Positions 1-64,000 of a stretch of DNA of 64,000 nt are shown here, piece by piece. Where the stretch lies: positions 3,552,001 through 3,616,000 of the forward strand of contig OZ255836.1 in assembly GCA_965277715.1 (NCBI GenBank). The letters run 5' to 3'. The notes beneath the pieces were generated by a model. That model was given only the letters and a program-made list of their open reading frames with translations. It was not told the origin of the DNA and made no database searches. Each line of letters opens with the position of its first letter. Position 1 is the first letter of the stretch. The stretch is from Gammaproteobacteria bacterium. GTDB lineage: Bacteria; Pseudomonadota; Gammaproteobacteria; JBCCGL01. The position numbers and the translations under genes were made by a program.

Positions 1-286
1 TGACCGCCAGGGTAATGCACTTTCCTGGGCAACAGCCGGTGGTTCTGGTTTTCGTGGTTCACGAAAAAGTACACCGTTCGCCGCTCAGGTTGCCGCTGAA
101 CGCGCCGGAGAGGCCGCTAAGGTCTATGGGTTGAAAAACCTTGATGTTAAGGTGAAAGGCCCCGGTCCTGGTCGCGATTCAGCCGTACGTGCCTTGAATA
201 ATGTTGGCTATAAAATCGGATCGATTACGGATGTTACACCGATTCCTCACAATGGATGCCGTCCACCTAAACGTCGTCGGGTATAA
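1..286 (+). CDS. rpsK: 30S ribosomal protein S11 (5' part outside window)
   Basis: Frame from position 2 reads [29 protein letters not shown]...VKGPGPGR...[16 protein letters not shown], stop TAA at 284-286; lies upstream of rpsD. Confidence 0.97.
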
Positions 287-323
287 ACCTTGCGTTTTTG
301 CAAAAATTATTGGGAGTTAAACC

Positions 324-944
324 TTGGCTAGATATATCGGCCCCAAGTGTAAGCTGAGTCGTCGTGAAGGTACTGATTTGTACTTGAAATCGGGGATACG
401 GCCACTCGAATCTAAATGCAAGCTTGAAAGCCCTCCAGGCGTTCAGGGTGCGAAGCGTGGACGGCCTTCTGATTACGCAATTCAGTTGCGTGAGAAGCAA
501 AAGCTGCGTCGTTTGTACGGTGTACTGGAAAAACAGTTCAGAAATTATTATAAGAAGGCTGCACAAAGAAAAGGTTCTACCGGTGAAAACCTGTTGAGCT
601 TATTGGAGTGTCGGCTCGATAATGTTGTTTATCGTATGGGGTTTGGCTCTACGCGTGCTGAAGCCCGTCAATTGATCAGTCATAAATCTATTTTGGTCGA
701 TGGCAGTATTGTTAATGTGCCCTCTTATCAAATAGCGTCTGATCAGGTGATAGCTGTTCGCGAAAAATCAAAAAAGCAGGCGCGTATTGCTGAGTCCATT
801 GAGTTGGGGCAGCAACGCGGTGTGCCAGATTGGATGGATGTCGATGTGAAGAAAATGGAGGGGATTTTTAAGTCTGTGCCTGATCGCAGTGATTTGCCAG
901 CAGAAATCAACGAATCACTGGTTGTGGAACTTTACTCCAAGTAG
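324..944 (+). CDS. rpsD: 30S ribosomal protein S4 (TTG start)
   Basis: [19 protein letters not shown]...[12 protein letters not shown]...VVELYSK; alpha-operon order. Confidence 0.98.
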
Positions 945-959
945 GGGAGAGAAAACTCG

Positions 960-1958
960 ATGTCTGGTGATGTAAACGAATTTTTAAAACCACGGATTGT
1001 TGATGTAAATACCTATAGTTCCAGTCACGCCAAGGTGACTCTGGAGCCTTTAGAGCGTGGCTTTGGGCATACCTTAGGGAATGCGTTGCGGCGAATTTTG
1101 TTGTCCTCTATGCCGGGTGCGGCGATTGTTGAGGCAGAAATTGATGGTGTATTGCATGAATACACTACGGTTGAAGGTGTTCAGGAAGATGTCATGGACA
1201 TTTTATTGAACCTGAAAGGCATTGCACTGGTAATGCATGGTAAAAATGAGGCTAAGCTTGAGTTAAACAAGAAAGGTCCTGGAATTGTTACGGCTGCTGA
1301 TATCACGCTTGACCACGATGTGGAAATTATCAACCCTGATCATGTTATTGCTAATCTGACCAAAAAGGGTGGCGTTAATATGTTGCTCACTGTACGTCAA
1401 GGGCGTGGATATGAGCCATCGACTCAACGTGTACTTGCAGAGGGTGAGACCCGCCCAGTGGGTAGCCTACAGATTGATGCCTCTTTTAGTCCGGTTCGTC
1501 GGGTGGCTTATTCTGTTGAATCGGCGCGTGTTGAGCAGCGTACTGACCTCGATAAATTGATTATCGATATTGAAACGAATGGCACTATTGATCCAGAAGA
1601 AGCGATTCGCAAGTCGGCGTCGATTCTACAGGGGCAATTGTCAGTATTCGTTGATCTCACGGCTGATGAGCAGATGCCACAGGAAGAGCAGACTTCTTAT
1701 ATTGATCCAATTCTGCTTCGCCCGGTCGATGATCTTGAGTTGACAGTACGTTCGGCGAATTGTTTGAAGGCGGAAAATATTTACTATATTGGTGATTTGA
1801 TTCAACGTACGGAGGTTGAATTGCTTAAAACACCGAACCTGGGTAAAAAATCACTCACTGAAATCAAAGATGTCTTGGCGCAACAAGCGCTTTCATTAGG
1901 TATGCGCCTGGAAAACTGGCCACCACCTGAGTTGGTTGGAAGAAAGGTCGGGCTTTGA
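960..1958 (+). CDS. rpoA: RNA polymerase alpha subunit
   Basis: [26 protein letters not shown]; [31 protein letters not shown]. Confidence 0.99.
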
Positions 1959-1997
1959 TCCGAATTGTATTGAACACTATCAAGGTTAATTAATATC

Positions 1998-2381
1998 ATG
2001 CGTCATCGTAATAGTGGCAGACAACTAAACCGTAATAGCAGTCATCGCAGTGCTATGTTTAAAAACATGGCAGTGTCTTTGTTGCAGCACGAAATCATTA
2101 AAACAACGTTGCCTAAAGCCAAAGAGTTGCGTGGTGTTGTTGAGCCATTGATTACTTTGGCTAAGCATGACAGTGTTGCCAATCGTCGGCTTGCATTCGC
2201 GCGTTTGCGTGATAAGGCGATGGTGGGTAAATTGTTTACTGAGCTTGGTCCACATTTTCAAGAACGCCCTGGTGGTTATACGCGTATTCTGAAATGTGGG
2301 TTTCGCCAAGGTGATAAAGCGCCTATGGCGTATATTGAGTTGGTGGATCGTCGTACTGATGAGGAAGAAGACGCTGCTTAG
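1998..2381 (+). CDS. rplQ: 50S ribosomal protein L17
   Basis: [17 protein letters not shown]...[10 protein letters not shown]. Confidence 0.98.
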
Positions 2382-2399
2382 TTTTTATCCTACTTTTTG

Positions 2400-2428
2400 A
2401 AAAAAGGCCCTATTTAAGGGCCTTTTTT
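2400..2428. terminator. Bidirectional intrinsic terminator between convergent rplQ and uvrA
   Basis: AAAAAAGGCCCT-ATTTA-AGGGCCTTTTTT perfect stem with A/T tracts on both sides. Confidence 0.9.
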
Positions 2429-2465
2429 ATGTCAATTAATTCAAAGTTGGGGCAGTACATTATGC

Positions 2466-5321
2466 CTAACCTTTTTTGGTACGTGACTTCAGGGGACTGC
2501 TGTTTTTCAATACCCGTTTTAAATAATGCCCTGTATAAGAATCTTTGTTGTTACTAATATCTTCTGGTGTTCCCGTTGCAATGACTTTACCACCACCTGA
2601 CCCACCTTCAGGTCCAAGGTCGATAACCCAATCACTGGTTTTTATCACGTCGAGGTTGTGTTCAATGACCACGACGGTATTGCCGTGGTCACGTAAGCGG
2701 TGCAGTACGCGAAGCAATTGTTCTACATCGTAAAAGTGTAACCCCGTTGTTGGTTCGTCCAGTATGTAGAGTGTCTTTCCCGTATCGCGTTTGGACAGTT
2801 CACGTGATAGTTTTACCCGTTGTGCTTCTCCCCCTGATAAGGTGGTCGCATTCTGCCCCAGGGTAATGTAGGAGAGGCCTACGTCCATTAAGGTTTGCAG
2901 TTTACGGCTGACAACAGGTATGGCTGAAAAGAAATCGAGACCTGCTTCAACGGTCATTTCCAGTACCTGATGAATGTTCTTTCCCTTGTAGTGAATATCC
3001 AGTGTTTCCCGGTTGTAGCGTTTGCCTTTACAGGTGTCACAGGTGACGTATACATCGGGAAGGAAGTGCATTTCGACTTTAATTAAACCATCACCCTGGC
3101 AGGCTTCACAGCGCCCCCCTTTGACATTGAAACTAAAACGCCCCGGCTGGTAACCACGGGAACGTGCTTCTTGTGTGCCAGCGAACAGTTCTCGAATGGG
3201 GGTAAATAAGCCAGTGTAAGTTGCCGGGTTTGAACGCGGTGTCCGGCCTATCGGGCTTTGGTCTATATCAACAACTTTATCGATGTGTTCTATACCTTTA
3301 ATCGATTTAACTTTTGCCGGTGGCTGGTTGGCGTTGTTGAGTTGTTGTGCCACGTAACGGTAAAAAGTATCGTTAATCAATGTCGATTTTCCCGAACCGG
3401 ACACGCCTGTTATGCAGGTTAGCAACCCTATAGGAATATCTGCACTCACGGATCGAAGATTATTGCCCGAAGCACCTTTAATACTGAGAAGGTGCTTTCC
3501 TTTTGGTGTGCGTTTTGTGGGGATGGGAATTTGCCGTTTTCCAGAGAGGTATTTACCTGTCAATGATGTGCGGTTTTTCTGGATTTTATCGGGTGTTCCT
3601 TTGGCAACGATCCGTCCGCCGTGAACACCAGCGCCAGGGCCAATATCTACCACATAGTCGGCGGAGCGGATAGCGTCTTCGTCATGCTCGACAACGATGA
3701 CAGTGTTGCCTAAATCACGCAAATAGGTGAGTGTATTGAGCAGCCGCTCATTGTCGCGTTGGTGCAAACCGATGGATGGTTCGTCGAGCACGTACATAAC
3801 GCCCATCAGTCCTGCCCCGATCTGGCTGGCGAGGCGGATTCGCTGGGCCTCGCCACCGGAGAGGGTTTCAGCACTACGCTCCAATGTCAGGTAATCGAGG
3901 CCGACGTTGACTAAAAATTGCAATCTTTGCAATACTTCTTTGAGTATCTTTGCGCCAATTGCTGCGCGCTGACCTTCCAGTACCAGGGTTTTGAAATAGT
4001 GATGTGCTTCACCGATGGGCAGTGCAGTAATTCTCGGCAAGTTTTTATCACCGATGAATACGTGTCGGGCGTTAATATTGAGCCGTGTACCTGTACAGTC
4101 CGGGCATGCCTGTGTCGATAAGAGTTTGGCGAGTTCTTCACGTACAGCGGTGGATTCGGTATCTCGATAGCGGCGTTCCAGGTTGGGAATGATACCTTCA
4201 AAGGCCTGCACACGGGTGCGGGCATCACCACGGTCATTGAGGTAGCGAAATTCAATTTTTTCTTTGCCGCTGCCCAATAGAACAATGTGCTGTATTTTTT
4301 TATTGAGTGACTGAAAAGGGGCTTCCACATCGAATGCATAATGCGCGCCGAGTGACTGAACCATTTGAAAATAGTAGGCGTTACGTCGATCCCAGCCACG
4401 AATAGCACCACCGGCCAAGCTGAGGGAGGGATTGGAAATCACCCGTTGTGCATCGAAAAACTGCTTGGCGCCAAGGCCATCACACCCACTGCATGCACCG
4501 TGTGGGCTGTTAAATGAAAATAGGCGCGGCTCCAGTTCAGGTAGGGCATAGCCACATTTATTACAGGCAAATTTTGATGAAAAAGTAATTTCTGCGGTAC
4601 TGTCGTCATTCATTGGCGCAGCGATAGCGACACCTTCTGCGAGCTGTAAGGTGGTTTCCAGTGATTCGGCTAAACGCAAACCGAGATCATCGCGAATTTT
4701 GATGCGATCAACTACCACCTCGATAGTGTGTTTCTGTTTTGGGTTAAATTGAATGTCGGTATCCAGTTCGAGTACGTGTCCGTCGATACGTGCACGAATG
4801 AATCCTTGGGCGCGCAACTCGTCGAGCAGTTTTTTATGTTCGCCTTTTCGGTTGCTGACGATAGGGGCGAGCAGCATCCATTTGCTGCCTGTAGGAAGCC
4901 CGAGTAATTGGTCGACCATTTGGCTAATAGTCTGTGCATCCAGTGTAATATCGTGAGTAGGGCAGCGCGGTGTGCCTACGCGGGCAAATAGCAGCCGCAG
5001 GTAGTCATAAATTTCGGTTATCGTGCCAACGGTTGACCGAGGGTTGTGCGAGGTGGATTTTTGTTCGATGGATATCGCGGGAGACAAGCCCTCGATATGG
5101 TCTATATCGGGTTTCTCCATCATCGATAGAAACTGCCGCGCATAGGCGGACAACGATTCGACATAGCGCCGCTGCCCCTCGGCAAAAATGGTATCGAATG
5201 CCAGCGAAGACTTGCCTGATCCAGATAGACCGGTAACGACAATGAGTTTGTCGCGTGGCAGGTCGAGATCTATGTTTTTAAGGTTGTGGGTGCGTGCGCC
5301 GCGTATTCGGATAGTTTCCAT
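2466..5321 (-). CDS. uvrA: Excinuclease ABC subunit A
   Basis: Two Walker A motifs ([18 protein letters not shown]), two LSGGEAQR signatures, Zn-finger Cys clusters. Confidence 0.99.
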
Positions 5322-5432
5322 ATAACTCGCTGGGTGTTAGTCAATTATGTGTTTCATTTTGCCGAGGCGAAACTGTTAATATACGCCGATTGGCAGGTAC
5401 TCGCCCGCTTATTTTACCCGTGTTTTTATGGG

Positions 5433-5448
5433 CTGTTTTTTTGAACAG
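5433..5448. promoter_or_regulatory. LexA (SOS) box between divergent uvrA and ssb
   Basis: CTGT-TTTTTTGA-ACAG matches the gammaproteobacterial CTGT-N8-ACAG consensus; TATAAT at 5477-5482 faces ssb. Confidence 0.75.
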
Positions 5449-5556
5449 ATAGGCTGCAAGTAGCCAGTGGTATTTGTATAATGTGCTGTTTGGCGCGGTG
5501 TGGAATTGTGGGTGAGGCTTGGGGTTCTATAGGCGCAACAATATGAGGGTAAGTAT

Positions 5557-6021
5557 ATGGCACGCGGTGTTAACAAAGCGATTTTGATTGGTAATCTGGG
5601 CGCCGACCCGGAAATGCGGTATATGCCCAGCGGCGGTGCTGTCGCTAATGTTAGTCTGGCTACCGCTGAGTCGTGGAAAGATAAGAATACAGGTGTGCAG
5701 CAGGATCGTACCGAATGGCACCGTGTTGTATTTTTTAACCGGCTTGCGGAGATAGTGGGGGAGTATTTGAAAAAAGGTTCACAAGTCTACGTCGAGGGGC
5801 GTATCCAAACCCGTAAATGGCAGGATAAGCAGGGAATAGACCGCTACAGCACCGAAATCGTCGCAAGCGATATGCAAATGCTCAGTAGTCGTGGTAGTGA
5901 GGGCGGCAGCTCTGCCGGTTTTGGTGGTGGTTATTCACAGCCACCGCAGCAGCAACCCTCACAGAGCGTGCCTGCTAACCGGTCGCCAGAGCCTGAGTTT
6001 GACGACGATGTGCCGTTTTAA
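5557..6021 (+). CDS. ssb: Single-stranded DNA-binding protein
   Basis: [19 protein letters not shown]; acidic tail FDDDVPF. Confidence 0.98.
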
Positions 6022-6074
6022 TTAAATCACCAAAAATACCAACTACCTATCGCTTTTGAGGAGCGCGGAGCACT

Positions 6075-7241
6075 ATGAGCAACGATTTTATTTTTACGTC
6101 TGAGTCTGTGTCTGAAGGTCACCCGGATAAAATGGCCGATCAAATCTCAGATGCCGTGCTGGATGCTATTCTGGAACAGGATAAGCGTGCACGGGTTGCT
6201 TGTGAAACCCTGGTCAAGACCGGTTTGGTGATGATTGCCGGTGAAGTGACCACCTCTGCCTGGGTCGATTTGGAAGCAGTGGTGCGGGAGAAGGTATTGG
6301 ATATTGGTTATAACGGCTCGGACGTCGGTTTTGATGGGGCTACCTGTGCCGTGGTGAATGGCCTTGGTAAACAGTCGCAGGATATAGCAATGGGCGTTGA
6401 CCGTGAACGCGATGAAGAGCAGGGTGCAGGTGACCAGGGTTTGATGTTTGGTTATGCTTCAAACGAAACTGACGTATTGATGCCTGCGCCGATTACCTAC
6501 GCGCATCGACTGGTTGAGCAGCAGTCGAAGGTGCGTAAGCGTGGTGAGTTGAAATGGTTGCGCCCGGATGCAAAAAGCCAGATAACATTGCGCTATAGCA
6601 ACGGTAAACCCGTGGGGATGGAAGCGGTGGTGCTGTCGACACAGCACGATCCCGATATATCACTGGCCAACCTGCAGGAAGCGGTGATGGAACATATCAT
6701 CAAACCAATATTACCCAGCGAATGGATTGCTGGTTGCCCAGGTGAAAATATCCATATTAACCCAACGGGCAATTTTGTTATTGGTGGGCCAGTGGGTGAC
6801 TGCGGTTTAACCGGGCGCAAGATTATCGTCGACACCTATGGGGGGATGGCACGCCACGGTGGCGGTGCGTTTTCTGGGAAAGATCCGTCAAAGGTTGATC
6901 GCTCGGCCGCTTATGCGGGGCGCTATGTGGCGAAAAATATCGTTGCTGCAGGGCTGGCAGACCGGTGCGAGATTCAAATCTCTTACGCAATTGGTGTGGC
7001 CAAACCGACATCGATTAGTATCGAAACGTTTGGTACCGGTAAGATTGATGATCGAAAGATTGAAGCCTTGGTTGCTGGGCATTTTGATTTGCGCCCTTAC
7101 GGTATTCTGAAAATGCTCGATTTGATTCGCCCCATTTATGCGGCAACGGCCCGCTATGGCCATTTTGGTCGCGAAGATGACGCATTTACGTGGGAGCGGA
7201 TCGATAAATCTGACGTCCTGCGCAATGCTGCTGGACTATAA
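6075..7241 (+). CDS. metK: S-adenosylmethionine synthetase
   Basis: [35 protein letters not shown]. Confidence 0.99.
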
Positions 7242-7286
7242 TTCACGCTTCACCGGGTTTAATTTCACCGGGTGAATAATGCTTTA

Positions 7287-7380
7287 CCTGCCGAGGGGCG
7301 TTGCGACAGAGAGGGTTGTATTTTTATTAACCTAGCTCTGCCAGGCTCGGTGTGGTCAAGTTTCTGTAAACGACGCTCGC
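7287..7380 (+). promoter_or_regulatory. SAH riboswitch upstream of ahcY
   Basis: CCGAGGGGCGTTGC...AGGCTCGG (P1), variable hairpin CAGAG..AGGGTT/AACCT..CTCTG, pseudoknot partner AACGACGCTC just before RBS GGAGG; canonical ahcY context. Confidence 0.9.
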
Positions 7381-7398
7381 TGATGACGGAGGTGCACA

Positions 7399-8715
7399 AT
7401 GAGTGCAGCTGTACAACAAATCAGCGACTTCACCGATTACAAAGTCGCCGATATGTCTCTGGCCGAATGGGGCCATAAAGAAGTATCTATTGCCGAAACT
7501 GAAATGCCGGGTCTGATGGCTTTGCGTGAGGAGTACGGGGGTCAGCAACCACTGAAAGGTGCCCGAATTGCCGGTTGTCTGCATATGACTATTCAGACTG
7601 CCGTATTGATTGAGACGTTGATTGATCTTGGTGCGGAGATTCGCTGGTCATCGTGCAATATCTTTTCCACACAGGATCATGCAGCGGCGGCGATAGCCGA
7701 CAACGGTACACCGGTGTTTGCCTGGAAGGGCGAAACCGAAGAGGAGTTTGATTGGTGTATTGAGCAGACCATCCTTGGTCCCAATGGCTGGCGTCCAAAT
7801 TTAATTCTCGATGATGGGGGCGACCTCACGCTGATGATGCACGAGAAGTTTCCTGAATTGCTGGAGGGTGTTAATGGCCTTTCTGAAGAGACTACTACAG
7901 GGGTGCACCGGCTTTACGAGATGATGAAAGCGGGTACGCTGAAAGTGCCTGCTATCAATGTTAACGATTCAGTTACCAAATCAAAATTTGATAATCTTTA
8001 CGGTTGCCGTGAGTCATTACTCGACGGCATCAAACGGGCGACCGATGTAATGGTCGCTGGCAAGATTGCTATTGTGCTCGGCTATGGTGATGTTGGTAAA
8101 GGGTGTGCTCAGGCGTTTCGTGGTATGGGTGCTACTGTCTGGGTTACTGAAATCGACCCAATTTGTGCCCTGCAGGCATCGATGGAAGGTTACCGCGTAG
8201 TGAGAATGGACGATGTTGCCTCACAGGGTGATATTTTTGTGACCACGACGGGTAATATTGACGTGATTACTCATGCGCATATGGTGCAAATGAAAAATGA
8301 ATCGATCGTTTGTAATATTGGTCATTTCGATTCTGAAATTGCTGTTGCCAGCCTCAGGCAATATACGTGGGAAAATATCAAACCGCAGGTGGATCACATT
8401 GTATTTCCCGATGGCAAGCGCATTATTCTACTCGCTGAAGGCCGCCTGGTGAATCTCGGTTGTGCCACAGGTCACCCCAGTTTTGTGATGTCGGCATCGT
8501 TTACCAACCAGGTACTGGCCCAGATAGAGCTTTGGCAGCGCCCGGAACAGTATGCGGTGGATGTTCACGTCTTGCCAAAGTCGCTCGATGAAAAAGTGGC
8601 GCGTTTGCACCTTGGCAAAATTGGTGCAAATCTGACTGTGCTGACACAGGAACAAGCTGATTATATTGATATATCGGCCAATGGACCGTTTAAAGCGGAT
8701 CATTATCGTTACTGA
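7399..8715 (+). CDS. ahcY: Adenosylhomocysteinase
   Basis: [45 protein letters not shown]. Confidence 0.99.
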
Positions 8716-8727
8716 TGATGCCTGTGG

Positions 8728-8756
8728 GGCGCACTGTGCAATGCAGTGCGCCTTTA
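8728..8756 (+). terminator. Probable terminator hairpin after ahcY
   Basis: GGCGCACTG...CAGTGCGCC stem followed by TTTA (short U tract). Confidence 0.55.
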
Positions 8757-8934
8757 AATAGGTGCATGTGAATAAATCTCAACAGTCAGTTTAATTTGCT
8801 ATAAACACTTAATGCACTGAAGATAAAACACATTTCCCCCTTTTTGTTTTATTTTGTTTATGTGTATATTTTCAAGTGATTTTCGGCAAAAAAAAATGTA
8901 TGGTTACCCGCCCTTCGCTGATCGCCCTGAGTAG

Positions 8935-10308
8935 ATGGCACGCAAAGTCTATATAAAAACGCATGGATGTCAGATGAATGAGTATGATTCGGCAAAAATG
9001 CTGGATGTGCTCAGTGACGAGTGTGCAGTTGAACCGACTCAAGATCCTGAGCAGGCCGATATTCTGCTATTAAACACCTGCTCTATCCGTGAAAAAGCGC
9101 AGGAGAAGGTTTTCTCTGAGTTGGGTCGTTGGCAAAAACTCAAAGCGGCCAGGCCAGATTTGGTCATCGGCGTTGCAGGTTGTGTTGCCAGTCAGGAAGG
9201 CGAGGCGATTCAACGGCGTGCGCCGCAGGTTGATATTGTCTTTGGCCCGCAGACGCTGCATCGGTTGCCCACTATGCTGAAAACAGTTGATCAGCAAAGG
9301 GTGCCGGTAGTGGATATCTCTTTTCCAGAGATTGAAAAATTTGATAACCTGCCGACCCCACGTGCTGATGGCCCATCTGCCTTCGTTTCTATTATGGAAG
9401 GCTGCAGTAAATACTGTACGTTTTGTGTTGTTCCCTATACGCGTGGCGAAGAGGTCAGCCGCCCTTTTGATGATGTGATTGCCGAGTGCGTCTCGCTGGC
9501 TGAGCAAGGCGTGCGTGAAGTCAATTTGCTGGGGCAGAATGTCAATGCCTATCGTGGCGCAATGCACGATGGGGAAATTGCTGACCTGGCGTTATTAATT
9601 CGTTACGTGGCGGCTATTGAAGGCATTGAGCGCATTCGTTACACCACGTCACACCCGGTTGAATTCAGTGAAAGCCTGATTGATGTTTATGCTGATGTGC
9701 CGGAACTAGTTAGTTTTTTACACCTGCCTGTGCAGAGTGGTTCGGATCGCATTTTGGCGGCGATGAAACGTGGGCATACCGCTATAGAGTATAAATCCAA
9801 GATTCGTCGTTTGCGTAAGGTGCGCCCTGAGATTACCCTGTCCTCTGATTTTATTGTGGGTTTTCCCGGTGAAACCTTACGTGATTTTGACGATACCATG
9901 CAGCTTATTCGAACAGTTGGTTTCGATCACTCATACAGTTTTATTTACAGTGCGCGGCCAGGTACGCCGGCGGCCTCATTTAATGATGATACTGATATTG
10001 CGACAAAAAAATCACGGCTCGCGGAATTGCAGGCACTGATTGTGGAGCAAGCGGCTGCCATCAGCCAGGCAATGGTTGGCAGTGTGCAACGCATCCTCGT
10101 TGAAAGGCCAGCGCGGCGTGGTGAAGCTGAATTCGCAGGTCGAACCGAGAATAATCGTGTGGTTAACTTTAAGGGTGATGAATCGATGGTTGGATGCTTT
10201 GTCGATGTCATGATTACTGCTGCCATGCCCAATTCTTTGCGCGGTGAATTTATCGCAATTAGTGACCGGAATATGGTTTCCACACAGTGTGTTGGTATTA
10301 CTGCATGA
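8935..10308 (+). CDS. miaB: tRNA-2-methylthio-N6-dimethylallyladenosine synthase
   Basis: [18 protein letters not shown], radical [12 protein letters not shown]-terminal TRAM domain. Confidence 0.97.
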
Positions 10309-11333
10309 TGCCGGGCAACCCACCTCGCCGGGATGGCGACATCTTTGAAAATGAATTTAGTTTACAACCTCTGGATAACCAGCGGTTGGCCAATTTGTGT
10401 GGGCAGCTTGATGAGCATTTGAAGCAGATAGAGTCGCGTTTAAGGGTGGAGGTGCAGCACCGTGGCGGGAAGTTTCGGGTGCTGGGTGACGAGCATGCGG
10501 TATGTGCTGCAAGCAATGTACTGCATGCACTTTACCGCACAACACAAGATGAACCACTATCACCTGAACAGGTACACTTGTTTTTGCAGGATGCAGGTAT
10601 TGAGGGTCTGATGGCTGAACCTGTGACAAGTGATGCCGCTGAGCGTGTCGATATTGTGTTGAAGCGCCAACGTATTATGTGTCGTGGCTTACACCAGATA
10701 AACTATGTGAAGAGCATTCGAAACCGTGACCTGACGTTTGGTATAGGTCCTGCAGGAACAGGGAAAACCTATTTGGCGGTGGCCTGTGCTGTCGAGGCAC
10801 TTGAAGCGGAGTCTGTGCGGCGTCTGGTATTGGTACGCCCGGCAGTCGAGGCGGGTGAGCGGCTGGGTTTTTTACCGGGTGATCTGGCGCAAAAGGTCGA
10901 TCCCTATTTACGCCCAATTTACGATGCGCTCTATGAGTTTATTGGCTTTGAGCGCGTGGCTAAATTGATTGAGCGCAATGTGATTGAAGTTGCACCGCTG
11001 GCGTATATGCGCGGGCGTACCTTGAACCACTCGGCGGTGATTATGGATGAAGCACAAAATACCACCGTTGAACAAATGAAAATGTTTTTGACCCGCATTG
11101 GTTTCGGTTCTCATGCGATTGTCACCGGCGATATTACACAGATTGATTTACCCCGGCACACGCTGTCTGGTTTGATTCATGTCAGCAAAGTGCTGAAGGG
11201 GGTTGACGATATTGGCTTTGCCCACTTTGATGCACGCGATGTGGTGCGCCACCCCCTGGTACAACGTATTGTCAGTGCTTATCAGGCGGCAGAGCGAAAA
11301 GACCAGCGTAAATCGGTTGCATCAAAAAACTAA
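10305..11333 (+). CDS. ybeZ: PhoH-like ATPase (start uncertain)
   Basis: [36 protein letters not shown]; miaB-ybeZYX-lnt synteny. Confidence 0.93.
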
Positions 11334-11798
11334 ATGGTAGCGGTAGAAGTGCAATTTGCCGTCGATAGTGCGGCGTTACCGGATGCAGGGCAAATCTGTA
11401 CATGGGCCAGCGCGGCACTCGATAAGCAATTGAGCGGCGAGCTGACCATCAGAGTTGTTGATGTTGATGAATCCAGACAACTCAATGCGACTTATCGGCA
11501 TATCGATAAAGCGACCAATGTACTGTCATTTCCTGCAGATTGGGAACAGGAAAATGGCCTAAAATACTATGGTGATATTGCAATTTGTGCTGAAATTGTA
11601 TGCGAAGAAGCGGCGTGCCAATGTAAACCACTGCACGCACATTGGGCGCATATGGTCATTCATGGTGTGTTGCATTTGCTTGGTTATGATCATTTGCGCA
11701 AACACGATGCCGTACAGATGGAGACACGAGAAACAATGTTATTAGCACTATTTGATTTCTGTAATCCCTATCAACAAGCACAGCAGATAAGCAGGTAA
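11334..11798 (+). CDS. ybeY: rRNA maturation endoribonuclease YbeY
   Basis: TNVLSF, HGVLHLLGYDH. Confidence 0.95.
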   Translation: MVAVEVQFAVDSAALPDAGQICTWASAALDKQLSGELTIRVVDVDESRQLNATYRHIDKATNVLSFPADWEQENGLKYYGDIAICAEIVCEEAACQCKPLHAHWAHMVIHGVLHLLGYDHLRKHDAVQMETRETMLLALFDFCNPYQQAQQISR

Positions 11799-11807
11799 TT
11801 GACAAGA

Positions 11808-12668
11808 ATGAGTGACGAACCCGGAGAGAGTAGCCAGCGATCTTTAATGGATCGCATTGTTCAAGCGTTGGGTGGTGAACCCCGTGACAGGGATGAGCTG
11901 CTGGGTATATTACGCGATGCCAGTCGGCGTGATTTAGTTGATAGTGATGCACTTTCGATGCTTGAAGGTGTTTTTCAGGTCGCTGATATGAAAGTGCGGG
12001 ACATTATGATTCCACGTGCACAGATGGTAGTGGTGGAAGTCGATGATACGATTGAAGAGACACTCACTACGATCATTGAATCCGGTCACTCACGTTTCCC
12101 TGTTATTGGTGAAAGCAAAGATGAAGTGGTCGGTGTTTTATTGGCCAAGGACTTATTGCGGTTCTCCACGGCAGGCAGTAGTGAAATTCCTGATGTTAAC
12201 GAACTGGTGCGTTCAGCGGTATTTACTCCTGAAAGTAAGCGCCTCAATGTGTTATTGAAAGAGTTTCGTGCTAACCGTAACCACATGGCGATTGTGGTGG
12301 ATGAATATGGTGGTGTTGCAGGCCTGGTGACTATTGAAGATGTATTGGAACAGATCGTTGGTGAGATAGATGATGAGCACGACACAGAGGAAGATGCCAA
12401 TATCCGCCGCAATGGCGATGGTATATACACAGTGCGGGCACTAACTCCCATAGAGGAGTTCAACGACTTTTTCAAAGTGTCTTTCAGTGATGAAGAGTAC
12501 GATACGATTGGTGGCTTGGTGATGCACCAGGCGGGTCATATGCCCAGACCCGGCGAGCGTATCACTGTCGATGGGCGGGAATTTAAGGTACTGTCCGGTG
12601 ATTCCCGCCGCATTCATTTTTTACAGGTTTCCGATGCTATCACTCCAGTGACAAGCTTGGCGAGTTAG
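11808..12668 (+). CDS. corC: CBS/CorC-HlyC domain Mg/Co transport-associated protein
   Basis: VRDIMIPR, HSRFPV, VVDEYGGVAGLVTIEDVLEQIVGEI. Confidence 0.93.
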   Translation: MSDEPGESSQRSLMDRIVQALGGEPRDRDELLGILRDASRRDLVDSDALSMLEGVFQVADMKVRDIMIPRAQMVVVEVDDTIEETLTTIIESGHSRFPVIGESKDEVVGVLLAKDLLRFSTAGSSEIPDVNELVRSAVFTPESKRLNVLLKEFRANRNHMAIVVDEYGGVAGLVTIEDVLEQIVGEIDDEHDTEEDANIRRNGDGIYTVRALTPIEEFNDFFKVSFSDEEYDTIGGLVMHQAGHMPRPGERITVDGREFKVLSGDSRRIHFLQVSDAITPVTSLAS

Positions 12669-12706
12669 TGTGTGGTCATCAGCTTCGCGTAGGCATTATA
12701 TGAGCA

Positions 12707-14260
12707 ATGATTAGCCGGTTATCATTTCTTAGTGGCTATCCTCGATACTTGCCTGGTTATTTACATATACTGGCGCTGTTAGCAGGAGGCGCACTGCCCT
12801 TTGCATTTGCCCCATTTGAATGGCGATGGCTTGCGTTTGTATCGTTGGCAATGCTCTTTTTCTTGTGGTCTCAAGGAAGTGTGCGAGTGGTTGTATTACG
12901 CAGCTTTCTATTCGGTATAGGCATGTTTGCTGTAGGCGTTTATTGGGTGTACTACAGTCTTCATCTGTTTGGTGATGCAATTGCACCATTGGCATTGATC
13001 ATTACCGTTGGTTTTATTGGCTTATTTGCACTGTTTATTGCGTTGTCCGGTTGGTTGGTGGCGCGTTTTTTCCCATCGCCGACGTCAACCCGTGGGCGTG
13101 TCGTATGGTTTGTGACTGTCGCACCTGCAGTGTGGGCTTTGTGCGAGATCTTTCGTGGATGGTTTCTAACAGGATTTCCCTGGCTTTCAGTAGGTTATTC
13201 TCAAATCGATACTCCACTTGTAGGATATGCACCTATACTAGGTGTATATGGTGTCAGCTGGTTGGCGGCAATTTGTGCTGGTCTAACGTATTTATCCATC
13301 GCTGAAAGATACAAAGTGAAACTATTAGCCCTGTGTGTAGTTGTACTCATAGGTTTTGGTGGTTTTCTTCTTGGTAAAGTAGAATGGTCTGAGCCCCATG
13401 GTGACCCGATAAAAATCAGGTTGGTGCAAGGTAACATTGAGCAACATCATAAATTTATGGCTGATTTGCTTACCCCTTCGATTGAAATGTACAAACGGTT
13501 GAGTGAAACGTCTGAAGATATTGACCTAATTGTTTGGCCCGAATCGGCTATACCGACGTTTTTTTTTCGTATTGATAAATCGCTACGTGATTTTACTGTG
13601 CAAAAAAGTGCTGAAGGGACACAAGTGCTGACGGGTGGGTTTGTCTTTGACCGGGAAAAAGAGGTTTACTATAACAGCCTGCGTATGCTTGATGATCCAG
13701 ATGCTTACTACCACAAAAAACACCTGGTGCCATTCGGTGAATTTATACCGTTTCGATCAGCATTGGCCTTCTTGTCAAAATATATTGCTATTCCGATGTC
13801 AGACCTATCACCAGGTACTGATGGTGGGAAAGGACTTGTTGTCAATGGGCAGGTTATTGGTGCCTCTATTTGCTATGAAGATGCCTTCGGCGAAGAGATT
13901 ATCCGGCAGTTGCCTGAAGCCAATCTATTACTTAATGTCAGTAACGATAGTTGGTTTGGTGATTCCTCTGCCCCTTATCAACATCTGGAGATTGCTAAAA
14001 TGCGAGCGGTGGAAACGGCCCGTCCAATGGTGCGCGTAACAAATACAGGCGTATCGGCAGTTATTGATTATCGTGGTAGAATTCACAGTTTGCTTGGGGT
14101 CTCTCAGTCAATCGCAGTTAATGTATCTATTCAACCACGAATGGGTGCTACTTTGTACGTTAAAAATGGGAATCTTAATGTGCTGATTTTGGTGTTTTTT
14201 GTGCTTATTATTGGATGTTGGTTTTGTCGAACAAACATAAGGGCTAATTTATGGCTTTAA
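12707..14260 (+). CDS. lnt: Apolipoprotein N-acyltransferase
   Basis: TGFPW, VQGNI, WPESA, KKHLVPFGE, ICYED, SNDSWFG. Confidence 0.95.
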   Translation: MISRLSFLSGYPRYLPGYLHILALLAGGALPFAFAPFEWRWLAFVSLAMLFFLWSQGSVRVVVLRSFLFGIGMFAVGVYWVYYSLHLFGDAIAPLALIITVGFIGLFALFIALSGWLVARFFPSPTSTRGRVVWFVTVAPAVWALCEIFRGWFLTGFPWLSVGYSQIDTPLVGYAPILGVYGVSWLAAICAGLTYLSIAERYKVKLLALCVVVLIGFGGFLLGKVEWSEPHGDPIKIRLVQGNIEQHHKFMADLLTPSIEMYKRLSETSEDIDLIVWPESAIPTFFFRIDKSLRDFTVQKSAEGTQVLTGGFVFDREKEVYYNSLRMLDDPDAYYHKKHLVPFGEFIPFRSALAFLSKYIAIPMSDLSPGTDGGKGLVVNGQVIGASICYEDAFGEEIIRQLPEANLLLNVSNDSWFGDSSAPYQHLEIAKMRAVETARPMVRVTNTGVSAVIDYRGRIHSLLGVSQSIAVNVSIQPRMGATLYVKNGNLNVLILVFFVLIIGCWFCRTNIRANLWL

Positions 14261-15276
14261 CTGCAGAAATATATTTAGCAGTTCTTCTTGCAGGTTTGGG
14301 GAGCTTTGTTGCTATTCAATTGCTTAGGCCTCTCGCGAATAAAGTTGGTTTGGTGGACTTGCCCGGTGACAGAAAATCTCATGTGGGGCAGGTGCCTCTC
14401 GTTGGAGGTGTTGCTGTATATGCTAGTTTAGTGCTGTCATTGGTGGTGTTTTCTGAACTTGATACGAAACTATTTTTTTTGTTTTCTACTGGGATCATTA
14501 TACTTTTCACAGGTATGGTTGATGATTATCGAGAGCTAGGTGCAAAGCTCCGAATCTGTATACAAATCGCAGTTACTTTCATAATGATCGAAGGTTCTGG
14601 TGTTTATCTGCACTCGCTTGGCGATTTGCTCGGCTTTGGTGATATTGTTTTGGATACTATTTGGGGAAAGTGTTTTACTGTCTTTGCTGTTGTAGGGGTT
14701 GTCAATGCATTTAATATGATGGATGGAGTGGATGGCTTGGCGGGTTGTTTGGCATTAGTTGTCGTATTGGGTGTAGTTATTAGTGAATATTTGTCCGGGC
14801 AGTATTTTTATTCTGGTCTTTTAGCTATTTTTTCGGCTGCAATGATTCCCTATTTAATGATTAACCTATCGGTTTTATCGAAACAAAAAGTCTTTTTAGG
14901 TGATGCGGGGAGTTGTTTTATTGGTTATTTGTTAGCCTGGGTGTTGATTGATATATCGCAGGGAGAAAATTCCGTTATTAATCCAGCCAATGCATTATGG
15001 CTAGTGGCTGTTCCTTTGTTGGATATCACTGCAGTAATGATTAGACGTATAGGTCGAAAACAGTCTCCCTTTCAAGCAGATCGTAGCCACCTACACCATT
15101 TATTACAAGATAAGGAGGTATCTTCGTCTAAAATTCTGGGTATAATTTTAATGTTCGCCCTAATAGCTATTCTACCGGGGATATTGATACCTGTTTCAAG
15201 CATTGCTTTCGGGCTGTTTAGTGTATTTATGATTGCGTATACCGTTTCGGTTTTTCGATTATCGGATACAAGCTAA
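14251..15276 (+). CDS. wecA: Undecaprenyl-phosphate GlcNAc-1-P transferase (MraY/WecA family)
   Basis: GLVDLPGDRKSH..VPLVGG, DD motif, NAFNMMDGVDGL, VFLGDAGS, ADRSHLHH. Confidence 0.88.
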   Translation: MALTAEIYLAVLLAGLGSFVAIQLLRPLANKVGLVDLPGDRKSHVGQVPLVGGVAVYASLVLSLVVFSELDTKLFFLFSTGIIILFTGMVDDYRELGAKLRICIQIAVTFIMIEGSGVYLHSLGDLLGFGDIVLDTIWGKCFTVFAVVGVVNAFNMMDGVDGLAGCLALVVVLGVVISEYLSGQYFYSGLLAIFSAAMIPYLMINLSVLSKQKVFLGDAGSCFIGYLLAWVLIDISQGENSVINPANALWLVAVPLLDITAVMIRRIGRKQSPFQADRSHLHHLLQDKEVSSSKILGIILMFALIAILPGILIPVSSIAFGLFSVFMIAYTVSVFRLSDTS

Positions 15277-15341
15277 ATATATAATTACTTAAAGTGGTGG
15301 AGATTGAAATCTTAGCTGAAACCAAGGTGAGTGTATTATCT

Positions 15342-15842
15342 ATGAAAGGATGGTTTTTACTTCAAACAAAACCGAGGCAGGAACAGCGTGCCATTGCAAA
15401 TCTCGAGCGGCAAGGTGTTTGTACTCTATGCCCATATATAGGCGTAGAGAAACTGTATCGAGGTCGGCGAGTTATAGCTAGAGAGGTTTTGTTTCCTGGG
15501 TATTTGTTTATTAATCTTGAATATACTTCCTCGTCAATAACTGCAATTCGCTCGACCAGGGGGGTTACTCGATTTGTGGCGTTTTCTGGTGTTCCTGTCG
15601 AAGTGCCAATTCATCTAATTGAACAATTGCAGCAAACTGAAAGAAATCCAGTGTGCAACGTGATTCACTCTACATTGCCTCAGCCTGGTGATGTGTTAAA
15701 AGTATTGAAAGGTCCTTTTCAAGGCCTCAACGTTATATTTTTCCAACCTGATGGTGAGCAACGCGCTATTGTGCTTATCAATATTTTGGGCCAACAGAGT
15801 AAAGCTTCTTTTTCCTATACTAATTTGTGCAAGTCTGATTGA
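15342..15842 (+). CDS. rfaH: Transcription antiterminator RfaH (NusG paralogue)
   Basis: WFLLQTKPRQEQRA..NLERQG, LFPGYLF, IRSTRGV.RFV, KOW GPFQG; ATG 15342 preferred over upstream GTG. Confidence 0.9.
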   Translation: MKGWFLLQTKPRQEQRAIANLERQGVCTLCPYIGVEKLYRGRRVIAREVLFPGYLFINLEYTSSSITAIRSTRGVTRFVAFSGVPVEVPIHLIEQLQQTERNPVCNVIHSTLPQPGDVLKVLKGPFQGLNVIFFQPDGEQRAIVLINILGQQSKASFSYTNLCKSD

Positions 15843-15849
15843 GTTTTAT

Positions 15850-17024
15850 GGTTCTTTCCCGGTTGTGGGAGGCATAATATTTTATACCCTTTGCTATTTT
15901 GAGAGAACCCGGTGTTATCAAGCATTGAAGAACATCACAGTCAGCTCCTGGGTCTGATAGATGGCGGGTCAGTAACCTCAGTTGATTTAGACCCATCAGG
16001 GTTAAAAGTATATGCATTTCGTTGGTGTTTAGCGGTGATCAGAGTCCTTGCTCGCACGCATTCCTCGGGTAAGCTGCCCAGCACATGGTGTTAAAAGCAT
16101 GGTATTACCCTGGGCAAGCAAGAGCAGTCGTTTTACATTGTTATTTGAACTATTTTCCATCAGGGTGTTGCGAGTCTCAGGTAGTGTCGAAGAGGCGCGT
16201 AAGTTACTGGGGCTTAGCTGGAACGCGGTGGAAGCCATCAAAGTCCGAGCTGTCGAACGGGTTCTTTCGCGTCGGGAATTGATTACAATAGAGCACCTTG
16301 GTACTGATGAGAAGCCTCACCGTAAAGGGTATGACTATGTGACGCTCATCAATGATATTGACGCAGGGCGAGTATTGGATGGGGTGAGAGATCGCACGCA
16401 GGCAGCCTGTGAGGAGGCGTTAGAGGTTGCGCTGACGGATAGCTAGCGAGAACAGGTGAAAGCTGTCGCGATTGATATGTGGCCTGTGTTCATTAATGCT
16501 GTTGAGGTAAAACTCGCCGACAGTGCGTGCGATTGTTCACGACCGTTTTCACATTAGGTAACACCTCAATAAGGCGGTTGATCAGGTGCGTTGTGTTGAA
16601 CATAGAGCGCTTCTGTCAAAGGGTGATACCCGGTTGAAAAAGAGTCGTTATCACTGGCTAAAAAACGAAGAGAATTTATCTGATAAAGCAGCCAGGCATT
16701 TTGAATCACTGAAGAATGATCAGTTATTGACAGCGCGAGCCTGGGCGATAAAAGAACTGTTTCGTGATGTTTGGATGTATAAGACGGCGGGTTGGACAGT
16801 ATCAAGAAAGTGGCAAAGATGATAAAAGCTTATTTGCCGAACATATTGACCTGGTTTAAGCACACAATAAGCAATGCTGTATAGAGGGACTGAATTCAAA
16901 AATTCAGGCGGTCAAATCGAATGCAAGAGGGTTTCGTTCGTTTGAAAATTACCGGCGGAGTATTTTATTTTACTATGGAAAGCTGGATATGGAACCCGTG
17001 GCTTCACAATAATCGGGAAGAACC
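15850..17024 (+). mobile_element. ISL3-family element copy 1, degenerate transposase
   Basis: Ends GGTTCTTTCCCGGTT / AATCGGGAAGAACC; 8-bp target duplication AGTTTTAT at 15842-15849 and 17025-17032; broken LGTDEK, HDRFH motifs. Confidence 0.92.
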
Positions 17025-17045
17025 AGTTTTATGGTGGATTAAATG

Positions 17046-17074
17046 TTGCAACAAAGTTTGTTTATTAATACAAT
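17046..17074 (+). promoter_or_regulatory. sigma70 promoter of the polysaccharide operon
   Basis: TTGCAA-N17-TACAAT. Confidence 0.7.
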
Positions 17075-17090
17075 GTTCATATCGTGAACA
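17074..17090. promoter_or_regulatory. Palindromic operator over the predicted start site (candidate MarR site)
   Basis: TGTTCA-TATCG-TGAACA inverted repeat, 80 bp upstream of the MarR-family gene. Confidence 0.55.
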
Positions 17091-17114
17091 ATGTGGTATT
17101 TAGCGATCTTCTGT

Positions 17115-17147
17115 GAATTCTTGATGAAAGAGTTCTGCGGTAGCCTG
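17115..17147 (+). promoter_or_regulatory. ops element (RfaH recruitment) with preceding hairpin, JUMPStart-like
   Basis: TGCGGTAGCCTG at 17136-17147 vs consensus GGCGGTAGnnTG; hairpin GAATTCTT-GATGA-AAGAGTTC directly 5'; rfaH lies 1.3 kb upstream. Confidence 0.75.
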
Positions 17148-17169
17148 CCTGAAATAAATGTAAAAGACT

Positions 17170-17490
17170 ATGGATGTTTCGGATTTAGAGTATAAAGTTT
17201 TAAAAATTCTTGAGCATAACCCTCGTTTGACACAGCGTGATGTTGCCAAAGCATTGGGTCTTAGTTTGGGGAAAACACATTACTTGATACGTGCCCTGAT
17301 TGATAAAGGCTGGGTGAAGTTTAATAATTTTAGGTGCTCGACAAATAAAATAGGATACTCTTATCTGTTAACGCCGAAAGGAATGGTGGAAAAAACACGT
17401 TTGGCATGGAAGTTTTTAGCTCGAAAGCAGGAAGAGTACAATCAGTTGAAAATAGAAATTGAAGTGCTGCAAGGTGAACTTAAAAAATAG
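17170..17490 (+). CDS. MarR-family EPS-associated transcriptional regulator
   Basis: NPRLTQRDVAKALGLSLGKTHY, NKIGYSYLLTPKGMVEKTRL..FLARK..EY. Confidence 0.85.
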   Translation: MDVSDLEYKVLKILEHNPRLTQRDVAKALGLSLGKTHYLIRALIDKGWVKFNNFRCSTNKIGYSYLLTPKGMVEKTRLAWKFLARKQEEYNQLKIEIEVLQGELKK

Positions 17491-17727
17491 TTTAACTTAC
17501 CGTACATGTTTTTCTAGTATTTGTAAAAATAAATTCCATTTATGTCGGTATTTATGTGATAAATATTAATTGAAATAGTATTTTGATGGCTTAACTGAAA
17601 TTTTTTCAGTTTCTATAAATAAGTATGGTGCAGTATGTTTTTCGCTATAGATTAAGTACTTTATATAAATCGAATTTGAAATTTTGATAACTAAAAACCT
17701 GATTTGTTTTTTTGCTGTTTTTGAGAT

Positions 17728-17976
17728 TTGGCTGGTTTTAAATTGAACATATGTTCTGTGATATTGGCGGGTGGTTATGGTACGCGATTATGGCCACTTT
17801 CACGTGCTATGCGCCCCAAACAGTTTTTACCGTTAGTTGGTAGCGGCACCATGCTGCAAGCGACAATCAAGCGAACGTCAGCATTAGATATTCAATCGAC
17901 CCTCATTGTTTGCAATGAAGAGCATCGTTTTCTTGTGGCCGAACAGCTCTGTGGAATTGCTCAACCTGGATTTATT
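17728..17976 (+). pseudogene. manC: Mannose-1-phosphate guanylyltransferase, N-terminal ~83 codons only, cut by ISL3 copy 2
   Basis: VILAGGYGTRLWPLSR..RPKQFL, CNEEHRFLVAEQL then runs into the IS terminus; rest of gene not in window. Confidence 0.88.
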
Positions 17977-19056
17977 GGTTCTTCCCCGGTTTGTGTGAGG
18001 TTATAGTATTTCATCCCCCCTTTGCTATTGAGAGACTCCGGTGCTATCGAGCCTTGAAGAACACTACAGCCAGCTCCTGGGTCTGACAGATGACTGGTCA
18101 GTGGTGTCAGTTGATTTAGACCCTTCAGGGTTAAAAGTATCCATTTCGTTGGCGTTTAGCGGCAACCACGGCCCTTGCTCGCACTGTGGAGGGGCTTAGC
18201 TGGAACGCAGTGGAAGCCATCAAAGCCCGCGCTGTCGAACGGGGACTTTCGCGTCGGGAATTGGTGACAATTGAGTACCTGGGTATTGATGAGAAGTCCC
18301 ACCGTAAAGGGCATGACTATGTGACGCTCATCAATGATATCGATGGAGGGCGAGTATTGGATGGAGTGAAAGATCGCACCCAGGCAGCCTGCGAGGAGGC
18401 GTTGGAGGTTGCGCTGACGGATAACCAGCGAGAACAGGTGAAAGCTGTCGCGATTGATAGGTGGCCTGCGTTCATTAATGCCGTTGAGGTAAAACTGTCA
18501 GACAGTGCGATTGTTCACGACCGTTTTCCTATTAGCCAACACCTGAATAAGGCGGTGGATCAGGTCCGTCGTGACGAACATAGAGACCTTTTGTCACAGG
18601 GCGATATCCGGTTGAAAAAGAGTTGTTATCACTGGTTAAAAAACGAAGAAAATTTGTCTAACAAAGCAGCCGAGCGCTTTGAGTCACTCAAGCATGATCA
18701 GTTATTGACAGCCCGAGCTTGGGCGATAAAAGAACTGTTTCGTGATTTTTGGACGTATAAGACAGCGGGTTGGGCAAAGCGTTTCTTTGACGAGTGGTAT
18801 TCATGGGCAATTCGGTGCCGATTGGACAGCATAAAGAAAGTGGCCAAGATGATAAAAACGCACATGCCGAACATATTGACATGGTTTAAGCACACAATAA
18901 GTAATGCCGTGTCAGAGGGTTTGAATTCAAAAATTCAAACAGTCAAATCGAATGCAAGAGGGTTTCGTTCGTTTGAAAGTTACCGGTGGAGTATTTTGTT
19001 TTACTGCGGAAAGCTTGATAGGGAACCGGTGGCTTCACAATAACCGGGGAAGAACC
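17977..19056 (+). mobile_element. ISL3-family element copy 2, internal 5' deletion
   Basis: Perfect 15-bp IR GGTTCTTCCCCGGTT; transposase C-part 18186-19043 (LGIDEK, IVHDRF, SNAVSEGLNSKIQ..K.NARGFRSF); no target duplication. Confidence 0.93.
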
Positions 19057-19221
19057 TTTTTGTTCAAGGGTTTATGGTGAATTCATTGTAACAAAATAAT
19101 CGAATATTCAGGCCTCTTTATTTCTTCTTAACCGGGCAGCAGTGAGATGAAAGAAAAATTTTTGTTGGGAATAATCAAATTTATATTACGAAAAAAATTC
19201 GATATCTATACACTTCTTTGA

Positions 19222-20583
19222 ATGAAATTTGAACTAGTGCAAAATCTCATTGTGAATGTTAAGTATTTTTACCGTAACCAATTTGGTCGTACAGTTGTAG
19301 CCAACTACGTGGCTGCAGTAACAGGGATTCTTGCACCCCTTATAGCTTTGCCTTGGTATCTCTCTACTTTGGGTAGCGTGCAATGGGGATTAGTCAGTTT
19401 TATAGCAGTTTTACAGGCAATGTTAAGCCTATTGGATGCTGGTTTATCTCAAGCTTTAGTTAAAAAATTTTCAGAATACCGAACAGAAATTAAAAAAAAT
19501 AAGAAGTTTTTAAATTTATTTTTTTCAATGGAAAGGCTAAGTTGGATTTTTTCTGGAGCTTTAGCTGTAATTGTGATTGTATTTTCTTCTGCTATATCTG
19601 AACTCTGGTTGCAAACACATGATGAAATTGTACCAAATGGGCAATTAACTATAATCGGTGCTGCGCTAATTTTTTTCTGGGTGAATGGCGGTTCTATATA
19701 CCGCTCTGTATTGATAGCTTCAGACTCGCAAATTGCGTTGAGTGTGCTGTCTTCTATAAGCATAATAGTAAGGCATGCAGCTACTGTAGTGGTTTTGCAA
19801 TTTCATCCATTTTTAATTGCTTATATTGCTACTCAAATTCTATTTTTAGCAGTAGAGGTAATGGTTCGAAAATTTATATCTTTTATATGTATTGGTAAAG
19901 ATAAAGGGCAATGGGATTTTGAATTAATTAAAGAACTTGGAACATATTTTGCTGGAATGATAGGAGCCACGCTTGTCGGGGTTTTAACTGTACAACTAGA
20001 TAAGTTGATGGTAAGTAAATTTCTTTCTGTTGAAAAGCTAGGATATTATTCTATAGCATCTGTAATTGGTTTAGGAGTTTTACAATTAGTTTACCCCATG
20101 ATGTACGCAAATTTACCAAAATTATCTGTTTGTAAGAAAAAAAGCAAAGTTCGATCTCTTATTAATTTAAAAACATTTGTTTTTTTTATTGTAGTAATTT
20201 TTTTTTCATGGTTTTTATACATAAAATTTGGCAAACATATTTTAATATTTTGGATAGGTAACATTGGTACTGTAGATATTATCTATCCAGTTGTAACTGT
20301 TTTATTAATCGGCAGTACTATTAATGCATTTTGGTGTATAGGGCAAATTAATCTTATCGCAGATGGGGACTATCCCCAAATCGCTAGAATAAATTTTCTA
20401 ATTCTTGGGGTTGTCTGTGTTGTGATGCCTATTACTATTAATAGTTTTGGAATGATTGGTGCTGCATACTCATGGGTACTTTTAAATTTAATAGGGTTTT
20501 TTATTACTTGCTCTTGGGTTGTTAATCTGATTGAAATATTTTTTCTGAAATTCTATAAAAATAGTTTTTTAACAAGAAATTAA
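19222..20583 (+). CDS. wzx: Polysaccharide flippase (Wzx family)
   Basis: Multi-TM, very AT-rich; LDAGLS, QLDKLMVSKFLSVEKLGYYSIA, FGMIGAA motifs. Confidence 0.8.
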   Translation: MKFELVQNLIVNVKYFYRNQFGRTVVANYVAAVTGILAPLIALPWYLSTLGSVQWGLVSFIAVLQAMLSLLDAGLSQALVKKFSEYRTEIKKNKKFLNLFFSMERLSWIFSGALAVIVIVFSSAISELWLQTHDEIVPNGQLTIIGAALIFFWVNGGSIYRSVLIASDSQIALSVLSSISIIVRHAATVVVLQFHPFLIAYIATQILFLAVEVMVRKFISFICIGKDKGQWDFELIKELGTYFAGMIGATLVGVLTVQLDKLMVSKFLSVEKLGYYSIASVIGLGVLQLVYPMMYANLPKLSVCKKKSKVRSLINLKTFVFFIVVIFFSWFLYIKFGKHILIFWIGNIGTVDIIYPVVTVLLIGSTINAFWCIGQINLIADGDYPQIARINFLILGVVCVVMPITINSFGMIGAAYSWVLLNLIGFFITCSWVVNLIEIFFLKFYKNSFLTRN

Positions 20584-20615
20584 AAAAATTATGAAAAATA
20601 TTTTCGATAAAGCTA

Positions 20616-20988
20616 AGGCCTGTTGACGTTTGGCTATAAATTTTTGAAACAAAAGGCAAACTCGTATCATTAGATGTGAGAAAAACAACAAATACGAGTT
20701 TGCCATGCCCCGATTATTGCTCAACGATGAGTATTGGTCGAAGCTACGGAGTATCATGCTTAAAGAAGGCATTTATGACAAGCCGAAGTTAAGGTTAGTC
20801 GTTGAAGGAATTCGTTATCGATTGCGTGTGGGGTGTCCGTGGCGAGATTTACCGGTGTCATTTGGTGACTGGAATAGCGTTTATAAACGCGTCAATGACT
20901 GGTCATCGAAAGACAAGTTAATGAACATTTTCCATGCGCTTGTCGAAGAACCCGATCAAGAATGGGCGTTTATTGATGGAAGTATTGT
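20616..20988 (+). mobile_element. IS5-family (IS427-like, TA target) left half, truncated by ISL3 copy 3
   Basis: TA + IR AGGCCTGTTGACGTTT; ORF from 20705 MPRLLLNDEYW...GCPWRDLP..FGDWNSVYKR...FIDGSIV. Confidence 0.85.
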
Positions 20989-22211
20989 GGTTCCTCCCCG
21001 GTTTGTGTGAGGTTATAGTATTTCCTCCCCCTTTGCTATTGAGAGACTCCGGTGCTATCGAGCCTTGAAGAACACTACAGCCAGCTCCTGGGCCTGACAG
21101 ATGACTGGTCAGTGACATCAGTTGATTTAGACCCTTCAGGGTTAAAAGTATCCATTTCGTTGGCGTTTAGCGGCAACCACGACCCTTGCTCGCACTGTGG
21201 CGAAGTGAGTCCGTTCTATGATCACCGTTCACAAGAGCGATCCTGGAGACACCTGGATACTATGCAGTTTGAAACGTGCCTACACAGTCGCATTCCCCAG
21301 GGTGTTGCAAGCCTCACGTAGCGTCGAAGAGGCGCGTAAGTTACTGAGGCTTAGCTGGAACGCAGTGGAAGCCATCAAAGCCCGCGCTGTCGAGCGGGGA
21401 CTTTCGCGTCGGGAATCGGTGACAATTGAGTACCTGGGTATTGATGAGAAGTCCCACCGTAAAGGGCATGACTATGTGACGCTCATCAATGATATCGATG
21501 GAGGGCGAGTATTGGATGGAGTGAAAGATCGTACCCAGGCAGCTTGTGAGGAGGCGTTGGAGGTTGTGCTGACGGATAACCAGCGAGAACAGGTGAAAGC
21601 TGTCGCGATTGATAGGTGGCCTGCGTTCATTAATGCCGTTGAGGTAAAACTGTCAGACAGTGCGATTGTTCACGACCGTTTTCCTATTAGCCAACACCTG
21701 AATAAGGCGGTGGATCAGGTCCGTCGTGATGAACATAGAGACCTTTTGTCACAGGGCGATACCCGGTTGAAAAAGAGTCGTTATCACTGGTTAAAAAACG
21801 AAGAAAATTTGTCTGACAAAGCAGCCGAGCACTTTGAATCACTCAAGCATGATCAGTTATTGACAGCCCGAGCCTGGGCGATAAAAGAACTGTTTCGTGA
21901 TTTCTGGATGTATAAGACAGCGGGTTGGGCAAAGCGTTTCTTTAGCGCATGGTATGCGTGGGCAATTCGGTGCCGATTGGACAGCATAAAAAAAGTGGCC
22001 AAGATGATAAAAACGCACATGCCGAACATATTGACATGGTTTAAGCATACAATAAGTAATGCCGTATCAGAGGGTTTGAATTCAAAAATTCAGACAGTCA
22101 AATCGAATGCAAGAGGGTTTCGTTCGTTTGAAAGTTACCGGCGGAGTATTTTGTTTTACTGCGGAAAGCTGGATAGGGAACCGGTGGCTTCACAATAATC
22201 GGGGAAAAACC
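20989..22211 (+). mobile_element. ISL3-family element copy 3, ~96-bp deletion with frameshift
   Basis: Ends GGTTCCTCCCCGGTT / AATCGGGGAAAAACC; split ORFs 21052-21321 and 21218-22198; no target duplication. Confidence 0.93.
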
Positions 22212-22317
22212 TTTTTTTATAAGGTGCTAGTGAGAATTGAAGAAGTAATCGCCTGAAAAAGTTGTATTTTATACGCTGTAAGTTTTTATGTTAAGTGCGC
22301 CTATTTTTTTACCTTTT

Positions 22318-22945
22318 TTTATCTGCATATGATTGTGGATGTTTTTAGTCGAAAGATTGTTGGCTGGGCGGTGCATGATCGGGCGTGTGGTGAACGGGCT
22401 TCGGCGTTGGTGCGCCGTACCGTTATGGCAGAGAGAGATATAGGCGGCTCGCAGATACTTCATGCAGATAATGGGGCACTTCAGCGCTCTTCAACCTTGC
22501 GTGTGACACGGGAACGATTAGGTATAGAGTCGAACTATAGCCGTCCACGAGTGAGTTATGATAACGCGTATTCTGAGTTGTTGTTCCAAACGACAAAGTA
22601 CTGACCTGGTTACCCGGTTGACGGGTTTGCAGGTCTCGAACAGGCCTGGTACTGGGTATTGAGTTTTGTCCGCTGGTACAACACAGTGCGTCGTCATAGT
22701 GGAATTGAGTTTGTAACACCAGTGGAGCGGCATACGGGTGCTGATAATGAAATTTTAACGCGACGAAAGGCCGTTTATGAGAGAGCTAAAGCTCAACACC
22801 CAACCTGTTGGAATGGCAAAACCCGCGACTGGTCGAGACCCACTGTCGTTAAGTTAAACCCTGATAAACCGGTTCATAGTGGACTCTCTAAATTAGAGGT
22901 CGCTGCTGAGTAAAAACGCGCAACTACCTTGACGAATATTGCCGT
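22318..22945 (+). pseudogene. IS3-family transposase remnant (integrase core, internal stop; boundaries approximate)
   Basis: YLHMIVDVFSRKIVGW, LHADNG, SRPRVSYDNAYSE, KY*P, WYNTVRRHSGIEFVTP. Confidence 0.8.
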
Positions 22946-22983
22946 GGCTTCATAATAGTCGGCGAATAATCGAAAATTATAAT

Positions 22984-24444
22984 ATGTTAATATCAATTTA
23001 CGCAATAGTTTTTTTAGCATTGGGCTTAATTTCCATATTTCTATTTCATAGTAGTATGTATGTGCCGATATTAATTTCTATTTTTGTATCCTTGATAATT
23101 TCGGTTTTTTTGTTTAGGCAATTTAAACTTAAAAAAACTGGCACTTTAATGTTATTGCTGTGGCTAGTTTATGTGTTGCCATTTATTCATATAGTGCCCT
23201 ACTTATGGTTCGATTTTTATAAAGATGATCCATGGCTTTTGTGGGGATTGAAAGTTAATCCGTATATGGTTGATGAAAATATTATCATGTTAACAGCTAT
23301 GATTGGGGCAGTAGGAGGACTTGGGTTTGCATTAGGTGTATCACTTACTAATAGTAAAATTGTAAATGATCAACGTTTTGAATTAGGAATGAAACCGACA
23401 AGAATTGAAACGTTATCAACTCCTATTTGGATTTTTTGGGTCATAGTCGGGGTTACTCTTTCCTGGTTGGCCGCACCGCAGGAAACGGTTTTTACATCTG
23501 CATATACTGAATCTGTGTCGATTCTTCAGGATGTTAATTTTAGTAGCGCGTGGATGTTTTCTTATGTGTTGTTAATTTTCTCTCTATGTGATGCTATAAT
23601 TGATAGCAATCCTGTTCGAAGAACTTTTAAAAGATATTTTATTTTTGGGGTAATAGTATTCGTTGTGGTTTTCCTACAACTTTTAAGAGGTGATCGAGAA
23701 TCTTTGCCTTTTGTTTTTAGTATTATATTGATTTATTTTTATTGGGCTGCCCCTATTACTCAAAAACACCGAGTAAGAATGCCTTGGGCAATATTAGTGT
23801 CCGGTGGGTTAGGTTTGCTGGTAGTTGCTTTAATGGTTGGAGTGCTGCGTTCTGCGCTTGTAAATATTTCTGATTTTAATGCTGTTTTGCTTTTACTTGC
23901 GGAGATGGGAGAGTCTGGTGTTATTCGTTTGGAAAACTTATTTTATGGAACATGGTCTGCAGTACTATTAACACCGCTTTCTGTTGCTGGTGATCATATC
24001 AATGGACTGCTTCCTTTGAAGTATGGGGAAACCTACCTGGATTTTATTTTGTCGATCCCACCAGGATTTATTGCCGATTGGATTGGGTACACACGACCTA
24101 TCAATGCTTTTGCTGGACCCGCTTGGGACATGCGTTACGGTCTTGGAGGAACTCATGCCAGTGTTGTACCATTCATGAACTTTCAAATAATAGGTGTATT
24201 TTTAATTCCTGCTTTGTGGGCTTATATTATCGCACGATATGAAAAAAAAGCATTGAGTAGAGTAAGTGTTATTAATCTTTCATTGCTAGGAGTATTAGCT
24301 ATGGCTTCCCCTCATTGGTTATGGTACGGTGAAAAAAGCGTTATTAATGCAATTATTATTTGGATGGTGTTGGTTTTTGCGTATCGGGTTAGCTTATCTC
24401 TACCGAGGGTTTTTTCAGTGCAGCGTTTTTCAATGCCTACCTGA
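22984..24444 (+). CDS. wzy: Probable polysaccharide polymerase (Wzy-like integral membrane protein)
   Basis: About 11-12 hydrophobic segments, LLRGDRE motif, large periplasmic loop; position in cluster. Confidence 0.6.
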   Translation: MLISIYAIVFLALGLISIFLFHSSMYVPILISIFVSLIISVFLFRQFKLKKTGTLMLLLWLVYVLPFIHIVPYLWFDFYKDDPWLLWGLKVNPYMVDENIIMLTAMIGAVGGLGFALGVSLTNSKIVNDQRFELGMKPTRIETLSTPIWIFWVIVGVTLSWLAAPQETVFTSAYTESVSILQDVNFSSAWMFSYVLLIFSLCDAIIDSNPVRRTFKRYFIFGVIVFVVVFLQLLRGDRESLPFVFSIILIYFYWAAPITQKHRVRMPWAILVSGGLGLLVVALMVGVLRSALVNISDFNAVLLLLAEMGESGVIRLENLFYGTWSAVLLTPLSVAGDHINGLLPLKYGETYLDFILSIPPGFIADWIGYTRPINAFAGPAWDMRYGLGGTHASVVPFMNFQIIGVFLIPALWAYIIARYEKKALSRVSVINLSLLGVLAMASPHWLWYGEKSVINAIIIWMVLVFAYRVSLSLPRVFSVQRFSMPT

Positions 24445-24632
24445 GTCGGTAGTTTGAGAGCAGTCATAACTGTTACTATGATTTTGTTTGTGAAAATATT
24501 ATTATTTGACTCTGCATGTAAACAATATATGGTGATGAATACCATTTTTTAAATTTTTATATCTCAATTTTGTTGAGTTATATTCGTAGTTGATTGTACG
24601 CTTTTTGAAAAACTTTGCCAAAGTGGTGTGTT

Positions 24633-25703
24633 GTGAGAATTTTAATAGTAGGTGATTGGCATTCAGAGCTACATGAAGAAGTCGTATTTAGTGCTTTGGA
24701 CACGTTAGGACATGAACTATTAAAATTTGCTTGGCATAGTTATTTTGAATCAACTAACAAAATTAGTAACTTTAATAAAAAACTTCAAAATAAATTTATA
24801 ACTGGACCAATTATTCGCAAAATAAATCAAGATTTATTAGGGATAGTTTTAAGTTTTTCTCCAGATATGGTGTTTGTATATCGTGGAACACATATCATTT
24901 CATGCACTTTAAAAAAAATTAAACAAAAGTCACCAAAAACTATCCTAATAGGATATAACAACGATGATCCATTTGCCAAGGGACATCCGTATTCGTTGTG
25001 GAAGCATTTTTTTTCCGCAGTTCCTATGTATGATTTAATGCTCGCATATCGTCAAAAGAACATTGATGAACTCTATGGCGTTGGTGCGAAACGTGTAGAG
25101 TTATTGCGTTCTTGGTATTACTCGGAACGAAATTTTCCGGTTACTCTCTCTTTTGAGGATGAAAATAAGTATGGATGTGATGTTGTATTTGTTGGCCACT
25201 ATGAAGCAGATGGTCGAAAGCACTATTTAGAAATCTTGAGGAAAAATGGTATTAAACTGAATTTATTTGGGCCTGGATATGACTGGGATCCAGTAATTGA
25301 AAAGTCACCTGAGCTGAAACCTCTGATGCCTATAAATTTGGTTTGGGGCGAGGAATATAATAAGGCACTTTGTGGTGCAAAAATAGCATTATGCTTTCTT
25401 TCTAAACTAAATTCCGATACTTATACTCGTCGTTGTTTTGAAATTCCTGCTACTCGTACAATGATGTTTTCTGAATATACTGATGATCTTGCAAGTTTAT
25501 TTGAAGAGGGAAAAGAAGTTGAGTTTTTTCGCAATAAAAAAGAATTTTTAGAAAAAATTAAATTTTATCTGGCGAATGACACGCAGCGTGAAGCTGTAGC
25601 AAAAGCTGGTTATAATAAAGTGTGTGAGGAAGGGCATGATGTTATTTCTCGCATGTCTCAGGTATTGATTTGGGTTGATGAGATAAAAGAGAAGCAGATA
25701 TGA
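24633..25703 (+). CDS. Glycosyltransferase (CgeB/YkvP-like GT-B)
   Basis: DVVFVGHYE, YNKALCGAKIALCFL, TRRCFEIPA, FEEGKEVEFF. Confidence 0.8.
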   Translation: MRILIVGDWHSELHEEVVFSALDTLGHELLKFAWHSYFESTNKISNFNKKLQNKFITGPIIRKINQDLLGIVLSFSPDMVFVYRGTHIISCTLKKIKQKSPKTILIGYNNDDPFAKGHPYSLWKHFFSAVPMYDLMLAYRQKNIDELYGVGAKRVELLRSWYYSERNFPVTLSFEDENKYGCDVVFVGHYEADGRKHYLEILRKNGIKLNLFGPGYDWDPVIEKSPELKPLMPINLVWGEEYNKALCGAKIALCFLSKLNSDTYTRRCFEIPATRTMMFSEYTDDLASLFEEGKEVEFFRNKKEFLEKIKFYLANDTQREAVAKAGYNKVCEEGHDVISRMSQVLIWVDEIKEKQI

Positions 25704-26398
25704 AATTGTTACGCAAAACTATCGATGTAGTATCTTTATTATTGGGTAAAATTAAGTATAAGCAAAGTATTTCAATACCTAATGATTCTATCGTTAAGGT
25801 AAATTTGGGCTGTGGTTTGGCAGTAGCTCCAGGCTGGATTAATATTGACGGCAGTCTTAATGCATTAGTAGCTACACTGCCAGCTTGGATTCATAAAATT
25901 GCTTACCGTCTAACGGGAGCAAAAAACTACTACAGTGAGAAAGAGTATCTTTGTTTGCTTCGAAATAATCGATTTGTTCATCACGATTTATCTTATGGTT
26001 TGCCTATCTCGGATAGTTCTGTAGATATTTTATATTCATCTCATTTTATTGAACATCTTTTTCGAAATGATGCGATAAATCTTTTAAAAGAAAGTTTTCG
26101 CGTCCTTAAACCAAAAGGCATACTTAGAGTATCAGTACCTGATCTTGAGTATGCAATATCATTATATTCAAATGGTGAAAAAGAAAAAATGTTATCTGCT
26201 TATTTTTTTGTAGATGATGATGATAGTTATTACGCTCGTCACAAGTACATGTATGATTATAGCATGATTTCGGGTATTTTAAAAAATGTTGGATTTAAAG
26301 ATGTTTATCGCTGTGATTATCAACAAGGACAAGCACTTGATTTAAATTTTCTTGATAATAGGCCTGATGAATCTCTATTTGTTGAAGCTGTACGTTAG
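25700..26398 (+). CDS. Class I SAM-dependent methyltransferase
   Basis: VNLGCG...GWINID, YSSHFIEHL, RVLKPKGILRVSVPD. Confidence 0.82.
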   Translation: MKLLRKTIDVVSLLLGKIKYKQSISIPNDSIVKVNLGCGLAVAPGWINIDGSLNALVATLPAWIHKIAYRLTGAKNYYSEKEYLCLLRNNRFVHHDLSYGLPISDSSVDILYSSHFIEHLFRNDAINLLKESFRVLKPKGILRVSVPDLEYAISLYSNGEKEKMLSAYFFVDDDDSYYARHKYMYDYSMISGILKNVGFKDVYRCDYQQGQALDLNFLDNRPDESLFVEAVR

Positions 26399-27767
26399 TG
26401 TGCCCTAATATTTTTGTTCTTCCGTGTGCCGTAGAGCAAAGAGTGTAGTAAGGCAAGAAGCTTTGCGACACTCAGAGCGTAAGCTCATAAGAAGATGGTG
26501 GTAGGCCCACCAGAGTCTGTTGTCGGTAACCGGCTTCAAACCACCCCAAGCTGCGTGCGTTAAGAGCGTAGGTGGTGAGCGTTGGGGAAAAGTCAATGCA
26601 AGAACATTGGCAGGTAAGATAGATGAGAGACGAGTAAACCCGAATACGTGTTGACGTGTCGAAACCAAATTGATAAGACATCAGAACCAGGGACGGGAGT
26701 TACAACTGGGATAAGTCTGTGCGTGAATGCTGAATGCGGCGGAGGTGGTGTCTGGCATACAGTGTACGTGACTGTGTATCAGGCTTTTTATGGGAACTGT
26801 GGGAACCAGTCGTTGTGATGCAAAGAGAGAAATACAAATCGCAAAAACGGTAAATATGAGAGTATCGAAGCACAGCACTGGGGCGGAGCTGTTCGTAGTA
26901 GTGATGAAGTGTTTGTAATGAACGTGGAGCGAAGGGGCAGCGTCAGATGGTTCTTTAAAGTGTTTACAACTGTCTTAGGCAGGAGGATATTCACGGAACA
27001 GAACAAAGACGTTAGGGCCTGTTGACGTTTCACATGGGTAACCAAAGAAAGGAGCATGCTAAGGCGAGCATGCTCCGATAATTCCGCTTCAACTTATCAT
27101 ATCGGGTGGCAATCGCTCGAAAATGCTTCAATCGAGCAAACACATTTTCAACCAGGTGTCGGTATTTGTATAAACACCAGTCGATATCCTCATTGCCTAT
27201 TTTTGAGTTGCTTCGCCGTGGAATAACCGGAACTGATTTTTTCTGTCTGATCTGATGGCGTAACGCCTCGCTGTCATACCCTTTGTCAGCCACCACATAC
27301 TCACTTTTTGGCAAGGCATCAATCACTTCAGGAGCCGCTGTGGAGTCATTAACCTGCCCAGCAGTGATGTCAAATAATACGGGCAACCCAAACCCATCTA
27401 CAATCATGTGTATTTTCGTTGTTTTCCCGCCTCGACTGTTGCCAATGGCTTGATTTTCATGCCCTCTAGCCCCTGCACTATGTTGGTGTGCCTTCACAAT
27501 ACTTCCATCAATAAATGCCCATTCTTGATCGGGTTCTTCGACAAGCGCATGGAAAATGTTGATTAACTTGCCTTTCGGTGACCAGTCATTGAAGCGTTTA
27601 TAAACGCTATTCCAGTCACCAAATGATGCCGGTAAATCTCGCTACGGACACCCCACACGCAATCGATAAAGAATTCCTTCGTAAGCGCCAAAGAATAGAC
27701 GTCTAGCAATTACTCGGGTTGGTCCTCACACTGCACCACAGCAACCCAATACCCGCATAGGTGTAGT

Positions 27768-28085
27768 ATGAGCAATAAAGAACGTGCGTCGTACTGGCGC
27801 AATCAAATTGAACAATGGCAAGCATCCGGTTTGAGTGGTGCGCAGTTTTGCCAGGATAACGGCATCAACTTGAAGCAGTTTTACTATTGGCACCGAAAAT
27901 GTTCCCGTAAAACTATTCAAGCAGTGCAGAGTAACATGCCTGTAGCAGGCTTTACCCAAGTGATGGTGGCTGATAGGCAAAGGGCTGATCCGGGTTTGTG
28001 TTTTACGCTGGCCAATGGCTGTGCCATTTCTGGCATTACCGCCGCTAACGTGACGTTAGTTGGCGCGTTACTGGCGCAGTTATGA
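27768..28085 (+). CDS. tnpA: IS66 accessory protein TnpA
   Basis: W..QIEQWQASGLS.AQFC....I..KQFYYW HTH pattern. Confidence 0.85.
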   Translation: MSNKERASYWRNQIEQWQASGLSGAQFCQDNGINLKQFYYWHRKCSRKTIQAVQSNMPVAGFTQVMVADRQRADPGLCFTLANGCAISGITAANVTLVGALLAQL

Positions 28086-28450
28086 TGGCCCGTTATTTAC
28101 GGCCATCGCTCGATATTCCAAAGGTGTTTTTATACCGAGAGGCGGTGGACTTTCGTAAGCAAAGCAATGGCCTTGCGGCCATTGTTGAGCGAGAGCTGGG
28201 TCACAACCTGTTTGATGGTGGCTTATACGTGTTTACCAATCGCCGCCGCAACAAAATCAAGTGTCTGATGTGGGAGGACAACGGTTTTGTACTGTATTAC
28301 AAAGCCTTGGCCGAAGAGCAATTTAAGTGGCCTGACCTCGATGAGGAAGTCATATCACTGACCGGCACACAAATAAATTGGTTGCTTGATGGCTATGATT
28401 TAGCCGCAATGAAAGGCCACAAAGTATTGCATTACGAATCTGTTTTTTAG
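28082..28450 (+). CDS. tnpB: IS66 accessory protein TnpB
   Basis: VDFRKQSNGL, VFTNRRRNKIKCL.WEDNGF.LYYK.L. Confidence 0.9.
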   Translation: MMARYLRPSLDIPKVFLYREAVDFRKQSNGLAAIVERELGHNLFDGGLYVFTNRRRNKIKCLMWEDNGFVLYYKALAEEQFKWPDLDEEVISLTGTQINWLLDGYDLAAMKGHKVLHYESVF

Positions 28451-28501
28451 CCTGCTAAAGGGTGAAAAAGTGTTTAATTTTAATGATCTTTAGACAGCTA
28501 T

Positions 28502-30136
28502 TTGGTATTATTACGCGATGGTTTTGGCATCGGAAATTCAACAAAAACAACGCAATTACACCGGCTTAACGGCGGCTTAACGGCGGCTGAATTAGTGGCC
28601 GTGCTGGCAGAAAAAGAAGCCGAATTAGCGCACCATAACCAAATTATTCAACGTCACAAAAACACCATTAAAAACCGCGATCACTACATTCGTTTGCTGG
28701 AAGAACGGTTGCGTCTTTCCAAGGTTCAGAGGTTCGGCGCTAACAGCGAAAAGCTTGCCTTCCAGATTGACTTGTTTGATGAAGCGGAACTCGAACAAGC
28801 CATTGTCGACATTGATAACCAACTACCGGATGAGTTGCTACCTCAGCCTACGACCACGAACAAGAAAAAACGTCAACGCGGCTTCTCCAACCGTTTACCC
28901 CGTGTGCGCGTTGAGCTAGCCTTAAGCGATGAGGAAAAAGCAGGCGCTACACGTACTTTCTTTGTGAAAGTCAAAGAAGAACTCCAATACATTCCCGCAC
29001 AACTCAACGTTTTAGAGTACTGGCAAGAAAAGGCCGTCTTCAGCTACGCAGGTGATGACCACATCATCGCCGCGCAACGCCCCATACACCCTTTGGGTAA
29101 GTGCTTTGCCAGCACGGCTCTGCTCGCCAACATCATGGTGTCCAAATACGCCGATGGGTTGCCCTTGTATCGCCAGGAAAGCATTTTAAAGCGTTATGGA
29201 CATGCCGTGAGCCGCACCAACATGGCCAACTGGATGATTCGCCTGGAAGATGTCTTAAAACCCCTGATGACCTTGCTGCGGGAAAGTCAAAATGCCGGTG
29301 ATTATGTGCAAATGGACGAAACGCGTATCCAGGTACTCAAAGAAAATGGCAAAACCGCCCAATCCGATAAATGGATGTGGCTAACGCGCGGTGGCCCTCC
29401 AGCCCAGCCCAGTGTGTTGTTTGAATACGACCCCTCTCGTTCGGGCGAAGTGCCGCAACGCTTACTGGAAGGTTTTCAAGGCACTCTGCAAGTCGATGGC
29501 TATTCAGGGTATAACGGGGTGTGCGAACAACAAAATCTGACACGTATTGGTTGCTGGGATCATGTGCGCCGAAAATTCATTGATACCATTAAAGCCGCCG
29601 ATAAAGCAAACACGAAAAAACCCCGTGCCTCGAAAGCCGATGTCGCCATCGGTAAAATCCGCAAGCTCTATCTCATTGAGAAAAAGATACACGCGCTTGA
29701 ACCCGCAGAAAAACAAAGGTTTCGCCAAACACTTAGCCAACCGATATTAGAAGACTTCAAACAATGGCTGGATAAGCATATTACCCAGGTGGCTAAAAAG
29801 TCCCTTACGCGTAACGCCATGGACTATGCACTGAATCAATGGCATACCCTCACAGGCTACTGTGATGATGGACGGTTACACATCAGCAACGTGCTGGCTG
29901 AAAATGCCATTAGGCCTTTTGCCGTGGGTAGAAAAGCCTGGTTGTTTGCCGATTCAACCCGTGGCGCCCATGCCAGTGCCACATGTTACTCATTGATCGA
30001 AACGGCCAAAGCTAATGGGCTTGAACCCTATGCGTACATACTGCACGCCCTTAATCATATCGGCAGTACGGATACTCTTGAAAAGATAGAGGTCTTGCTG
30101 CCTTGGCATGTCGTTTTGGACATTACCTTGGAATAG
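28502..30136 (+). CDS. tnpC: IS66 DDE transposase TnpC (natural ATG 28518 thrown out of frame by an 11-bp duplication)
   Basis: RFGANSEK, SKYADGLPLYRQ, MDET, QVDGYSGY, CWDHVRRKF, SNVLAENAIR, SLIETAKANGL. Confidence 0.88.
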   Translation: MVLLRDGFGIGNSTKTTQLHRLNGGLTAAELVAVLAEKEAELAHHNQIIQRHKNTIKNRDHYIRLLEERLRLSKVQRFGANSEKLAFQIDLFDEAELEQAIVDIDNQLPDELLPQPTTTNKKKRQRGFSNRLPRVRVELALSDEEKAGATRTFFVKVKEELQYIPAQLNVLEYWQEKAVFSYAGDDHIIAAQRPIHPLGKCFASTALLANIMVSKYADGLPLYRQESILKRYGHAVSRTNMANWMIRLEDVLKPLMTLLRESQNAGDYVQMDETRIQVLKENGKTAQSDKWMWLTRGGPPAQPSVLFEYDPSRSGEVPQRLLEGFQGTLQVDGYSGYNGVCEQQNLTRIGCWDHVRRKFIDTIKAADKANTKKPRASKADVAIGKIRKLYLIEKKIHALEPAEKQRFRQTLSQPILEDFKQWLDKHITQVAKKSLTRNAMDYALNQWHTLTGYCDDGRLHISNVLAENAIRPFAVGRKAWLFADSTRGAHASATCYSLIETAKANGLEPYAYILHALNHIGSTDTLEKIEVLLPWHVVLDITLE

Positions 30137-31662
30137 AGGCTGATTTAAGGGCGCTTACATTCCTTCAACGACTAACCTTAACTTCGGCTTGTCATAAATG
30201 CCTTCTTTAAGCAAGCTACTCCGTAGCTTCGACCAATACTCATCGTTGAGCAATAATCGGGGCATGGCAAACTCGTATTTGTTGTTTTTCTCACATCCAA
30301 TGATACGAGTTTGCCTTTTGTTTCAAAAGCTTAAAAGCTTATAGCCAAACGTCAACAGGTCCTAGGCTATTTGTAGCAAAAGTGGACTGTAGACTGGTTC
30401 AGGAAGATACGTTTGTGGTTACATGATTTGTTTACCCATAGACGGGCAGGAACAGGCGAGGGTTTGTCTGATGGGAGCGGTATGAATCGAGAGGTTCACG
30501 TACCGTTCTGCGAGGGGTTGCGGGGGAGGTTCCCGCTGCCTACTCACCTGGTTTGTGTGAGGCTATAGTATTTCATGCTCCTTTGCTATTTTGAGAGAAC
30601 CCGATGTTATCGAGCCTTAAAGAACACTACAGTCAGCTCCTTGATCTGACAGATGAGTGGTCAGTGACATTAGTTGATTTAGAGACCCTTCAGGGTTTAA
30701 AAGTATCTATTTCGTTGGCGTTTAGCGATGACCAGGGTCCTTGTTCGCACTGTGGCGAAGTGAGCCCATTCTATGGCCACTGTTCACAAGAGTGATCCTG
30801 GAGGCACTTAGATACCATGCAATTTGAAACATGTTTGCACAGCCGCATTCCTAGGGTAAACTGTCCGGAACATGGTGTTAAAAGTATAGCGTTACCGTGG
30901 GCAAGCAATAGCAGTCGTTTTACGTTGTTGTTTGAATTATTTTTCATCAGGGTGTTGCCAGCCTCACGTAGCGTCGAAGAGGCGCGTAAGTTACTGGGGC
31001 TTAACTGAAACGCGGTGGAAGGAATCAAAGCCCGAGCTGTCGGGCGGGGTCTTTCGCGCCGGGAGTTGGTCACAATAAAGAATTGTTATCACTGGTTAAA
31101 AAACGAAAAAAATTTACCTGACAAAGCAGCTGTACACTTTGGAATTACTGAAGCATGATCAGTTATTGACAGCACGGACCTGGACGATAAAAGAACTGTT
31201 TCGTGATTTTTTGGGGGGATAAGGTGGCGGGTTAGGCAAAGCATTTCTTTGACAAGTGGTCTTTGTGGATAAGTCGGCGCCGACTGGACAGTATAAAGAA
31301 AATGGCAAAGATAATAAAAGCTCATTTGACGAAATATTGACATGGTTGAAGCGCACAATAAGTAATGCCGTATCAAAGAGCTTAAATTCAAAAAATCAGA
31401 CGCTTAAATCAAGCGCAAGAGGATTTTATGCGTTTGAAAGTTACCGGCAGAGTATTTTGTTTTACTGCGGAAAGCTGGATATGGAGTCAGTAACTTCACA
31501 ATAATCGGGAAAGCACCATTTAATTCAATGTGTATGCTGTAATTAAGATAATTTGATATGGAGTGAAAAAGAAGTGGTGTGCAATAGTTTTAATGCGAAG
31601 TTTTCAAATTTTCTAGGCATATCCAATATGTCAGTTAGCAACAATAGGTAATAATTTTCTCG

Positions 31663-32682
31663 ATGAAAACTCTTTCAATATGCATCCCAAGCTATAATCG
31701 ACCTGCTCAGTTATTCAAGCTACTCACGTCTATCGATTGTAGGCCGGAAGATATAGAAATTGTCATATGTGAAGACAAATCTCCAAAGCAAGAGGAGATA
31801 CGTTCTTTAGTTGAAGAGTACAAAACTCAATCTCTTTATAAAATAAGCTATTATCAGAATGAAAAAAACTTAGGGTTTGATGGTAATTTACGCCGATTAG
31901 TGAGTTTAGCAGCAGGCCGTTTTATTATGTTTATGGGTGATGATGATTTTTTTGTACCTGGTGGGTTAGATCGGTTTCTCTTGTTTTTGTCTGATAATAG
32001 TGACAAAAAATATATTTTACGCTCATATATAACTACTCACGCAAATGGAAATGTTGAAACATTTCGTTATCTTGCTAATACTAAAGTGCTTCCTCCAGGT
32101 GAAGAAACGGTTGCTTGGCTTTTTAAACGTAGCGTTAGTATTTGTGGTTTTACTATATCAAGGGTTGATGCGCAAGCAATTGCAACTGCTGACCTGGATG
32201 GTACATTGCTATATCAAATATATCTCATGTCCGAAATCTGTCTTGTTAATGAATCGATTTATTGTGATTTTCCCGTTGCCGAAGCGGTTCAGTCATTTCG
32301 AGATGATAAACCTATGTTTGGTTCCTCTGAGGCGGAGAGAAGTAGGTACACACCTGGAACCGTCTCTCAAGACAATTCAATTAATTTTACCAAATCTTAT
32401 TTTGAACTCACAGAATACCTGGATAAATTACATGGGACACAACTTACTGTAAAAGTTAAAATTGACTTATCTAAGTATTCTTACCCGTTTCTTTCTATTC
32501 AACGAAAACATGGAATTATTGTTTTTTTAAAATATGCTAAAAGACTTGAATCAGAAATTGGTCTTGGGCGAACTCCTTACTATTTTATTTATAAATGGAG
32601 TTTGGTTTTTTTAGGTGAAAAGTTGTGTGACAAAATTATTATGCGTATTAAATGTATGTATGGACACACACCTAATTTTTAA
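31663..32682 (+). CDS. Family 2 glycosyltransferase
   Basis: LSICIPSYNR, EIVICEDKS, NEKNLGFDGN, FMGDDD. Confidence 0.88.
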   Translation: MKTLSICIPSYNRPAQLFKLLTSIDCRPEDIEIVICEDKSPKQEEIRSLVEEYKTQSLYKISYYQNEKNLGFDGNLRRLVSLAAGRFIMFMGDDDFFVPGGLDRFLLFLSDNSDKKYILRSYITTHANGNVETFRYLANTKVLPPGEETVAWLFKRSVSICGFTISRVDAQAIATADLDGTLLYQIYLMSEICLVNESIYCDFPVAEAVQSFRDDKPMFGSSEAERSRYTPGTVSQDNSINFTKSYFELTEYLDKLHGTQLTVKVKIDLSKYSYPFLSIQRKHGIIVFLKYAKRLESEIGLGRTPYYFIYKWSLVFLGEKLCDKIIMRIKCMYGHTPNF

Positions 32683-32719
32683 TTTTTTATTTCAACTTGT
32701 TTAATAAAGTGTTTGAATT

Positions 32720-33112
32720 ATGACTCCACAACTCCTTATTTATAAACCATTACGTGCAGTACTTTCATCTATGCCTTTTGGTGTAATTATGTTTTATACA
32801 CGTGTTATGGGAGTTTTGCAATTGGTGTTTGGTCTTGGCTGGCTGTTGGATAGATTGGGTTTGTGTGTACAAAGTAATTTGCCGAAAATAGCAGGTGAAT
32901 CTTTATGGGCGCGTACAAAGTGGCAATTTGCCGGTGCCACTCTTAATACTTTTGATAAGTATGGGGCACACCACTATCAGCATCTTAAGTCGGATGAGGA
33001 AATTCGTGCTTTAACCCATTCGCTACAACCCGATGCTTCAAAGATTTTAAATATGGACAAATATTTTCTTCGCCCGGCACCAATTGGTTGTGCATTACGA
33101 ATTTTTAGGTAA
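32720..33112 (+). pseudogene. Probable C-terminal remnant of a SAM methyltransferase
   Basis: PLRAVLSSMP and ATLNTFDKYG resemble LFRPFTKSMP and ALLDTFDILA in the C-half of 35001-35987; no SAM-binding motif present. Confidence 0.5.
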
Positions 33113-33123
33113 GTTATATTTTT

Positions 33124-34983
33124 ATGTGCGGCGTTATCGGTATTGCTTCTAACCTGTCCTTTACTAATAGGAATTGGCTTGTTGCTGGACGTGACTCCAT
33201 GTTGCACCGTGGGCCTGATGATGCAGGTGAGTGGTGGTCTACTGATGGTTGCGTTGGTTTGGGGCATCGCCGTCTTGCTATTATAGATCTATCTCCTGCT
33301 GGGCATCAGCCTATGCTGGATGTGACGGGTGAGTTAGCTATTACTTTCAATGGTGAAATATATAATTTTGTCGATTTACGCCAAGAATTATTAGCAAAAG
33401 GGTATGTTTTTCAAACTCATAGTGACACGGAAGTGATACTAGTGGCCTATCGAGAATGGGGGACAGATTGTCTTTCGCATTTGAATGGCATGTTTGTTTT
33501 TGCGCTTTACGATGCACGACAACGAAAACTGTTTATGGCTCGGGATCGAGCCGGTGAAAAACCATTTTTCTATACTATGTCAAATGGGGTTTTACGTTTT
33601 TCATCTGAACTTAAGGGTTTGATGGCCGATCCTACTATGCCAAGGCGTATAGATCCAGATGCCTTGGATTGTTATCTGGCCATGGGGTTTTCACCTGGCG
33701 AACGTTGTATGTTACGAGGGGTGAGTAAACTTCCTCCTGCACATGCACTGGAGTTTAATTTAGATAGGGGGCAATTAAATCTTTGGCGATACTGGCAACC
33801 ACCTTCTGAAGATAACTTGATTCAATCGAACGAAGGTATTTTGTTAGATGAACTGGAAAACTTATTGGAAGATGCTGTTCGGCGCCAATTGATGGCCGAT
33901 GTACCGGTGGGTGTTTTACTTAGTGGTGGTGTCGATTCAAGCCTGGTAACGGCAATGGCAGTGAGATCTGTGGCTAAAGTCAAAACGTTTACTATCAGTT
34001 TTCCTGGTTATGCCAAGTACGATGAAACAGAACATTCCAGGTTGATTGCTCGGCATTTTGGGACCGAGCATATCGAGCTGGAGGCCGCCGAATCTACGGT
34101 AGATTTGCTTCCTAAGCTAGCAAAACAGTTTGATGATCCTATGTCGGATTCTTCGATGGTGCCTACGTATCTAGTGAGTCGATTAATTCGAGAGCATTGC
34201 ACTGTAGCCTTAGGTGGTGATGGCGGCGATGAATTATTTGGTGGGTATAGTCATTATAATCGATTACTGTGGTTGCAAAAGAAACTCAGATGGGTTCCGC
34301 TTATGGCAAGATCACCTATCGCTAGTGTAGCAGAGAATCTATTGCCGATTGGTTTTAAAGGCCGGAATTGGTTGCAGGGACTGGGTGTGAATCTGAATCA
34401 CGGATTACCACTTATCGCCTCATTATTTGACCGCTCGACGCGAGCTGCGCTGCTTCAAGAAAACAGTGATTGGGTGTTGGTAGCAGAAGCTATACGTGCA
34501 GAACGTATACCCGTAGCAAACGACCTCTTACAGCGCGCTACGCGAATGGATTTTGGCAATTACTTACCTGACGATATACTGGTTAAAGTAGATCGTGCCA
34601 GTATGTTAAATTCGCTAGAGGTGAGGGCTCCGTTACTTGATTATCGACTTATTGAGTTTGCGTTTGGTAAAGTGCCATCGTACCTTAAGGCAACGCCATC
34701 CAGTCGTAAAATATTACTTAAAAAACTTTGCCAGCGTGTATTACCGCCTGAGTTTGATCAACAGCGTAAACAAGGCTTTTCCATCCCTTTAGCCGATTGG
34801 TTGAAAGCAGGAGCGTTCCGTGATTTTTTTTACGATGTATTGCATGATCGACAATGTATTTTTAGCCGACCAGTGGTTGATAAACTTTTGCAGGGGCAAG
34901 AACGAGGGTATAGTAATAGTGAACGGTTGTTTGCTCTTGTCCAGTTTGAATTATGGCGGAGGGAGTATGGGGCCACGCTTTAA
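33124..34983 (+). CDS. asnB: Asparagine synthase-like glutamine amidotransferase (glycan modification)
   Basis: MCG N-terminal nucleophile, HRGPDD, FNGEIYN, LSGGVDSS, GDGGDELFGGY, KQGF. Confidence 0.92.
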   Translation: MCGVIGIASNLSFTNRNWLVAGRDSMLHRGPDDAGEWWSTDGCVGLGHRRLAIIDLSPAGHQPMLDVTGELAITFNGEIYNFVDLRQELLAKGYVFQTHSDTEVILVAYREWGTDCLSHLNGMFVFALYDARQRKLFMARDRAGEKPFFYTMSNGVLRFSSELKGLMADPTMPRRIDPDALDCYLAMGFSPGERCMLRGVSKLPPAHALEFNLDRGQLNLWRYWQPPSEDNLIQSNEGILLDELENLLEDAVRRQLMADVPVGVLLSGGVDSSLVTAMAVRSVAKVKTFTISFPGYAKYDETEHSRLIARHFGTEHIELEAAESTVDLLPKLAKQFDDPMSDSSMVPTYLVSRLIREHCTVALGGDGGDELFGGYSHYNRLLWLQKKLRWVPLMARSPIASVAENLLPIGFKGRNWLQGLGVNLNHGLPLIASLFDRSTRAALLQENSDWVLVAEAIRAERIPVANDLLQRATRMDFGNYLPDDILVKVDRASMLNSLEVRAPLLDYRLIEFAFGKVPSYLKATPSSRKILLKKLCQRVLPPEFDQQRKQGFSIPLADWLKAGAFRDFFYDVLHDRQCIFSRPVVDKLLQGQERGYSNSERLFALVQFELWRREYGATL

Positions 34984-35000
34984 CAATATACTGAAAAACT

Positions 35001-35987
35001 ATGAAACCTGAATTGCTTGCTTTGTTACGCTGTCCCAGTAGTGGTCAAGGCCTTGTATTTGAGGAGTCTTCTGTTCCAGGGCAGGACGGCTGGGTGGTTT
35101 CTGAAGATAGTCAGAAACGCTATCCAGTTCGAGATGGCATACCTCGCTTTGTTCCAGAATCCAATTATGCTGATAATTTTGGTATGCAATGGAATCATTT
35201 TCGCCAAACACAACTTGACAGTTATTCAGGCCACTCTATTTCTACAGATCGTTTTTGGGCTGCCACAGGCTGGAATCCAAAGGATTTGAAAGGAAAGTGG
35301 GTATTGGATGCGGGCTGTGGTGCTGGTCGATTTGCTGAGGTCGCATTAATCGCTGGAGCACACGTTGTCGCTATGGACTACTCCAGCGCAGTGGATGCTT
35401 GTTATGCTAATCTTAAGCAACATTCAAACCTGCATATAGTGCAAGGAGATATTTATGCACTGCCTTTTGCCTCTGAGATGTTTTCCTTTGTTTATTCGTT
35501 AGGTGTTTTGCAACATACGCCAGATGTAGCTGCGGCTTTTGCAGCATTGCCTTCTATGGTACGTCCAGGCGGGGCTTTGTGCACAGACTATTATTGGAAA
35601 CGATTCCGTACACTTATGCATGCCAAATATCTTTTTCGCCCATTCACCAAGTCCATGCCGCAAGATAAGCTTTTCACACTGTTACAACATCATGTGCCTA
35701 ATATGTTGTTTATCAGCCAAATGCTAGGGCGTACACCTTTGCTAGGTAAGGTGTTAAAGCGGCTGATTCCCGTAGCAGATTATACAGGTGTTTTTCCATT
35801 ATCAGACCAGCAATTGAAAGAATGGGCCTTGCTCGATACTTTCGATATTCTGGCACCTTCCTATGACAACCCACAAACTGCTGCAAAGGTGTCAGAATGG
35901 TTTGAAATAGAAGGTTTTGATGATATAGAGGTGTTACATGCTTCTCATTTAGTAGCACGAGGGCGTAAGCCTATAGGAATTGCTTAA
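35001..35987 (+). CDS. SAM methyltransferase with N-terminal Trm112-like domain
   Basis: LLRCP...YPVRDGIPRF; VLDAGCGAGRF; GVLQHT. Confidence 0.82.
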   Translation: MKPELLALLRCPSSGQGLVFEESSVPGQDGWVVSEDSQKRYPVRDGIPRFVPESNYADNFGMQWNHFRQTQLDSYSGHSISTDRFWAATGWNPKDLKGKWVLDAGCGAGRFAEVALIAGAHVVAMDYSSAVDACYANLKQHSNLHIVQGDIYALPFASEMFSFVYSLGVLQHTPDVAAAFAALPSMVRPGGALCTDYYWKRFRTLMHAKYLFRPFTKSMPQDKLFTLLQHHVPNMLFISQMLGRTPLLGKVLKRLIPVADYTGVFPLSDQQLKEWALLDTFDILAPSYDNPQTAAKVSEWFEIEGFDDIEVLHASHLVARGRKPIGIA

Positions 35988-36019
35988 TCAATGGGTAACA
36001 ATATTTGGAAAATTAACAC

Positions 36020-37162
36020 GTGATCTTGGGTATCGACGCGTTTAATCTTAGTAGTGGTGGTGGTATTACCCATTTGGTTGAACTGCTGCGAGCAGCAGTT
36101 CCCATTCGATATGGGTTTAAAACAATTATTCTCTGGGGATCGAAGTCGACACTGGCAAAAGTAGAGGATTGTGACTGGTTGCAGAAAGTGCATGAACCTC
36201 TGTTGGATAGGCATTTGCTGTATCGGGTATTTTGGCATCTTTTTGTACAAAAACGGCGCGCAGCTCAGTCTGGTTGCGATATAGTGTTCTTACCTGGTGG
36301 TACAGATTTTAGTGGCTTTTCACCTTCTGTTACCATGAGTCGCAATATGTTGCCATTTGAGTGGCGTGAATTGCGACGATACGGTTGGGCGCTGGCGACA
36401 TTGAAATTATTACTTTTACGCTGGACACAGAAACGTTCGTTTCAAAATACCAGCGGCCTGATTTTCCTTACGCAATATGCGCAGCATGTTGTAATGCAAT
36501 TAGTGGAGAGTAAAACATTGCAGCATGTGATTATTCCACATGGTATCAATGCGCGATTTTTCCACGCGCCCCGTTACCATCATCACGGCTTTACTGCTGA
36601 TCGGCCATGCCGGGTTTTGTATGTTTCAATTATCAGTCCATATAAACACCAATGGGTTGTAGTTGAAGCGGCGGCCAAATTACGAGCTGAAGGTGTTCCG
36701 ATTACACTGGAACTGATTGGACCACCCGCAGAAGGATTAGATTTACTAAATAATGCAATTAAACATGCTGATCCTAAGCAAGAGTTTATCACTTATCAAG
36801 GAGGGGTAGCTCACGAGCTGTTGGAAAAATATTATACTGATGCTGATATAGGTTTATTTGCCTCCAGTTGCGAAAACATGCCGAATATTTTACTCGAAGG
36901 TATGGCTGCCGGCTTGCCGATGGCCAGCTCACGTATGGGGCCTATGCCAGAAATTTTGGGGGATGCAGGGGAGTATTTTGACCCTCTAGACAGTGATGAT
37001 ATTGCCAAAGCATTGCGCAAGCTGATTAGCTGCGCAGGTTTACGTACCCAGTTGGCGGAGATGGCGTTTGCCAAAGCGAAACAATTTTCCTGGGATCGAA
37101 GTGCCAACTACACGTTTGAATTTTTGGCACAGATTGCGCAAAAATATAAAACCCCCTCTTAA
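36020..37162 (+). CDS. Family 4 glycosyltransferase
   Basis: YKHQ, ASSCENMPNILLEGMAAGLP, FSW. Confidence 0.87.
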   Translation: MILGIDAFNLSSGGGITHLVELLRAAVPIRYGFKTIILWGSKSTLAKVEDCDWLQKVHEPLLDRHLLYRVFWHLFVQKRRAAQSGCDIVFLPGGTDFSGFSPSVTMSRNMLPFEWRELRRYGWALATLKLLLLRWTQKRSFQNTSGLIFLTQYAQHVVMQLVESKTLQHVIIPHGINARFFHAPRYHHHGFTADRPCRVLYVSIISPYKHQWVVVEAAAKLRAEGVPITLELIGPPAEGLDLLNNAIKHADPKQEFITYQGGVAHELLEKYYTDADIGLFASSCENMPNILLEGMAAGLPMASSRMGPMPEILGDAGEYFDPLDSDDIAKALRKLISCAGLRTQLAEMAFAKAKQFSWDRSANYTFEFLAQIAQKYKTPS

Positions 37163-37163
37163 T

Positions 37164-38192
37164 ATGTTCACTGACAACACTTTATTGATTACAGGTGGCA
37201 CCGGTTCTTTCGGTAATGCCGTTCTACAGCGACTCTTAAATTCTGGCTTGGCTGAAATCCGTATTTTTAGCCGTGATGAAAAGAAACAGGATGATATGCG
37301 TAAACGCTATAACCATGCCAAACTGAAATTTTATATTGGTGATGTGCGTGATTATCAGTCAGTTTTAAATGCTGTCCGAGGGGTAGATTTTATTTTTCAT
37401 GCGGCAGCGCTTAAGCAAGTACCCTCTTGTGAGTTTCACCCCCTTGAGGCAGTCAAGACGAATGTTTTGGGTACTGAAAACGTTCTCGAAGCAGCCATTA
37501 ATAGTGGCGTAAAGCGTGTTGTTTGTTTGAGTACAGATAAAGCAGTTTACCCAATTAATGCAATGGGTATTTCCAAGGCGATGATGGAAAAAGTGATTGT
37601 TGCGAAGTCGCGCGTAATTGAATCAACCGTTATCTGTATCACACGTTATGGTAACGTCATGGCCTCACGTGGTTCGGTGATTCCGTTATTTGTTAATCAG
37701 ATTCGGTCGGGCAAGCCCATCAGCATTACTGATCCGAATATGACACGCTTTATGATGACGCTTAATGATGCGGTCGATTTGGTTTTGTATGCGTTTAGTA
37801 ATGCTAGTCCTGGTGACATTTTTGTACAAAAAGCGCCAGCTGCCACGATCGAAACATTAGTCAAAGCGTTGACAACCTTATTGGAGGTGCCTAAGCATGA
37901 GGTGAACGTTATCGGTACTCGCCATGGAGAAAAGCTGTTCGAGGCGTTACTAAGTAGGGAGGAGATGGTAGCTGCTCAAGATTTGGGCAATTATTATCGC
38001 ATTCCCCCTGATCTGCGCGACTTGAATTATGGAAAATTCGTTGAGCAAGGTGAGATTAAAATATCTGAAGCACTGGAATATAACTCACACAACACCACTC
38101 GCTTGGGTGTCAAGGAAATGGAAGCGCTGTTGATGAAATTAGCTTTCATGCAGGCGATTACTCGTGATGAGCATCCCCTGACGGAGGGGTGA
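37164..38192 (+). CDS. fnlA: UDP-GlcNAc 4,6-dehydratase/5-epimerase (FnlA/WbjB/CapE)
   Basis: TGGTGSFG, SRDEKKQDDMR, AALKQVPSCEF, STDKAVYPINAMGISK. Confidence 0.92.
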   Translation: MFTDNTLLITGGTGSFGNAVLQRLLNSGLAEIRIFSRDEKKQDDMRKRYNHAKLKFYIGDVRDYQSVLNAVRGVDFIFHAAALKQVPSCEFHPLEAVKTNVLGTENVLEAAINSGVKRVVCLSTDKAVYPINAMGISKAMMEKVIVAKSRVIESTVICITRYGNVMASRGSVIPLFVNQIRSGKPISITDPNMTRFMMTLNDAVDLVLYAFSNASPGDIFVQKAPAATIETLVKALTTLLEVPKHEVNVIGTRHGEKLFEALLSREEMVAAQDLGNYYRIPPDLRDLNYGKFVEQGEIKISEALEYNSHNTTRLGVKEMEALLMKLAFMQAITRDEHPLTEG

Positions 38193-38193
38193 A

Positions 38194-39300
38194 GTGCGTA
38201 TTCTAGTTACCGGATCACAGGGATTTGTGGGTAAAAACTTAGTAGTTCGTTTAAATGAGGAACCTAATTTCCAAGTGTTGCGCTTTGATCGGGGCGATGC
38301 ACTTGAATCCCTCTCCAGGTTGGTTACAAAGGCGGATGCAATTGTTCATCTAGCGGGCGAAAATCGCCCCAAAGAATTAGTAGATTTTACTCGGGTGAAC
38401 ACCGATTTGACCAAAGTACTTTGTGCAGAGGTAATCGCAGCAGGGCGTAATATCCCGTTGATTTTTGCTTCGTCAACTCAGGCTGAACTTGATAACCCTT
38501 ATGGTCAAAGCAAGCGGGCTGCAGAAGTAGTGATTGAACATTTGGTTGGCAAAACAGATAACCCATCGATAATCTACAGACTGCCAGGCGTATTTGGTAA
38601 ATGGTGTAAACCAAATTACAACTCCGTAGTTGCGACCTTTTGCTATAACATCGCTAACGATTTACCTATTCAGGTCAATGATGCTACTACAAAGTTGCGT
38701 TTAGTTTATATCGATGATGTGGTGACCGAATTTATTCGTGTGTTAAAGAGCATGAAACATGGGCTTGGCTGGGGTGAGGTAACACCGATATACACAGTTA
38801 CTCTGGGCGCTTTGGCCGCACAAATTCAAGCCTTCAAAAACTCTCGAAATACGTTGATTTCTGAGCGCGTGGGAATGGGGCTAACGCGTGCCTTGTATTC
38901 AAGTTATGTCAGTTACCTACCCCCTGCCAAGTTTGCTTATGAGGTGCCGCATTATGGTGATCAGCGAGGAGTCTTTGTGGAAATGCTCAAAACACCCGAT
39001 TGCGGACAATTTTCTTTCTTTACCGCTTATCCAGGGGTGACTAGAGGGGGGCACTATCACCATAGCAAGACAGAGAAGTTTTTAGTCATCAAGGGTGCTG
39101 CCCGTTTTGGTTTTCGTCACATCGTGAGGGGTGAAACTTATGAGATCTTTACTTCTGGCGATACACCACAAATTGTAGAGACTGTGCCTGGTTGGACGCA
39201 TGACATCACCAATGTTGGGCTAGATGAAATGGTAGTAATGTTGTGGGCTAATGAGATTTTTGACCGAGCACGCCCCGATACCATTAGTGATGAAGTGTAA
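38194..39300 (+). CDS. fnlB: L-FucNAc pathway reductase with C-terminal cupin (FnlB/WbjC/CapF)
   Basis: HLAGENRP, GKWCKPNYNSVVATFC, TRGGHYHHSKTEKF. Confidence 0.9.
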   Translation: MRILVTGSQGFVGKNLVVRLNEEPNFQVLRFDRGDALESLSRLVTKADAIVHLAGENRPKELVDFTRVNTDLTKVLCAEVIAAGRNIPLIFASSTQAELDNPYGQSKRAAEVVIEHLVGKTDNPSIIYRLPGVFGKWCKPNYNSVVATFCYNIANDLPIQVNDATTKLRLVYIDDVVTEFIRVLKSMKHGLGWGEVTPIYTVTLGALAAQIQAFKNSRNTLISERVGMGLTRALYSSYVSYLPPAKFAYEVPHYGDQRGVFVEMLKTPDCGQFSFFTAYPGVTRGGHYHHSKTEKFLVIKGAARFGFRHIVRGETYEIFTSGDTPQIVETVPGWTHDITNVGLDEMVVMLWANEIFDRARPDTISDEV

Positions 39301-39301
39301 T

Positions 39302-40432
39302 ATGAAAAAGCTTAAGGTTATGACAGTAGTAGGGACACGGCCTGAAATCATTCGTCTGTCACGTGTATTGGCAAAATTGGATACATACTGTGAGCATGTA
39401 CTGGTGCATACTGGGCAAAATTATGACTACGAACTGAATCAAATATTTTTTGAAGATTTGGGTATTCGAAAACCAGACCATTTTTTAAATGCAGCAGGTG
39501 CTAACAGTGCCGAGACTATTGGTAACGTTATTATTGGTGTTGACAAAGTAATAGCAGAAGTGGCGCCCGACAGTATGTTAGTGTTGGGGGATACCAATAG
39601 TTGCATGGCTGTATTGTCGGCAAAGCGCAGAAAAATACCCGTGTTTCATATGGAAGCGGGAAACCGCTGTTTTGATCAACGGGTGCCAGAAGAAATTAAT
39701 CGCCGAATTGTCGACCATACCGCAGATATAAATCTTACCTATAGTACTATTGCCCGCGAATACCTTTTGCGGGAAGGCTTGCCAGCAGATAGGGTGATCA
39801 AAACCGGAAGCCCGATGAACGAAGTATTGTCATATTACCGTTCTGGTATTCATGCATCCGATATATTGTCTCGCCTTGATTTGTGTGAAGGGCAGTTTTT
39901 TATTGTCAGTGCTCACCGCGAAGAGAACATTGACGTAGACAAGAGTTTTGGCAAGCTAGTTCATATATTGAATAGCCTTGGCGAGCATTACTGTCTACCG
40001 GTTGTGGTATCTACCCATCCTCGTACACAAAATCGGATCGATACAGCTGGCATAAAATTCAACTCGTATGTGCGACTGTTAAAACCATTAGGATTTAAAG
40101 ACTATAATAAATTACAGATTAGTGCTAAAACAGTATTGTCAGATAGCGGTACGATTAATGAAGAGGCATCAATTTTGAACTTTCCCGCCTTGAACATTCG
40201 TGAGTCACACGAACGCCCTGAGGGAATGGAAGAAGCAGCTGTGATGATGGTCGGTTTAGAAACTGATCGGGTAATGCAAGCTTTGGCTATACTGGATAAC
40301 CAAACCCGTGGTAAAGAGCGACTATTGCGACCGGTCAGTGACTACAGTATGCCCAATGTTGCAGAAAAAGTGGTACGTATACTTCATAGTTATACTGATT
40401 ATGTGAATCGTGTGGTCTGGAAAAAATATTGA
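39302..40432 (+). CDS. fnlC: UDP-2-acetamido-2,6-dideoxy-L-talose 2-epimerase (FnlC/WbjD)
   Basis: VGTRPEIIRLS, HTGQNYD, HMEAGNR, SDSGTI.EE. Confidence 0.9.
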   Translation: MKKLKVMTVVGTRPEIIRLSRVLAKLDTYCEHVLVHTGQNYDYELNQIFFEDLGIRKPDHFLNAAGANSAETIGNVIIGVDKVIAEVAPDSMLVLGDTNSCMAVLSAKRRKIPVFHMEAGNRCFDQRVPEEINRRIVDHTADINLTYSTIAREYLLREGLPADRVIKTGSPMNEVLSYYRSGIHASDILSRLDLCEGQFFIVSAHREENIDVDKSFGKLVHILNSLGEHYCLPVVVSTHPRTQNRIDTAGIKFNSYVRLLKPLGFKDYNKLQISAKTVLSDSGTINEEASILNFPALNIRESHERPEGMEEAAVMMVGLETDRVMQALAILDNQTRGKERLLRPVSDYSMPNVAEKVVRILHSYTDYVNRVVWKKY

Positions 40433-40446
40433 ATGGTAGTTAATGT

Positions 40447-41637
40447 ATGCGCATTGCTTTAATTGCGGATGCCTTTCCTCCCATGCGCATTTCTAGTGCC
40501 ATTCAGTTGAGAGATCTGTGTTTTACCTTGGTTGAACAGGGGCACGAGCCGACTGTATTGACGCCTGTCTCTGAGCAGAAAGAGCCTTGGCAAATGGAAA
40601 TGTGGAATGGTGTTCGTATTGTTCGTTTAAAATCCCCTAAAACCAAAGATGTTGGTTATGCCCGGCGTACTGTCGGCGAATGTTTGATGCCTTATGCAAT
40701 GCGTTACAATCTGCGTAAAAGCCCGTTGGCTAACGAACGTTGGGATGGCATTGTATGGTATTCACCTTCAATTTTCTTTGCGCCTATAGTGAAGCTTTTG
40801 AAGCAACGTAGCGCTTGTCGAAGCTATTTGATCATTCGGGATATTTTTCCCGAATGGGTTGTGGATATGGGTCTTATAAGGCGAGGGCTTCCCTATCACT
40901 TTTTTAAAATGATTGAACACTTTCAGTATTCCATAGCAGATGTGGTAGGCGTACAGACACCTGCCAGTCTCGCGTATTTTGATGTGTGGAAAAAACACCC
41001 CGATCGGCAGCTTGAGGTGCTTCAAAACTGGTTGAGACAGGCACCGAACATAGGCTGTAGTATTTCTATTGCCAAAACGGCTTTGGTGGGCCGAAAAATT
41101 TTTGTTTACGCAGGTAATATGGGTGTTGCTCAAGGAATTACTGTTTTACTCAATCTTGCTGAAAGGCTTAAGAGTCGAAAAGACATTGGCTTTTTGTTTG
41201 TCGGTAGGGGGAGCCATGTACAACCATTGCGAATCGAAGCCTCAGCGCGTGGTTTAGATAATGTGGTATTTTTTGATGAGATTGATCCTGAAGAGATTCC
41301 AGGTTTGTATGCACAATGCCATATAGGTTTAGTTATGCTGGATTCGCGCCACAAAACGCACAATATTCCCGGTAAATTTATTTCGTACATGCAAAATGGT
41401 TTACCTGTTTTAGCCAACATAAACCCGGGTAATGATCTAGTTGATTTAATCACCCAAAAACGCGTAGGCAAGGTGTGTACGGAACCCTCGGTCGATACAT
41501 TGCAACGTTTGGCCGAAAGCCTTTTAGACGAGCTCGCAGATGATGATAAAGTACAATCACGATGTCAATTATTGGCTGCTCAATTGTTTTCTGCAGAGGT
41601 GGCAGCGCAACAAATTATTCGGGCGTTATCAGTGTGA
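40447..41637 (+). CDS. wbuB: L-FucNAc transferase, GT4 (WbuB/WbjE-like)
   Basis: RDIFPEW, YAGNMGVAQG, NIPGK..SYM..GLP; follows fnlABC. Confidence 0.75.
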   Translation: MRIALIADAFPPMRISSAIQLRDLCFTLVEQGHEPTVLTPVSEQKEPWQMEMWNGVRIVRLKSPKTKDVGYARRTVGECLMPYAMRYNLRKSPLANERWDGIVWYSPSIFFAPIVKLLKQRSACRSYLIIRDIFPEWVVDMGLIRRGLPYHFFKMIEHFQYSIADVVGVQTPASLAYFDVWKKHPDRQLEVLQNWLRQAPNIGCSISIAKTALVGRKIFVYAGNMGVAQGITVLLNLAERLKSRKDIGFLFVGRGSHVQPLRIEASARGLDNVVFFDEIDPEEIPGLYAQCHIGLVMLDSRHKTHNIPGKFISYMQNGLPVLANINPGNDLVDLITQKRVGKVCTEPSVDTLQRLAESLLDELADDDKVQSRCQLLAAQLFSAEVAAQQIIRALSV

Positions 41638-41664
41638 GGCAGCACAGTTTTCTGCATATCAAAT

Positions 41665-42168
41665 ATGGCTATTATACGTTTTTCTCCACACTACTTAGAT
41701 ACACTTATTCAGGAAGCGCGATGTTCTCTCCGATGTAGGCAACACCGCAATATACACCAGAGCTACCAGGATCCGTGTCAACGTCTTTTGAATGCTATCG
41801 GCATGGACAGTTATATACGACCCCATCGCCATGTAGCGGACCCGAAGGTGGAGTGTTTAATTGCAGTGCGTGGTCGGATGGCGTTAGTATTGTTTGGTGA
41901 TACAGGTGTAGTGGAAGACCTAATATCTTTTGGCACAGAAAAATACGCTGACACTGAATCACTGGCTGTTGGGGTTGAGCTATCACAGGGTGTTTGGCAT
42001 ACCGTTATTGCTTTAGTGCCGGGATCAATTCTGTTTGAGGCAAAAGCTGGGCCATTTGACGCTAAGTTTGCCAAAGAGTTTGCACCGTGGGCTCCCGAGG
42101 AAGGAACAACTGATGGCGCGAACTTCCTTTCATCATTACGTATAAGGGCTATGGATAGTGTTGAATGA
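41665..42168 (+). CDS. wbuC: WbuC-family cupin-fold metalloprotein
   Basis: RQHRNIHQSYQDPCQRLLNA, SYIRPHRH, WHTV, FEAKAGPF. Confidence 0.88.
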   Translation: MAIIRFSPHYLDTLIQEARCSLRCRQHRNIHQSYQDPCQRLLNAIGMDSYIRPHRHVADPKVECLIAVRGRMALVLFGDTGVVEDLISFGTEKYADTESLAVGVELSQGVWHTVIALVPGSILFEAKAGPFDAKFAKEFAPWAPEEGTTDGANFLSSLRIRAMDSVE

Positions 42169-42237
42169 TCTGAAGATCGTTTATCAGTAAAAAAATAGCC
42201 CATGCTTGCTAATAATAGAAAATAGGATAAGAATTTT

Positions 42238-43305
42238 ATGATTCTTGTTACGGGTGGGAGTGGTTTTATTGGCTCTAATTTTATACTAGACTGGTTAGCG
42301 TCAACTGAAACAGGCGGTGAGTCCATTATTAATCTGGATAAGCTTACCTATGCGGGTAACCTTGAAAACCTGGCTGAGGTGGAAGAGGATAAACGGTACA
42401 TTTTTATTCAGGGAGATATTAGCGACAGAGTCCTGATAGATCGATTGTTAGTGGAATACTGCCCTCGTGCAGTGTTAAATTTTGCGGCAGAAAGCCATGT
42501 TGATCGCTCTATCAATGGCCCTGGTGATTTTATTCAAACCAATATTGTCGGTACATTTTGTTTGCTTGAAGCGGTACGCTGTTACTGGCAAAATCTGTCG
42601 AGTGAGCATAAAAACGCTTTTCGGTTTTTACAGGTTTCTACTGATGAGGTTTATGGTAGTTTGGATTGCGCAGCACCTGCCTTTACAGAGTACCATCAAT
42701 ACCAACCCAATAGCCCTTACTCAGCCAGTAAAGCGGCAAGTGATCACTTGGTACGGGCGTGGAATCATACTTATAATTTGCCTGTGTTGACTACTCACTG
42801 TAGTAATAATTATGGTCCATATCAATTTCCAGAAAAACTTATTCCTCTGGTGATTAAAAATGCTTTGGCGGGCGATGTTTTACCTATTTATGGCGATGGT
42901 TTGCAGGTTCGCGATTGGCTCTATGTCCAAGATCACTGTCGCGCTATTCAATGGGTATTGCGGGAAGGAAGGCTGGGTAATACTTATAACATAGGCGGCT
43001 GTAATGAGAAAACTAACGTCGAAATTGTACATGCCATTTGTGAACTACTCGATGAGTTTCACCCCAAGCCTGGTGAAACAAGTTATGCTCAACAAATACG
43101 CTTTGTTAAGGATCGTCCAGGACATGATCGGCGTTATGCTATCGATGCGCGAAAAATTGAAAAAGAAATAGGCTGGAAGCCTATTGAAACGTTCGAGAGT
43201 GGTATAAGAAAGACTGTGCGATGGTATTTGAAAAACCAGGAGTGGATTGTCCATATAGAGAATGGTGAATATCGTAGTAAGCCGAAGCTATCAAATGACA
43301 GATAA
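42238..43305 (+). CDS. rmlB: dTDP-glucose 4,6-dehydratase
   Basis: [46 protein letters not shown]. Confidence 0.96.
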
Positions 43306-44215
43306 GGCGATCTTATTGTTTGGCGTAAATGGGCAACTTGGTTTTGATCTCCAGAAGGTTTTGACTTCAGTGGGCAATGTGATTGGGGTTGATCGCAAGC
43401 AGATTGACCTTTCCCAGCCGGAATCTATACGCAGCATTGTTCGCTCTTATCGACCAGCAGTTATCGTCAATGCTGCAGCTTATACTGCTGTGGATAAAGC
43501 AGAGAGCGATGTGGATATGGCCTATGCTGTAAATGCTTTAGCGCCCGAAGTGTTGGCTGAAGAGGCGCAAGCTTGTGGTGCGATTATGCTGCATTACTCC
43601 ACTGACTATGTATTTGATGGGCAGAAGGCTGGTTATTACACTGAATCTGATACACCAAACCCCCAATCTATCTATGGTCGTAGCAAGCTACTCGGTGAAC
43701 AGGCAGTAGGGCGTGTTTGTGAACGCCATTTTATATTCAGAACAAGCTGGGTTGTTGGGCAACAGGGTGGCAATTTTCTCAAGACGATACTACGTCTAGC
43801 TACTGAACGTGAAAAACTACGTATAGTGGCAGATCAACTAGGTGTTCCGACTACATCAGAGTTGATTGCCGAGGTGAGTGCTCAGGTACTGTGCGTCATG
43901 CGTAATATTGCACCGGATGATAAACGTTGGGGGCTTTATCATTTAGTCGCTGGGGGTGAAACAAATTGGCATGCTTATGCTCAATATATCATCACACTAC
44001 TACAAAGATATGGACACACACTGAAAATTACCCCCGAGGATGTTGAGCCTATTACTACGGCTGAATATCCGCTACCGGCTGTGCGGCCTGCTAATTCGCG
44101 CTTGGATACTATTAAATTGCGTTCAGTTTTTTCTTGTGAGTTGCCTGACTGGAAAGTAGGCGTGAATAATGTGTTGTTGCAGCTCATTAGCCAACAACAA
44201 GCAGCAGTAGGTTAA
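43295..44215 (+). CDS. rmlD: dTDP-4-dehydrorhamnose reductase
   Basis: [33 protein letters not shown]. Confidence 0.95.
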
Positions 44216-44217
44216 TA

Positions 44218-45120
44218 ATGATTAAGCAAAAATCCACTATGCTTTCCCGCAAAGGGATTATTCTTGCTGGTGGCTCAGGTACTCGACTTTATCCTGTTAC
44301 ACAGGTGCTTTCTAAGCAGTTGATGCCTGTGTACGATAAACCTATGATTTATTACCCATTAAGTACTTTGATGTTAGCGGGTATTCGTGATGTTTTAGTT
44401 ATCTCGACACCACAGGATACACCTCATTTTACTGCGTTGTTAGGTGATGGTAGTCAGTGGGGTATGAGTATTCAGTATGCTGTGCAGCCCACACCAGAGG
44501 GTTTGGCTCAAGCTTTTATCATTGGCAGGGAGTTTGTAGGCAAGCATCCCAGCGCGTTGGTATTGGGTGACAATATTTTTTACGGGCATGATCTTGTGAG
44601 GCAATTAAACAATGCAGGCGCTCGCTCACATGGCGCTAGTATCTTTGCTTACCATGTACAAGATCCTGAGCGCTATGGCGTAGTCACATTTGATGTCGAT
44701 CAACGGGCGATTAGCATTGAAGAGAAACCTGAACGACCGCAAAGTAATTATGCGGCAACAGGGCTTTATTTCTATGACGAGCAGGTTTGTGATATTGCTG
44801 CGGATGTTAAGCCTTCTAAGCGTGGTGAATTGGAAATTACTGATGTTAATAAATATTACCTGGAGGAACACCTGCTTAACGTAGAAATTATGGGGCGAGG
44901 TTACGCCTGGCTGGATACGGGAACCCATGACAGCTTACTTGAAGCCGCCAGTTTTATTTCGACTTTGCAAAAGCGGCAGGGCTTGAGAGTGGCATGCCCT
45001 GAAGAAATTGCTTTTTCCCAAAACTGGATAGATGCAGATAAAATGCAAGAGCTGGCAGTACCTCTTGCCAAAAATAGCTATGGTCAGTATTTACTCGGTC
45101 TGCTGAAGGGAGTGAAATAA
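44218..45120 (+). CDS. rmlA: Glucose-1-phosphate thymidylyltransferase
   Basis: [39 protein letters not shown]. Confidence 0.97.
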
Positions 45121-45121
45121 A

Positions 45122-45673
45122 ATGCCTTATAATGTAACAGCGACTGCATTGCGTGAAGTATTAATTCTTGAGCCAAAAGTTTTTGGTGATGAACGAGGGT
45201 TTTTCTTTGAAAGCTTCAATCAGTGTGATTTTGAACAGGCAGTTGGTCTGGATATAACATTCGTGCAGGATAATCATAGTCGTTCCACATATGGAGTGTT
45301 ACGTGGTTTGCACTACCAGATTCAACATCCTCAAGGCAAATTAGTGCGTGTTACTCAAGGCGAAGTCTTTGATGTGGTTGTCGATTTACGAAAATCCTCG
45401 CCAGACTTTGGTCGGTGGACTGGTGTTGTAATATCGGCTGATAATAAAAGACAACTGTGGGTGCCGGCAGGGTTTGCACATGGTTTTATTGTCACTAGCG
45501 ATACAGCAGAATTTCTCTATAAAACTACAGACTATTGGTATCCCGAGTACGAACGGAGTTTGCTCTGGAATGATCCGGATGTTGGCGTGCAGTGGCCGGT
45601 TGATGGTGAGCCTACGCTTGCTACTAAGGATGCTGCGGGTAAATATCTAGCTGAGGCTGATACATTTGGGTAA
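45122..45673 (+). CDS. rmlC: dTDP-4-dehydrorhamnose 3,5-epimerase
   Basis: FGDERGFF, FVQDNHS, LRGLHYQ, GFAHGF. Confidence 0.96.
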   Translation: MPYNVTATALREVLILEPKVFGDERGFFFESFNQCDFEQAVGLDITFVQDNHSRSTYGVLRGLHYQIQHPQGKLVRVTQGEVFDVVVDLRKSSPDFGRWTGVVISADNKRQLWVPAGFAHGFIVTSDTAEFLYKTTDYWYPEYERSLLWNDPDVGVQWPVDGEPTLATKDAAGKYLAEADTFG

Positions 45674-45771
45674 CTTGCACCGCAGAGGGCATTCAACCTT
45701 TTAGCGTGTTACATATTGATTTTGCTATAAAAGGTTCGCCAGATTTTTTGTCAATCCACTGAGTGGAAATG

Positions 45772-46752
45772 TTAAGAGATAGATTGGTAGTAAACATTCT
45801 GTGGATGATCCGCTTCAATGAAAAAATACCATCGCTCGACCAGTAGCCCTACATACTGGACGATATAAACTATCATAAAAAGCCAGAAAAATGATTGCTT
45901 AAGAGAAAGTACCAATAATATTACTGGAAAAACAAATACAGTAATTAAAAAAAACCGGCGTGCCAGTTTAATAATAGTGGTTGAATAAGTGTGAATAAAT
46001 GTACGGGTATTGAAACTTCCCCCCATTGCACCCTGGGCCATTTGGCGAATGGTGGGGTGATGGATGCCGGTTGCCGATTGTAGGGTAGTTGTGTGGCGTA
46101 GATTCTTATTGCGGATGAGTGTCGCCCACCGGGAAATGCCAGCCAGCAGTGTAAAGAGGATAGCAGATCCTGTATAAAACCCAGTGTATTGACTAGAGAG
46201 AAATGCAGCGACAACGCAGGCCAATGTACAGCCAGAGGCGCTGCCCAGCAAAAAGAAATTACACACCGTTAATGGGCTATGCCACTGGCGCAGGAATTTC
46301 AGACAGGCGTAGATCATTGAGGTGCACACGAATAATCCAATGATTGCGATAGCGGTAAATCCACCAATGAGTGTGTGCAGCGGAACATCAACACCATTGC
46401 TGAGTGTTATTGCAACGGCTTTTGGGTCGGCATAGATTACTGCTGTGTAAATGAGTATTGATCCCATCACAATGGGGAGGGCGATCACCTCGCGTGATAG
46501 CCAGGAGGTGCGCCACATGGCGGCGGCCCGCCAGGCGCGCTCAGGATGCCCGAGGTGGAAGAATGAGGCCATTAATCCAGCCGCTAATAATGAAAAGCTG
46601 AGCACACCGCCCGTCGTAAACTCGGCGGTGTTATCTGTCGTGGGTAGCAGGGTGAGCAGTGCGAGTACATGGGCGCTGAATTGTGCCAGAAAAAGGCCCT
46701 GGCCAGCACCAATCAAGGTGGTGAGAAGGATAACGGAGAGTGCAGGTTTCAT
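45772..46752 (-). CDS. soeC: Sulfite dehydrogenase membrane anchor (DmsC-like)
   Basis: MKPALSVI..TTLIGAGQGL, FFHLGHPERAWRA..MWRTSWLSRE, ERWYFF. Confidence 0.85.
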   Translation of the reverse strand: MKPALSVILLTTLIGAGQGLFLAQFSAHVLALLTLLPTTDNTAEFTTGGVLSFSLLAAGLMASFFHLGHPERAWRAAAMWRTSWLSREVIALPIVMGSILIYTAVIYADPKAVAITLSNGVDVPLHTLIGGFTAIAIIGLFVCTSMIYACLKFLRQWHSPLTVCNFFLLGSASGCTLACVVAAFLSSQYTGFYTGSAILFTLLAGISRWATLIRNKNLRHTTTLQSATGIHHPTIRQMAQGAMGGSFNTRTFIHTYSTTIIKLARRFFLITVFVFPVILLVLSLKQSFFWLFMIVYIVQYVGLLVERWYFFIEADHPQNVYYQSIS

Positions 46753-46756
46753 AGCC

Positions 46757-47488
46757 TTACCAACTGGTGGAATCGTCGAGTGTGGTCTTTTTACTCGGGT
46801 TGCGTTTGAGCTTATCTTCTTTTTTTAGTGGGTTGTTGGATCGCACCAACTCGTCTTCGTGGATATGCATATGGGTTTTACGGCGCGGTAGGTAGTGGTT
46901 GGCTGGAGTTGTGCCCCACTCTGGCATAAGTGGGTAACCACCGGCCTCACTGATCGCCTGTGATGCCTCGGAGTTAGGGTCGTGGATATCGCCATAAATA
47001 CGCGCACTGGTAGGGCAGGACAACACACACACTGGCTTGCGCTCGCTTTCTGGCAGTGTTTCGTCATATAGCCGATCGACACATAACGTACATTTCATCA
47101 TGACTTTTTGTTTTTCGTCGAGTTCGCGTGCACCGTAAGGGCAGGCCCAGGAACAGTACTCGCAACCGATGCATTTGTCATAATCGACCAGTACGATGCC
47201 GTCTTCCGGGCGTTTGTAGCTGGCGCCGGTTGGGCATACGGGTACACACGGTGGGTCTTCGCAGTGCAAGCAGGATTTAGGAAAGTGAACTGTCTGGGTA
47301 TCGGGAAATGTGCCCACTTCAAAGGTTTGCACGCGGTTGAAAAATGTGCCGCTCGGTTCGGCTGTGTAGGCATTTTTGTCAAACATTGGCCCCGCTTCAC
47401 CCGAGGTGTTCCACTCTTTACAGCTGGTGACACAGGCGTGGCAGCCAACACAGGTATTTAAATCGATAACAAGTGCGAGTTGAGTCAT
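46757..47488 (-). CDS. soeB: Sulfite dehydrogenase 4Fe-4S subunit
   Basis: CVGCHACVTSCKEWN, CLHCEDPPCVPVCPTG, CIGCEYCSWACPYG. Confidence 0.88.
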   Translation of the reverse strand: MTQLALVIDLNTCVGCHACVTSCKEWNTSGEAGPMFDKNAYTAEPSGTFFNRVQTFEVGTFPDTQTVHFPKSCLHCEDPPCVPVCPTGASYKRPEDGIVLVDYDKCIGCEYCSWACPYGARELDEKQKVMMKCTLCVDRLYDETLPESERKPVCVLSCPTSARIYGDIHDPNSEASQAISEAGGYPLMPEWGTTPANHYLPRRKTHMHIHEDELVRSNNPLKKEDKLKRNPSKKTTLDDSTSW

Positions 47489-50367
47489 GAGTTAATCAGC
47501 CCTTTCGCGAATGCCTGCCATTTTGGATACCGGGGTTGCATACCGGGCACCGTTGGCATGTGGTTGAATTGAGGGAATGTCTGTTTTGGTTCATCGGCTG
47601 CCGCTTTATAAACGCGCACGCGCACATCGTACCAGGCCGCCTGTCCGGTGATAGGGTCAGAGTTGGAGATGGTGCTTTCACTTGAGCCAGAAGGGAGTTC
47701 TTCACTGATTAAGTGATTGAGCAGAAAGCCTTTGTTTGATTCATTGGCGCTTTTGTCCAGTGCCCAGCTACCCGAGGCTTTGCCAATGGCGTTCCAGGTC
47801 CAGACTGTGCCCGGTTCTACGGCCTCTGAGAAACGGCACATGCAGCGTACTTTGCCGTGTGCCGATTCGACCCATATCCAATCACCGTCGGCAAAACCCT
47901 GGGCTGCGCCAACTCTGGGGTTGACGAACAAATAGTTGTGCGCGTGGATTTGCCGCAGCCAGGCATTTTGTGAATCCCAGGAGTGGTACATTGCCATCGG
48001 TCGCTGGGTGATCGCGTTGAGTGGGTATTTTTCTGTATCGATACACTGTGTCTCCAGTGGTTGTGAATAAAACGGCAGTGGATCGAAGTGCGTACTGACG
48101 CGTTCACGAAGGTGGTCTGGCGGTTGTCGGCCAGCCCGTTTACCCTGAGCGGCGAGGCGAAATTTTTGCAATACTTCAGAATAGATATGCAGGTTGACCG
48201 GGTCGGTATAGCGGATCAAACCATGGTCCTGTGCCCAGTGCAGGTAGCCACGGTTCCAGTTGCGCATGTATTGAAATGATTTCGGCAGGGTGTACTGGTA
48301 TACGCAGTTGTTTTTTGCGTACATTTCCCATTGTTGTGGGTTGGGTTCGCCGCGCATAAATTTTTCACCGCCTTTGCCACGCCACCCCGCCAGAAAACCG
48401 ATGCCAGAACCTGGCTCGGTCTCATAGTTAATCACTAAATCTTTGTAGTCTTTGAATTTTCGCGAGCCGTCCCCGTTCAGAAAACGGGGCAGCTTCAGGC
48501 GAGTGGCCAGCTCTACAACAACATCCTGAAAGGGTCGGCAATCGCCTTTCGGTGGCACCACCGGCACTCGCACCGAATCGGCGGGGCCTTCAAACTCAGA
48601 GATTGGACGATCCAGCATCGACATGGCGTCATAACGCTCCAGGTAACTGGTATCGGGCAATACAATATCGGCAAAGGCGATTGTTTCCGAGTGGTAGGCA
48701 TCGCATACGATTAGAAACGGGATCTTGTACTCGCCGTCGTCGTTTTTATCCACCAGCATTTCGCGCACACGCGTCGTGTTCATCGATGAGTTCCATGCCA
48801 TGTTGGCCATAAACAGCATCAGTGTATCGATTGGGTAGGGATCACCCCGCCAGGCATTGGTGATGACATTGTGCATTAAGCCGTGTACGGCCAGTGGATA
48901 CTCCCACGAGAAGGCCTTGTCGAGACGCACAGGGCCGCCTCGATCATCGACAAACAAATGCTCTGGATTTGCGGGAAACCCCAGTGGCATACCATCGAGC
49001 GGTGCGCCGGGCTGTACTGCGTCGGGTGAGTTTGGTGGCTTGGCGCAGGGCGGGATAGGCCGTGGAAAAGGGGCTTTGTGGCGAAAGCCGCCAGGGCGGT
49101 CGATGGTGCCCAACAGTGACATCAGGATACCCAGTGCACGGATTGTCTGGAAGCCATTCGAGTGTGCCGCCAGACCGCGCATGGCGTGAAATGAAACCGG
49201 GTTACCCGTAACGGTATCGTGATCCACTCCCCAGGCATCGGTCCACTGGATCGGCAATTCGATTTTTTCGTCGCGTGCTGTAATGCCCATTTCATGGGCG
49301 AGGCGTCTGATAGTACTGGCGGCAATGCCGGTAATACCTTCGGCCCATTCAGGAGTGTATTGTTCGACGCGCTCCTTGAGTAGTTGCAGTGACGTTTTTA
49401 CCGGCTTGCCGTCAACTTCGTATTCGCCCAGCAGACGGGGGTCGGCACCTTTGCTGTGCGTGTGCACCGGTGAATCTGAATTTCTGTCCCAGCAAATTTT
49501 GTTTTCCGGTTCGACGCAGGTTTTTTCCGTGGGTAAATGGTGGCGTAAAAACAGGCCATAATCGTCACTGTCCGGGTCGAGGTTGACTAAATCCGGTGCG
49601 TTGCTGTAATTGATTAAAAACTCCCGGTCGAACAATCCCTGCGCGATGATTTCCCGGATAATCGCCAGTAGTAACGCACCGTCAGTACCGGGTTTTATGG
49701 GTACCCATTCATCGGCGATGGCGGCGTAGCCGGTGCGTACCGGGTTGATTGCGATAAAGCGCCCACCGTTGCGTTTGAACTTTGCCAAAGCAATTTTCAT
49801 CGGATTGGAGTGGTGGTCTTCAGCCGTGCCCAGCATGATAAATAAACGGGATCGTTCCAGATCGGGGCCACCAAATTCCCAAAAAGAACCACCGATGGTG
49901 TAAATCATGCCCGCCGCCATATTCACCGAGCAGAAGCCACCGTGTGCTGCGTAATTGGGTGTGCCAAACTGTTTGGCAAACAAGCCGGTCAATGCCTGCA
50001 TCTGATCGCGGCCCGTGAAAAAGGCAAATTTCTTTGGATCGGTTTCCCGGATAGTATGCAGACGGTCGGCAATTGTGCTGAGCGCCTCTTCCCAGGATAT
50101 TTCCTCAAATTCAGATTGGCCTCGATCACAACCTGGCTTTCGGCGTAATGGTTTGGTCAGCCGGGCGGGTGAGTACTGTTTCATGATGCCAGATGCCCCT
50201 TTGGCGCATAACACACCTTTATTAATTGGGTGGGCCGGGTTACCCTGAATAAACCGTATTTCACCGTCTTCCACCGTGACATTGATGCCACAGCGACAGG
50301 CACACATATAGCACGTGGTCGATTTGACTTCGCGCTTTATAGCGGGTGTAGGGTTTGGCTTGTTCAT
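47485..50367 (-). CDS. soeA: Cytoplasmic molybdopterin sulfite dehydrogenase catalytic subunit
   Basis: TTCYMCACRCG, AAHGGFCSVNMAAG, HAMRGLAAHSNGFQT; no Tat signal; ABC operon order. Confidence 0.87.
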   Translation of the reverse strand: MNKPNPTPAIKREVKSTTCYMCACRCGINVTVEDGEIRFIQGNPAHPINKGVLCAKGASGIMKQYSPARLTKPLRRKPGCDRGQSEFEEISWEEALSTIADRLHTIRETDPKKFAFFTGRDQMQALTGLFAKQFGTPNYAAHGGFCSVNMAAGMIYTIGGSFWEFGGPDLERSRLFIMLGTAEDHHSNPMKIALAKFKRNGGRFIAINPVRTGYAAIADEWVPIKPGTDGALLLAIIREIIAQGLFDREFLINYSNAPDLVNLDPDSDDYGLFLRHHLPTEKTCVEPENKICWDRNSDSPVHTHSKGADPRLLGEYEVDGKPVKTSLQLLKERVEQYTPEWAEGITGIAASTIRRLAHEMGITARDEKIELPIQWTDAWGVDHDTVTGNPVSFHAMRGLAAHSNGFQTIRALGILMSLLGTIDRPGGFRHKAPFPRPIPPCAKPPNSPDAVQPGAPLDGMPLGFPANPEHLFVDDRGGPVRLDKAFSWEYPLAVHGLMHNVITNAWRGDPYPIDTLMLFMANMAWNSSMNTTRVREMLVDKNDDGEYKIPFLIVCDAYHSETIAFADIVLPDTSYLERYDAMSMLDRPISEFEGPADSVRVPVVPPKGDCRPFQDVVVELATRLKLPRFLNGDGSRKFKDYKDLVINYETEPGSGIGFLAGWRGKGGEKFMRGEPNPQQWEMYAKNNCVYQYTLPKSFQYMRNWNRGYLHWAQDHGLIRYTDPVNLHIYSEVLQKFRLAAQGKRAGRQPPDHLRERVSTHFDPLPFYSQPLETQCIDTEKYPLNAITQRPMAMYHSWDSQNAWLRQIHAHNYLFVNPRVGAAQGFADGDWIWVESAHGKVRCMCRFSEAVEPGTVWTWNAIGKASGSWALDKSANESNKGFLLNHLISEELPSGSSESTISNSDPITGQAAWYDVRVRVYKAAADEPKQTFPQFNHMPTVPGMQPRYPKWQAFAKGLINS

Positions 50368-50410
50368 TCAGTTTTAACTCATGCAGCTTTGGGAGAGCAG
50401 GCAGATAAAT

Positions 50411-50473
50411 TCTGGGGTAGTGTACTTATAGAATCAAAACAGTGTTTTTGATCTATCTATAAATAAAATAAAT
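50411..50473 (+). repeat. 63-bp imperfect direct repeat, copy A
   Basis: 53/63 ungapped identity to 52076-52138; identical core GGGTAGTGTACTTATAGA. Confidence 0.85.
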
Positions 50474-50704
50474 AGCTAATAATTTTTGTTTATGAATGGT
50501 GGATGATCTCAAAGGGTTTTTGCGGGATTATCGTGAAAGAGTCTTTACATGCATCGGGGCGCCAAATTTATATGGCGCCTGTTTCTGTAATCTCTATATT
50601 GTGTATATATGCACATGGCGCAGATGTCATGTATGCGCTACACAGAGCTTGTAGCCAAAAAATAATAATTTTCATTTCACTATAATGGCCAAAGAGGATG
50701 AAAT

Positions 50705-52066
50705 ATGTCTGCTAACGATGCACTCGGTACCCCCGAGCAATTGAGAGATCCGAACTACACGCCGCCCCTGGGGTCGGCCATCCCGCTGGGTATTCAGCAT
50801 GTGCTGGCGATGTTTGTCAGCAACGTGACACCCGCGATCATCATTGCCGGTGCGGCCGGCTTTGGTTTTGGTTCTGGTTCACCGGACTTCCCGAATCTGA
50901 TCTACATGATCCAGATGTCAATGTTTTTTGCCGGGGTTGCCACCTTGTTTCAGACTATAGGTTTCGGCCCGGTGGGTTCTCGCTTGCCTATCGTTCAAGG
51001 TACTAGCTTTGCCTTTATCCCGATCATAATTCCGCTGGTTGCCGGTAAAGGTGTCGATGCGATGGGAATTGTGATGTGCGGTGTGCTGGTTGGGGGCATT
51101 TTTCACACTTGTCTGGCACCTTTCGTCGGGAAAATCCGTTTCGCTTTGCCGCCATTGGTTACAGGGCTGGTGGTTACGATGATTGGTTTATCGTTAGTCA
51201 AGGTGGGCATCCAGTATGCGGCTGGAGGCGTTCCGGCAATTGGCACGCCTGAGTATGGTAGCCTTCAGAACTGGTCGGTTGCATTGATCGTTATCGTTAC
51301 CACGCTGGGATTGAAGTTCTTCACACGCGGACTGCTTTCGTTGGCTGCGGTATTACTCGGTCTGGTGGTGGGTTACATCGTTGCTTTTTTCATGGGCATG
51401 GTGAGCTTTGCGAGTATCGGTAAGGCAGCGATCATCGAATTTCCGAATCCACTCAACTTTGGTTTGGAGTTCAGCTTTGCTGCGGTGCTCGGATTTTGCC
51501 TGATGGCGTTTATTTCGGCGATTGAAACCATCGGCGATGTATCTGGAATTACCAAAGGTGGTGCGGGTCGAGAAGCCACCGATACTGAAATTAAAGGGGC
51601 TACATTTGCTGATGGAATAGGCACAGCTATTTCAGGTCTATTTGGTGCACTGCCGAATACGTCGTTCTCACAAAATGTTGGGTTGATTGCAATGACTGGC
51701 GTGATGAGTCGTCACGTTGTTACGATCGGCGCTATCTTTCTCATTGTGGCGGGCCTGATACCTAAAGTTGGAGCTAGTATCTCGACGATTCCCATCGAAG
51801 TGCTCGGTGGTGGTGTGATCGTGATGTTTGGTATGGTTGCGTCGGCGGGTGTGTCAATGTTGTCTGATGTCAACTGGACTCGCCGAAACATGGTGATTTT
51901 TGCGGTATCTTTGTCGATAGGACTGGGTTTGCAGCTCGAACCCGGTGCACTTCAATACGTGCCTTCCACACTCAATGTCCTGTTGACATCAGGGCTGTTA
52001 CCTGCGGCCTTTATTGCCATTGCTTTGAACCTTGTTTTACCTGATGAGGTAGAACGTGTTAGCTAA
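50705..52066 (+). CDS. NCS2/NAT-family purine (xanthine/uric acid) permease
   Basis: LGIQHVLAMF, NAT signature TSFSQNVGLIAMTGVMSR. Confidence 0.9.
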   Translation: MSANDALGTPEQLRDPNYTPPLGSAIPLGIQHVLAMFVSNVTPAIIIAGAAGFGFGSGSPDFPNLIYMIQMSMFFAGVATLFQTIGFGPVGSRLPIVQGTSFAFIPIIIPLVAGKGVDAMGIVMCGVLVGGIFHTCLAPFVGKIRFALPPLVTGLVVTMIGLSLVKVGIQYAAGGVPAIGTPEYGSLQNWSVALIVIVTTLGLKFFTRGLLSLAAVLLGLVVGYIVAFFMGMVSFASIGKAAIIEFPNPLNFGLEFSFAAVLGFCLMAFISAIETIGDVSGITKGGAGREATDTEIKGATFADGIGTAISGLFGALPNTSFSQNVGLIAMTGVMSRHVVTIGAIFLIVAGLIPKVGASISTIPIEVLGGGVIVMFGMVASAGVSMLSDVNWTRRNMVIFAVSLSIGLGLQLEPGALQYVPSTLNVLLTSGLLPAAFIAIALNLVLPDEVERVS

Positions 52067-52075
52067 TGCATTATG

Positions 52076-52138
52076 TCTAGGGTAGTGTACTTATAGAGCT
52101 GAAACAGTATTTTTGATCTGTGTATAAATGAACTAAAT
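52076..52138 (+). repeat. 63-bp imperfect direct repeat, copy B
   Basis: Begins 10 bp after the permease stop; matches 50411-50473. Confidence 0.85.
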
Positions 52139-52302
52139 GATAGGTAAAATCTATTAATTTATACTTCATGGGCTGGCAAGGCTGTATGCTATCTGTATGT
52201 TACATAGCCGCTTAGTAATCCTGATCGACAAAAGTTACAAGCTGTGAATTATCTACAAATACTCCGCGCCTGCGGTAGTTAACAACTTAATAAAAAGGAA
52301 AC

Positions 52303-52979
52303 ATAATAAAATATACTTTTTTATTCTTATCGCACTGCTCACGGGTTGCATGACAAACGCTGGGGAATCTGAGTGGACTAAGATTGAAGATCGCGAGAGC
52401 TCACACTTAAACCTGGCAGGTACAACACTGACAAAGACCAGTGTTCGTCGCTCGGATGATAGATCCACGCGTGCAGAGACGGCTCGTTGGGAATCGGGAG
52501 ATGGTATCAGTGCGTTTCTCTATTACAGCTATATTGTTAGTGGATATGTTTATGTAAAACAGTCACAGCAAAATCTTGAAGAAATCATACGGGATTGGTT
52601 TGGTGGTGCTGCGGTGGTACTTGGCTACGGTGGGCAATTGATGCCAGAGTTGCCATTGCTTGAGTACCAGACGTTTGCACATAGAAAAACTCCTTGTGCA
52701 TTATTTCGACAATTCTGGGGAGGTGACCGGGGTGTTGACATAGTGCGAATTGGCGCTCAGCAGGTGCTTGTGATTAATGCGGGAGTACTGGGTGATAATC
52801 AATTGATTGGCTACACCTGTGATATCCATAAACAGGATTATTCGCGTGAGGACGTACAGGCATTTACCATCAATAAACCAAATTCGGCATTGTTGGCCGA
52901 TTCTGGTACAGCAATGCGAATGCGGTGCCCAGAACCAGGGGCCAGTAGCATTTTTTCGCCTCGCATATTTTCCATATGA
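52303..52979 (+). pseudogene. Hypothetical lipoprotein lacking its start codon; 3' end overlaps trhP antisense
   Basis: In-frame NKIYFFILIALLTGC (lipobox) precedes ATG 52350; AAGGAAAC-AT-AATAAA would read ATG AAT AAA with one extra G. Confidence 0.5.
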
Positions 52980-54211
52980 GCCAATGTAAACTGTTGATTG
53001 CCTTCTGGTAGCATCAACTCTACCTGGTCACCGACGCGAATTTTATTTTTGACTTCAATGGTTAACAAACTATCATCGTTATTTTCCTGTGAATCGATTT
53101 CACCGGCAAATCGTTGGGTGCCCATTTGTGTGCCGCCCTGATTATAGTTTTGCAGTTCTTTGGGGACATGTCGTCGGTAAAACCCTTCGGTGTAACCACG
53201 GCTGGCCATGCCATCAAGGTCGTGTAATAGAGCCATATTAAATTCCCTGCCAGCGTGCCAGTCATCAATGGCGCGCCGGTAGAGCTGGGCGGTACGGGCG
53301 GTATAAAAATGGGATTTGGTCCGGCCTTCGATTTTTAGTGAGCTGATACCCACGTCCGCTAATTTAGCGACGTGTTGAATTGCACGCAGATCTTTAGAAT
53401 TGAGAATATACGTGCCGTTTTCGTCTTCCTCTATCGGCATAAACTCGCCCGGTCGGGATTTTTCTTCCAGTAGGTAAACGGGTTGTTCATCTACTTTTGT
53501 CTCTGGCTTATTGGTTTCAGTCGCGTCTGTTTCAGGGCTAAATTTACCAAAGGCGGAGGTGGTGGGTGTGGTATCGCCCTTGTCATCAACGGCACCTTCG
53601 CTAACACCATATTGCCAGCGACAGGCATTGGTACAGGCTCCCTGGTTTGGATCGCGGTGGTTGAAATACCCAGAGAGTAAGCAACGACCCGAATAGGCGA
53701 TACACAAGGAACCGTGAACAAACACTTCGAGCTCCATTTCTGGGCACTGTTGCTTGATTTCTTCGATTTCCTCCAGACCTAACTCGCGAGACAGGATAAC
53801 CCGCTTCAACCCGACCGACTGCCAAAACCTGACCGATGCGGCATTCATGGTATTGGCCTGAACTGAGAGGTGAATCACTTGCTCGGGCCACTTTTCACGC
53901 ACCAGCATAATTAACCCAGGGTCTGCCATGATCAGCGCATCTGGCTTCATTTCAAGGATTGGCTGCATGTCGCGCAGGTAGGTTTTCACCTTATTGTTGT
54001 GTGGTAGTACATTACTGGCAACAAAGAAGCGTTTACCCCGCTGATGCGCGTAATCAATGCCACTGCGCAGGTTCTCCATGGAAAAATCGTTATTGCGGGC
54101 GCGTAGGCTGTAGCGTGGCTGACCGGCGTAAACCGCATCCGCACCATAGGCGAATGCATAGGTCATATTTTTAAACGTGCCAGCGGGCGAAAGCAGTTCG
54201 GGGGCTTGCAT
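52838..54211 (-). CDS. trhP: Peptidase U32-family tRNA hydroxylation protein (YegQ/TrhP)
   Basis: PELLSPAG, GADAVYAGQPRYSLR, HGSLCIAYSGRCLLS, CTNACRW, LKIEGRTKS. Confidence 0.92.
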   Translation of the reverse strand: MQAPELLSPAGTFKNMTYAFAYGADAVYAGQPRYSLRARNNDFSMENLRSGIDYAHQRGKRFFVASNVLPHNNKVKTYLRDMQPILEMKPDALIMADPGLIMLVREKWPEQVIHLSVQANTMNAASVRFWQSVGLKRVILSRELGLEEIEEIKQQCPEMELEVFVHGSLCIAYSGRCLLSGYFNHRDPNQGACTNACRWQYGVSEGAVDDKGDTTPTTSAFGKFSPETDATETNKPETKVDEQPVYLLEEKSRPGEFMPIEEDENGTYILNSKDLRAIQHVAKLADVGISSLKIEGRTKSHFYTARTAQLYRRAIDDWHAGREFNMALLHDLDGMASRGYTEGFYRRHVPKELQNYNQGGTQMGTQRFAGEIDSQENNDDSLLTIEVKNKIRVGDQVELMLPEGNQQFTLAHMENMRGEKMLLAPGSGHRIRIAVPESANNAEFGLLMVNACTSSRE

Positions 54212-54315
54212 AATGTAAATCAACTCGTGCTGATGGTGCCTATAGCGTTTACAACGACTGAATAGGGTATCGTAAAACTACGGTGCTTGCCGTCGGTTCA
54301 ACTGATTAACTCAGG

Positions 54316-55632
54316 CTAAGCCTGGACGCTTGGGCTTGGGCGTTTTGGCCGCCGATGCCTCGGTTTGCCGCTGCGACCATCTTTACTGTTACGTGACCTG
54401 TCACCGCCTTTTTTAGATGGGTGGTCACGTCTTCGTTCGGTGAAGATGGGTTTGTCAAGCGCGACCAATAGCTCGTCAGTGATATCGCTAACAGTGATAG
54501 TGTGGCCAATATAAGTTTCGATTTCCGGTAGTGAAAAAGCGTATTCTTCGCAGGCAAAGCTGATTGCATCACCACTTTTACCGGCACGTGCCGTGCGCCC
54601 GATGCGGTGTACATAATCCTCTGCTTGTTGAGGCAGGTCATAATTAAATACATGGCTGACTTCTGGTACATGCAGGCCGCGTGCCGCGACATCGGTGGCA
54701 ATCAGTACGGGTAATCCGCCGCTTTGAAATTCTTCCAGTAGTTTTTGGCGTTTGCGTTGGGGTACGTCACCAGACAGGGTGGCGGCTTTAAATCCATTGC
54801 CGCGCAGGTAGGCAGTAATCTTCTCTGCACTGCGCTTTGTATTGACAAATATCATCGAGCGCGGTGCCTGCAAGGCGCGCATCAAACCGACTAATAAGGG
54901 GATTTTTTCCTCACTGGCGGGGTGGTACAGGTACTGACGGACATTGTCAGCCGTAATATTGTCGGTTTCAACCACCAGCCGTTGTGGGTTGTTCATGTGT
55001 TCGTAGGCCAACTCCAACACGCGATGTGACAGCGTGGCCGAAAACAACATACTGAGTCGCTGGTTGGGCGGTGGCATGTGACGAAACAGGTAGCGGATAT
55101 CGGCAATAAAACCGAGATCGAACATACGGTCAGCCTCATCCAGAATGGCTACTTGTAGTGCCTTGAGGTCAAACAACCTCTGTTTAAAATAATCGATCAG
55201 TCGACCCGGTGTACCGATTAATACATCGACGCCGGATTCGAGCATGGTGCGTTGTTGTTCGTAACCTGTACCACCGTAGACCAGCCCGATTTTTAGATTA
55301 GTGTGTCTACCCAATTGCCCGGCGTCTTTATGAATTTGGATTGCCAGCTCACGGGTAGGCGCTACAACCAGAGCGCGTGGTTGTTTGGCTAAACGGTGCT
55401 CACTGGCGGGGTGTTTATGCAGATGGGCAAAGGTTGCCAACAAAAATGCGGCTGTTTTGCCTGTGCCGGTCTGTGCCTGCCCCGCTACATCACTACCCTG
55501 TAGCGCAACAGGTAAGGCCAGCGCCTGGATTTCTGTGCAAAATGTGAAGCCACAATCGTCCAGTGCGTGCAGCAGGGGTGCGTGCAAGTCCAGCGAAGCA
55601 AAAGAGGTAGAACTAAGGTGCGTGTCGCTCAT
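54316..55632 (-). CDS. rhlB: DEAD-box RNA helicase RhlB
   Basis: MSDTHLS, AQTGTGKT, LDEADRMFDLGF, HRIGRTAR; divergent from trxA. Confidence 0.93.
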   Translation of the reverse strand: MSDTHLSSTSFASLDLHAPLLHALDDCGFTFCTEIQALALPVALQGSDVAGQAQTGTGKTAAFLLATFAHLHKHPASEHRLAKQPRALVVAPTRELAIQIHKDAGQLGRHTNLKIGLVYGGTGYEQQRTMLESGVDVLIGTPGRLIDYFKQRLFDLKALQVAILDEADRMFDLGFIADIRYLFRHMPPPNQRLSMLFSATLSHRVLELAYEHMNNPQRLVVETDNITADNVRQYLYHPASEEKIPLLVGLMRALQAPRSMIFVNTKRSAEKITAYLRGNGFKAATLSGDVPQRKRQKLLEEFQSGGLPVLIATDVAARGLHVPEVSHVFNYDLPQQAEDYVHRIGRTARAGKSGDAISFACEEYAFSLPEIETYIGHTITVSDITDELLVALDKPIFTERRRDHPSKKGGDRSRNSKDGRSGKPRHRRPKRPSPSVQA

Positions 55633-55837
55633 GGGCGGCAAGGATACAGTATTTCTATTGCCTCGTTTTATAAAATAGCGTGCTGGAAAAAACTGGAGGG
55701 GGGAGTTACGCGGAATGCGGAATTCGTGGCATAATTGCCATTTTGAAAGATTTGATGCTATAAGCAGCTGTTGTCAGCTTGCTTTCCCGATGCATTAAAG
55801 CCGATTTACGACGATTAATCACCTGAGGAAAATCATA

Positions 55838-56164
55838 GTGAGTGACCCTATAGTCGCTGTATCCGACGATAGTTTTGAGTCTGAAGTACTACAGTCTGAT
55901 AAGCCTGTACTGGTAGATTACTGGGCCGAGTGGTGCGGCCCTTGCAAAATGATAGCGCCGATTCTGGCAGAAATCGCACCGAACTACGCCGATAAGATCA
56001 AAATTGCCAAGCTTAATATTGATGATAACCCCAATACGCCACCAAAATATGGTATCCGTGGCATCCCGACACTCATGCTGTTTAAAGGCGGGGCAGTGGA
56101 TGCAACCAAGGTGGGCGCTTTATCGAAATCGCAATTGATGGCGTTTATTGACGAAAATATTTAG
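55838..56164 (+). CDS. trxA: Thioredoxin 1
   Basis: [16 protein letters not shown]. Confidence 0.97.
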
Positions 56165-56280
56165 CATCTCCAGAAGGCCCAACGGTCTTCTGGTTGCAAT
56201 TGGCAGCACAGATGTTATCTGAGTCGTTGAGGCCCAGTGTGTGGTTTTTAAATAAAATGCCAAATAAAATGTGACAAGAC

Positions 56281-56443
56281 TGGACGAACGGCAAATGCCG
56301 TGCTAAATTCAACGCAATCTCCAAACAAGTAGTTCTTTCCCGCACGCTCGGGATTCCCAAACGATTAAGACACCCAGTATTCCTGAGCTATCTCACAGCT
56401 CTTACTGTTTCTTTGGTTTCACTCAGCACACTAACCTCAAAAC
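56281..56443 (+). promoter_or_regulatory. rho promoter and C-rich, G-poor leader (candidate autoregulatory rut region)
   Basis: TGGACG-N17-TAAATT with extended TG; ~130-nt leader with C>G and no clear SD. Confidence 0.6.
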
Positions 56444-57700
56444 ATGAATCTAACAGACCTGAAAAAGCAATCTGCGGCAGACCTTATCGGTGTTGCCCAA
56501 TCTGTCGGCATTGAAAACGTCGCTCGATCACGCAAGCAAGATATTATCTTTTCTATCCTTAAGGCACAGGCCAAAAAAGGCGAGGATATTTTTGGTGGAG
56601 GGGTATTGGAAATTCTCCAGGACGGCTTTGGTTTTCTCCGTTCGGCAGACAGTTCCTACTTGGCCGGGCCGGATGATATCTATGTATCGCCCAGCCAGAT
56701 TCGTCGCTTTAACTTGCGCACAGGCGATACGATTACAGGCAAAATTCGCCCCCCAAAAGACACCGAGCGTTATTTTGCGCTGCTCAAGGTGGATGAAATT
56801 AACTTCAGCCCACCAGAAAATACGCGCAACAAAGTGTTATTTGAGAATTTAACACCGCTACATGCCAATAGGCGCTTAAAAATGGAACGTGGCAATGGCA
56901 GTACGGAAGATATAACGGCGCGTATTATCGATATTGCGGCACCCATTGGTAAAGGGCAACGCGGGTTGATTGTTTCGCCGCCCAAAGCGGGTAAGACGCT
57001 GATGTTGCAGAATATCGCGCAAAGCATTTCGGCTAATCACCCCGAGTGTTACCTGATTGTTTTACTGATCGATGAACGACCGGAAGAGGTCACCGAAATG
57101 GAGCGTATGGTACAGGGAGAGGTTGTGTCGAGTACCTTTGATGAACCTGCCAGCCGCCATGTGCAGGTTGCTGAAATGGTTATCGAAAAAGCCAAGCGAT
57201 TGGTCGAGCACAAGACGGATGTAATCATTCTGTTGGATTCGATTACGCGTTTGGCACGTGCTTATAATACGGTGGTGCCATCTTCAGGCAAGGTCCTGAC
57301 CGGCGGGGTTGACGCCAATGCATTGCACCGACCCAAACGTTTTTTTGGGGCGGCACGCAATATTGAGGAAGGTGGTAGCCTGACAATTCTCGCTACAGCG
57401 TTGATTGATACAGGCTCTAAAATGGATGAAGTCATTTACGAGGAATTTAAAGGTACGGGTAATATGGAGCTGCACCTGGATCGGCGTATCGCCGAAAAAC
57501 GCGTTTTCCCTGCCATCAATGTCAATCGTTCTGGCACCCGCCGTGAAGAGTTGATTATGGATCAGGAAGAGTTGCAAAAGGTGTGGATTTTACGTAAGTT
57601 TCTACACCCGATGGATGAAATTGAGGCGGTGGAATTTTTGCTGGGTCGCTTGCAACAAACCAAAACCAATGACAATTTTTTTGAGGCGATGAAACGTTAA
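56444..57700 (+). CDS. rho: Transcription termination factor Rho
   Basis: [37 protein letters not shown]. Confidence 0.99.
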
Positions 57701-57764
57701 ATGAAAATCGCACTCTCCACAGGGTAAACAACAGGATTAAGTATATAACGCCATTGAGCAAGCA

Positions 57765-60056
57765 ATGTTTAAGTCAGCCCTTCTTTTTGTACTTTCACTC
57801 TTTCTGGCCAGCCAGGCCATTGCTGTTGGTCGTGTTCTTGCACCGGCGGTTGATCCTGAATCGACAGGCATCAGCAGTGTTGCCGATATAGAGGCCGATG
57901 TACTACTCGACCTCAAACCGGATGAAGTCGATGAGTTCCTCGCACCGCTCTCAGACCAGCAATCGCGGCAACTGTTGATCCATTACCTCAGGCAGGTAAC
58001 AGACAAGGCGCAAATTGAAAAAGTCGAGGTGACCGAGAGCAGCGTCGCCGGGTTTTTACAGGCGATACAAAACCGTGCTGTAGAAATTGCCAGTGCTACA
58101 GATGCCCATCGCCAGGCACTGAACGAACTCGGTGATTCTCTTATCTATATTTTTCGCAATCTCACTGATTTGCGCGGTGCACCGGCGATGTGGGAAGGGT
58201 TGCTGGCGTTTGCGGTTATGTTGTTGGTTGGGGGCGTCGCTGTGGTGGTGTTTGCCCGGATCAGTGTAAAAATCCAGCAGCGACTGACGCTGGATGCCGA
58301 CGCCGACATAGTATTGCGTTTGTTATGTGTTGTATTTCACCTGCTTATTGATTTCGTGAAAGTAGTGCTGTTTACCGCCTGTGCCTACGGCATTTCGTTT
58401 GTGTTTTTTGAACGTTTTGACCCTATGCGCTATTTTGCCATCACCTATTTATCGGTGATTGTTGTGGTTTGGATGACCTGGATCGTGTCACGGTTTTTGT
58501 TCTCCCCCAACAATAGCAACACCCGACTGATCGGAATGCCTGACACCGATGCCAAGTCCACACACCGCTGGATTGTGTTGCTCACGGCTGTGTCCAGTAC
58601 CGTATTTCTTACCAGCGGTTTATTAACTATTCTCGGTTTTAAGGCCGAGCTACTACGACTGTATATTATTGCTGGTGGTGCGATTGTCATTGTCCTGTTA
58701 TTGGTCTGGGGTTGGCGGAAACACCTGCGCGTTAGTGAGGCGATGATAGCTAGAATGAACCCGCATTCAGCGGGCTACCGCCTGCGCCTTTCCATCGCGC
58801 AGAGTTGGCATATTATTGCCACGGTTTATCTGGTGGGCCTGTGGTGGGTATGGGCGAGCAATGTATTACTCCAGTGGCAGCAGCAGGCGCAGGCGGCTGT
58901 GTACAGCTTATTGGTATTATTTGTATTGCCATTTGCCGATTATTTTTTTGCGGCGTTGATGCGGTTGCTGCTGAACAACAAATCACGCGAACCAGAGGCA
59001 CAGGCACGCATGAGTGATTTTGTGCAGATTTTACAGCGCTCGCTGCGGCTGGTGTTGATTGTCCTCGCTTTGGTGATATTGTCCAGTGCGTGGAGCAGTG
59101 ACCTGTATGCGATGGCGCAAACGGAAACGGGCAGTATATTGTTAAATTCAGGGTTGAATATTGGGGTCACCTTGTTACTGGCGTTTATCGCCTGGGAAGC
59201 GGTAAAGATCTTTATCGATCCCCACCTTCCAGAAAAACCCAGTGAAGGGGTGCTGGATCTCGAAGGGGACGGCGGTGGTGTTGGTGGTACGCGATCAGAG
59301 ACACTCCTACCACTGTTTCGTACATTTATTTGTATTGTGTTGGTAGTTTCAGTGGTGATGATTGTCTTGTCCTCTCTGGGAGCTGATATTGCCCCATTGT
59401 TGGCAGGTGCCGGTGTGATTGGTCTTGCGATTGGTTTTGGTGCACAAAAGTTGGTGCAGGATATTATTTCCGGCATCTTCTTTTTGGTCGACGATGCGTT
59501 CCGCATTGGAGAGTATGTTGAGGCGGGTACGTTGCGTGGTACGGTCGAGTTTATTTCGCTGCGTTCGATGAAACTGCGTCATCACCTCGGTATGGTACAG
59601 ACAATCCCATTTGGTGAGATTACAGCCATTGTCAACCACAGCCGCGACTGGATTATTATGAAGCTGGAATTTCGTATGGCTTACGACACCAATATCGAAA
59701 AGGTGCGCAAGCTTATCAAAAAAGTAGGGCAGGATATGCAAAAAGACCCACTTTTCAGCGAGCATATGTTGCAACCGTTGAAATCACAAGGCGTGCTGCG
59801 TATCGAAGAGTCAACCTTGATTATGCGCATGAAATTTACATCCGTTCCAGGCCAGCAGTGGGTGATGCGGCGTGAGGCATATCGCCGTGTTCAAGAAGCT
59901 TTTCGCGAAAACAATATTGAATTTGCACACCGCAAAGTATTGGTAGAGGCAGCGCCGGGAACTACCATTTCCCATGATGAGTTGATGCGTGCAGGTGCGG
60001 CCATTGCGGAACAGGATGAGTCATCGTCCAAACCAAAATCGAGTGATGATCGATAA
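57765..60056 (+). CDS. Large MscS-family mechanosensitive channel (YbiO-like) with signal peptide
   Basis: PLLAGAGVIGLAIGFGAQKLVQDIISG, GTVE, many N-terminal TMs. Confidence 0.88.
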   Translation: MFKSALLFVLSLFLASQAIAVGRVLAPAVDPESTGISSVADIEADVLLDLKPDEVDEFLAPLSDQQSRQLLIHYLRQVTDKAQIEKVEVTESSVAGFLQAIQNRAVEIASATDAHRQALNELGDSLIYIFRNLTDLRGAPAMWEGLLAFAVMLLVGGVAVVVFARISVKIQQRLTLDADADIVLRLLCVVFHLLIDFVKVVLFTACAYGISFVFFERFDPMRYFAITYLSVIVVVWMTWIVSRFLFSPNNSNTRLIGMPDTDAKSTHRWIVLLTAVSSTVFLTSGLLTILGFKAELLRLYIIAGGAIVIVLLLVWGWRKHLRVSEAMIARMNPHSAGYRLRLSIAQSWHIIATVYLVGLWWVWASNVLLQWQQQAQAAVYSLLVLFVLPFADYFFAALMRLLLNNKSREPEAQARMSDFVQILQRSLRLVLIVLALVILSSAWSSDLYAMAQTETGSILLNSGLNIGVTLLLAFIAWEAVKIFIDPHLPEKPSEGVLDLEGDGGGVGGTRSETLLPLFRTFICIVLVVSVVMIVLSSLGADIAPLLAGAGVIGLAIGFGAQKLVQDIISGIFFLVDDAFRIGEYVEAGTLRGTVEFISLRSMKLRHHLGMVQTIPFGEITAIVNHSRDWIIMKLEFRMAYDTNIEKVRKLIKKVGQDMQKDPLFSEHMLQPLKSQGVLRIEESTLIMRMKFTSVPGQQWVMRREAYRRVQEAFRENNIEFAHRKVLVEAAPGTTISHDELMRAGAAIAEQDESSSKPKSSDDR

Positions 60057-60101
60057 ATCAATAGATGCCGTGCCACTATCTATAGTGGAATGGTGCCCTC
60101 C

Positions 60102-61385
60102 TTACTCCCGGGCAATTGCCCGGTAGCCAATATCACGCCGGTAATACGCGCCTTCCCATTCGATTTTTTCGACGTTTTGGTGTGCCGTTTGCTGCGCTTC
60201 CTGAACTGAGTTGCCAAGGGCTGCCACACACAATACACGCCCGCCCGCAGTGATTATGTCACCCATGGGATTTATCGCTGTACCGGCATGAAAAACCTTT
60301 ACATCGTGGTTATCGATACCTGACAACCCTGAGATATGGTGGCCTTTTGCATATTCTTCCGGGTAGCCGTCGGCGGCCATGACGACACCCAGCGCGCTGC
60401 GGTTATCCCAATCGGCATCGACCTGATCCAGCTTTTGGTTACATGCGGCAAGGCACATTGCCACCAAATCACCTTTTAACCGCAACATTATCGCTTGCGT
60501 TTCCGGGTCACCAAAGCGCACATTAAATTCGAGCACGCGAGCCGTTCCCTCTTTACTTATCATTACCCCTGCATATAAAAAGCCGGTAAATGGTGTACCG
60601 TCTGCCGCCATACCATCGACTGTTGGGTGAATAATTTTCTGCATAATCTGCTGATGCAGGGAAGCATCGATAATAGGTGCGGGCGAATAGGCGCCCATGC
60701 CGCCCGTATTGGGTCCCTTGTCGCCTTCATCGCGTGCCTTGTGATCCTGAGAGGTCGCCATTGGCAGAATATTTTTGCCATCGACCATACAAATAAAGCT
60801 CGCTTCCTCACCGTCGAGAAAAGCCTCAATTACCACTCTGTGGCCCGCCTCTCCAAAGGCATTACCTGCCAACATATTATTGATGGCTGCCGCTGCCTGT
60901 GTGTGTGTATTGGCGATAACCACACCTTTCCCGGCGGCCAGGCCATCGGCTTTGACAACGATGGGTGTATCCATGTGTTGAGCGTATTCAATGGCAGCTT
61001 GCGCCTGGGTAAACGACTGGTAGGTTGCCGTGGGGATAGTGTGGCGAATTAAAAATTCCTTGCTGAAGGTTTTACTGCCTTCAAGCTGGGCCGCCGCCGC
61101 TGTGGGGCCAAAAATTGTCAGGCCTGCTGCCTGAAACGTATCGACGATGCCCGCAACCAGTGGCACTTCAGGGCCAACTATTGTCAACGCGATGGTTTTT
61201 TCCAGTGCAAAGTGCAGCAGTGATTCAATGTCTTCAGCTTGAATGGGCACATTATGAATGTGGGGTTCTTCAGCAGTGCCGGCATTGCCGGGGGCGACGT
61301 ATACGCATTCAACACCAGCGCCTTGAACCGCTTTCCAGGCTAACGCGTGCTCCCGTCCACCGCCACCAACAATCAGCACTCTCAT
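60102..61385 (-). CDS. purD: Phosphoribosylamine-glycine ligase
   Basis: [48 protein letters not shown]. Confidence 0.97.
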
Positions 61386-61437
61386 AACACTCTCCAAAAA
61401 AAGTTGTAATTTTACGTGTAGAGTGGATTGTATTGCA

Positions 61438-61597
61438 TATAAAAGAGGCGGACCTGACTGTCTGCCAATGATGGAGGATTTGTTCAAAGTGTTTGTGACA
61501 TCCTTGTCACAAGCCTCCTTAGTGGCTAAATCTCCTTGTGTCTTTCGTAGACATGTTTATACCTTTACACCGATCCTTGTGTAGTACGTCCCAGTGG
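61438..61597 (-). ncRNA. Candidate CsrA/RsmA-sequestering sRNA 1 (RsmX/Y/Z-like)
   Basis: Five GGA motifs, three in hairpin loops, incl. UUGUGACA-AGGA-UGUCACAA; upstream TGCTATATATT -10; 3' hairpin GGCAGAC/GTCCGCC followed by TCTTTT. Confidence 0.62.
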
Positions 61598-61944
61598 TTT
61601 GAAATATATAGCAGTGTTATGACTAACTCTGTGAGAGTTTACGTATTTATTTGGGTATTATTACCATTTTGAATTTCACACTGCAGTGTGGTTGTGTTCC
61701 GATAAAATACAGTTGGGCGAAAAAATACCTTAAGTATCTGATATAGTTGGTAAAAAACTGAAATTAATGACAGCTAAAAAGAAGCAAAAAAGCACCAAAA
61801 ATGTAGGAAAAACTGTTTCGGTCGATTGAGTTGGTGATTAAATTTTTTTAAATCTATCGCCTTGTTTGTTTTTGTCAGGCAACAGCATTTTCCTGAACGA
61901 CTGGGTAGTGTGTAGCGTTAGTTGGTCGATTGGGGTGTAATGCG

Positions 61945-62052
61945 GGTTGAGCAAGTGCGACATCCTTGTCGCGGCCTCCTCTAGTGGCTCTAATCCATCT
62001 TGGAGCTCTTCCCTGCGGGCTGCAGTTCCGGGGTGCGGCCCGTATCCATTAG
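61945..62052 (-). ncRNA. Candidate CsrA/RsmA-sequestering sRNA 2 (ends uncertain)
   Basis: Six GGA motifs in ~95 nt, four in predicted loops, incl. GCGACA-AGGA-UGUCGC; shares its 3' module with sRNA 1. Confidence 0.58.
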
Positions 62053-62142
62053 CTGTTAGATTAGGTGTATATCTTTTAACGCTCAGTGAACTAATACACA
62101 AATTACCTGTGAAAAAATACCAAAATGGATAATTATTATAAT

Positions 62143-62808
62143 TTAGTAGCTTATGAGGGAATCGGGCAATGTCTTTTCAATGCAAATTGTTTTTTTACCG
62201 ACAGAAATATATTTTTTGTGGCCGAGTTCCCGTAGAATTTTGCTTACTGCTTCTCTGGATGAACCCACTCGATCAGCAATTACCTGATGGGTTAGGCGTT
62301 TGGTATACCACTTGTTCTTCTCTTCATAGGCATCTTTCATCAATACACGCCGTACCCTGCCGTAAACGTTGAGCAGTGCAAAGCTGCTGACTTCATCACT
62401 AAGTGACACTACGCGTTCAATCAATAACTTGATGATATGCTGGGATATTTGCGGGTAGCGCGACATGCAATTGAGAAAATCGTTTTTTGAAATAACCGAG
62501 AAGCAACTGTTTTCCAGCGTAATGACACTGGCTGAACGACGCTGATTACTCAACAGTGCAAGCTCACCAAATGAGTCACCGGGGTATAGCGTGTTTAAGG
62601 TCACTTCGCGACCCTCCTCATCGCTTATGTAGACGCGCACTGAACCACGGGTAATAACGTATAAGGAGTCCGTCTCATCACCCTGGGTGACTACAACTGA
62701 GTGTTTTTTGTAGCTACGGATGGTAGCTACGGCTTCCAGCATATTTAGATCTTCTGATCCAAGATCACTCAACAACGCAATATTTTTCAAACCATAAGAA
62801 GGCGACAT
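62143..62808 (-). CDS. Crp/Fnr-family transcriptional regulator (cNMP-binding)
   Basis: FGELALL...RSASV cNMP pocket; HTH LTHQVIADRVGSSREAVSKIL; no FNR cysteine cluster. Confidence 0.88.
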   Translation of the reverse strand: MSPSYGLKNIALLSDLGSEDLNMLEAVATIRSYKKHSVVVTQGDETDSLYVITRGSVRVYISDEEGREVTLNTLYPGDSFGELALLSNQRRSASVITLENSCFSVISKNDFLNCMSRYPQISQHIIKLLIERVVSLSDEVSSFALLNVYGRVRRVLMKDAYEEKNKWYTKRLTHQVIADRVGSSREAVSKILRELGHKKYISVGKKTICIEKTLPDSLISY

Positions 62809-63015
62809 CGACTCTCCTAAGCAGTAAACCCCAATGCACGCGACTGAGTAACACAGAACTACCATCAGCTTCAAGTTAGCAGCGCATTAGGATGAATATT
62901 TCCCCTAAAGGTGTGATTGACCTGATTAATCTATTGTATCGATTCTTTCTATATACCGGGGTAGATTTTATTGGAGCGATACCTTACCTCAATTGAGGGC
63001 GAGAAAAAATAACTA

Positions 63016-63248
63016 ATCTTTTCCAATACGGGGTGACACCTTATGAAAAAATTCGCTTTTTGCACAGCCCAGGCCAATACTTGGTGCCGGGTATTACACT
63101 GAAACAATTGGATGCATTTACGCATCAAATAACAGACAATGAAACCGCTGATCAATTGAATTCAGCAAAAGATAAGCGCTCTCAAAAACAGTTTGATCGC
63201 AGAATCAAACCCACTATCTTTCAGGTTCCTTTCTGAATTGGACAAAAC
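63016..63248 (+). mobile_element. Internally deleted, MITE-sized IS remnant carrying a transposase C-terminus
   Basis: Imperfect terminal IR (ATCTTTTCCAATACGG vs reverse complement GTTTTGTCCAATTCAG, 11/16); TPYEK...YL.PGIT...LD......DNE.A.QLN resembles a recalled integrase-type transposase tail. Confidence 0.55.
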
Positions 63249-63258
63249 GGGTACTTAA

Positions 63259-63840
63259 ATGCAAAAGACCTATCTCAGTGCACAGGGATTACTTGAAGAC
63301 TCATTTCGCCTCGGCGCGCAGGTTTACAAAAGTGGTTTTCGCCCCAGCGTAATTATTGCCATCTGGCGGGGTGGCACACCTATTGGTATTGCAGTGCAGG
63401 AGCTATTTGCCTATATGGGCACTGAAACTGATCATATAGCCATTCGCACGTCATCGTATGGCAGTGGAATCGATGAGCGCTCTACATCGATCCGTATCCA
63501 CGGGATGAATTATCTGTTTAAAAATATCAACTACGATGATCGCCTGTTAATCGTCGATGATGTATTCGATACCGGGCACACTATCAACGCCGTGATCGCC
63601 TATATGCACGAGAAAGCACGCTTAAACACACCAAAAGATATTCGTGTGGCGGTGCCGTATTACAAGCCCGATCGCAATGAGACTGATCGTGTGCCCGATT
63701 ACTACCTGCATGAAACCAGCGAGTGGTTGAAATTTCCGCATTCGCTGGAAGGCTTGAGCGAAGCGGAAATTGTTGAACACCGCCCTGAAATACACGCTAT
63801 CGTAAGCGTTGGTTACCGCAGTGCAGGGAACACTGATTGA
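63259..63840 (+). CDS. Purine (hypoxanthine/xanthine-type) phosphoribosyltransferase family protein
   Basis: IAIWRGG, PRPP loop LLIVDDVFDTGHT, YKP. Confidence 0.8.
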   Translation: MQKTYLSAQGLLEDSFRLGAQVYKSGFRPSVIIAIWRGGTPIGIAVQELFAYMGTETDHIAIRTSSYGSGIDERSTSIRIHGMNYLFKNINYDDRLLIVDDVFDTGHTINAVIAYMHEKARLNTPKDIRVAVPYYKPDRNETDRVPDYYLHETSEWLKFPHSLEGLSEAEIVEHRPEIHAIVSVGYRSAGNTD

Positions 63841-64000
63841 AAAACCTGTCACCCCACGCGAAAGGTGTCATTGTTACCGGCCTTGGCGTATTAGTTGTAT
63901 CCCCTGATGGTCTGCTTGCGCGGCTAATTCAGACCGATTTATGGACGATGATTTTCTGGCGGGCGCTGTTTCTGGGTATTGGTCTGGCGGTTGTTGTTGC
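63837..64000 (+). CDS. DMT/EamA-family transporter, 5' part (runs off window)
   Basis: TTG start overlapping the upstream stop; KG.IVTGLGVLVVSPDGLLARLI...WTMIFWR. Confidence 0.6.
   Translation, partial: MKNLSPHAKGVIVTGLGVLVVSPDGLLARLIQTDLWTMIFWRALFLGIGLAVVV

Follow-up and report, generated by a model that had tools for sequence, protein, structure and literature searches.

A group II intron without its protein gene inside an ISL3 terminal inverted repeat: a nested fossil, probably from a one-off insertion

Introduction

When a group II intron is found within the terminal inverted repeat (IR) of an insertion sequence (IS), is it there because it homes to that repeat, or did it land there once? 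The question is raised by a locus of a sponge-associated gammaproteobacterium (GCA_965277715.1, contig OZ255836.1), which we analysed within a stretch of 64,000 nucleotides, hereafter the window; coordinates are positions in it. A reading made from the sequence alone had proposed that the intron recognises the IR of its ISL3 host itself, and so would have many targets. Homing of class D introns into IS inverted repeats is already known from the work described in PMC4615759 (Martinez-Rodriguez et al. 2014), in which RmInt2 of S. meliloti GR4, a class D-type intron, lies inside the terminal IR of ISRm17.

An intron between the two parts of an inverted repeat

The intron interrupts the fourth ISL3 copy of the window nine bases in from its end, between IR bases 9 and 10 (Table 1). 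Deleting 26424-30547, as the sequence-only reading had noticed, rebuilds the left IR: TGTTCTTCC joined to CTGGTTTGTGTGAGG is identical to the left end of copy 2, GGTTCTTCCCCGGTTTGTGTGAGG, at 22 of 24 positions. The rejoined repeat is free of gaps, the break falls exactly at the first and last base of the intron, and 8 of the 9 tip bases equal those of the other ISL3 ends. That both ends of these elements carry the same IR was also borne out: in copy 2, the left and right IRs agree at each of their first 15 nt. Assignment to the ISL3 family comes from the DDE_Tnp_ISL3 transposase (PF01610; E 2.2e-72 in copy 3 and 3.8e-8, at 31256-31504, in copy 4), from IRs starting with GG and, at copy 1, from a perfect 8-bp duplication (AGTTTTAT), which places the ends of the IS at GG...CC. 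Copy 4 is 82-89% identical to copies 1-3; its transposase gene is interrupted by stops and, compared with copy 3, has lost about 345 bp internally (gap 21426 to 21772 of copy 3), and its flanks show no matching 8-bp duplication. ISL3 elements in the window tend to adjoin A/T-rich DNA.

We took as marks of a group II intron a D5/D6 and a domain I core recognised by covariance models, a 5' end GUGYG and a 3' end AY. The boundary check with Infernal that the sequence-only reading had suggested gives two Rfam matches: RF01999 to the domain I core (26497-26615, 101 bits, cut-off 36) and RF00029 to D5/D6 (30473-30548, 59.1 bits, cut-off 40). The intron opens with GTGTG at 26424 and closes with ...CAC at 30547. 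Its ends, GTGTGCCG and CTACTCAC, are common to homologs, the 3' end being the same in 10 homolog rows. Three lines of evidence back these boundaries, which are those first read from the letters: the Rfam matches, 12 homologs and an independent sponge-metagenome contig (run X1), whose match begins exactly at 26424 and whose 95 letters upstream are unlike the window. The 5' junction is crossed, with no differences, by record 9 of X6 and record 25 of X9, either of which may be the window's source; the nested locus also occurs in X8, from a different study, where record 17 corresponds to 26516-27755 and records 23-24 cross the 3' junction.

Table 1. Features of the nested locus (window coordinates)
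Feature	Position	Strand	Remarks
Left IR tip of ISL3 copy 4 (intron 5' exon)	26415..26423	+	TGTTCTTCC; consensus tip GGTTCTTCC
Group II intron	26424-30547	+	4124 nt including nested IS elements
Domains I-III and 5' part of domain IV	26424..27015	+	RF01999; ~75% identity to L001, L003, L024
EBS2 loop	26661..26676	+	16 nt vs 13 in most homologs; class-register EBS2 ~26665-26671
EBS1 loop	26691..26705	+	class-register EBS1 26696-26702 (GGAGTTA); upper 3 stem pairs broken
TAG target duplication of IS5-family element	27013..27015, second copy 30363-30365		sequence; joint in X6/X9/X1
IS5-family element	27016..30362	-	861 bp without its own insert; transposase gene broken; DDE_Tnp_1
IS66-family element	27681..30158	+	tnpA 27768-28085, tnpB 28082-28450, tnpC 28502-30136
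3' part of domain IV, relic of last ~35 IEP codons	30366..30474	+	alignment with L001, L003, L036 ORF ends
Domain V (30475-30508, begins GAGC) and domain VI	30475..30547	+	RF00029; intron end CTACTCAC
Rest of ISL3 copy 4	30548..31517	+	IR from position 10; decayed transposase; right end GGTGCTTTCC on minus strand

Loss of the protein gene and invasion by two IS elements

Of the intron's length, 3347 nt are an IS5-family element that itself carries an IS66 element; both inserts had been overlooked in the earlier reading. The outer element has a DDE_Tnp_1 transposase (PF01609, profile match at 27030-27497, minus strand, E 1.8e-23), short terminal repeats of 15-16 nt (GGCCTGTTGACGTTT and GGACCTGTTGACGTTT) and, within the 2-4 bp expected of the IS5 family, the duplication TAG with an empty-site joint. 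A second, partial IS5-family copy lies at 20619-20989. The inner element shows the tnpA-tnpB-tnpC order of IS66, is flanked by the 8-bp duplication ATTCCTTC (27673-27680, 30159-30166) and has matches to PF05717, PF03050, PF13817 and PF13007 (TnpB_IS66, E 5.6e-34; DDE_Tnp_IS66, E 3.7e-96). Contigs of X9 and X1 contain the joint 27672->30159, that is, the IS5 element without IS66; the IS5-family element came first and IS66 followed. The locus thereby shows mobile elements nested four deep in a symbiont chromosome.

Without its inserts, the ribozyme is about 774 nt long and is a delta-ORF form, probably of the RmInt1 type (bacterial class D). The intron holds no gene for an intron-encoded protein (IEP), and tblastn with the L001 IEP found no reverse transcriptase (RT) homolog in the window (no match below E=2); that a 4.1-kb intron should have no RT had also gone unremarked. 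What remains of the RT/maturase gene is its first ~8 and last ~35 codons. In the alignment with L003, the start relic in domain IV consists of a Shine-Dalgarno AGGAGG and the first codons, with ACG for the ATG of L003; the C-terminal relic includes a decayed class D motif, DLFTH, compared with NLFAHW or GLFVHW in homologs. The joint 26995->30363, which represents the intron without the IS5 insert, occurs in contigs of X6, X9 and X1 at depths of 511, 102 and 712, the unique flank having 275 in X6 and 29 in X9; these figures come from two studies, and the window may derive from one of them. The delta-ORF form is older than the IS insertion and is multi-copy. The locus illustrates clearly how an intron decays: its ORF was lost, sister copies are truncated at the 5' end and IS elements have entered domain IV.

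As a mark of class D we took an IEP that combines an RT with a maturase domain, lacks D/En and bears LX3AX3PXLF[V/A]HW, the C-terminal motif given in PMC4615759. The motif is exact in the IEPs of L001 and of the RmInt1-like L036 (416-419 aa), with a near match in L002. For the IEP-less window intron, class D kinship is suggested by the ~75% identity of its D1-D3 to introns whose IEPs carry the motif.

Exon recognition at the ISL3 tip

In IIB-type introns, a 7-nt EBS1 and an EBS2 in a separate D1 loop recognise the 5' exon, and a single EBS3-IBS3 base pair acts at +1. The EBS1 and EBS2 loops of the window intron are identified by homology; EBS3-IBS3 is represented by the exon side only, a C at +1 that all 10 homolog rows share. 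All seven pairs of the EBS1 stem show compensatory changes among nine sequences, the top three in the window reading G-A, G-A and A-C. Other copies of the intron have G at 26700 and 26703. In nine homolog insertions, including that of an RmInt1-like S. meliloti intron, the 7-nt EBS1 pairs with exon positions -7..-1 and EBS2 loop position i with exon position -(i+5); this covariation-derived register could be used to predict targets for the class D sub-clade. The published RmInt1 registers are given in PMC4075523.

In the class register, EBS2 loop positions 6-11 form 4-6 of 6 pairs with exon positions -16..-11 in the nine homologs and 3 of 6 in the window. Together with EBS1, the ISL3 tip yields 5/7 + 3/6 pairs as it stands and 6/7 + 3/6 with G26700. 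This score of 8-9 of 13 compares with 11-13 of 13 at all nine cognate sites and falls inside the non-cognate range, in which 16 of 60 cross pairs reach at least 8 of 13. The sequence-only reading had placed EBS1 and EBS2 at GGGAG (26695-26699) and AACCAAA (26663-26669). Both motifs exist and lie in the loops that hold EBS1 and EBS2 in the homologs; their claimed equivalence to the RmInt1 positions fails by 1 nt for EBS1 and by 2-3 nt for EBS2.

In the shifted register of the sequence-only reading, with G26415 and G26700 restored, the exon TTTGGTTCTTCC is contiguously complementary over 12 nt to ACCAAA (26664-26669) plus GGGAGG (26695-26700). All seven other ISL3 ends start with GG, and other intron copies have G at 26700, which are grounds for regarding both bases as ancestral. 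The flexible-register score is equalled by 1.4% of 39,904 window positions as is, and by 0.2% with the two ancestral bases. What survives of the earlier reading is an intron inside the IR tip whose EBS loops can pair with the tip and three flanking bases.

A single insertion or homing to the repeat?

Repeated insertion at one IR position, in left and right ends, is what RmInt2-like homing would be expected to leave. In the window, one of eight ISL3 ends holds the intron. Of the seven without it, three have the identical tip, GTTCTTCC followed by C, and the left end of copy 2, on the same strand and also empty, scores 10.5 in the register of the sequence-only reading, the same as the occupied site. 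The flank of one other intron copy, that of X1, could be read, and it is unlike an ISL3 tip. Among 215 matching plasmid records, none covered at least 80% of a query spanning the intron-ISL3 junction. With the pairing described above, these data speak against the view that the intron recognises the IR itself. We therefore think that the intron insertion was probably a one-off, and we somewhat favour the view that this real nested fossil is a four-layer mobile-element stack that grew from a single, ectopic, low-specificity intron insertion rather than from dedicated IR homing. The lack of pairing in the canonical EBS2 register is our reason for inferring an ectopic, low-specificity event. A delta-ORF intron with an endonuclease-less class D (RmInt1-type) parent would have entered the top strand of the ISL3 left IR by a single reverse-splicing event, guided by base pairing between the purines of its EBS1 loop and the pyrimidines of the tip, (T)CTTCC, and by the conserved +1 C, with RT presumably supplied in trans by a related intron. 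The IS5-family element then entered domain IV at TAG and IS66 the IS5 element, and all layers have since decayed into a fossil. Against a one-off ectopic insertion stand the 12-nt contiguous match after restoring two ancestral bases and the 0.2% of positions that score as high; moreover, the enlarged EBS1 and EBS2 loops mean that the register could differ from that of relatives, the IBS2-IBS1 linker is not of constant length in class D (1 nt in RmInt1, 2 nt in RmInt2; PMC4075523, PMC4615759), and good pairing when the intron inserted would equally fit cognate homing.

It is accordingly conceivable, if on the unlikely side, that the ISL3 tip with its T-rich flank is the natural site of the intron, read in a zero-linker register in which EBS2 ACCAAA abuts EBS1 GGGAGG. 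RmInt2 in ISRm17 is a precedent of the same class (PMC4615759), the two base corrections are independently justified (p ~0.002 with all registers allowed), the +1 C is conserved and the IR tip is identical at both ends. Orientation suits this reading and the one-off insertion alike: because 29 of the window's 32 2-kb bins are G-rich on the + strand, the intron appears to have the orientation that insertion into the lagging-strand template at the replication fork would produce, a bias reported for class D introns in PMC4615759, although this is a weak argument. Homing to the IR must nevertheless accommodate the register offset from nine relatives, the seven empty ends, the X1 copy without an IR tip upstream and 3 of the 12 paired bases outside the IS. 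Were the repeat a genuine homing site, the RmInt2/ISRm17 strategy would have a second, independent case, in ISL3 and Gammaproteobacteria, and one carried out by a ribozyme without a protein gene. In a more elaborate version, which we hold to be quite improbable, a delta-ORF class D lineage mobilised by another intron's RT reads, with zero linker, 12 contiguous nt, namely the nine of the ISL3 tip and three flank T's. Given the A/T-rich neighbourhood of ISL3 elements in the window, each new ISL3 insertion would then create a target, and each intron would sever the tip from the part of the IR that binds transposase; a retroelement without a gene of its own would thereby disarm a DNA transposon. 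Least credible, and in our estimate very improbable, is that no insertion took place and that recombination between repeats, or an assembly chimera, put the intron between the IR halves. The region is dense in repeats (four ISL3 and two IS5 copies, with IS66 and the intron both multi-copy) and ISL3 copy 4 lacks a matching 8-bp duplication, but the break at the exact intron ends, the gap-free IR and the junctions crossed in X6, X9 and X8 argue against it.

Relation to known introns

Like the window intron's host, ISRm17 has the same IR at both ends, giving potential targets on both strands, and RmInt2 has relaxed EBS2 specificity and a register shifted relative to RmInt1 (PMC4615759). Unlike the window intron, RmInt2 encodes its own IEP, and all seven copies described in PMC4615759 lie in ISRm17 IRs, homing into both IRs having been shown experimentally; ISRm17 belongs to the ISNCY family (PMC10194956). 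RmInt1, in ISRm2011-2, resembles the window intron in RNA type, 7-nt EBS1 on -1..-7, G-C EBS3-IBS3 pair at +1, endonuclease-less IEP class and IS host, but it targets the interior of a transposase gene, its linker is 1 nt long and its IBS2 occupies -9..-13 (PMC4075523, PMC5894124). The RmInt1-like L036 gives only short blastn matches to the window's D1-D3 (70-78% over 60-95 nt).

ORF-less group II introns have reportedly been found in bacteria, by Simon and colleagues in 2008 and by Dai and Zimmerly in 2003. They and engineered delta-ORF donors are ribozymes without a maturase gene that depend on an IEP in trans, as the window intron would for its mobilisation. Engineered delta-ORF RmInt1 and RmInt2 donors retrohome when the IEP is expressed separately, according to PMC4615759; the deletion in the window is natural, in contrast, with relics of both ORF ends and two IS elements in domain IV.

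The closest sequences found were L001 (Methylobacter sp. YRD-M1 plasmid), L003 (E. coli), L002 (Marinobacter) and L024 (Thermodesulfobacteriota), which are 73-77% identical to the window intron in D1-D3 and 80-92% in D5/D6 and share its ends and loop architecture, but keep an IEP gene of 416-440 aa and form 11-13 of 13 EBS/IBS pairs. The L001 IEP is 58% identical to a 419-aa S. meliloti IEP, a further sign of class D kinship. L001 sits in an ISAs1-family transposase gene, and L002 lies beside annotated transposases.

Position of the intron in the ISL3 inverted repeat

In ISL3 copy 4, 4124 nt lie between bases 1-9 of the left inverted repeat (IR; TGTTCTTCC) and its continuation from base 10 (CTGGTTTGTGTGAGG...); they start with GTGTGCCG and end with CTACTCAC. 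As a reading made from the sequence alone had proposed, deleting this stretch rebuilds the left IR, and the rejoined repeat shares 22 of 24 positions with that of copy 2. Of the Rfam group II models, RF01999 (101 bits) and RF00029 (59 bits) match the stretch, introns of a Methylobacter plasmid, E. coli, Marinobacter and a Thermodesulfobacteriota MAG align with it from one end to the other, and a sponge-metagenome contig (run X1) matches from exactly position 26424, preceded by 95 unlike letters. Because these three sources agree, we regard the insertion as real and its boundaries as those first placed.

The surrounding sequence is bacterial chromosome, with uvrA, metK, an SAH riboswitch, ahcY, miaB and rho. 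The riboswitch lies directly 5' of ahcY (7399-8715) and 3' of metK (6075-7241), the usual arrangement. The four decayed ISL3 copies are strewn through a glycosyltransferase and methyltransferase gene cluster (15.8-31.5 kb). The 8-bp duplication of copy 1 is perfect and defines the IS ends as GGTTC...GAACC. Copies 1-3 share one orientation within 6.4 kb (15850-22211); copy 1 alone has kept its duplication, and no full-length transposase ORF survives in any of them (at most 326 aa, 21218-22198). A partial IS5-family copy adjoins the left end of copy 3 at 20989.

Features of the window, in window coordinates
Feature	Position	Strand	Remarks
SAH riboswitch (RF01057)	7287-7385		50.8 bits
ISL3 copy 1	15850-17024	+	
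ISL3 copy 2	17977-19056	+	
IS5-family element, second partial copy	20619-20989	-	without IS66 insert; 93-95% identity to 27495-27680 and 30159-30359
ISL3 copy 3	20989-22211	+	
ISL3 copy 4	26415-26423 plus 30548-31517	+	
Group II intron	26424-30547		within left IR of ISL3 copy 4
IS5-family element	27016-30362		861 bp without IS66; 15-16-nt terminal repeats; TAG duplication
IS66 element	27681-30158		8-bp duplication ATTCCTTC
IS66 tnpA/B/C	27768-30136	+	ORFs

A probable class D intron without its reverse transcriptase

ORF-less introns are a recognised category in bacteria. A tblastn search with the intron-encoded protein (IEP) of the Methylobacter plasmid intron (L001) returned nothing below E = 2 across the 64-kb window, and the ORFs inside the intron are the IS66 set and, on the minus strand, an IS5-family transposase in two halves. 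Public contigs contain both empty sites: the IS5 element free of IS66 (joint 27672->30159; runs X9 and X1) and the intron free of either IS (joint 26995->30363, at depths of 511 in X6, 102 in X9 and 712 in X1), from which the intron proper is about 774 nt. The intron later took in two IS elements, the IS66 element inside the IS5-family one.

Domain IV retains relics of the missing gene. At its 5' side are a Shine-Dalgarno sequence and the first ~8 IEP codons, with ACG aligned to the ATG of the E. coli intron; at its 3' side are the decayed last ~35 codons, reading DLFTH against NLFAHW or GLFVHW in relatives, which is the class D C-terminal motif (PMC4615759). The Methylobacter and RmInt1-like S. 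meliloti introns have the exact class D motif in 416-419-aa IEPs that lack an endonuclease domain, and the Methylobacter IEP is 58% identical to a 419-aa S. meliloti IEP; both points argue for class D kinship. Judged by these relics, the intron is a naturally formed delta-ORF version of what is most likely a class D intron. The RmInt2 report describes delta-ORF RNAs that an IEP mobilises in trans (PMC4615759).

Pairing with the 5' exon

We set the canonical register from 9 homolog insertions into 6 target types, including that of the RmInt1-like S. meliloti intron. At these insertions, a fixed-position 7-nt stretch of a hairpin loop (EBS1) pairs with exon positions -7 to -1 at 6-7 of 7 positions, on a stem whose 7 pairs all show compensatory changes, and positions 6-11 of the preceding loop (EBS2) pair with -16 to -11 at 4-6 of 6. 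The summed score at cognate sites is 11-13 of 13. Across 60 combinations of introns with exons belonging to other target types, the mean was 5.8 and the maximum 11, with 16 combinations at 8 or more and 9 at 9 or more. This is the register that places the IBS2 of RmInt1 at -9 to -13 (PMC4075523). The EBS2 stem was not recovered in the RNAalifold consensus.

Applied to the window, this register gives EBS1 as GGAGTTA (26696-26702) and EBS2 at about 26665-26671. The score against the intron's own exon is 8 (5/7 + 3/6), or 9 if 26700 is read as the G found in other copies of the lineage; this lies under all cognate sites and within the non-cognate range. The pairings first proposed therefore lay in the right loops, but their linker-free register differs from the canonical one by 1 nt for EBS1 and by 2-3 nt for EBS2.

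How much weight can that first register bear? Held fixed, it gives the site 10.5 of 12, a score equalled by 4 of about 120,000 window positions. Because it was picked after looking, the fair test is one in which any register in both loops is allowed, with a linker of 0-3; the site again scores 10.5, and 1.4% of 39,904 positions score as high. With G at both 26415 and 26700 the site reaches 12.0, a level found at 0.2% of positions. Both corrections have independent support, since 7 of 7 other ISL3 ends begin with GG and other copies of the intron have G at 26700, and with them ACCAAA and GGGAGG pair contiguously with TTTGGTTCTTCC. In the window's copy the EBS2 loop is 16 nt long versus 13 and the upper EBS1 stem is broken; linker length varies among class D introns. 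These features leave room for a non-canonical register, and because the intron did insert at the ISL3 tip, some pairing must have served. In a scan of the window for the ideal target in the canonical register, no site was perfect and the highest score was 12/14.

Is the ISL3 inverted repeat a habitual target?

The sequence-only reading further suggested that the intron may recognise the IR itself. Homing of a class D intron into IS inverted repeats has a published precedent in RmInt2 and ISRm17 (PMC4615759, PMC5894124). Every RmInt2 copy lies in ISRm17 IRs, and the authors point out that IR targeting gives twice as many targets and ensures that one of them is on the lagging-strand template. 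ISRm17 belongs to ISNCY (PMC10194956), whereas the host here is an ISL3 element; at most, the window would contribute an ISL3 case from a gammaproteobacterium associated with sponges.

The ISL3 ends of the window do not bear out such homing. Only 1 of 8 is occupied; three empty ends have the identical GTTCTTCC|C, and the left end of copy 2, which lies on the same strand and is flanked by TTTATT, is empty although it also scores 10.5 in the register first proposed. Three of the 12 bases paired in that register fall outside the IS. In the X1 copy, the tip does not precede the intron. Nor did a query spanning the 3' junction of intron and ISL3 find it elsewhere: among 215 plasmid records none covers at least 80% of it, and only the intron part matched. 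All four ISL3 copies are decayed, with or without the intron, so copy 4 could have died without it. An off-target event, too, would be expected to combine good IBS1 and IBS3 with poor canonical IBS2. Taken together, the evidence at hand bears out the intron's place within the IR and a possible pairing, but not habitual homing to the IR, so that the proposal is partly supported and the observation overall partly confirmed; a single ectopic insertion is more likely than a new case of IR homing.

Searches for relatives were as follows. The exact EBS1-loop pattern occurs in neither genome nor metagenome contigs (0 in each), and again 0 times with N at two variable bases; a class-level D3 pattern finds 32 loci in genome contigs, all at most 77% identical to D1-D3 of the window. 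Among 400 genomes sampled from the class to which genome G003 belongs, one (G266) reached 84% identity in UvrA and the rest at most 76%. Neither the intron, ISL3 copy 3 nor RF00029 has a match in G266, the sole genome of its family and order in the collection; this absence is uninformative.

Sister copies and related introns

The IS-free delta-ORF form is covered ~2-3.5 times as deeply as the unique flank in the window, which shows that sister copies exist in two studies, one possibly the window's source; the same nested locus is also present in X8, from another study. In X6 and X9, bin 26354-26507 has the depth of the unique flank, the first 84 nt of the intron have no second contig, and contigs in X9 and X1 begin to match at 26572. 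The sister copies may be 5'-truncated, though missing cover is no proof of this. X8 also has low-depth contigs that match only the conserved D3 segment (26875-26937) and D5 (30468-30514) and are unlike beyond; these are probably other class D introns of that sample, possibly IEP-encoding.

Head-to-tail copies of related class D introns occur in a Thermodesulfobacteriota MAG (L035:1158-1260) and in Marinobacter piscensis (L006, minus strand, ~7653-7594). At both junctions a single C stands between the first intron's CTACTCAC and the next intron's GTGTGCCG, and the resulting "exon" pairs with EBS1 at only 2/7 positions and with EBS2 at 3-4/6. Head-to-tail copies are also described for RmInt2, where they are explained differently, by pairing of the EBS3 U with the intron's first G (PMC4615759). 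Five introns (L002, L010, L011, L024 and L027), hosted by three Marinobacter species and a Thermodesulfobacteriota MAG and adjoined by transposase genes, have in their 5' exons the homing word GGAG(T/C)TGGGA(C/T)A| in common, with G(T/C)NTGG ahead of it; one target type is thus shared by two phyla.

Follow-up and report, generated by a model that had tools for sequence, protein, structure and literature searches.

Two tandem GGA-rich elements sharing a hairpin module, putative CsrA-sequestering RNAs, between a crp-like gene and purD of a gammaproteobacterium

The crp-like/purD gap and its two GGA clusters

The stretch of gammaproteobacterial DNA analyzed here (64 kb, hereafter the window) contains a gap of 757 nt between a minus-strand gene of the CRP/FNR family (62808..62143) and purD (61385..60102). 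Two clusters of GGA motifs, which we call copy A and copy B, lie on the minus strand of this gap. The genes and putative RNAs of the locus are:

62143..62808, minus strand: CRP/FNR-family gene, the upstream neighbor; most likely 221 aa, with its ATG at 62808 and its stop at 62143
61854..62051, minus strand: copy A, putative sRNA; a GGA-rich core (62051..61957), a C-rich, G-poor tail and a 3' hairpin; ends predicted
61437..61596, minus strand: copy B, putative sRNA with 5 GGA; both ends predicted
60102..61385, minus strand: purD, the downstream neighbor; 427 aa, TIGR00877 at 1.2e-169, aligned over 1-424 of 425

The product of the crp-like gene matched Pfam families PF00027 (cNMP_binding, 2.1e-26) and PF13545 (HTH_Crp_2, the Crp-type HTH, 1.9e-09), and scored 114.5 bits against the NCBIfam CRP equivalog, under its cut-off of 266. 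Its recognition helix (SREAVSK) lines up with the sequence SRETVNK in CRP/FNR-family proteins of known structure, and a CRP-like half-site preference of this regulator is plausible. Protein searches returned best non-self relatives with 75% identity for the crp-like product and 76% for PurD; these two relatives lie on one 3063-nt contig of the same source, which suggests that at least one relative has kept the crp-like/purD synteny. Further relatives lay at 63-72% identity. The named relatives of PurD (Thioflexithrix, Thiogranum and Thiomicrospira) were ~65-66% identical, and the protein searches show that this gammaproteobacterial lineage is poorly sampled. Neither csrA nor uvrY nor barA was found in the window by a csrA regular expression and family scans of the larger ORFs.

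A previous reading of the DNA, made from sequence only, had counted 5 and 6 GGA in two minus-strand clusters, and we obtained the same numbers. Copy A (62052..61940) carries six GGA, at 62047, 62029, 62012, 61996, 61979 and 61965, and includes AUGGAU twice (62049..62044 and 61998..61993). Copy B (61594..61440) carries five, at 61591, 61576, 61535, 61518 and 61503, three of them within CACAAGGA/GACAAGGA, a context that is repeated, and a further one within UAAGGAGG; it also holds an internal 16-nt repeat, ACGnnnnACACAAGGA, which ends in CACAAGGA and occurs at 61589..61574 and 61548..61533. The A+T-rich spacer between the copies has no AGGA on the minus strand from 61894 to 61577. The distance of about 350 nt given by the sequence-only reading is that of the gap between the clusters, the start-to-start spacing of the module described below being instead 462 nt from A to B.

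We determined how unusual these motifs are within the window. The stretch makes up 1% of the window and holds both of its occurrences of ACARGGATGT, four of the six minus-strand occurrences of ACAAGGA and 8 of the 115 minus-strand occurrences of A[N]GGA; on its plus strand ACAAGGA is absent and A[N]GGA occurs once. In a CSRNA_FIND-like scan of AGGA/ARGGA density, copy A topped the whole 64 kb for windows of 60-180 nt, with 5 motifs in 90-150 nt against a 99.9th percentile of 4-5, the background being this one 64-kb window; copy B, with 4, merely tied for second with several coding stretches. Dinucleotide-preserving shuffles of the copies already contain ~3.5 GGA, so that the real counts are moderately above expectation. 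The specific motifs are thus well above chance, and plain density is less striking.

A shared two-hairpin module

Both copies contain a module of 34-35 nt with the common form AGCCACUA(G)AGGAGGC-N3/4-GYGACAAGGAUGUCRC, which the sequence-only reading had already described and which we located at 61989..61956 and 61527..61494. In local folds it forms two hairpins, H3 with a GCC/GGC stem of 3-4 bp and the loop ACUA(G)AGGA, and H4 with the 6-bp stem GYGACA/UGUCRC and the loop AGGA. The predicted elements, together with a hairpin toward the 5' end of each copy, are:

61956..61989, minus strand: module A, AGCCACUAGAGGAGGC-CGC-GACAAGGAUGUCGC; local fold -11.7 kcal/mol, z -1.7
61988..61974, minus strand: H3 of module A, GCC[ACUAGAGGA]GGC
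61972..61957, minus strand: H4 of module A, GCGACA[AGGA]UGUCGC, containing ACAAGGAUGU
61494..61527, minus strand: module B, AGCCACUA-AGGAGGC-UUGU-GACAAGGAUGUCAC; local fold -13.1 kcal/mol, z -3.1, 3/200 shuffles as stable
61527..61512, minus strand: H3 of module B, AGCC[ACUAAGGA]GGCU
61510..61495, minus strand: H4 of module B, GUGACA[AGGA]UGUCAC
62016..62042, minus strand: 5' hairpin of copy A, CGGGC.GCA[CCCCGGAAC]UGC.GCCCG, GGA in the loop; -12.3 kcal/mol, z -0.17, no better than shuffles
61566..61583, minus strand: 5' hairpin of copy B, UACAC[AAGGAUCG]GUGUA, GGA in the loop; -4.2 kcal/mol, no better than shuffles

H4 carries the exact core ACARGGAUGU of the CsrA SELEX consensus, which is given as RUACARGGAUGU in the available text of PMC7652899. 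According to the same text, CsrA sites are short hairpins that carry GGA in the loop and pair AC with GU, RsmE prefers ANGGAN loops, and one CsrA dimer can bridge two sites 10-63 nt apart. The earlier statement that ACARGGAUGU in a stem-loop is the high-affinity CsrA consensus agrees with this source, as far as its available text goes. In both modules H3 lies upstream, and the distance from its GGA to that of H4 is 14-15 nt.

Gapped local alignment of module A with module B gave a score of 41, whereas shuffles averaged 10.6, reached 20 at most and equaled the real score in 0/1000 cases. Outside the module the copies are no more alike than shuffled sequence, since 74% of shuffles scored equal or higher for the upstream regions, 99% for the 5' body and 78% for the 3' tail. 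Because the module alone has been kept, the copies would be old paralogues or otherwise constrained, and its being the sole conserved part points to selection on it. The sequence GACAAGGATGTC, at no more than one mismatch, occurs at just two sites in the 64 kb, both of them in the modules, against 0.17 expected. All six base pairs of H4 are kept in both copies, five of them invariant and one swapped (C-G in A, U-A in B). The compensatory change that had been claimed for this stem is therefore real as a double swap, but it carries little statistical weight as evidence of selection on RNA structure, since with n=2 sequences 263/500 shuffles do equally well.

The suggestion that the module might prove to be a dispersed repeat was also checked. 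The window holds two copies, and a scan of 185,579 species-representative genomes with the module pattern returned one chance match and no homologue; this match falls within a fatty-acid hydroxylase gene of a Pseudomonadales MAG, antisense to it. As the scan did not recover the two copies of the window itself, the source genome must be absent from the scanned collection or masked in it.

We then compared the folds with shuffled sequences. Local folds place 3/6 GGA of copy A and 3/5 of copy B in hairpin loops, but the minimum free energy (MFE) folds of the whole RNAs place there only 2/6 and 1/5, so that the earlier description of the GGA motifs as lying mostly in short hairpin loops is borne out in part. 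The mean unpaired probability of GGA was 0.66 in copy A (shuffles 0.45, with 5.7% of them reaching 0.66) and 0.57 in copy B (shuffles 0.37, with 8.4% reaching 0.57). The whole-RNA folds showed no extra stability relative to shuffles (z -0.86 for copy A and -1.14 for copy B). Judged from these folding predictions, the structure evidence for both copies is modest.

These figures bear on the alternative that the module has no function in RNA and is either a relic of local duplication or a palindromic DNA operator (GYGACA-N4-TGTCRC), with the GGA richness incidental. H4 is indeed a palindrome at the DNA level, as an operator for a dimeric DNA-binding protein would be, and the copy B version (61494-61511) differs from the CRP consensus at 2 positions; the moderate excess of GGA over dinucleotide-preserving shuffles and the absence of significantly stable folds fit the same explanation. 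A symmetric, pairing-preserving double change is not, however, expected at a base that is recognized in an operator, and conservation extends to the non-palindromic first half of the module, GCC-loop-GGC with AGGAGG. The motif bias is, moreover, strictly strand-specific, and the divergence beyond recognition of everything around the module argues against a recent neutral duplication. We consider an element without RNA function quite unlikely.

The module could also be viewed as a translation-initiation region, AGGAGG followed by AUG, for CsrA-repressed peptides or a leader peptide. In both copies AGGAGG stands 11-12 nt upstream of the AUG within ACAAGGAUGU. In copy A this AUG opens a frame of 41 codons; within the frame, the compensatory pair changes on its 3' side without altering the encoded amino acid (UCG/UCA). 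The frame that begins at the AUG of module B is only 5 codons long, and the two frames are wholly different after two codons. No ORF over the gap, including an 87-aa frame over copy A, had a Pfam match at the default level, and a search of 5.8 billion proteins, which covered those of 47-153 aa and which a family of ~41 aa would consequently escape, found nothing related to the 87-aa frame at E<=10. The spacing between the Shine-Dalgarno-like sequence and the AUG is long, and AGGAGG with AUG is in any case the ordinary look of CsrA sites. Small coding frames as the function of the module appear highly improbable.

Predicted transcript ends and upstream elements

Candidate elements for the initiation, termination and control of transcription are listed below in the minus-strand direction.

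62085..62100, no strand assigned: CRP-consensus-like site TGTGTATTAGTTCACT with 2 mismatches, upstream of copy A
62063..62058, minus strand: weak -10 candidate TAATCT of copy A, read by eye
61854..61885, minus strand: 3' hairpin of copy A, CUGUUGCCU[14 nt]AGGCGAUAG, then AUUUAAAAAAAUUU; -11.7 kcal/mol, z -5.2, 0/200 shuffles as stable
61677..61690, no strand assigned: CACACTGCAGTGTG, a 14-bp perfect palindrome of the A+T-rich spacer; it precedes the predicted 5' end of copy B by ~88 nt
61608..61603, minus strand: -10 candidate TATATT of copy B, read by eye
61437..61466, minus strand: terminator-like element of copy B, GGC.GAC[AGUCAG]GUC.GCC then UCUUUUAUAU; -8.0 kcal/mol, z -1.7, 10/200 shuffles as stable

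The 3' hairpin of copy A is followed by no U-tract, and the terminator scanner did not call it (61885..61854); it is a possible, if atypical, 3' end. The tail of copy A (61955..61880) contains 27 C and 11 G, and Rho-dependent termination, or production of copy A by read-through from the crp-like gene, are possibilities. Between copy A and the stop of the crp-like gene (62143), neither reading of the sequence nor the scanner revealed a terminator. In copy B, the terminator-like hairpin consists of an interrupted 6-bp stem with UCUUUUAU, does not reach the criteria of the scanner and stops ~50 nt short of the purD start codon.

At neither 5' end did the scanner detect a convincing sigma-70 promoter. 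Its sole minus-strand sigma-70 call, at 61878..61851, lies inside the 3' hairpin of copy A, and a looser scan returned weak candidates only, none of them decisive. A weak candidate for a purD promoter, TATGCA-N19-TAAAAT with a start at ~61402, lies downstream of the copy B hairpin.

Such an arrangement raises the possibility that the copies are cis-acting, CsrA-responsive parts of the neighboring mRNAs, copy A being the 3' UTR of the crp-like gene and copy B a 5' leader or attenuator of purD with a regulated terminator. Both genes lie on the same strand as the copies, copy A is separated from the crp-like stop by no detected terminator, the hairpin of copy B ends ~50 nt before the purD start, and neither copy has a strong promoter of its own. 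From the last GGA in copy B (61503) to the GGA of the purD Shine-Dalgarno sequence, however, the distance is ~107 nt, beyond the 10-63 nt reported for dimer bridging in the available text of PMC7652899, and the candidate purD promoter would start transcription downstream of the hairpin. There is no obvious cis logic in duplicating one module in a 3' UTR and a 5' leader, and no riboswitch or leader family of Rfam matched over the gap at E<=10. We consider the cis-acting explanation unlikely.

The upstream box of GacA/UvrY has the consensus TGTAAG-N6-CTTACA. No such box was present from 61385 to 62143 at up to 3 mismatches, which bears out the earlier report that none was seen; in the whole window there were 14 matches at this level against 26.3 expected, the nearest being inside the crp-like ORF.

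We also looked for sites that the product of the crp-like gene might recognize. The window contains 47 CRP-like sites at 2 mismatches, where 29.7 would be expected, and four of them lie in the 757-nt gap, two of these being hairpin H4 of copy B (61494-61511). A class II CRP-dependent promoter would have a TGTGA-N6-TCACA-like site with its center near -41.5 relative to the start. The site at 62100..62085 is 21 nt upstream of the weak -10 candidate of copy A, in a register chosen post hoc, and its counterpart in copy B has 3 mismatches in the same register, likewise chosen post hoc. Control of the putative RNAs by the crp-like regulator is, on these sites, a weak lead. Two blocks shared upstream of the copies, the exact 11-mer GGTATTTTTTC and TCACnGAG (from a MAFFT alignment, by eye), were set aside, the similarity of the upstream regions being not above chance; a shared promoter architecture was not relied on, since these regions are no more alike than shuffles. 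The 14-bp palindrome was likewise rejected as a shared upstream site, being unique in the window at up to 3 mismatches and having no equivalent upstream of copy A.

Comparison with known CsrA-binding RNAs and interpretation

In order to relate the copies to known families, 951 nt (61300-62250) were searched against Rfam 15 at E<=10. No Csr/Rsm family matched, CsrB, CsrC, RsmX, RsmY and RsmZ included, and the four matches obtained were noise, all of them to snoRNA or PYLIS models. The earlier suggestion of a family not covered by existing models holds in that no Rfam model matches even at this threshold on this search space. At gathering thresholds the whole window gave three Rfam matches, unrelated to the locus, namely group II intron pieces and a SAH riboswitch. 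A blastn search in distant mode with 61430-62140 returned no match at E<=1 in 5,426 E. coli genomes or in plasmids. A literature search, which was not targeted at this organism, returned no description of such RNAs beside purD, and we make no claim that they are unpublished.

CsrB, CsrC and Spot 42 of E. coli K-12 served as controls and were run through the same script as copies A and B, with the following results.

CsrB (E. coli): 22 GGA in 369 nt, 6.0 GGA/100 nt; GGA unpaired probability 0.80
CsrC (E. coli): 14 GGA in 246 nt, 5.7 GGA/100 nt; GGA unpaired probability 0.61
Spot 42 (E. coli): 0.9 GGA/100 nt; GGA unpaired probability 0.81, from a single GGA
Copy A core: 5.3 GGA/100 nt; GGA unpaired probability 0.66
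Copy B: 3.2 GGA/100 nt; GGA unpaired probability 0.57

Computed identically, the GGA density and predicted accessibility of the copies are comparable to those of CsrB and CsrC, and the ACAAGGAUGU hairpin equals the SELEX optimum of E. coli CsrA as given in the available text of PMC7652899. Unlike CsrB and CsrC, with their 22 and 14 GGA, the copies have 5-6 GGA, no UvrY box and no blastn similarity.

A closer likeness in size is found in Pseudomonas. RsmX, RsmY and RsmZ (Rfam rsmX, RsmY and PrrB_RsmZ) measure ~100-200 nt and show a few A(N)GGA motifs in short hairpin loops; a genome has several such paralogues, which sequester RsmA/CsrA dimers. The putative RNAs described here resemble them in size, in number of GGA, in paralogy and in the proposed sequestration of RsmA/CsrA. 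They differ from them in having no covariance-model match (E<=10) and no GacA box, in being arranged in tandem in one gap and, for copy A, in having no canonical intrinsic terminator.

The copies were further set against the five sequence criteria for CsrA-regulating sRNAs used in CSRNA_FIND, as far as these are given in the available text of Kulkarni et al. 2006 (PMC1488887). Of the features named there, both copies have an intergenic, non-coding location. The AGGA/ARGGA density is locally the highest for copy A and tied with that of coding stretches for copy B, and the 3' end is terminator-like in copy B and a hairpin without a U-tract in copy A. GGA lies in loops for part of the sites (3/6 and 3/5 by local folds, 2/6 and 1/5 by MFE), and the conserved upstream site of csrB/csrC/rsmY type named in that text is missing here. 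In the same paper CsrB1/2 of Vibrio fischeri were assessed by expression in csrB csrC E. coli, with glycogen or a reporter repressed by CsrA as the read-out. Given this partial agreement and the negative Rfam searches, the elements resemble decoys of RsmX/Y/Z size yet fit no existing family.

There is precedent for lineage-specific RNAs of this type. RsmV and RsmW of P. aeruginosa are RsmA-binding sRNAs outside the classic families or GacA control. Coxiella CbsR12 and Pseudoalteromonas Pf1 are described, in the available text on them, as CsrA binders outside the classic CsrB/RsmZ families or GacA control. We cite these four RNAs as precedent only, with no sequence relation implied. The TwoAYGGAY RNA motif of Rfam consists of two hairpins with AYGGAY loops; copy A has AUGGAU twice but, unlike members of that family, no match to the model at E<=10.

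We conclude, with a probability of roughly 0.55, that the two elements are a paralogous pair of small, lineage-specific CsrA-sequestering RNAs of the Csr/Rsm type, a known kind of regulator. This is the most likely reading because both stretches share a module that contains the best-known CsrA binding motif, and a pair of decoys best explains the exact SELEX core together with an H3-H4 spacing within the bridging range and a GGA density and accessibility like those of CsrB and CsrC. Sequence features, module conservation and the lack of coding or Rfam signal are direct observations. A pair of Csr-type sRNAs had been proposed before; the proposal stands insofar as the copies are non-coding, strand-specific and paralogous in a GGA module with the SELEX core, but the covariation that had been adduced for it rests on one base pair.

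For both copies we infer transcription, transcript ends, CsrA binding and a titration mechanism, along the following lines. The gap would encode two minus-strand non-coding RNAs, each roughly 100-200 nt long and each with 5-6 GGA, mostly in A(N)GGA context, and the conserved two-hairpin module. H4 would present the high-affinity ACAAGGAUGU with its GGA in the loop, and H3 would present AGGAGG 14-15 nt upstream; the closing A-U pair of H4, if opened, would give an AAGGAU hexaloop. As this spacing is within the 10-63-nt bridging range, one module could clamp one CsrA dimer. The module would thus be the high-affinity site for a single dimer, the remaining GGA would be secondary sites that recruit more CsrA, and accumulation of the RNAs would titrate CsrA off its mRNA targets.

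A more specific version of the decoy pair, which we consider distinctly improbable, places it outside the GacS/GacA circuit and wires it to a cyclic-nucleotide sensor, the upstream CRP-family protein driving one or both RNAs; copy A might then even be produced as the 3' end of the mRNA that encodes its regulator. If this were true, a cNMP signal would set the level of free CsrA in a deep-branching, sulfur-oxidizer-like gammaproteobacterium, with the conserved two-hairpin module acting as a single-dimer clamp.

If real, the pair would carry the Csr/Rsm decoy principle into a gammaproteobacterial lineage that is poorly sampled, through RNAs that homology models miss and that lack the GacA/UvrY box used to find and define such genes. 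A new RNA family could be seeded from it, and it would offer a case in which to test control of CsrA that does not depend on GacA. The class of decoy RNAs is already well known, and the gain would be incremental.

One other GGA-dense stretch of the minus strand, at 20931-21113, was considered and rejected as a further candidate; it is without the hairpin module and lies beside an ISL3 transposase gene (21218..22198).

A possible shared helix and a palindrome at the putative sRNA pair

In copy B of the two putative CsrA-decoy sRNAs, an anti-Shine-Dalgarno-like sequence, AAAUCCUCC (61461-61480, minus strand), lies 3' of the two-hairpin GGA module that both copies share. The minimum free energy (MFE) fold of copy B pairs it with the GGA-containing AAGGAGAUUU located 5' of the module, and the MFE fold of copy A places an analogous helix around its own module, in which GGG..GAGC pairs with GCUC..CCC. 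The two enclosing helices are unrelated in sequence. Judging from these two folds, neither of which is significant, an enclosing helix may be an architecture common to copies A and B.

Between copies A and B, the A+T-rich spacer carries one further element:

61677-61690, perfect 14-bp palindrome CACACTGCAGTGTG

No second site for this palindrome was found in the window at up to three mismatches, and the terminator scan called it terminator-like on the plus strand. It could serve as an operator for copy B, or could be without any role.

Mobile elements

Rfam matched two parts of a group II intron in the window, separated by almost 4 kb in which an IS66 set and a DDE_Tnp_1 fragment lie and no reverse-transcriptase ORF was found:

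26497-26615, plus strand, group II intron domains D1-D4 (101 bits)
27030-27497, opposite strand to the intron parts, DDE_Tnp_1 fragment
28082-28450, IS66 TnpB
28502-30136, IS66 transposase
30473-30548, plus strand, group II intron domain V/VI (59 bits)

Apparently, insertion sequences invaded this intron, or its own protein was lost.

A polysaccharide-synthesis cluster of low G+C houses three pieces or copies of an ISL3-family transposase, in which the 16-mer TGTGACGCTCATCAAT occurs identically at 16338, 18320 and 21475:

16048-16446, plus strand
18186-19043, plus strand
21218-22198, plus strand

Metabolic genes and strand composition

A SAH riboswitch was matched by Rfam in an ordinary arrangement, between metK and the S-adenosylhomocysteine hydrolase gene:

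6075-7241, metK, 5' neighbour
7287-7385, plus strand, SAH riboswitch (50.8 bits)
7399-8715, S-adenosylhomocysteine hydrolase gene, 3' neighbour

Sulfur metabolism in the host is hinted at by a three-gene set:

45772-50367, minus strand, molybdopterin oxidoreductase set

Its catalytic (960 aa), Fe-S (243 aa) and DmsC-like membrane anchor (326 aa) subunits have sizes that we take to resemble those of sulfite-oxidising SoeABC or of polysulfide/thiosulfate reductases.

Over positions 1-60000, where the plus strand carries most genes, GC skew is strong and uniformly positive, with values of roughly +0.06 to +0.22 in 2-kb bins; the exception lies near 28-30 kb. At 60-64 kb the skew falls to about zero and the genes lie on the minus strand.
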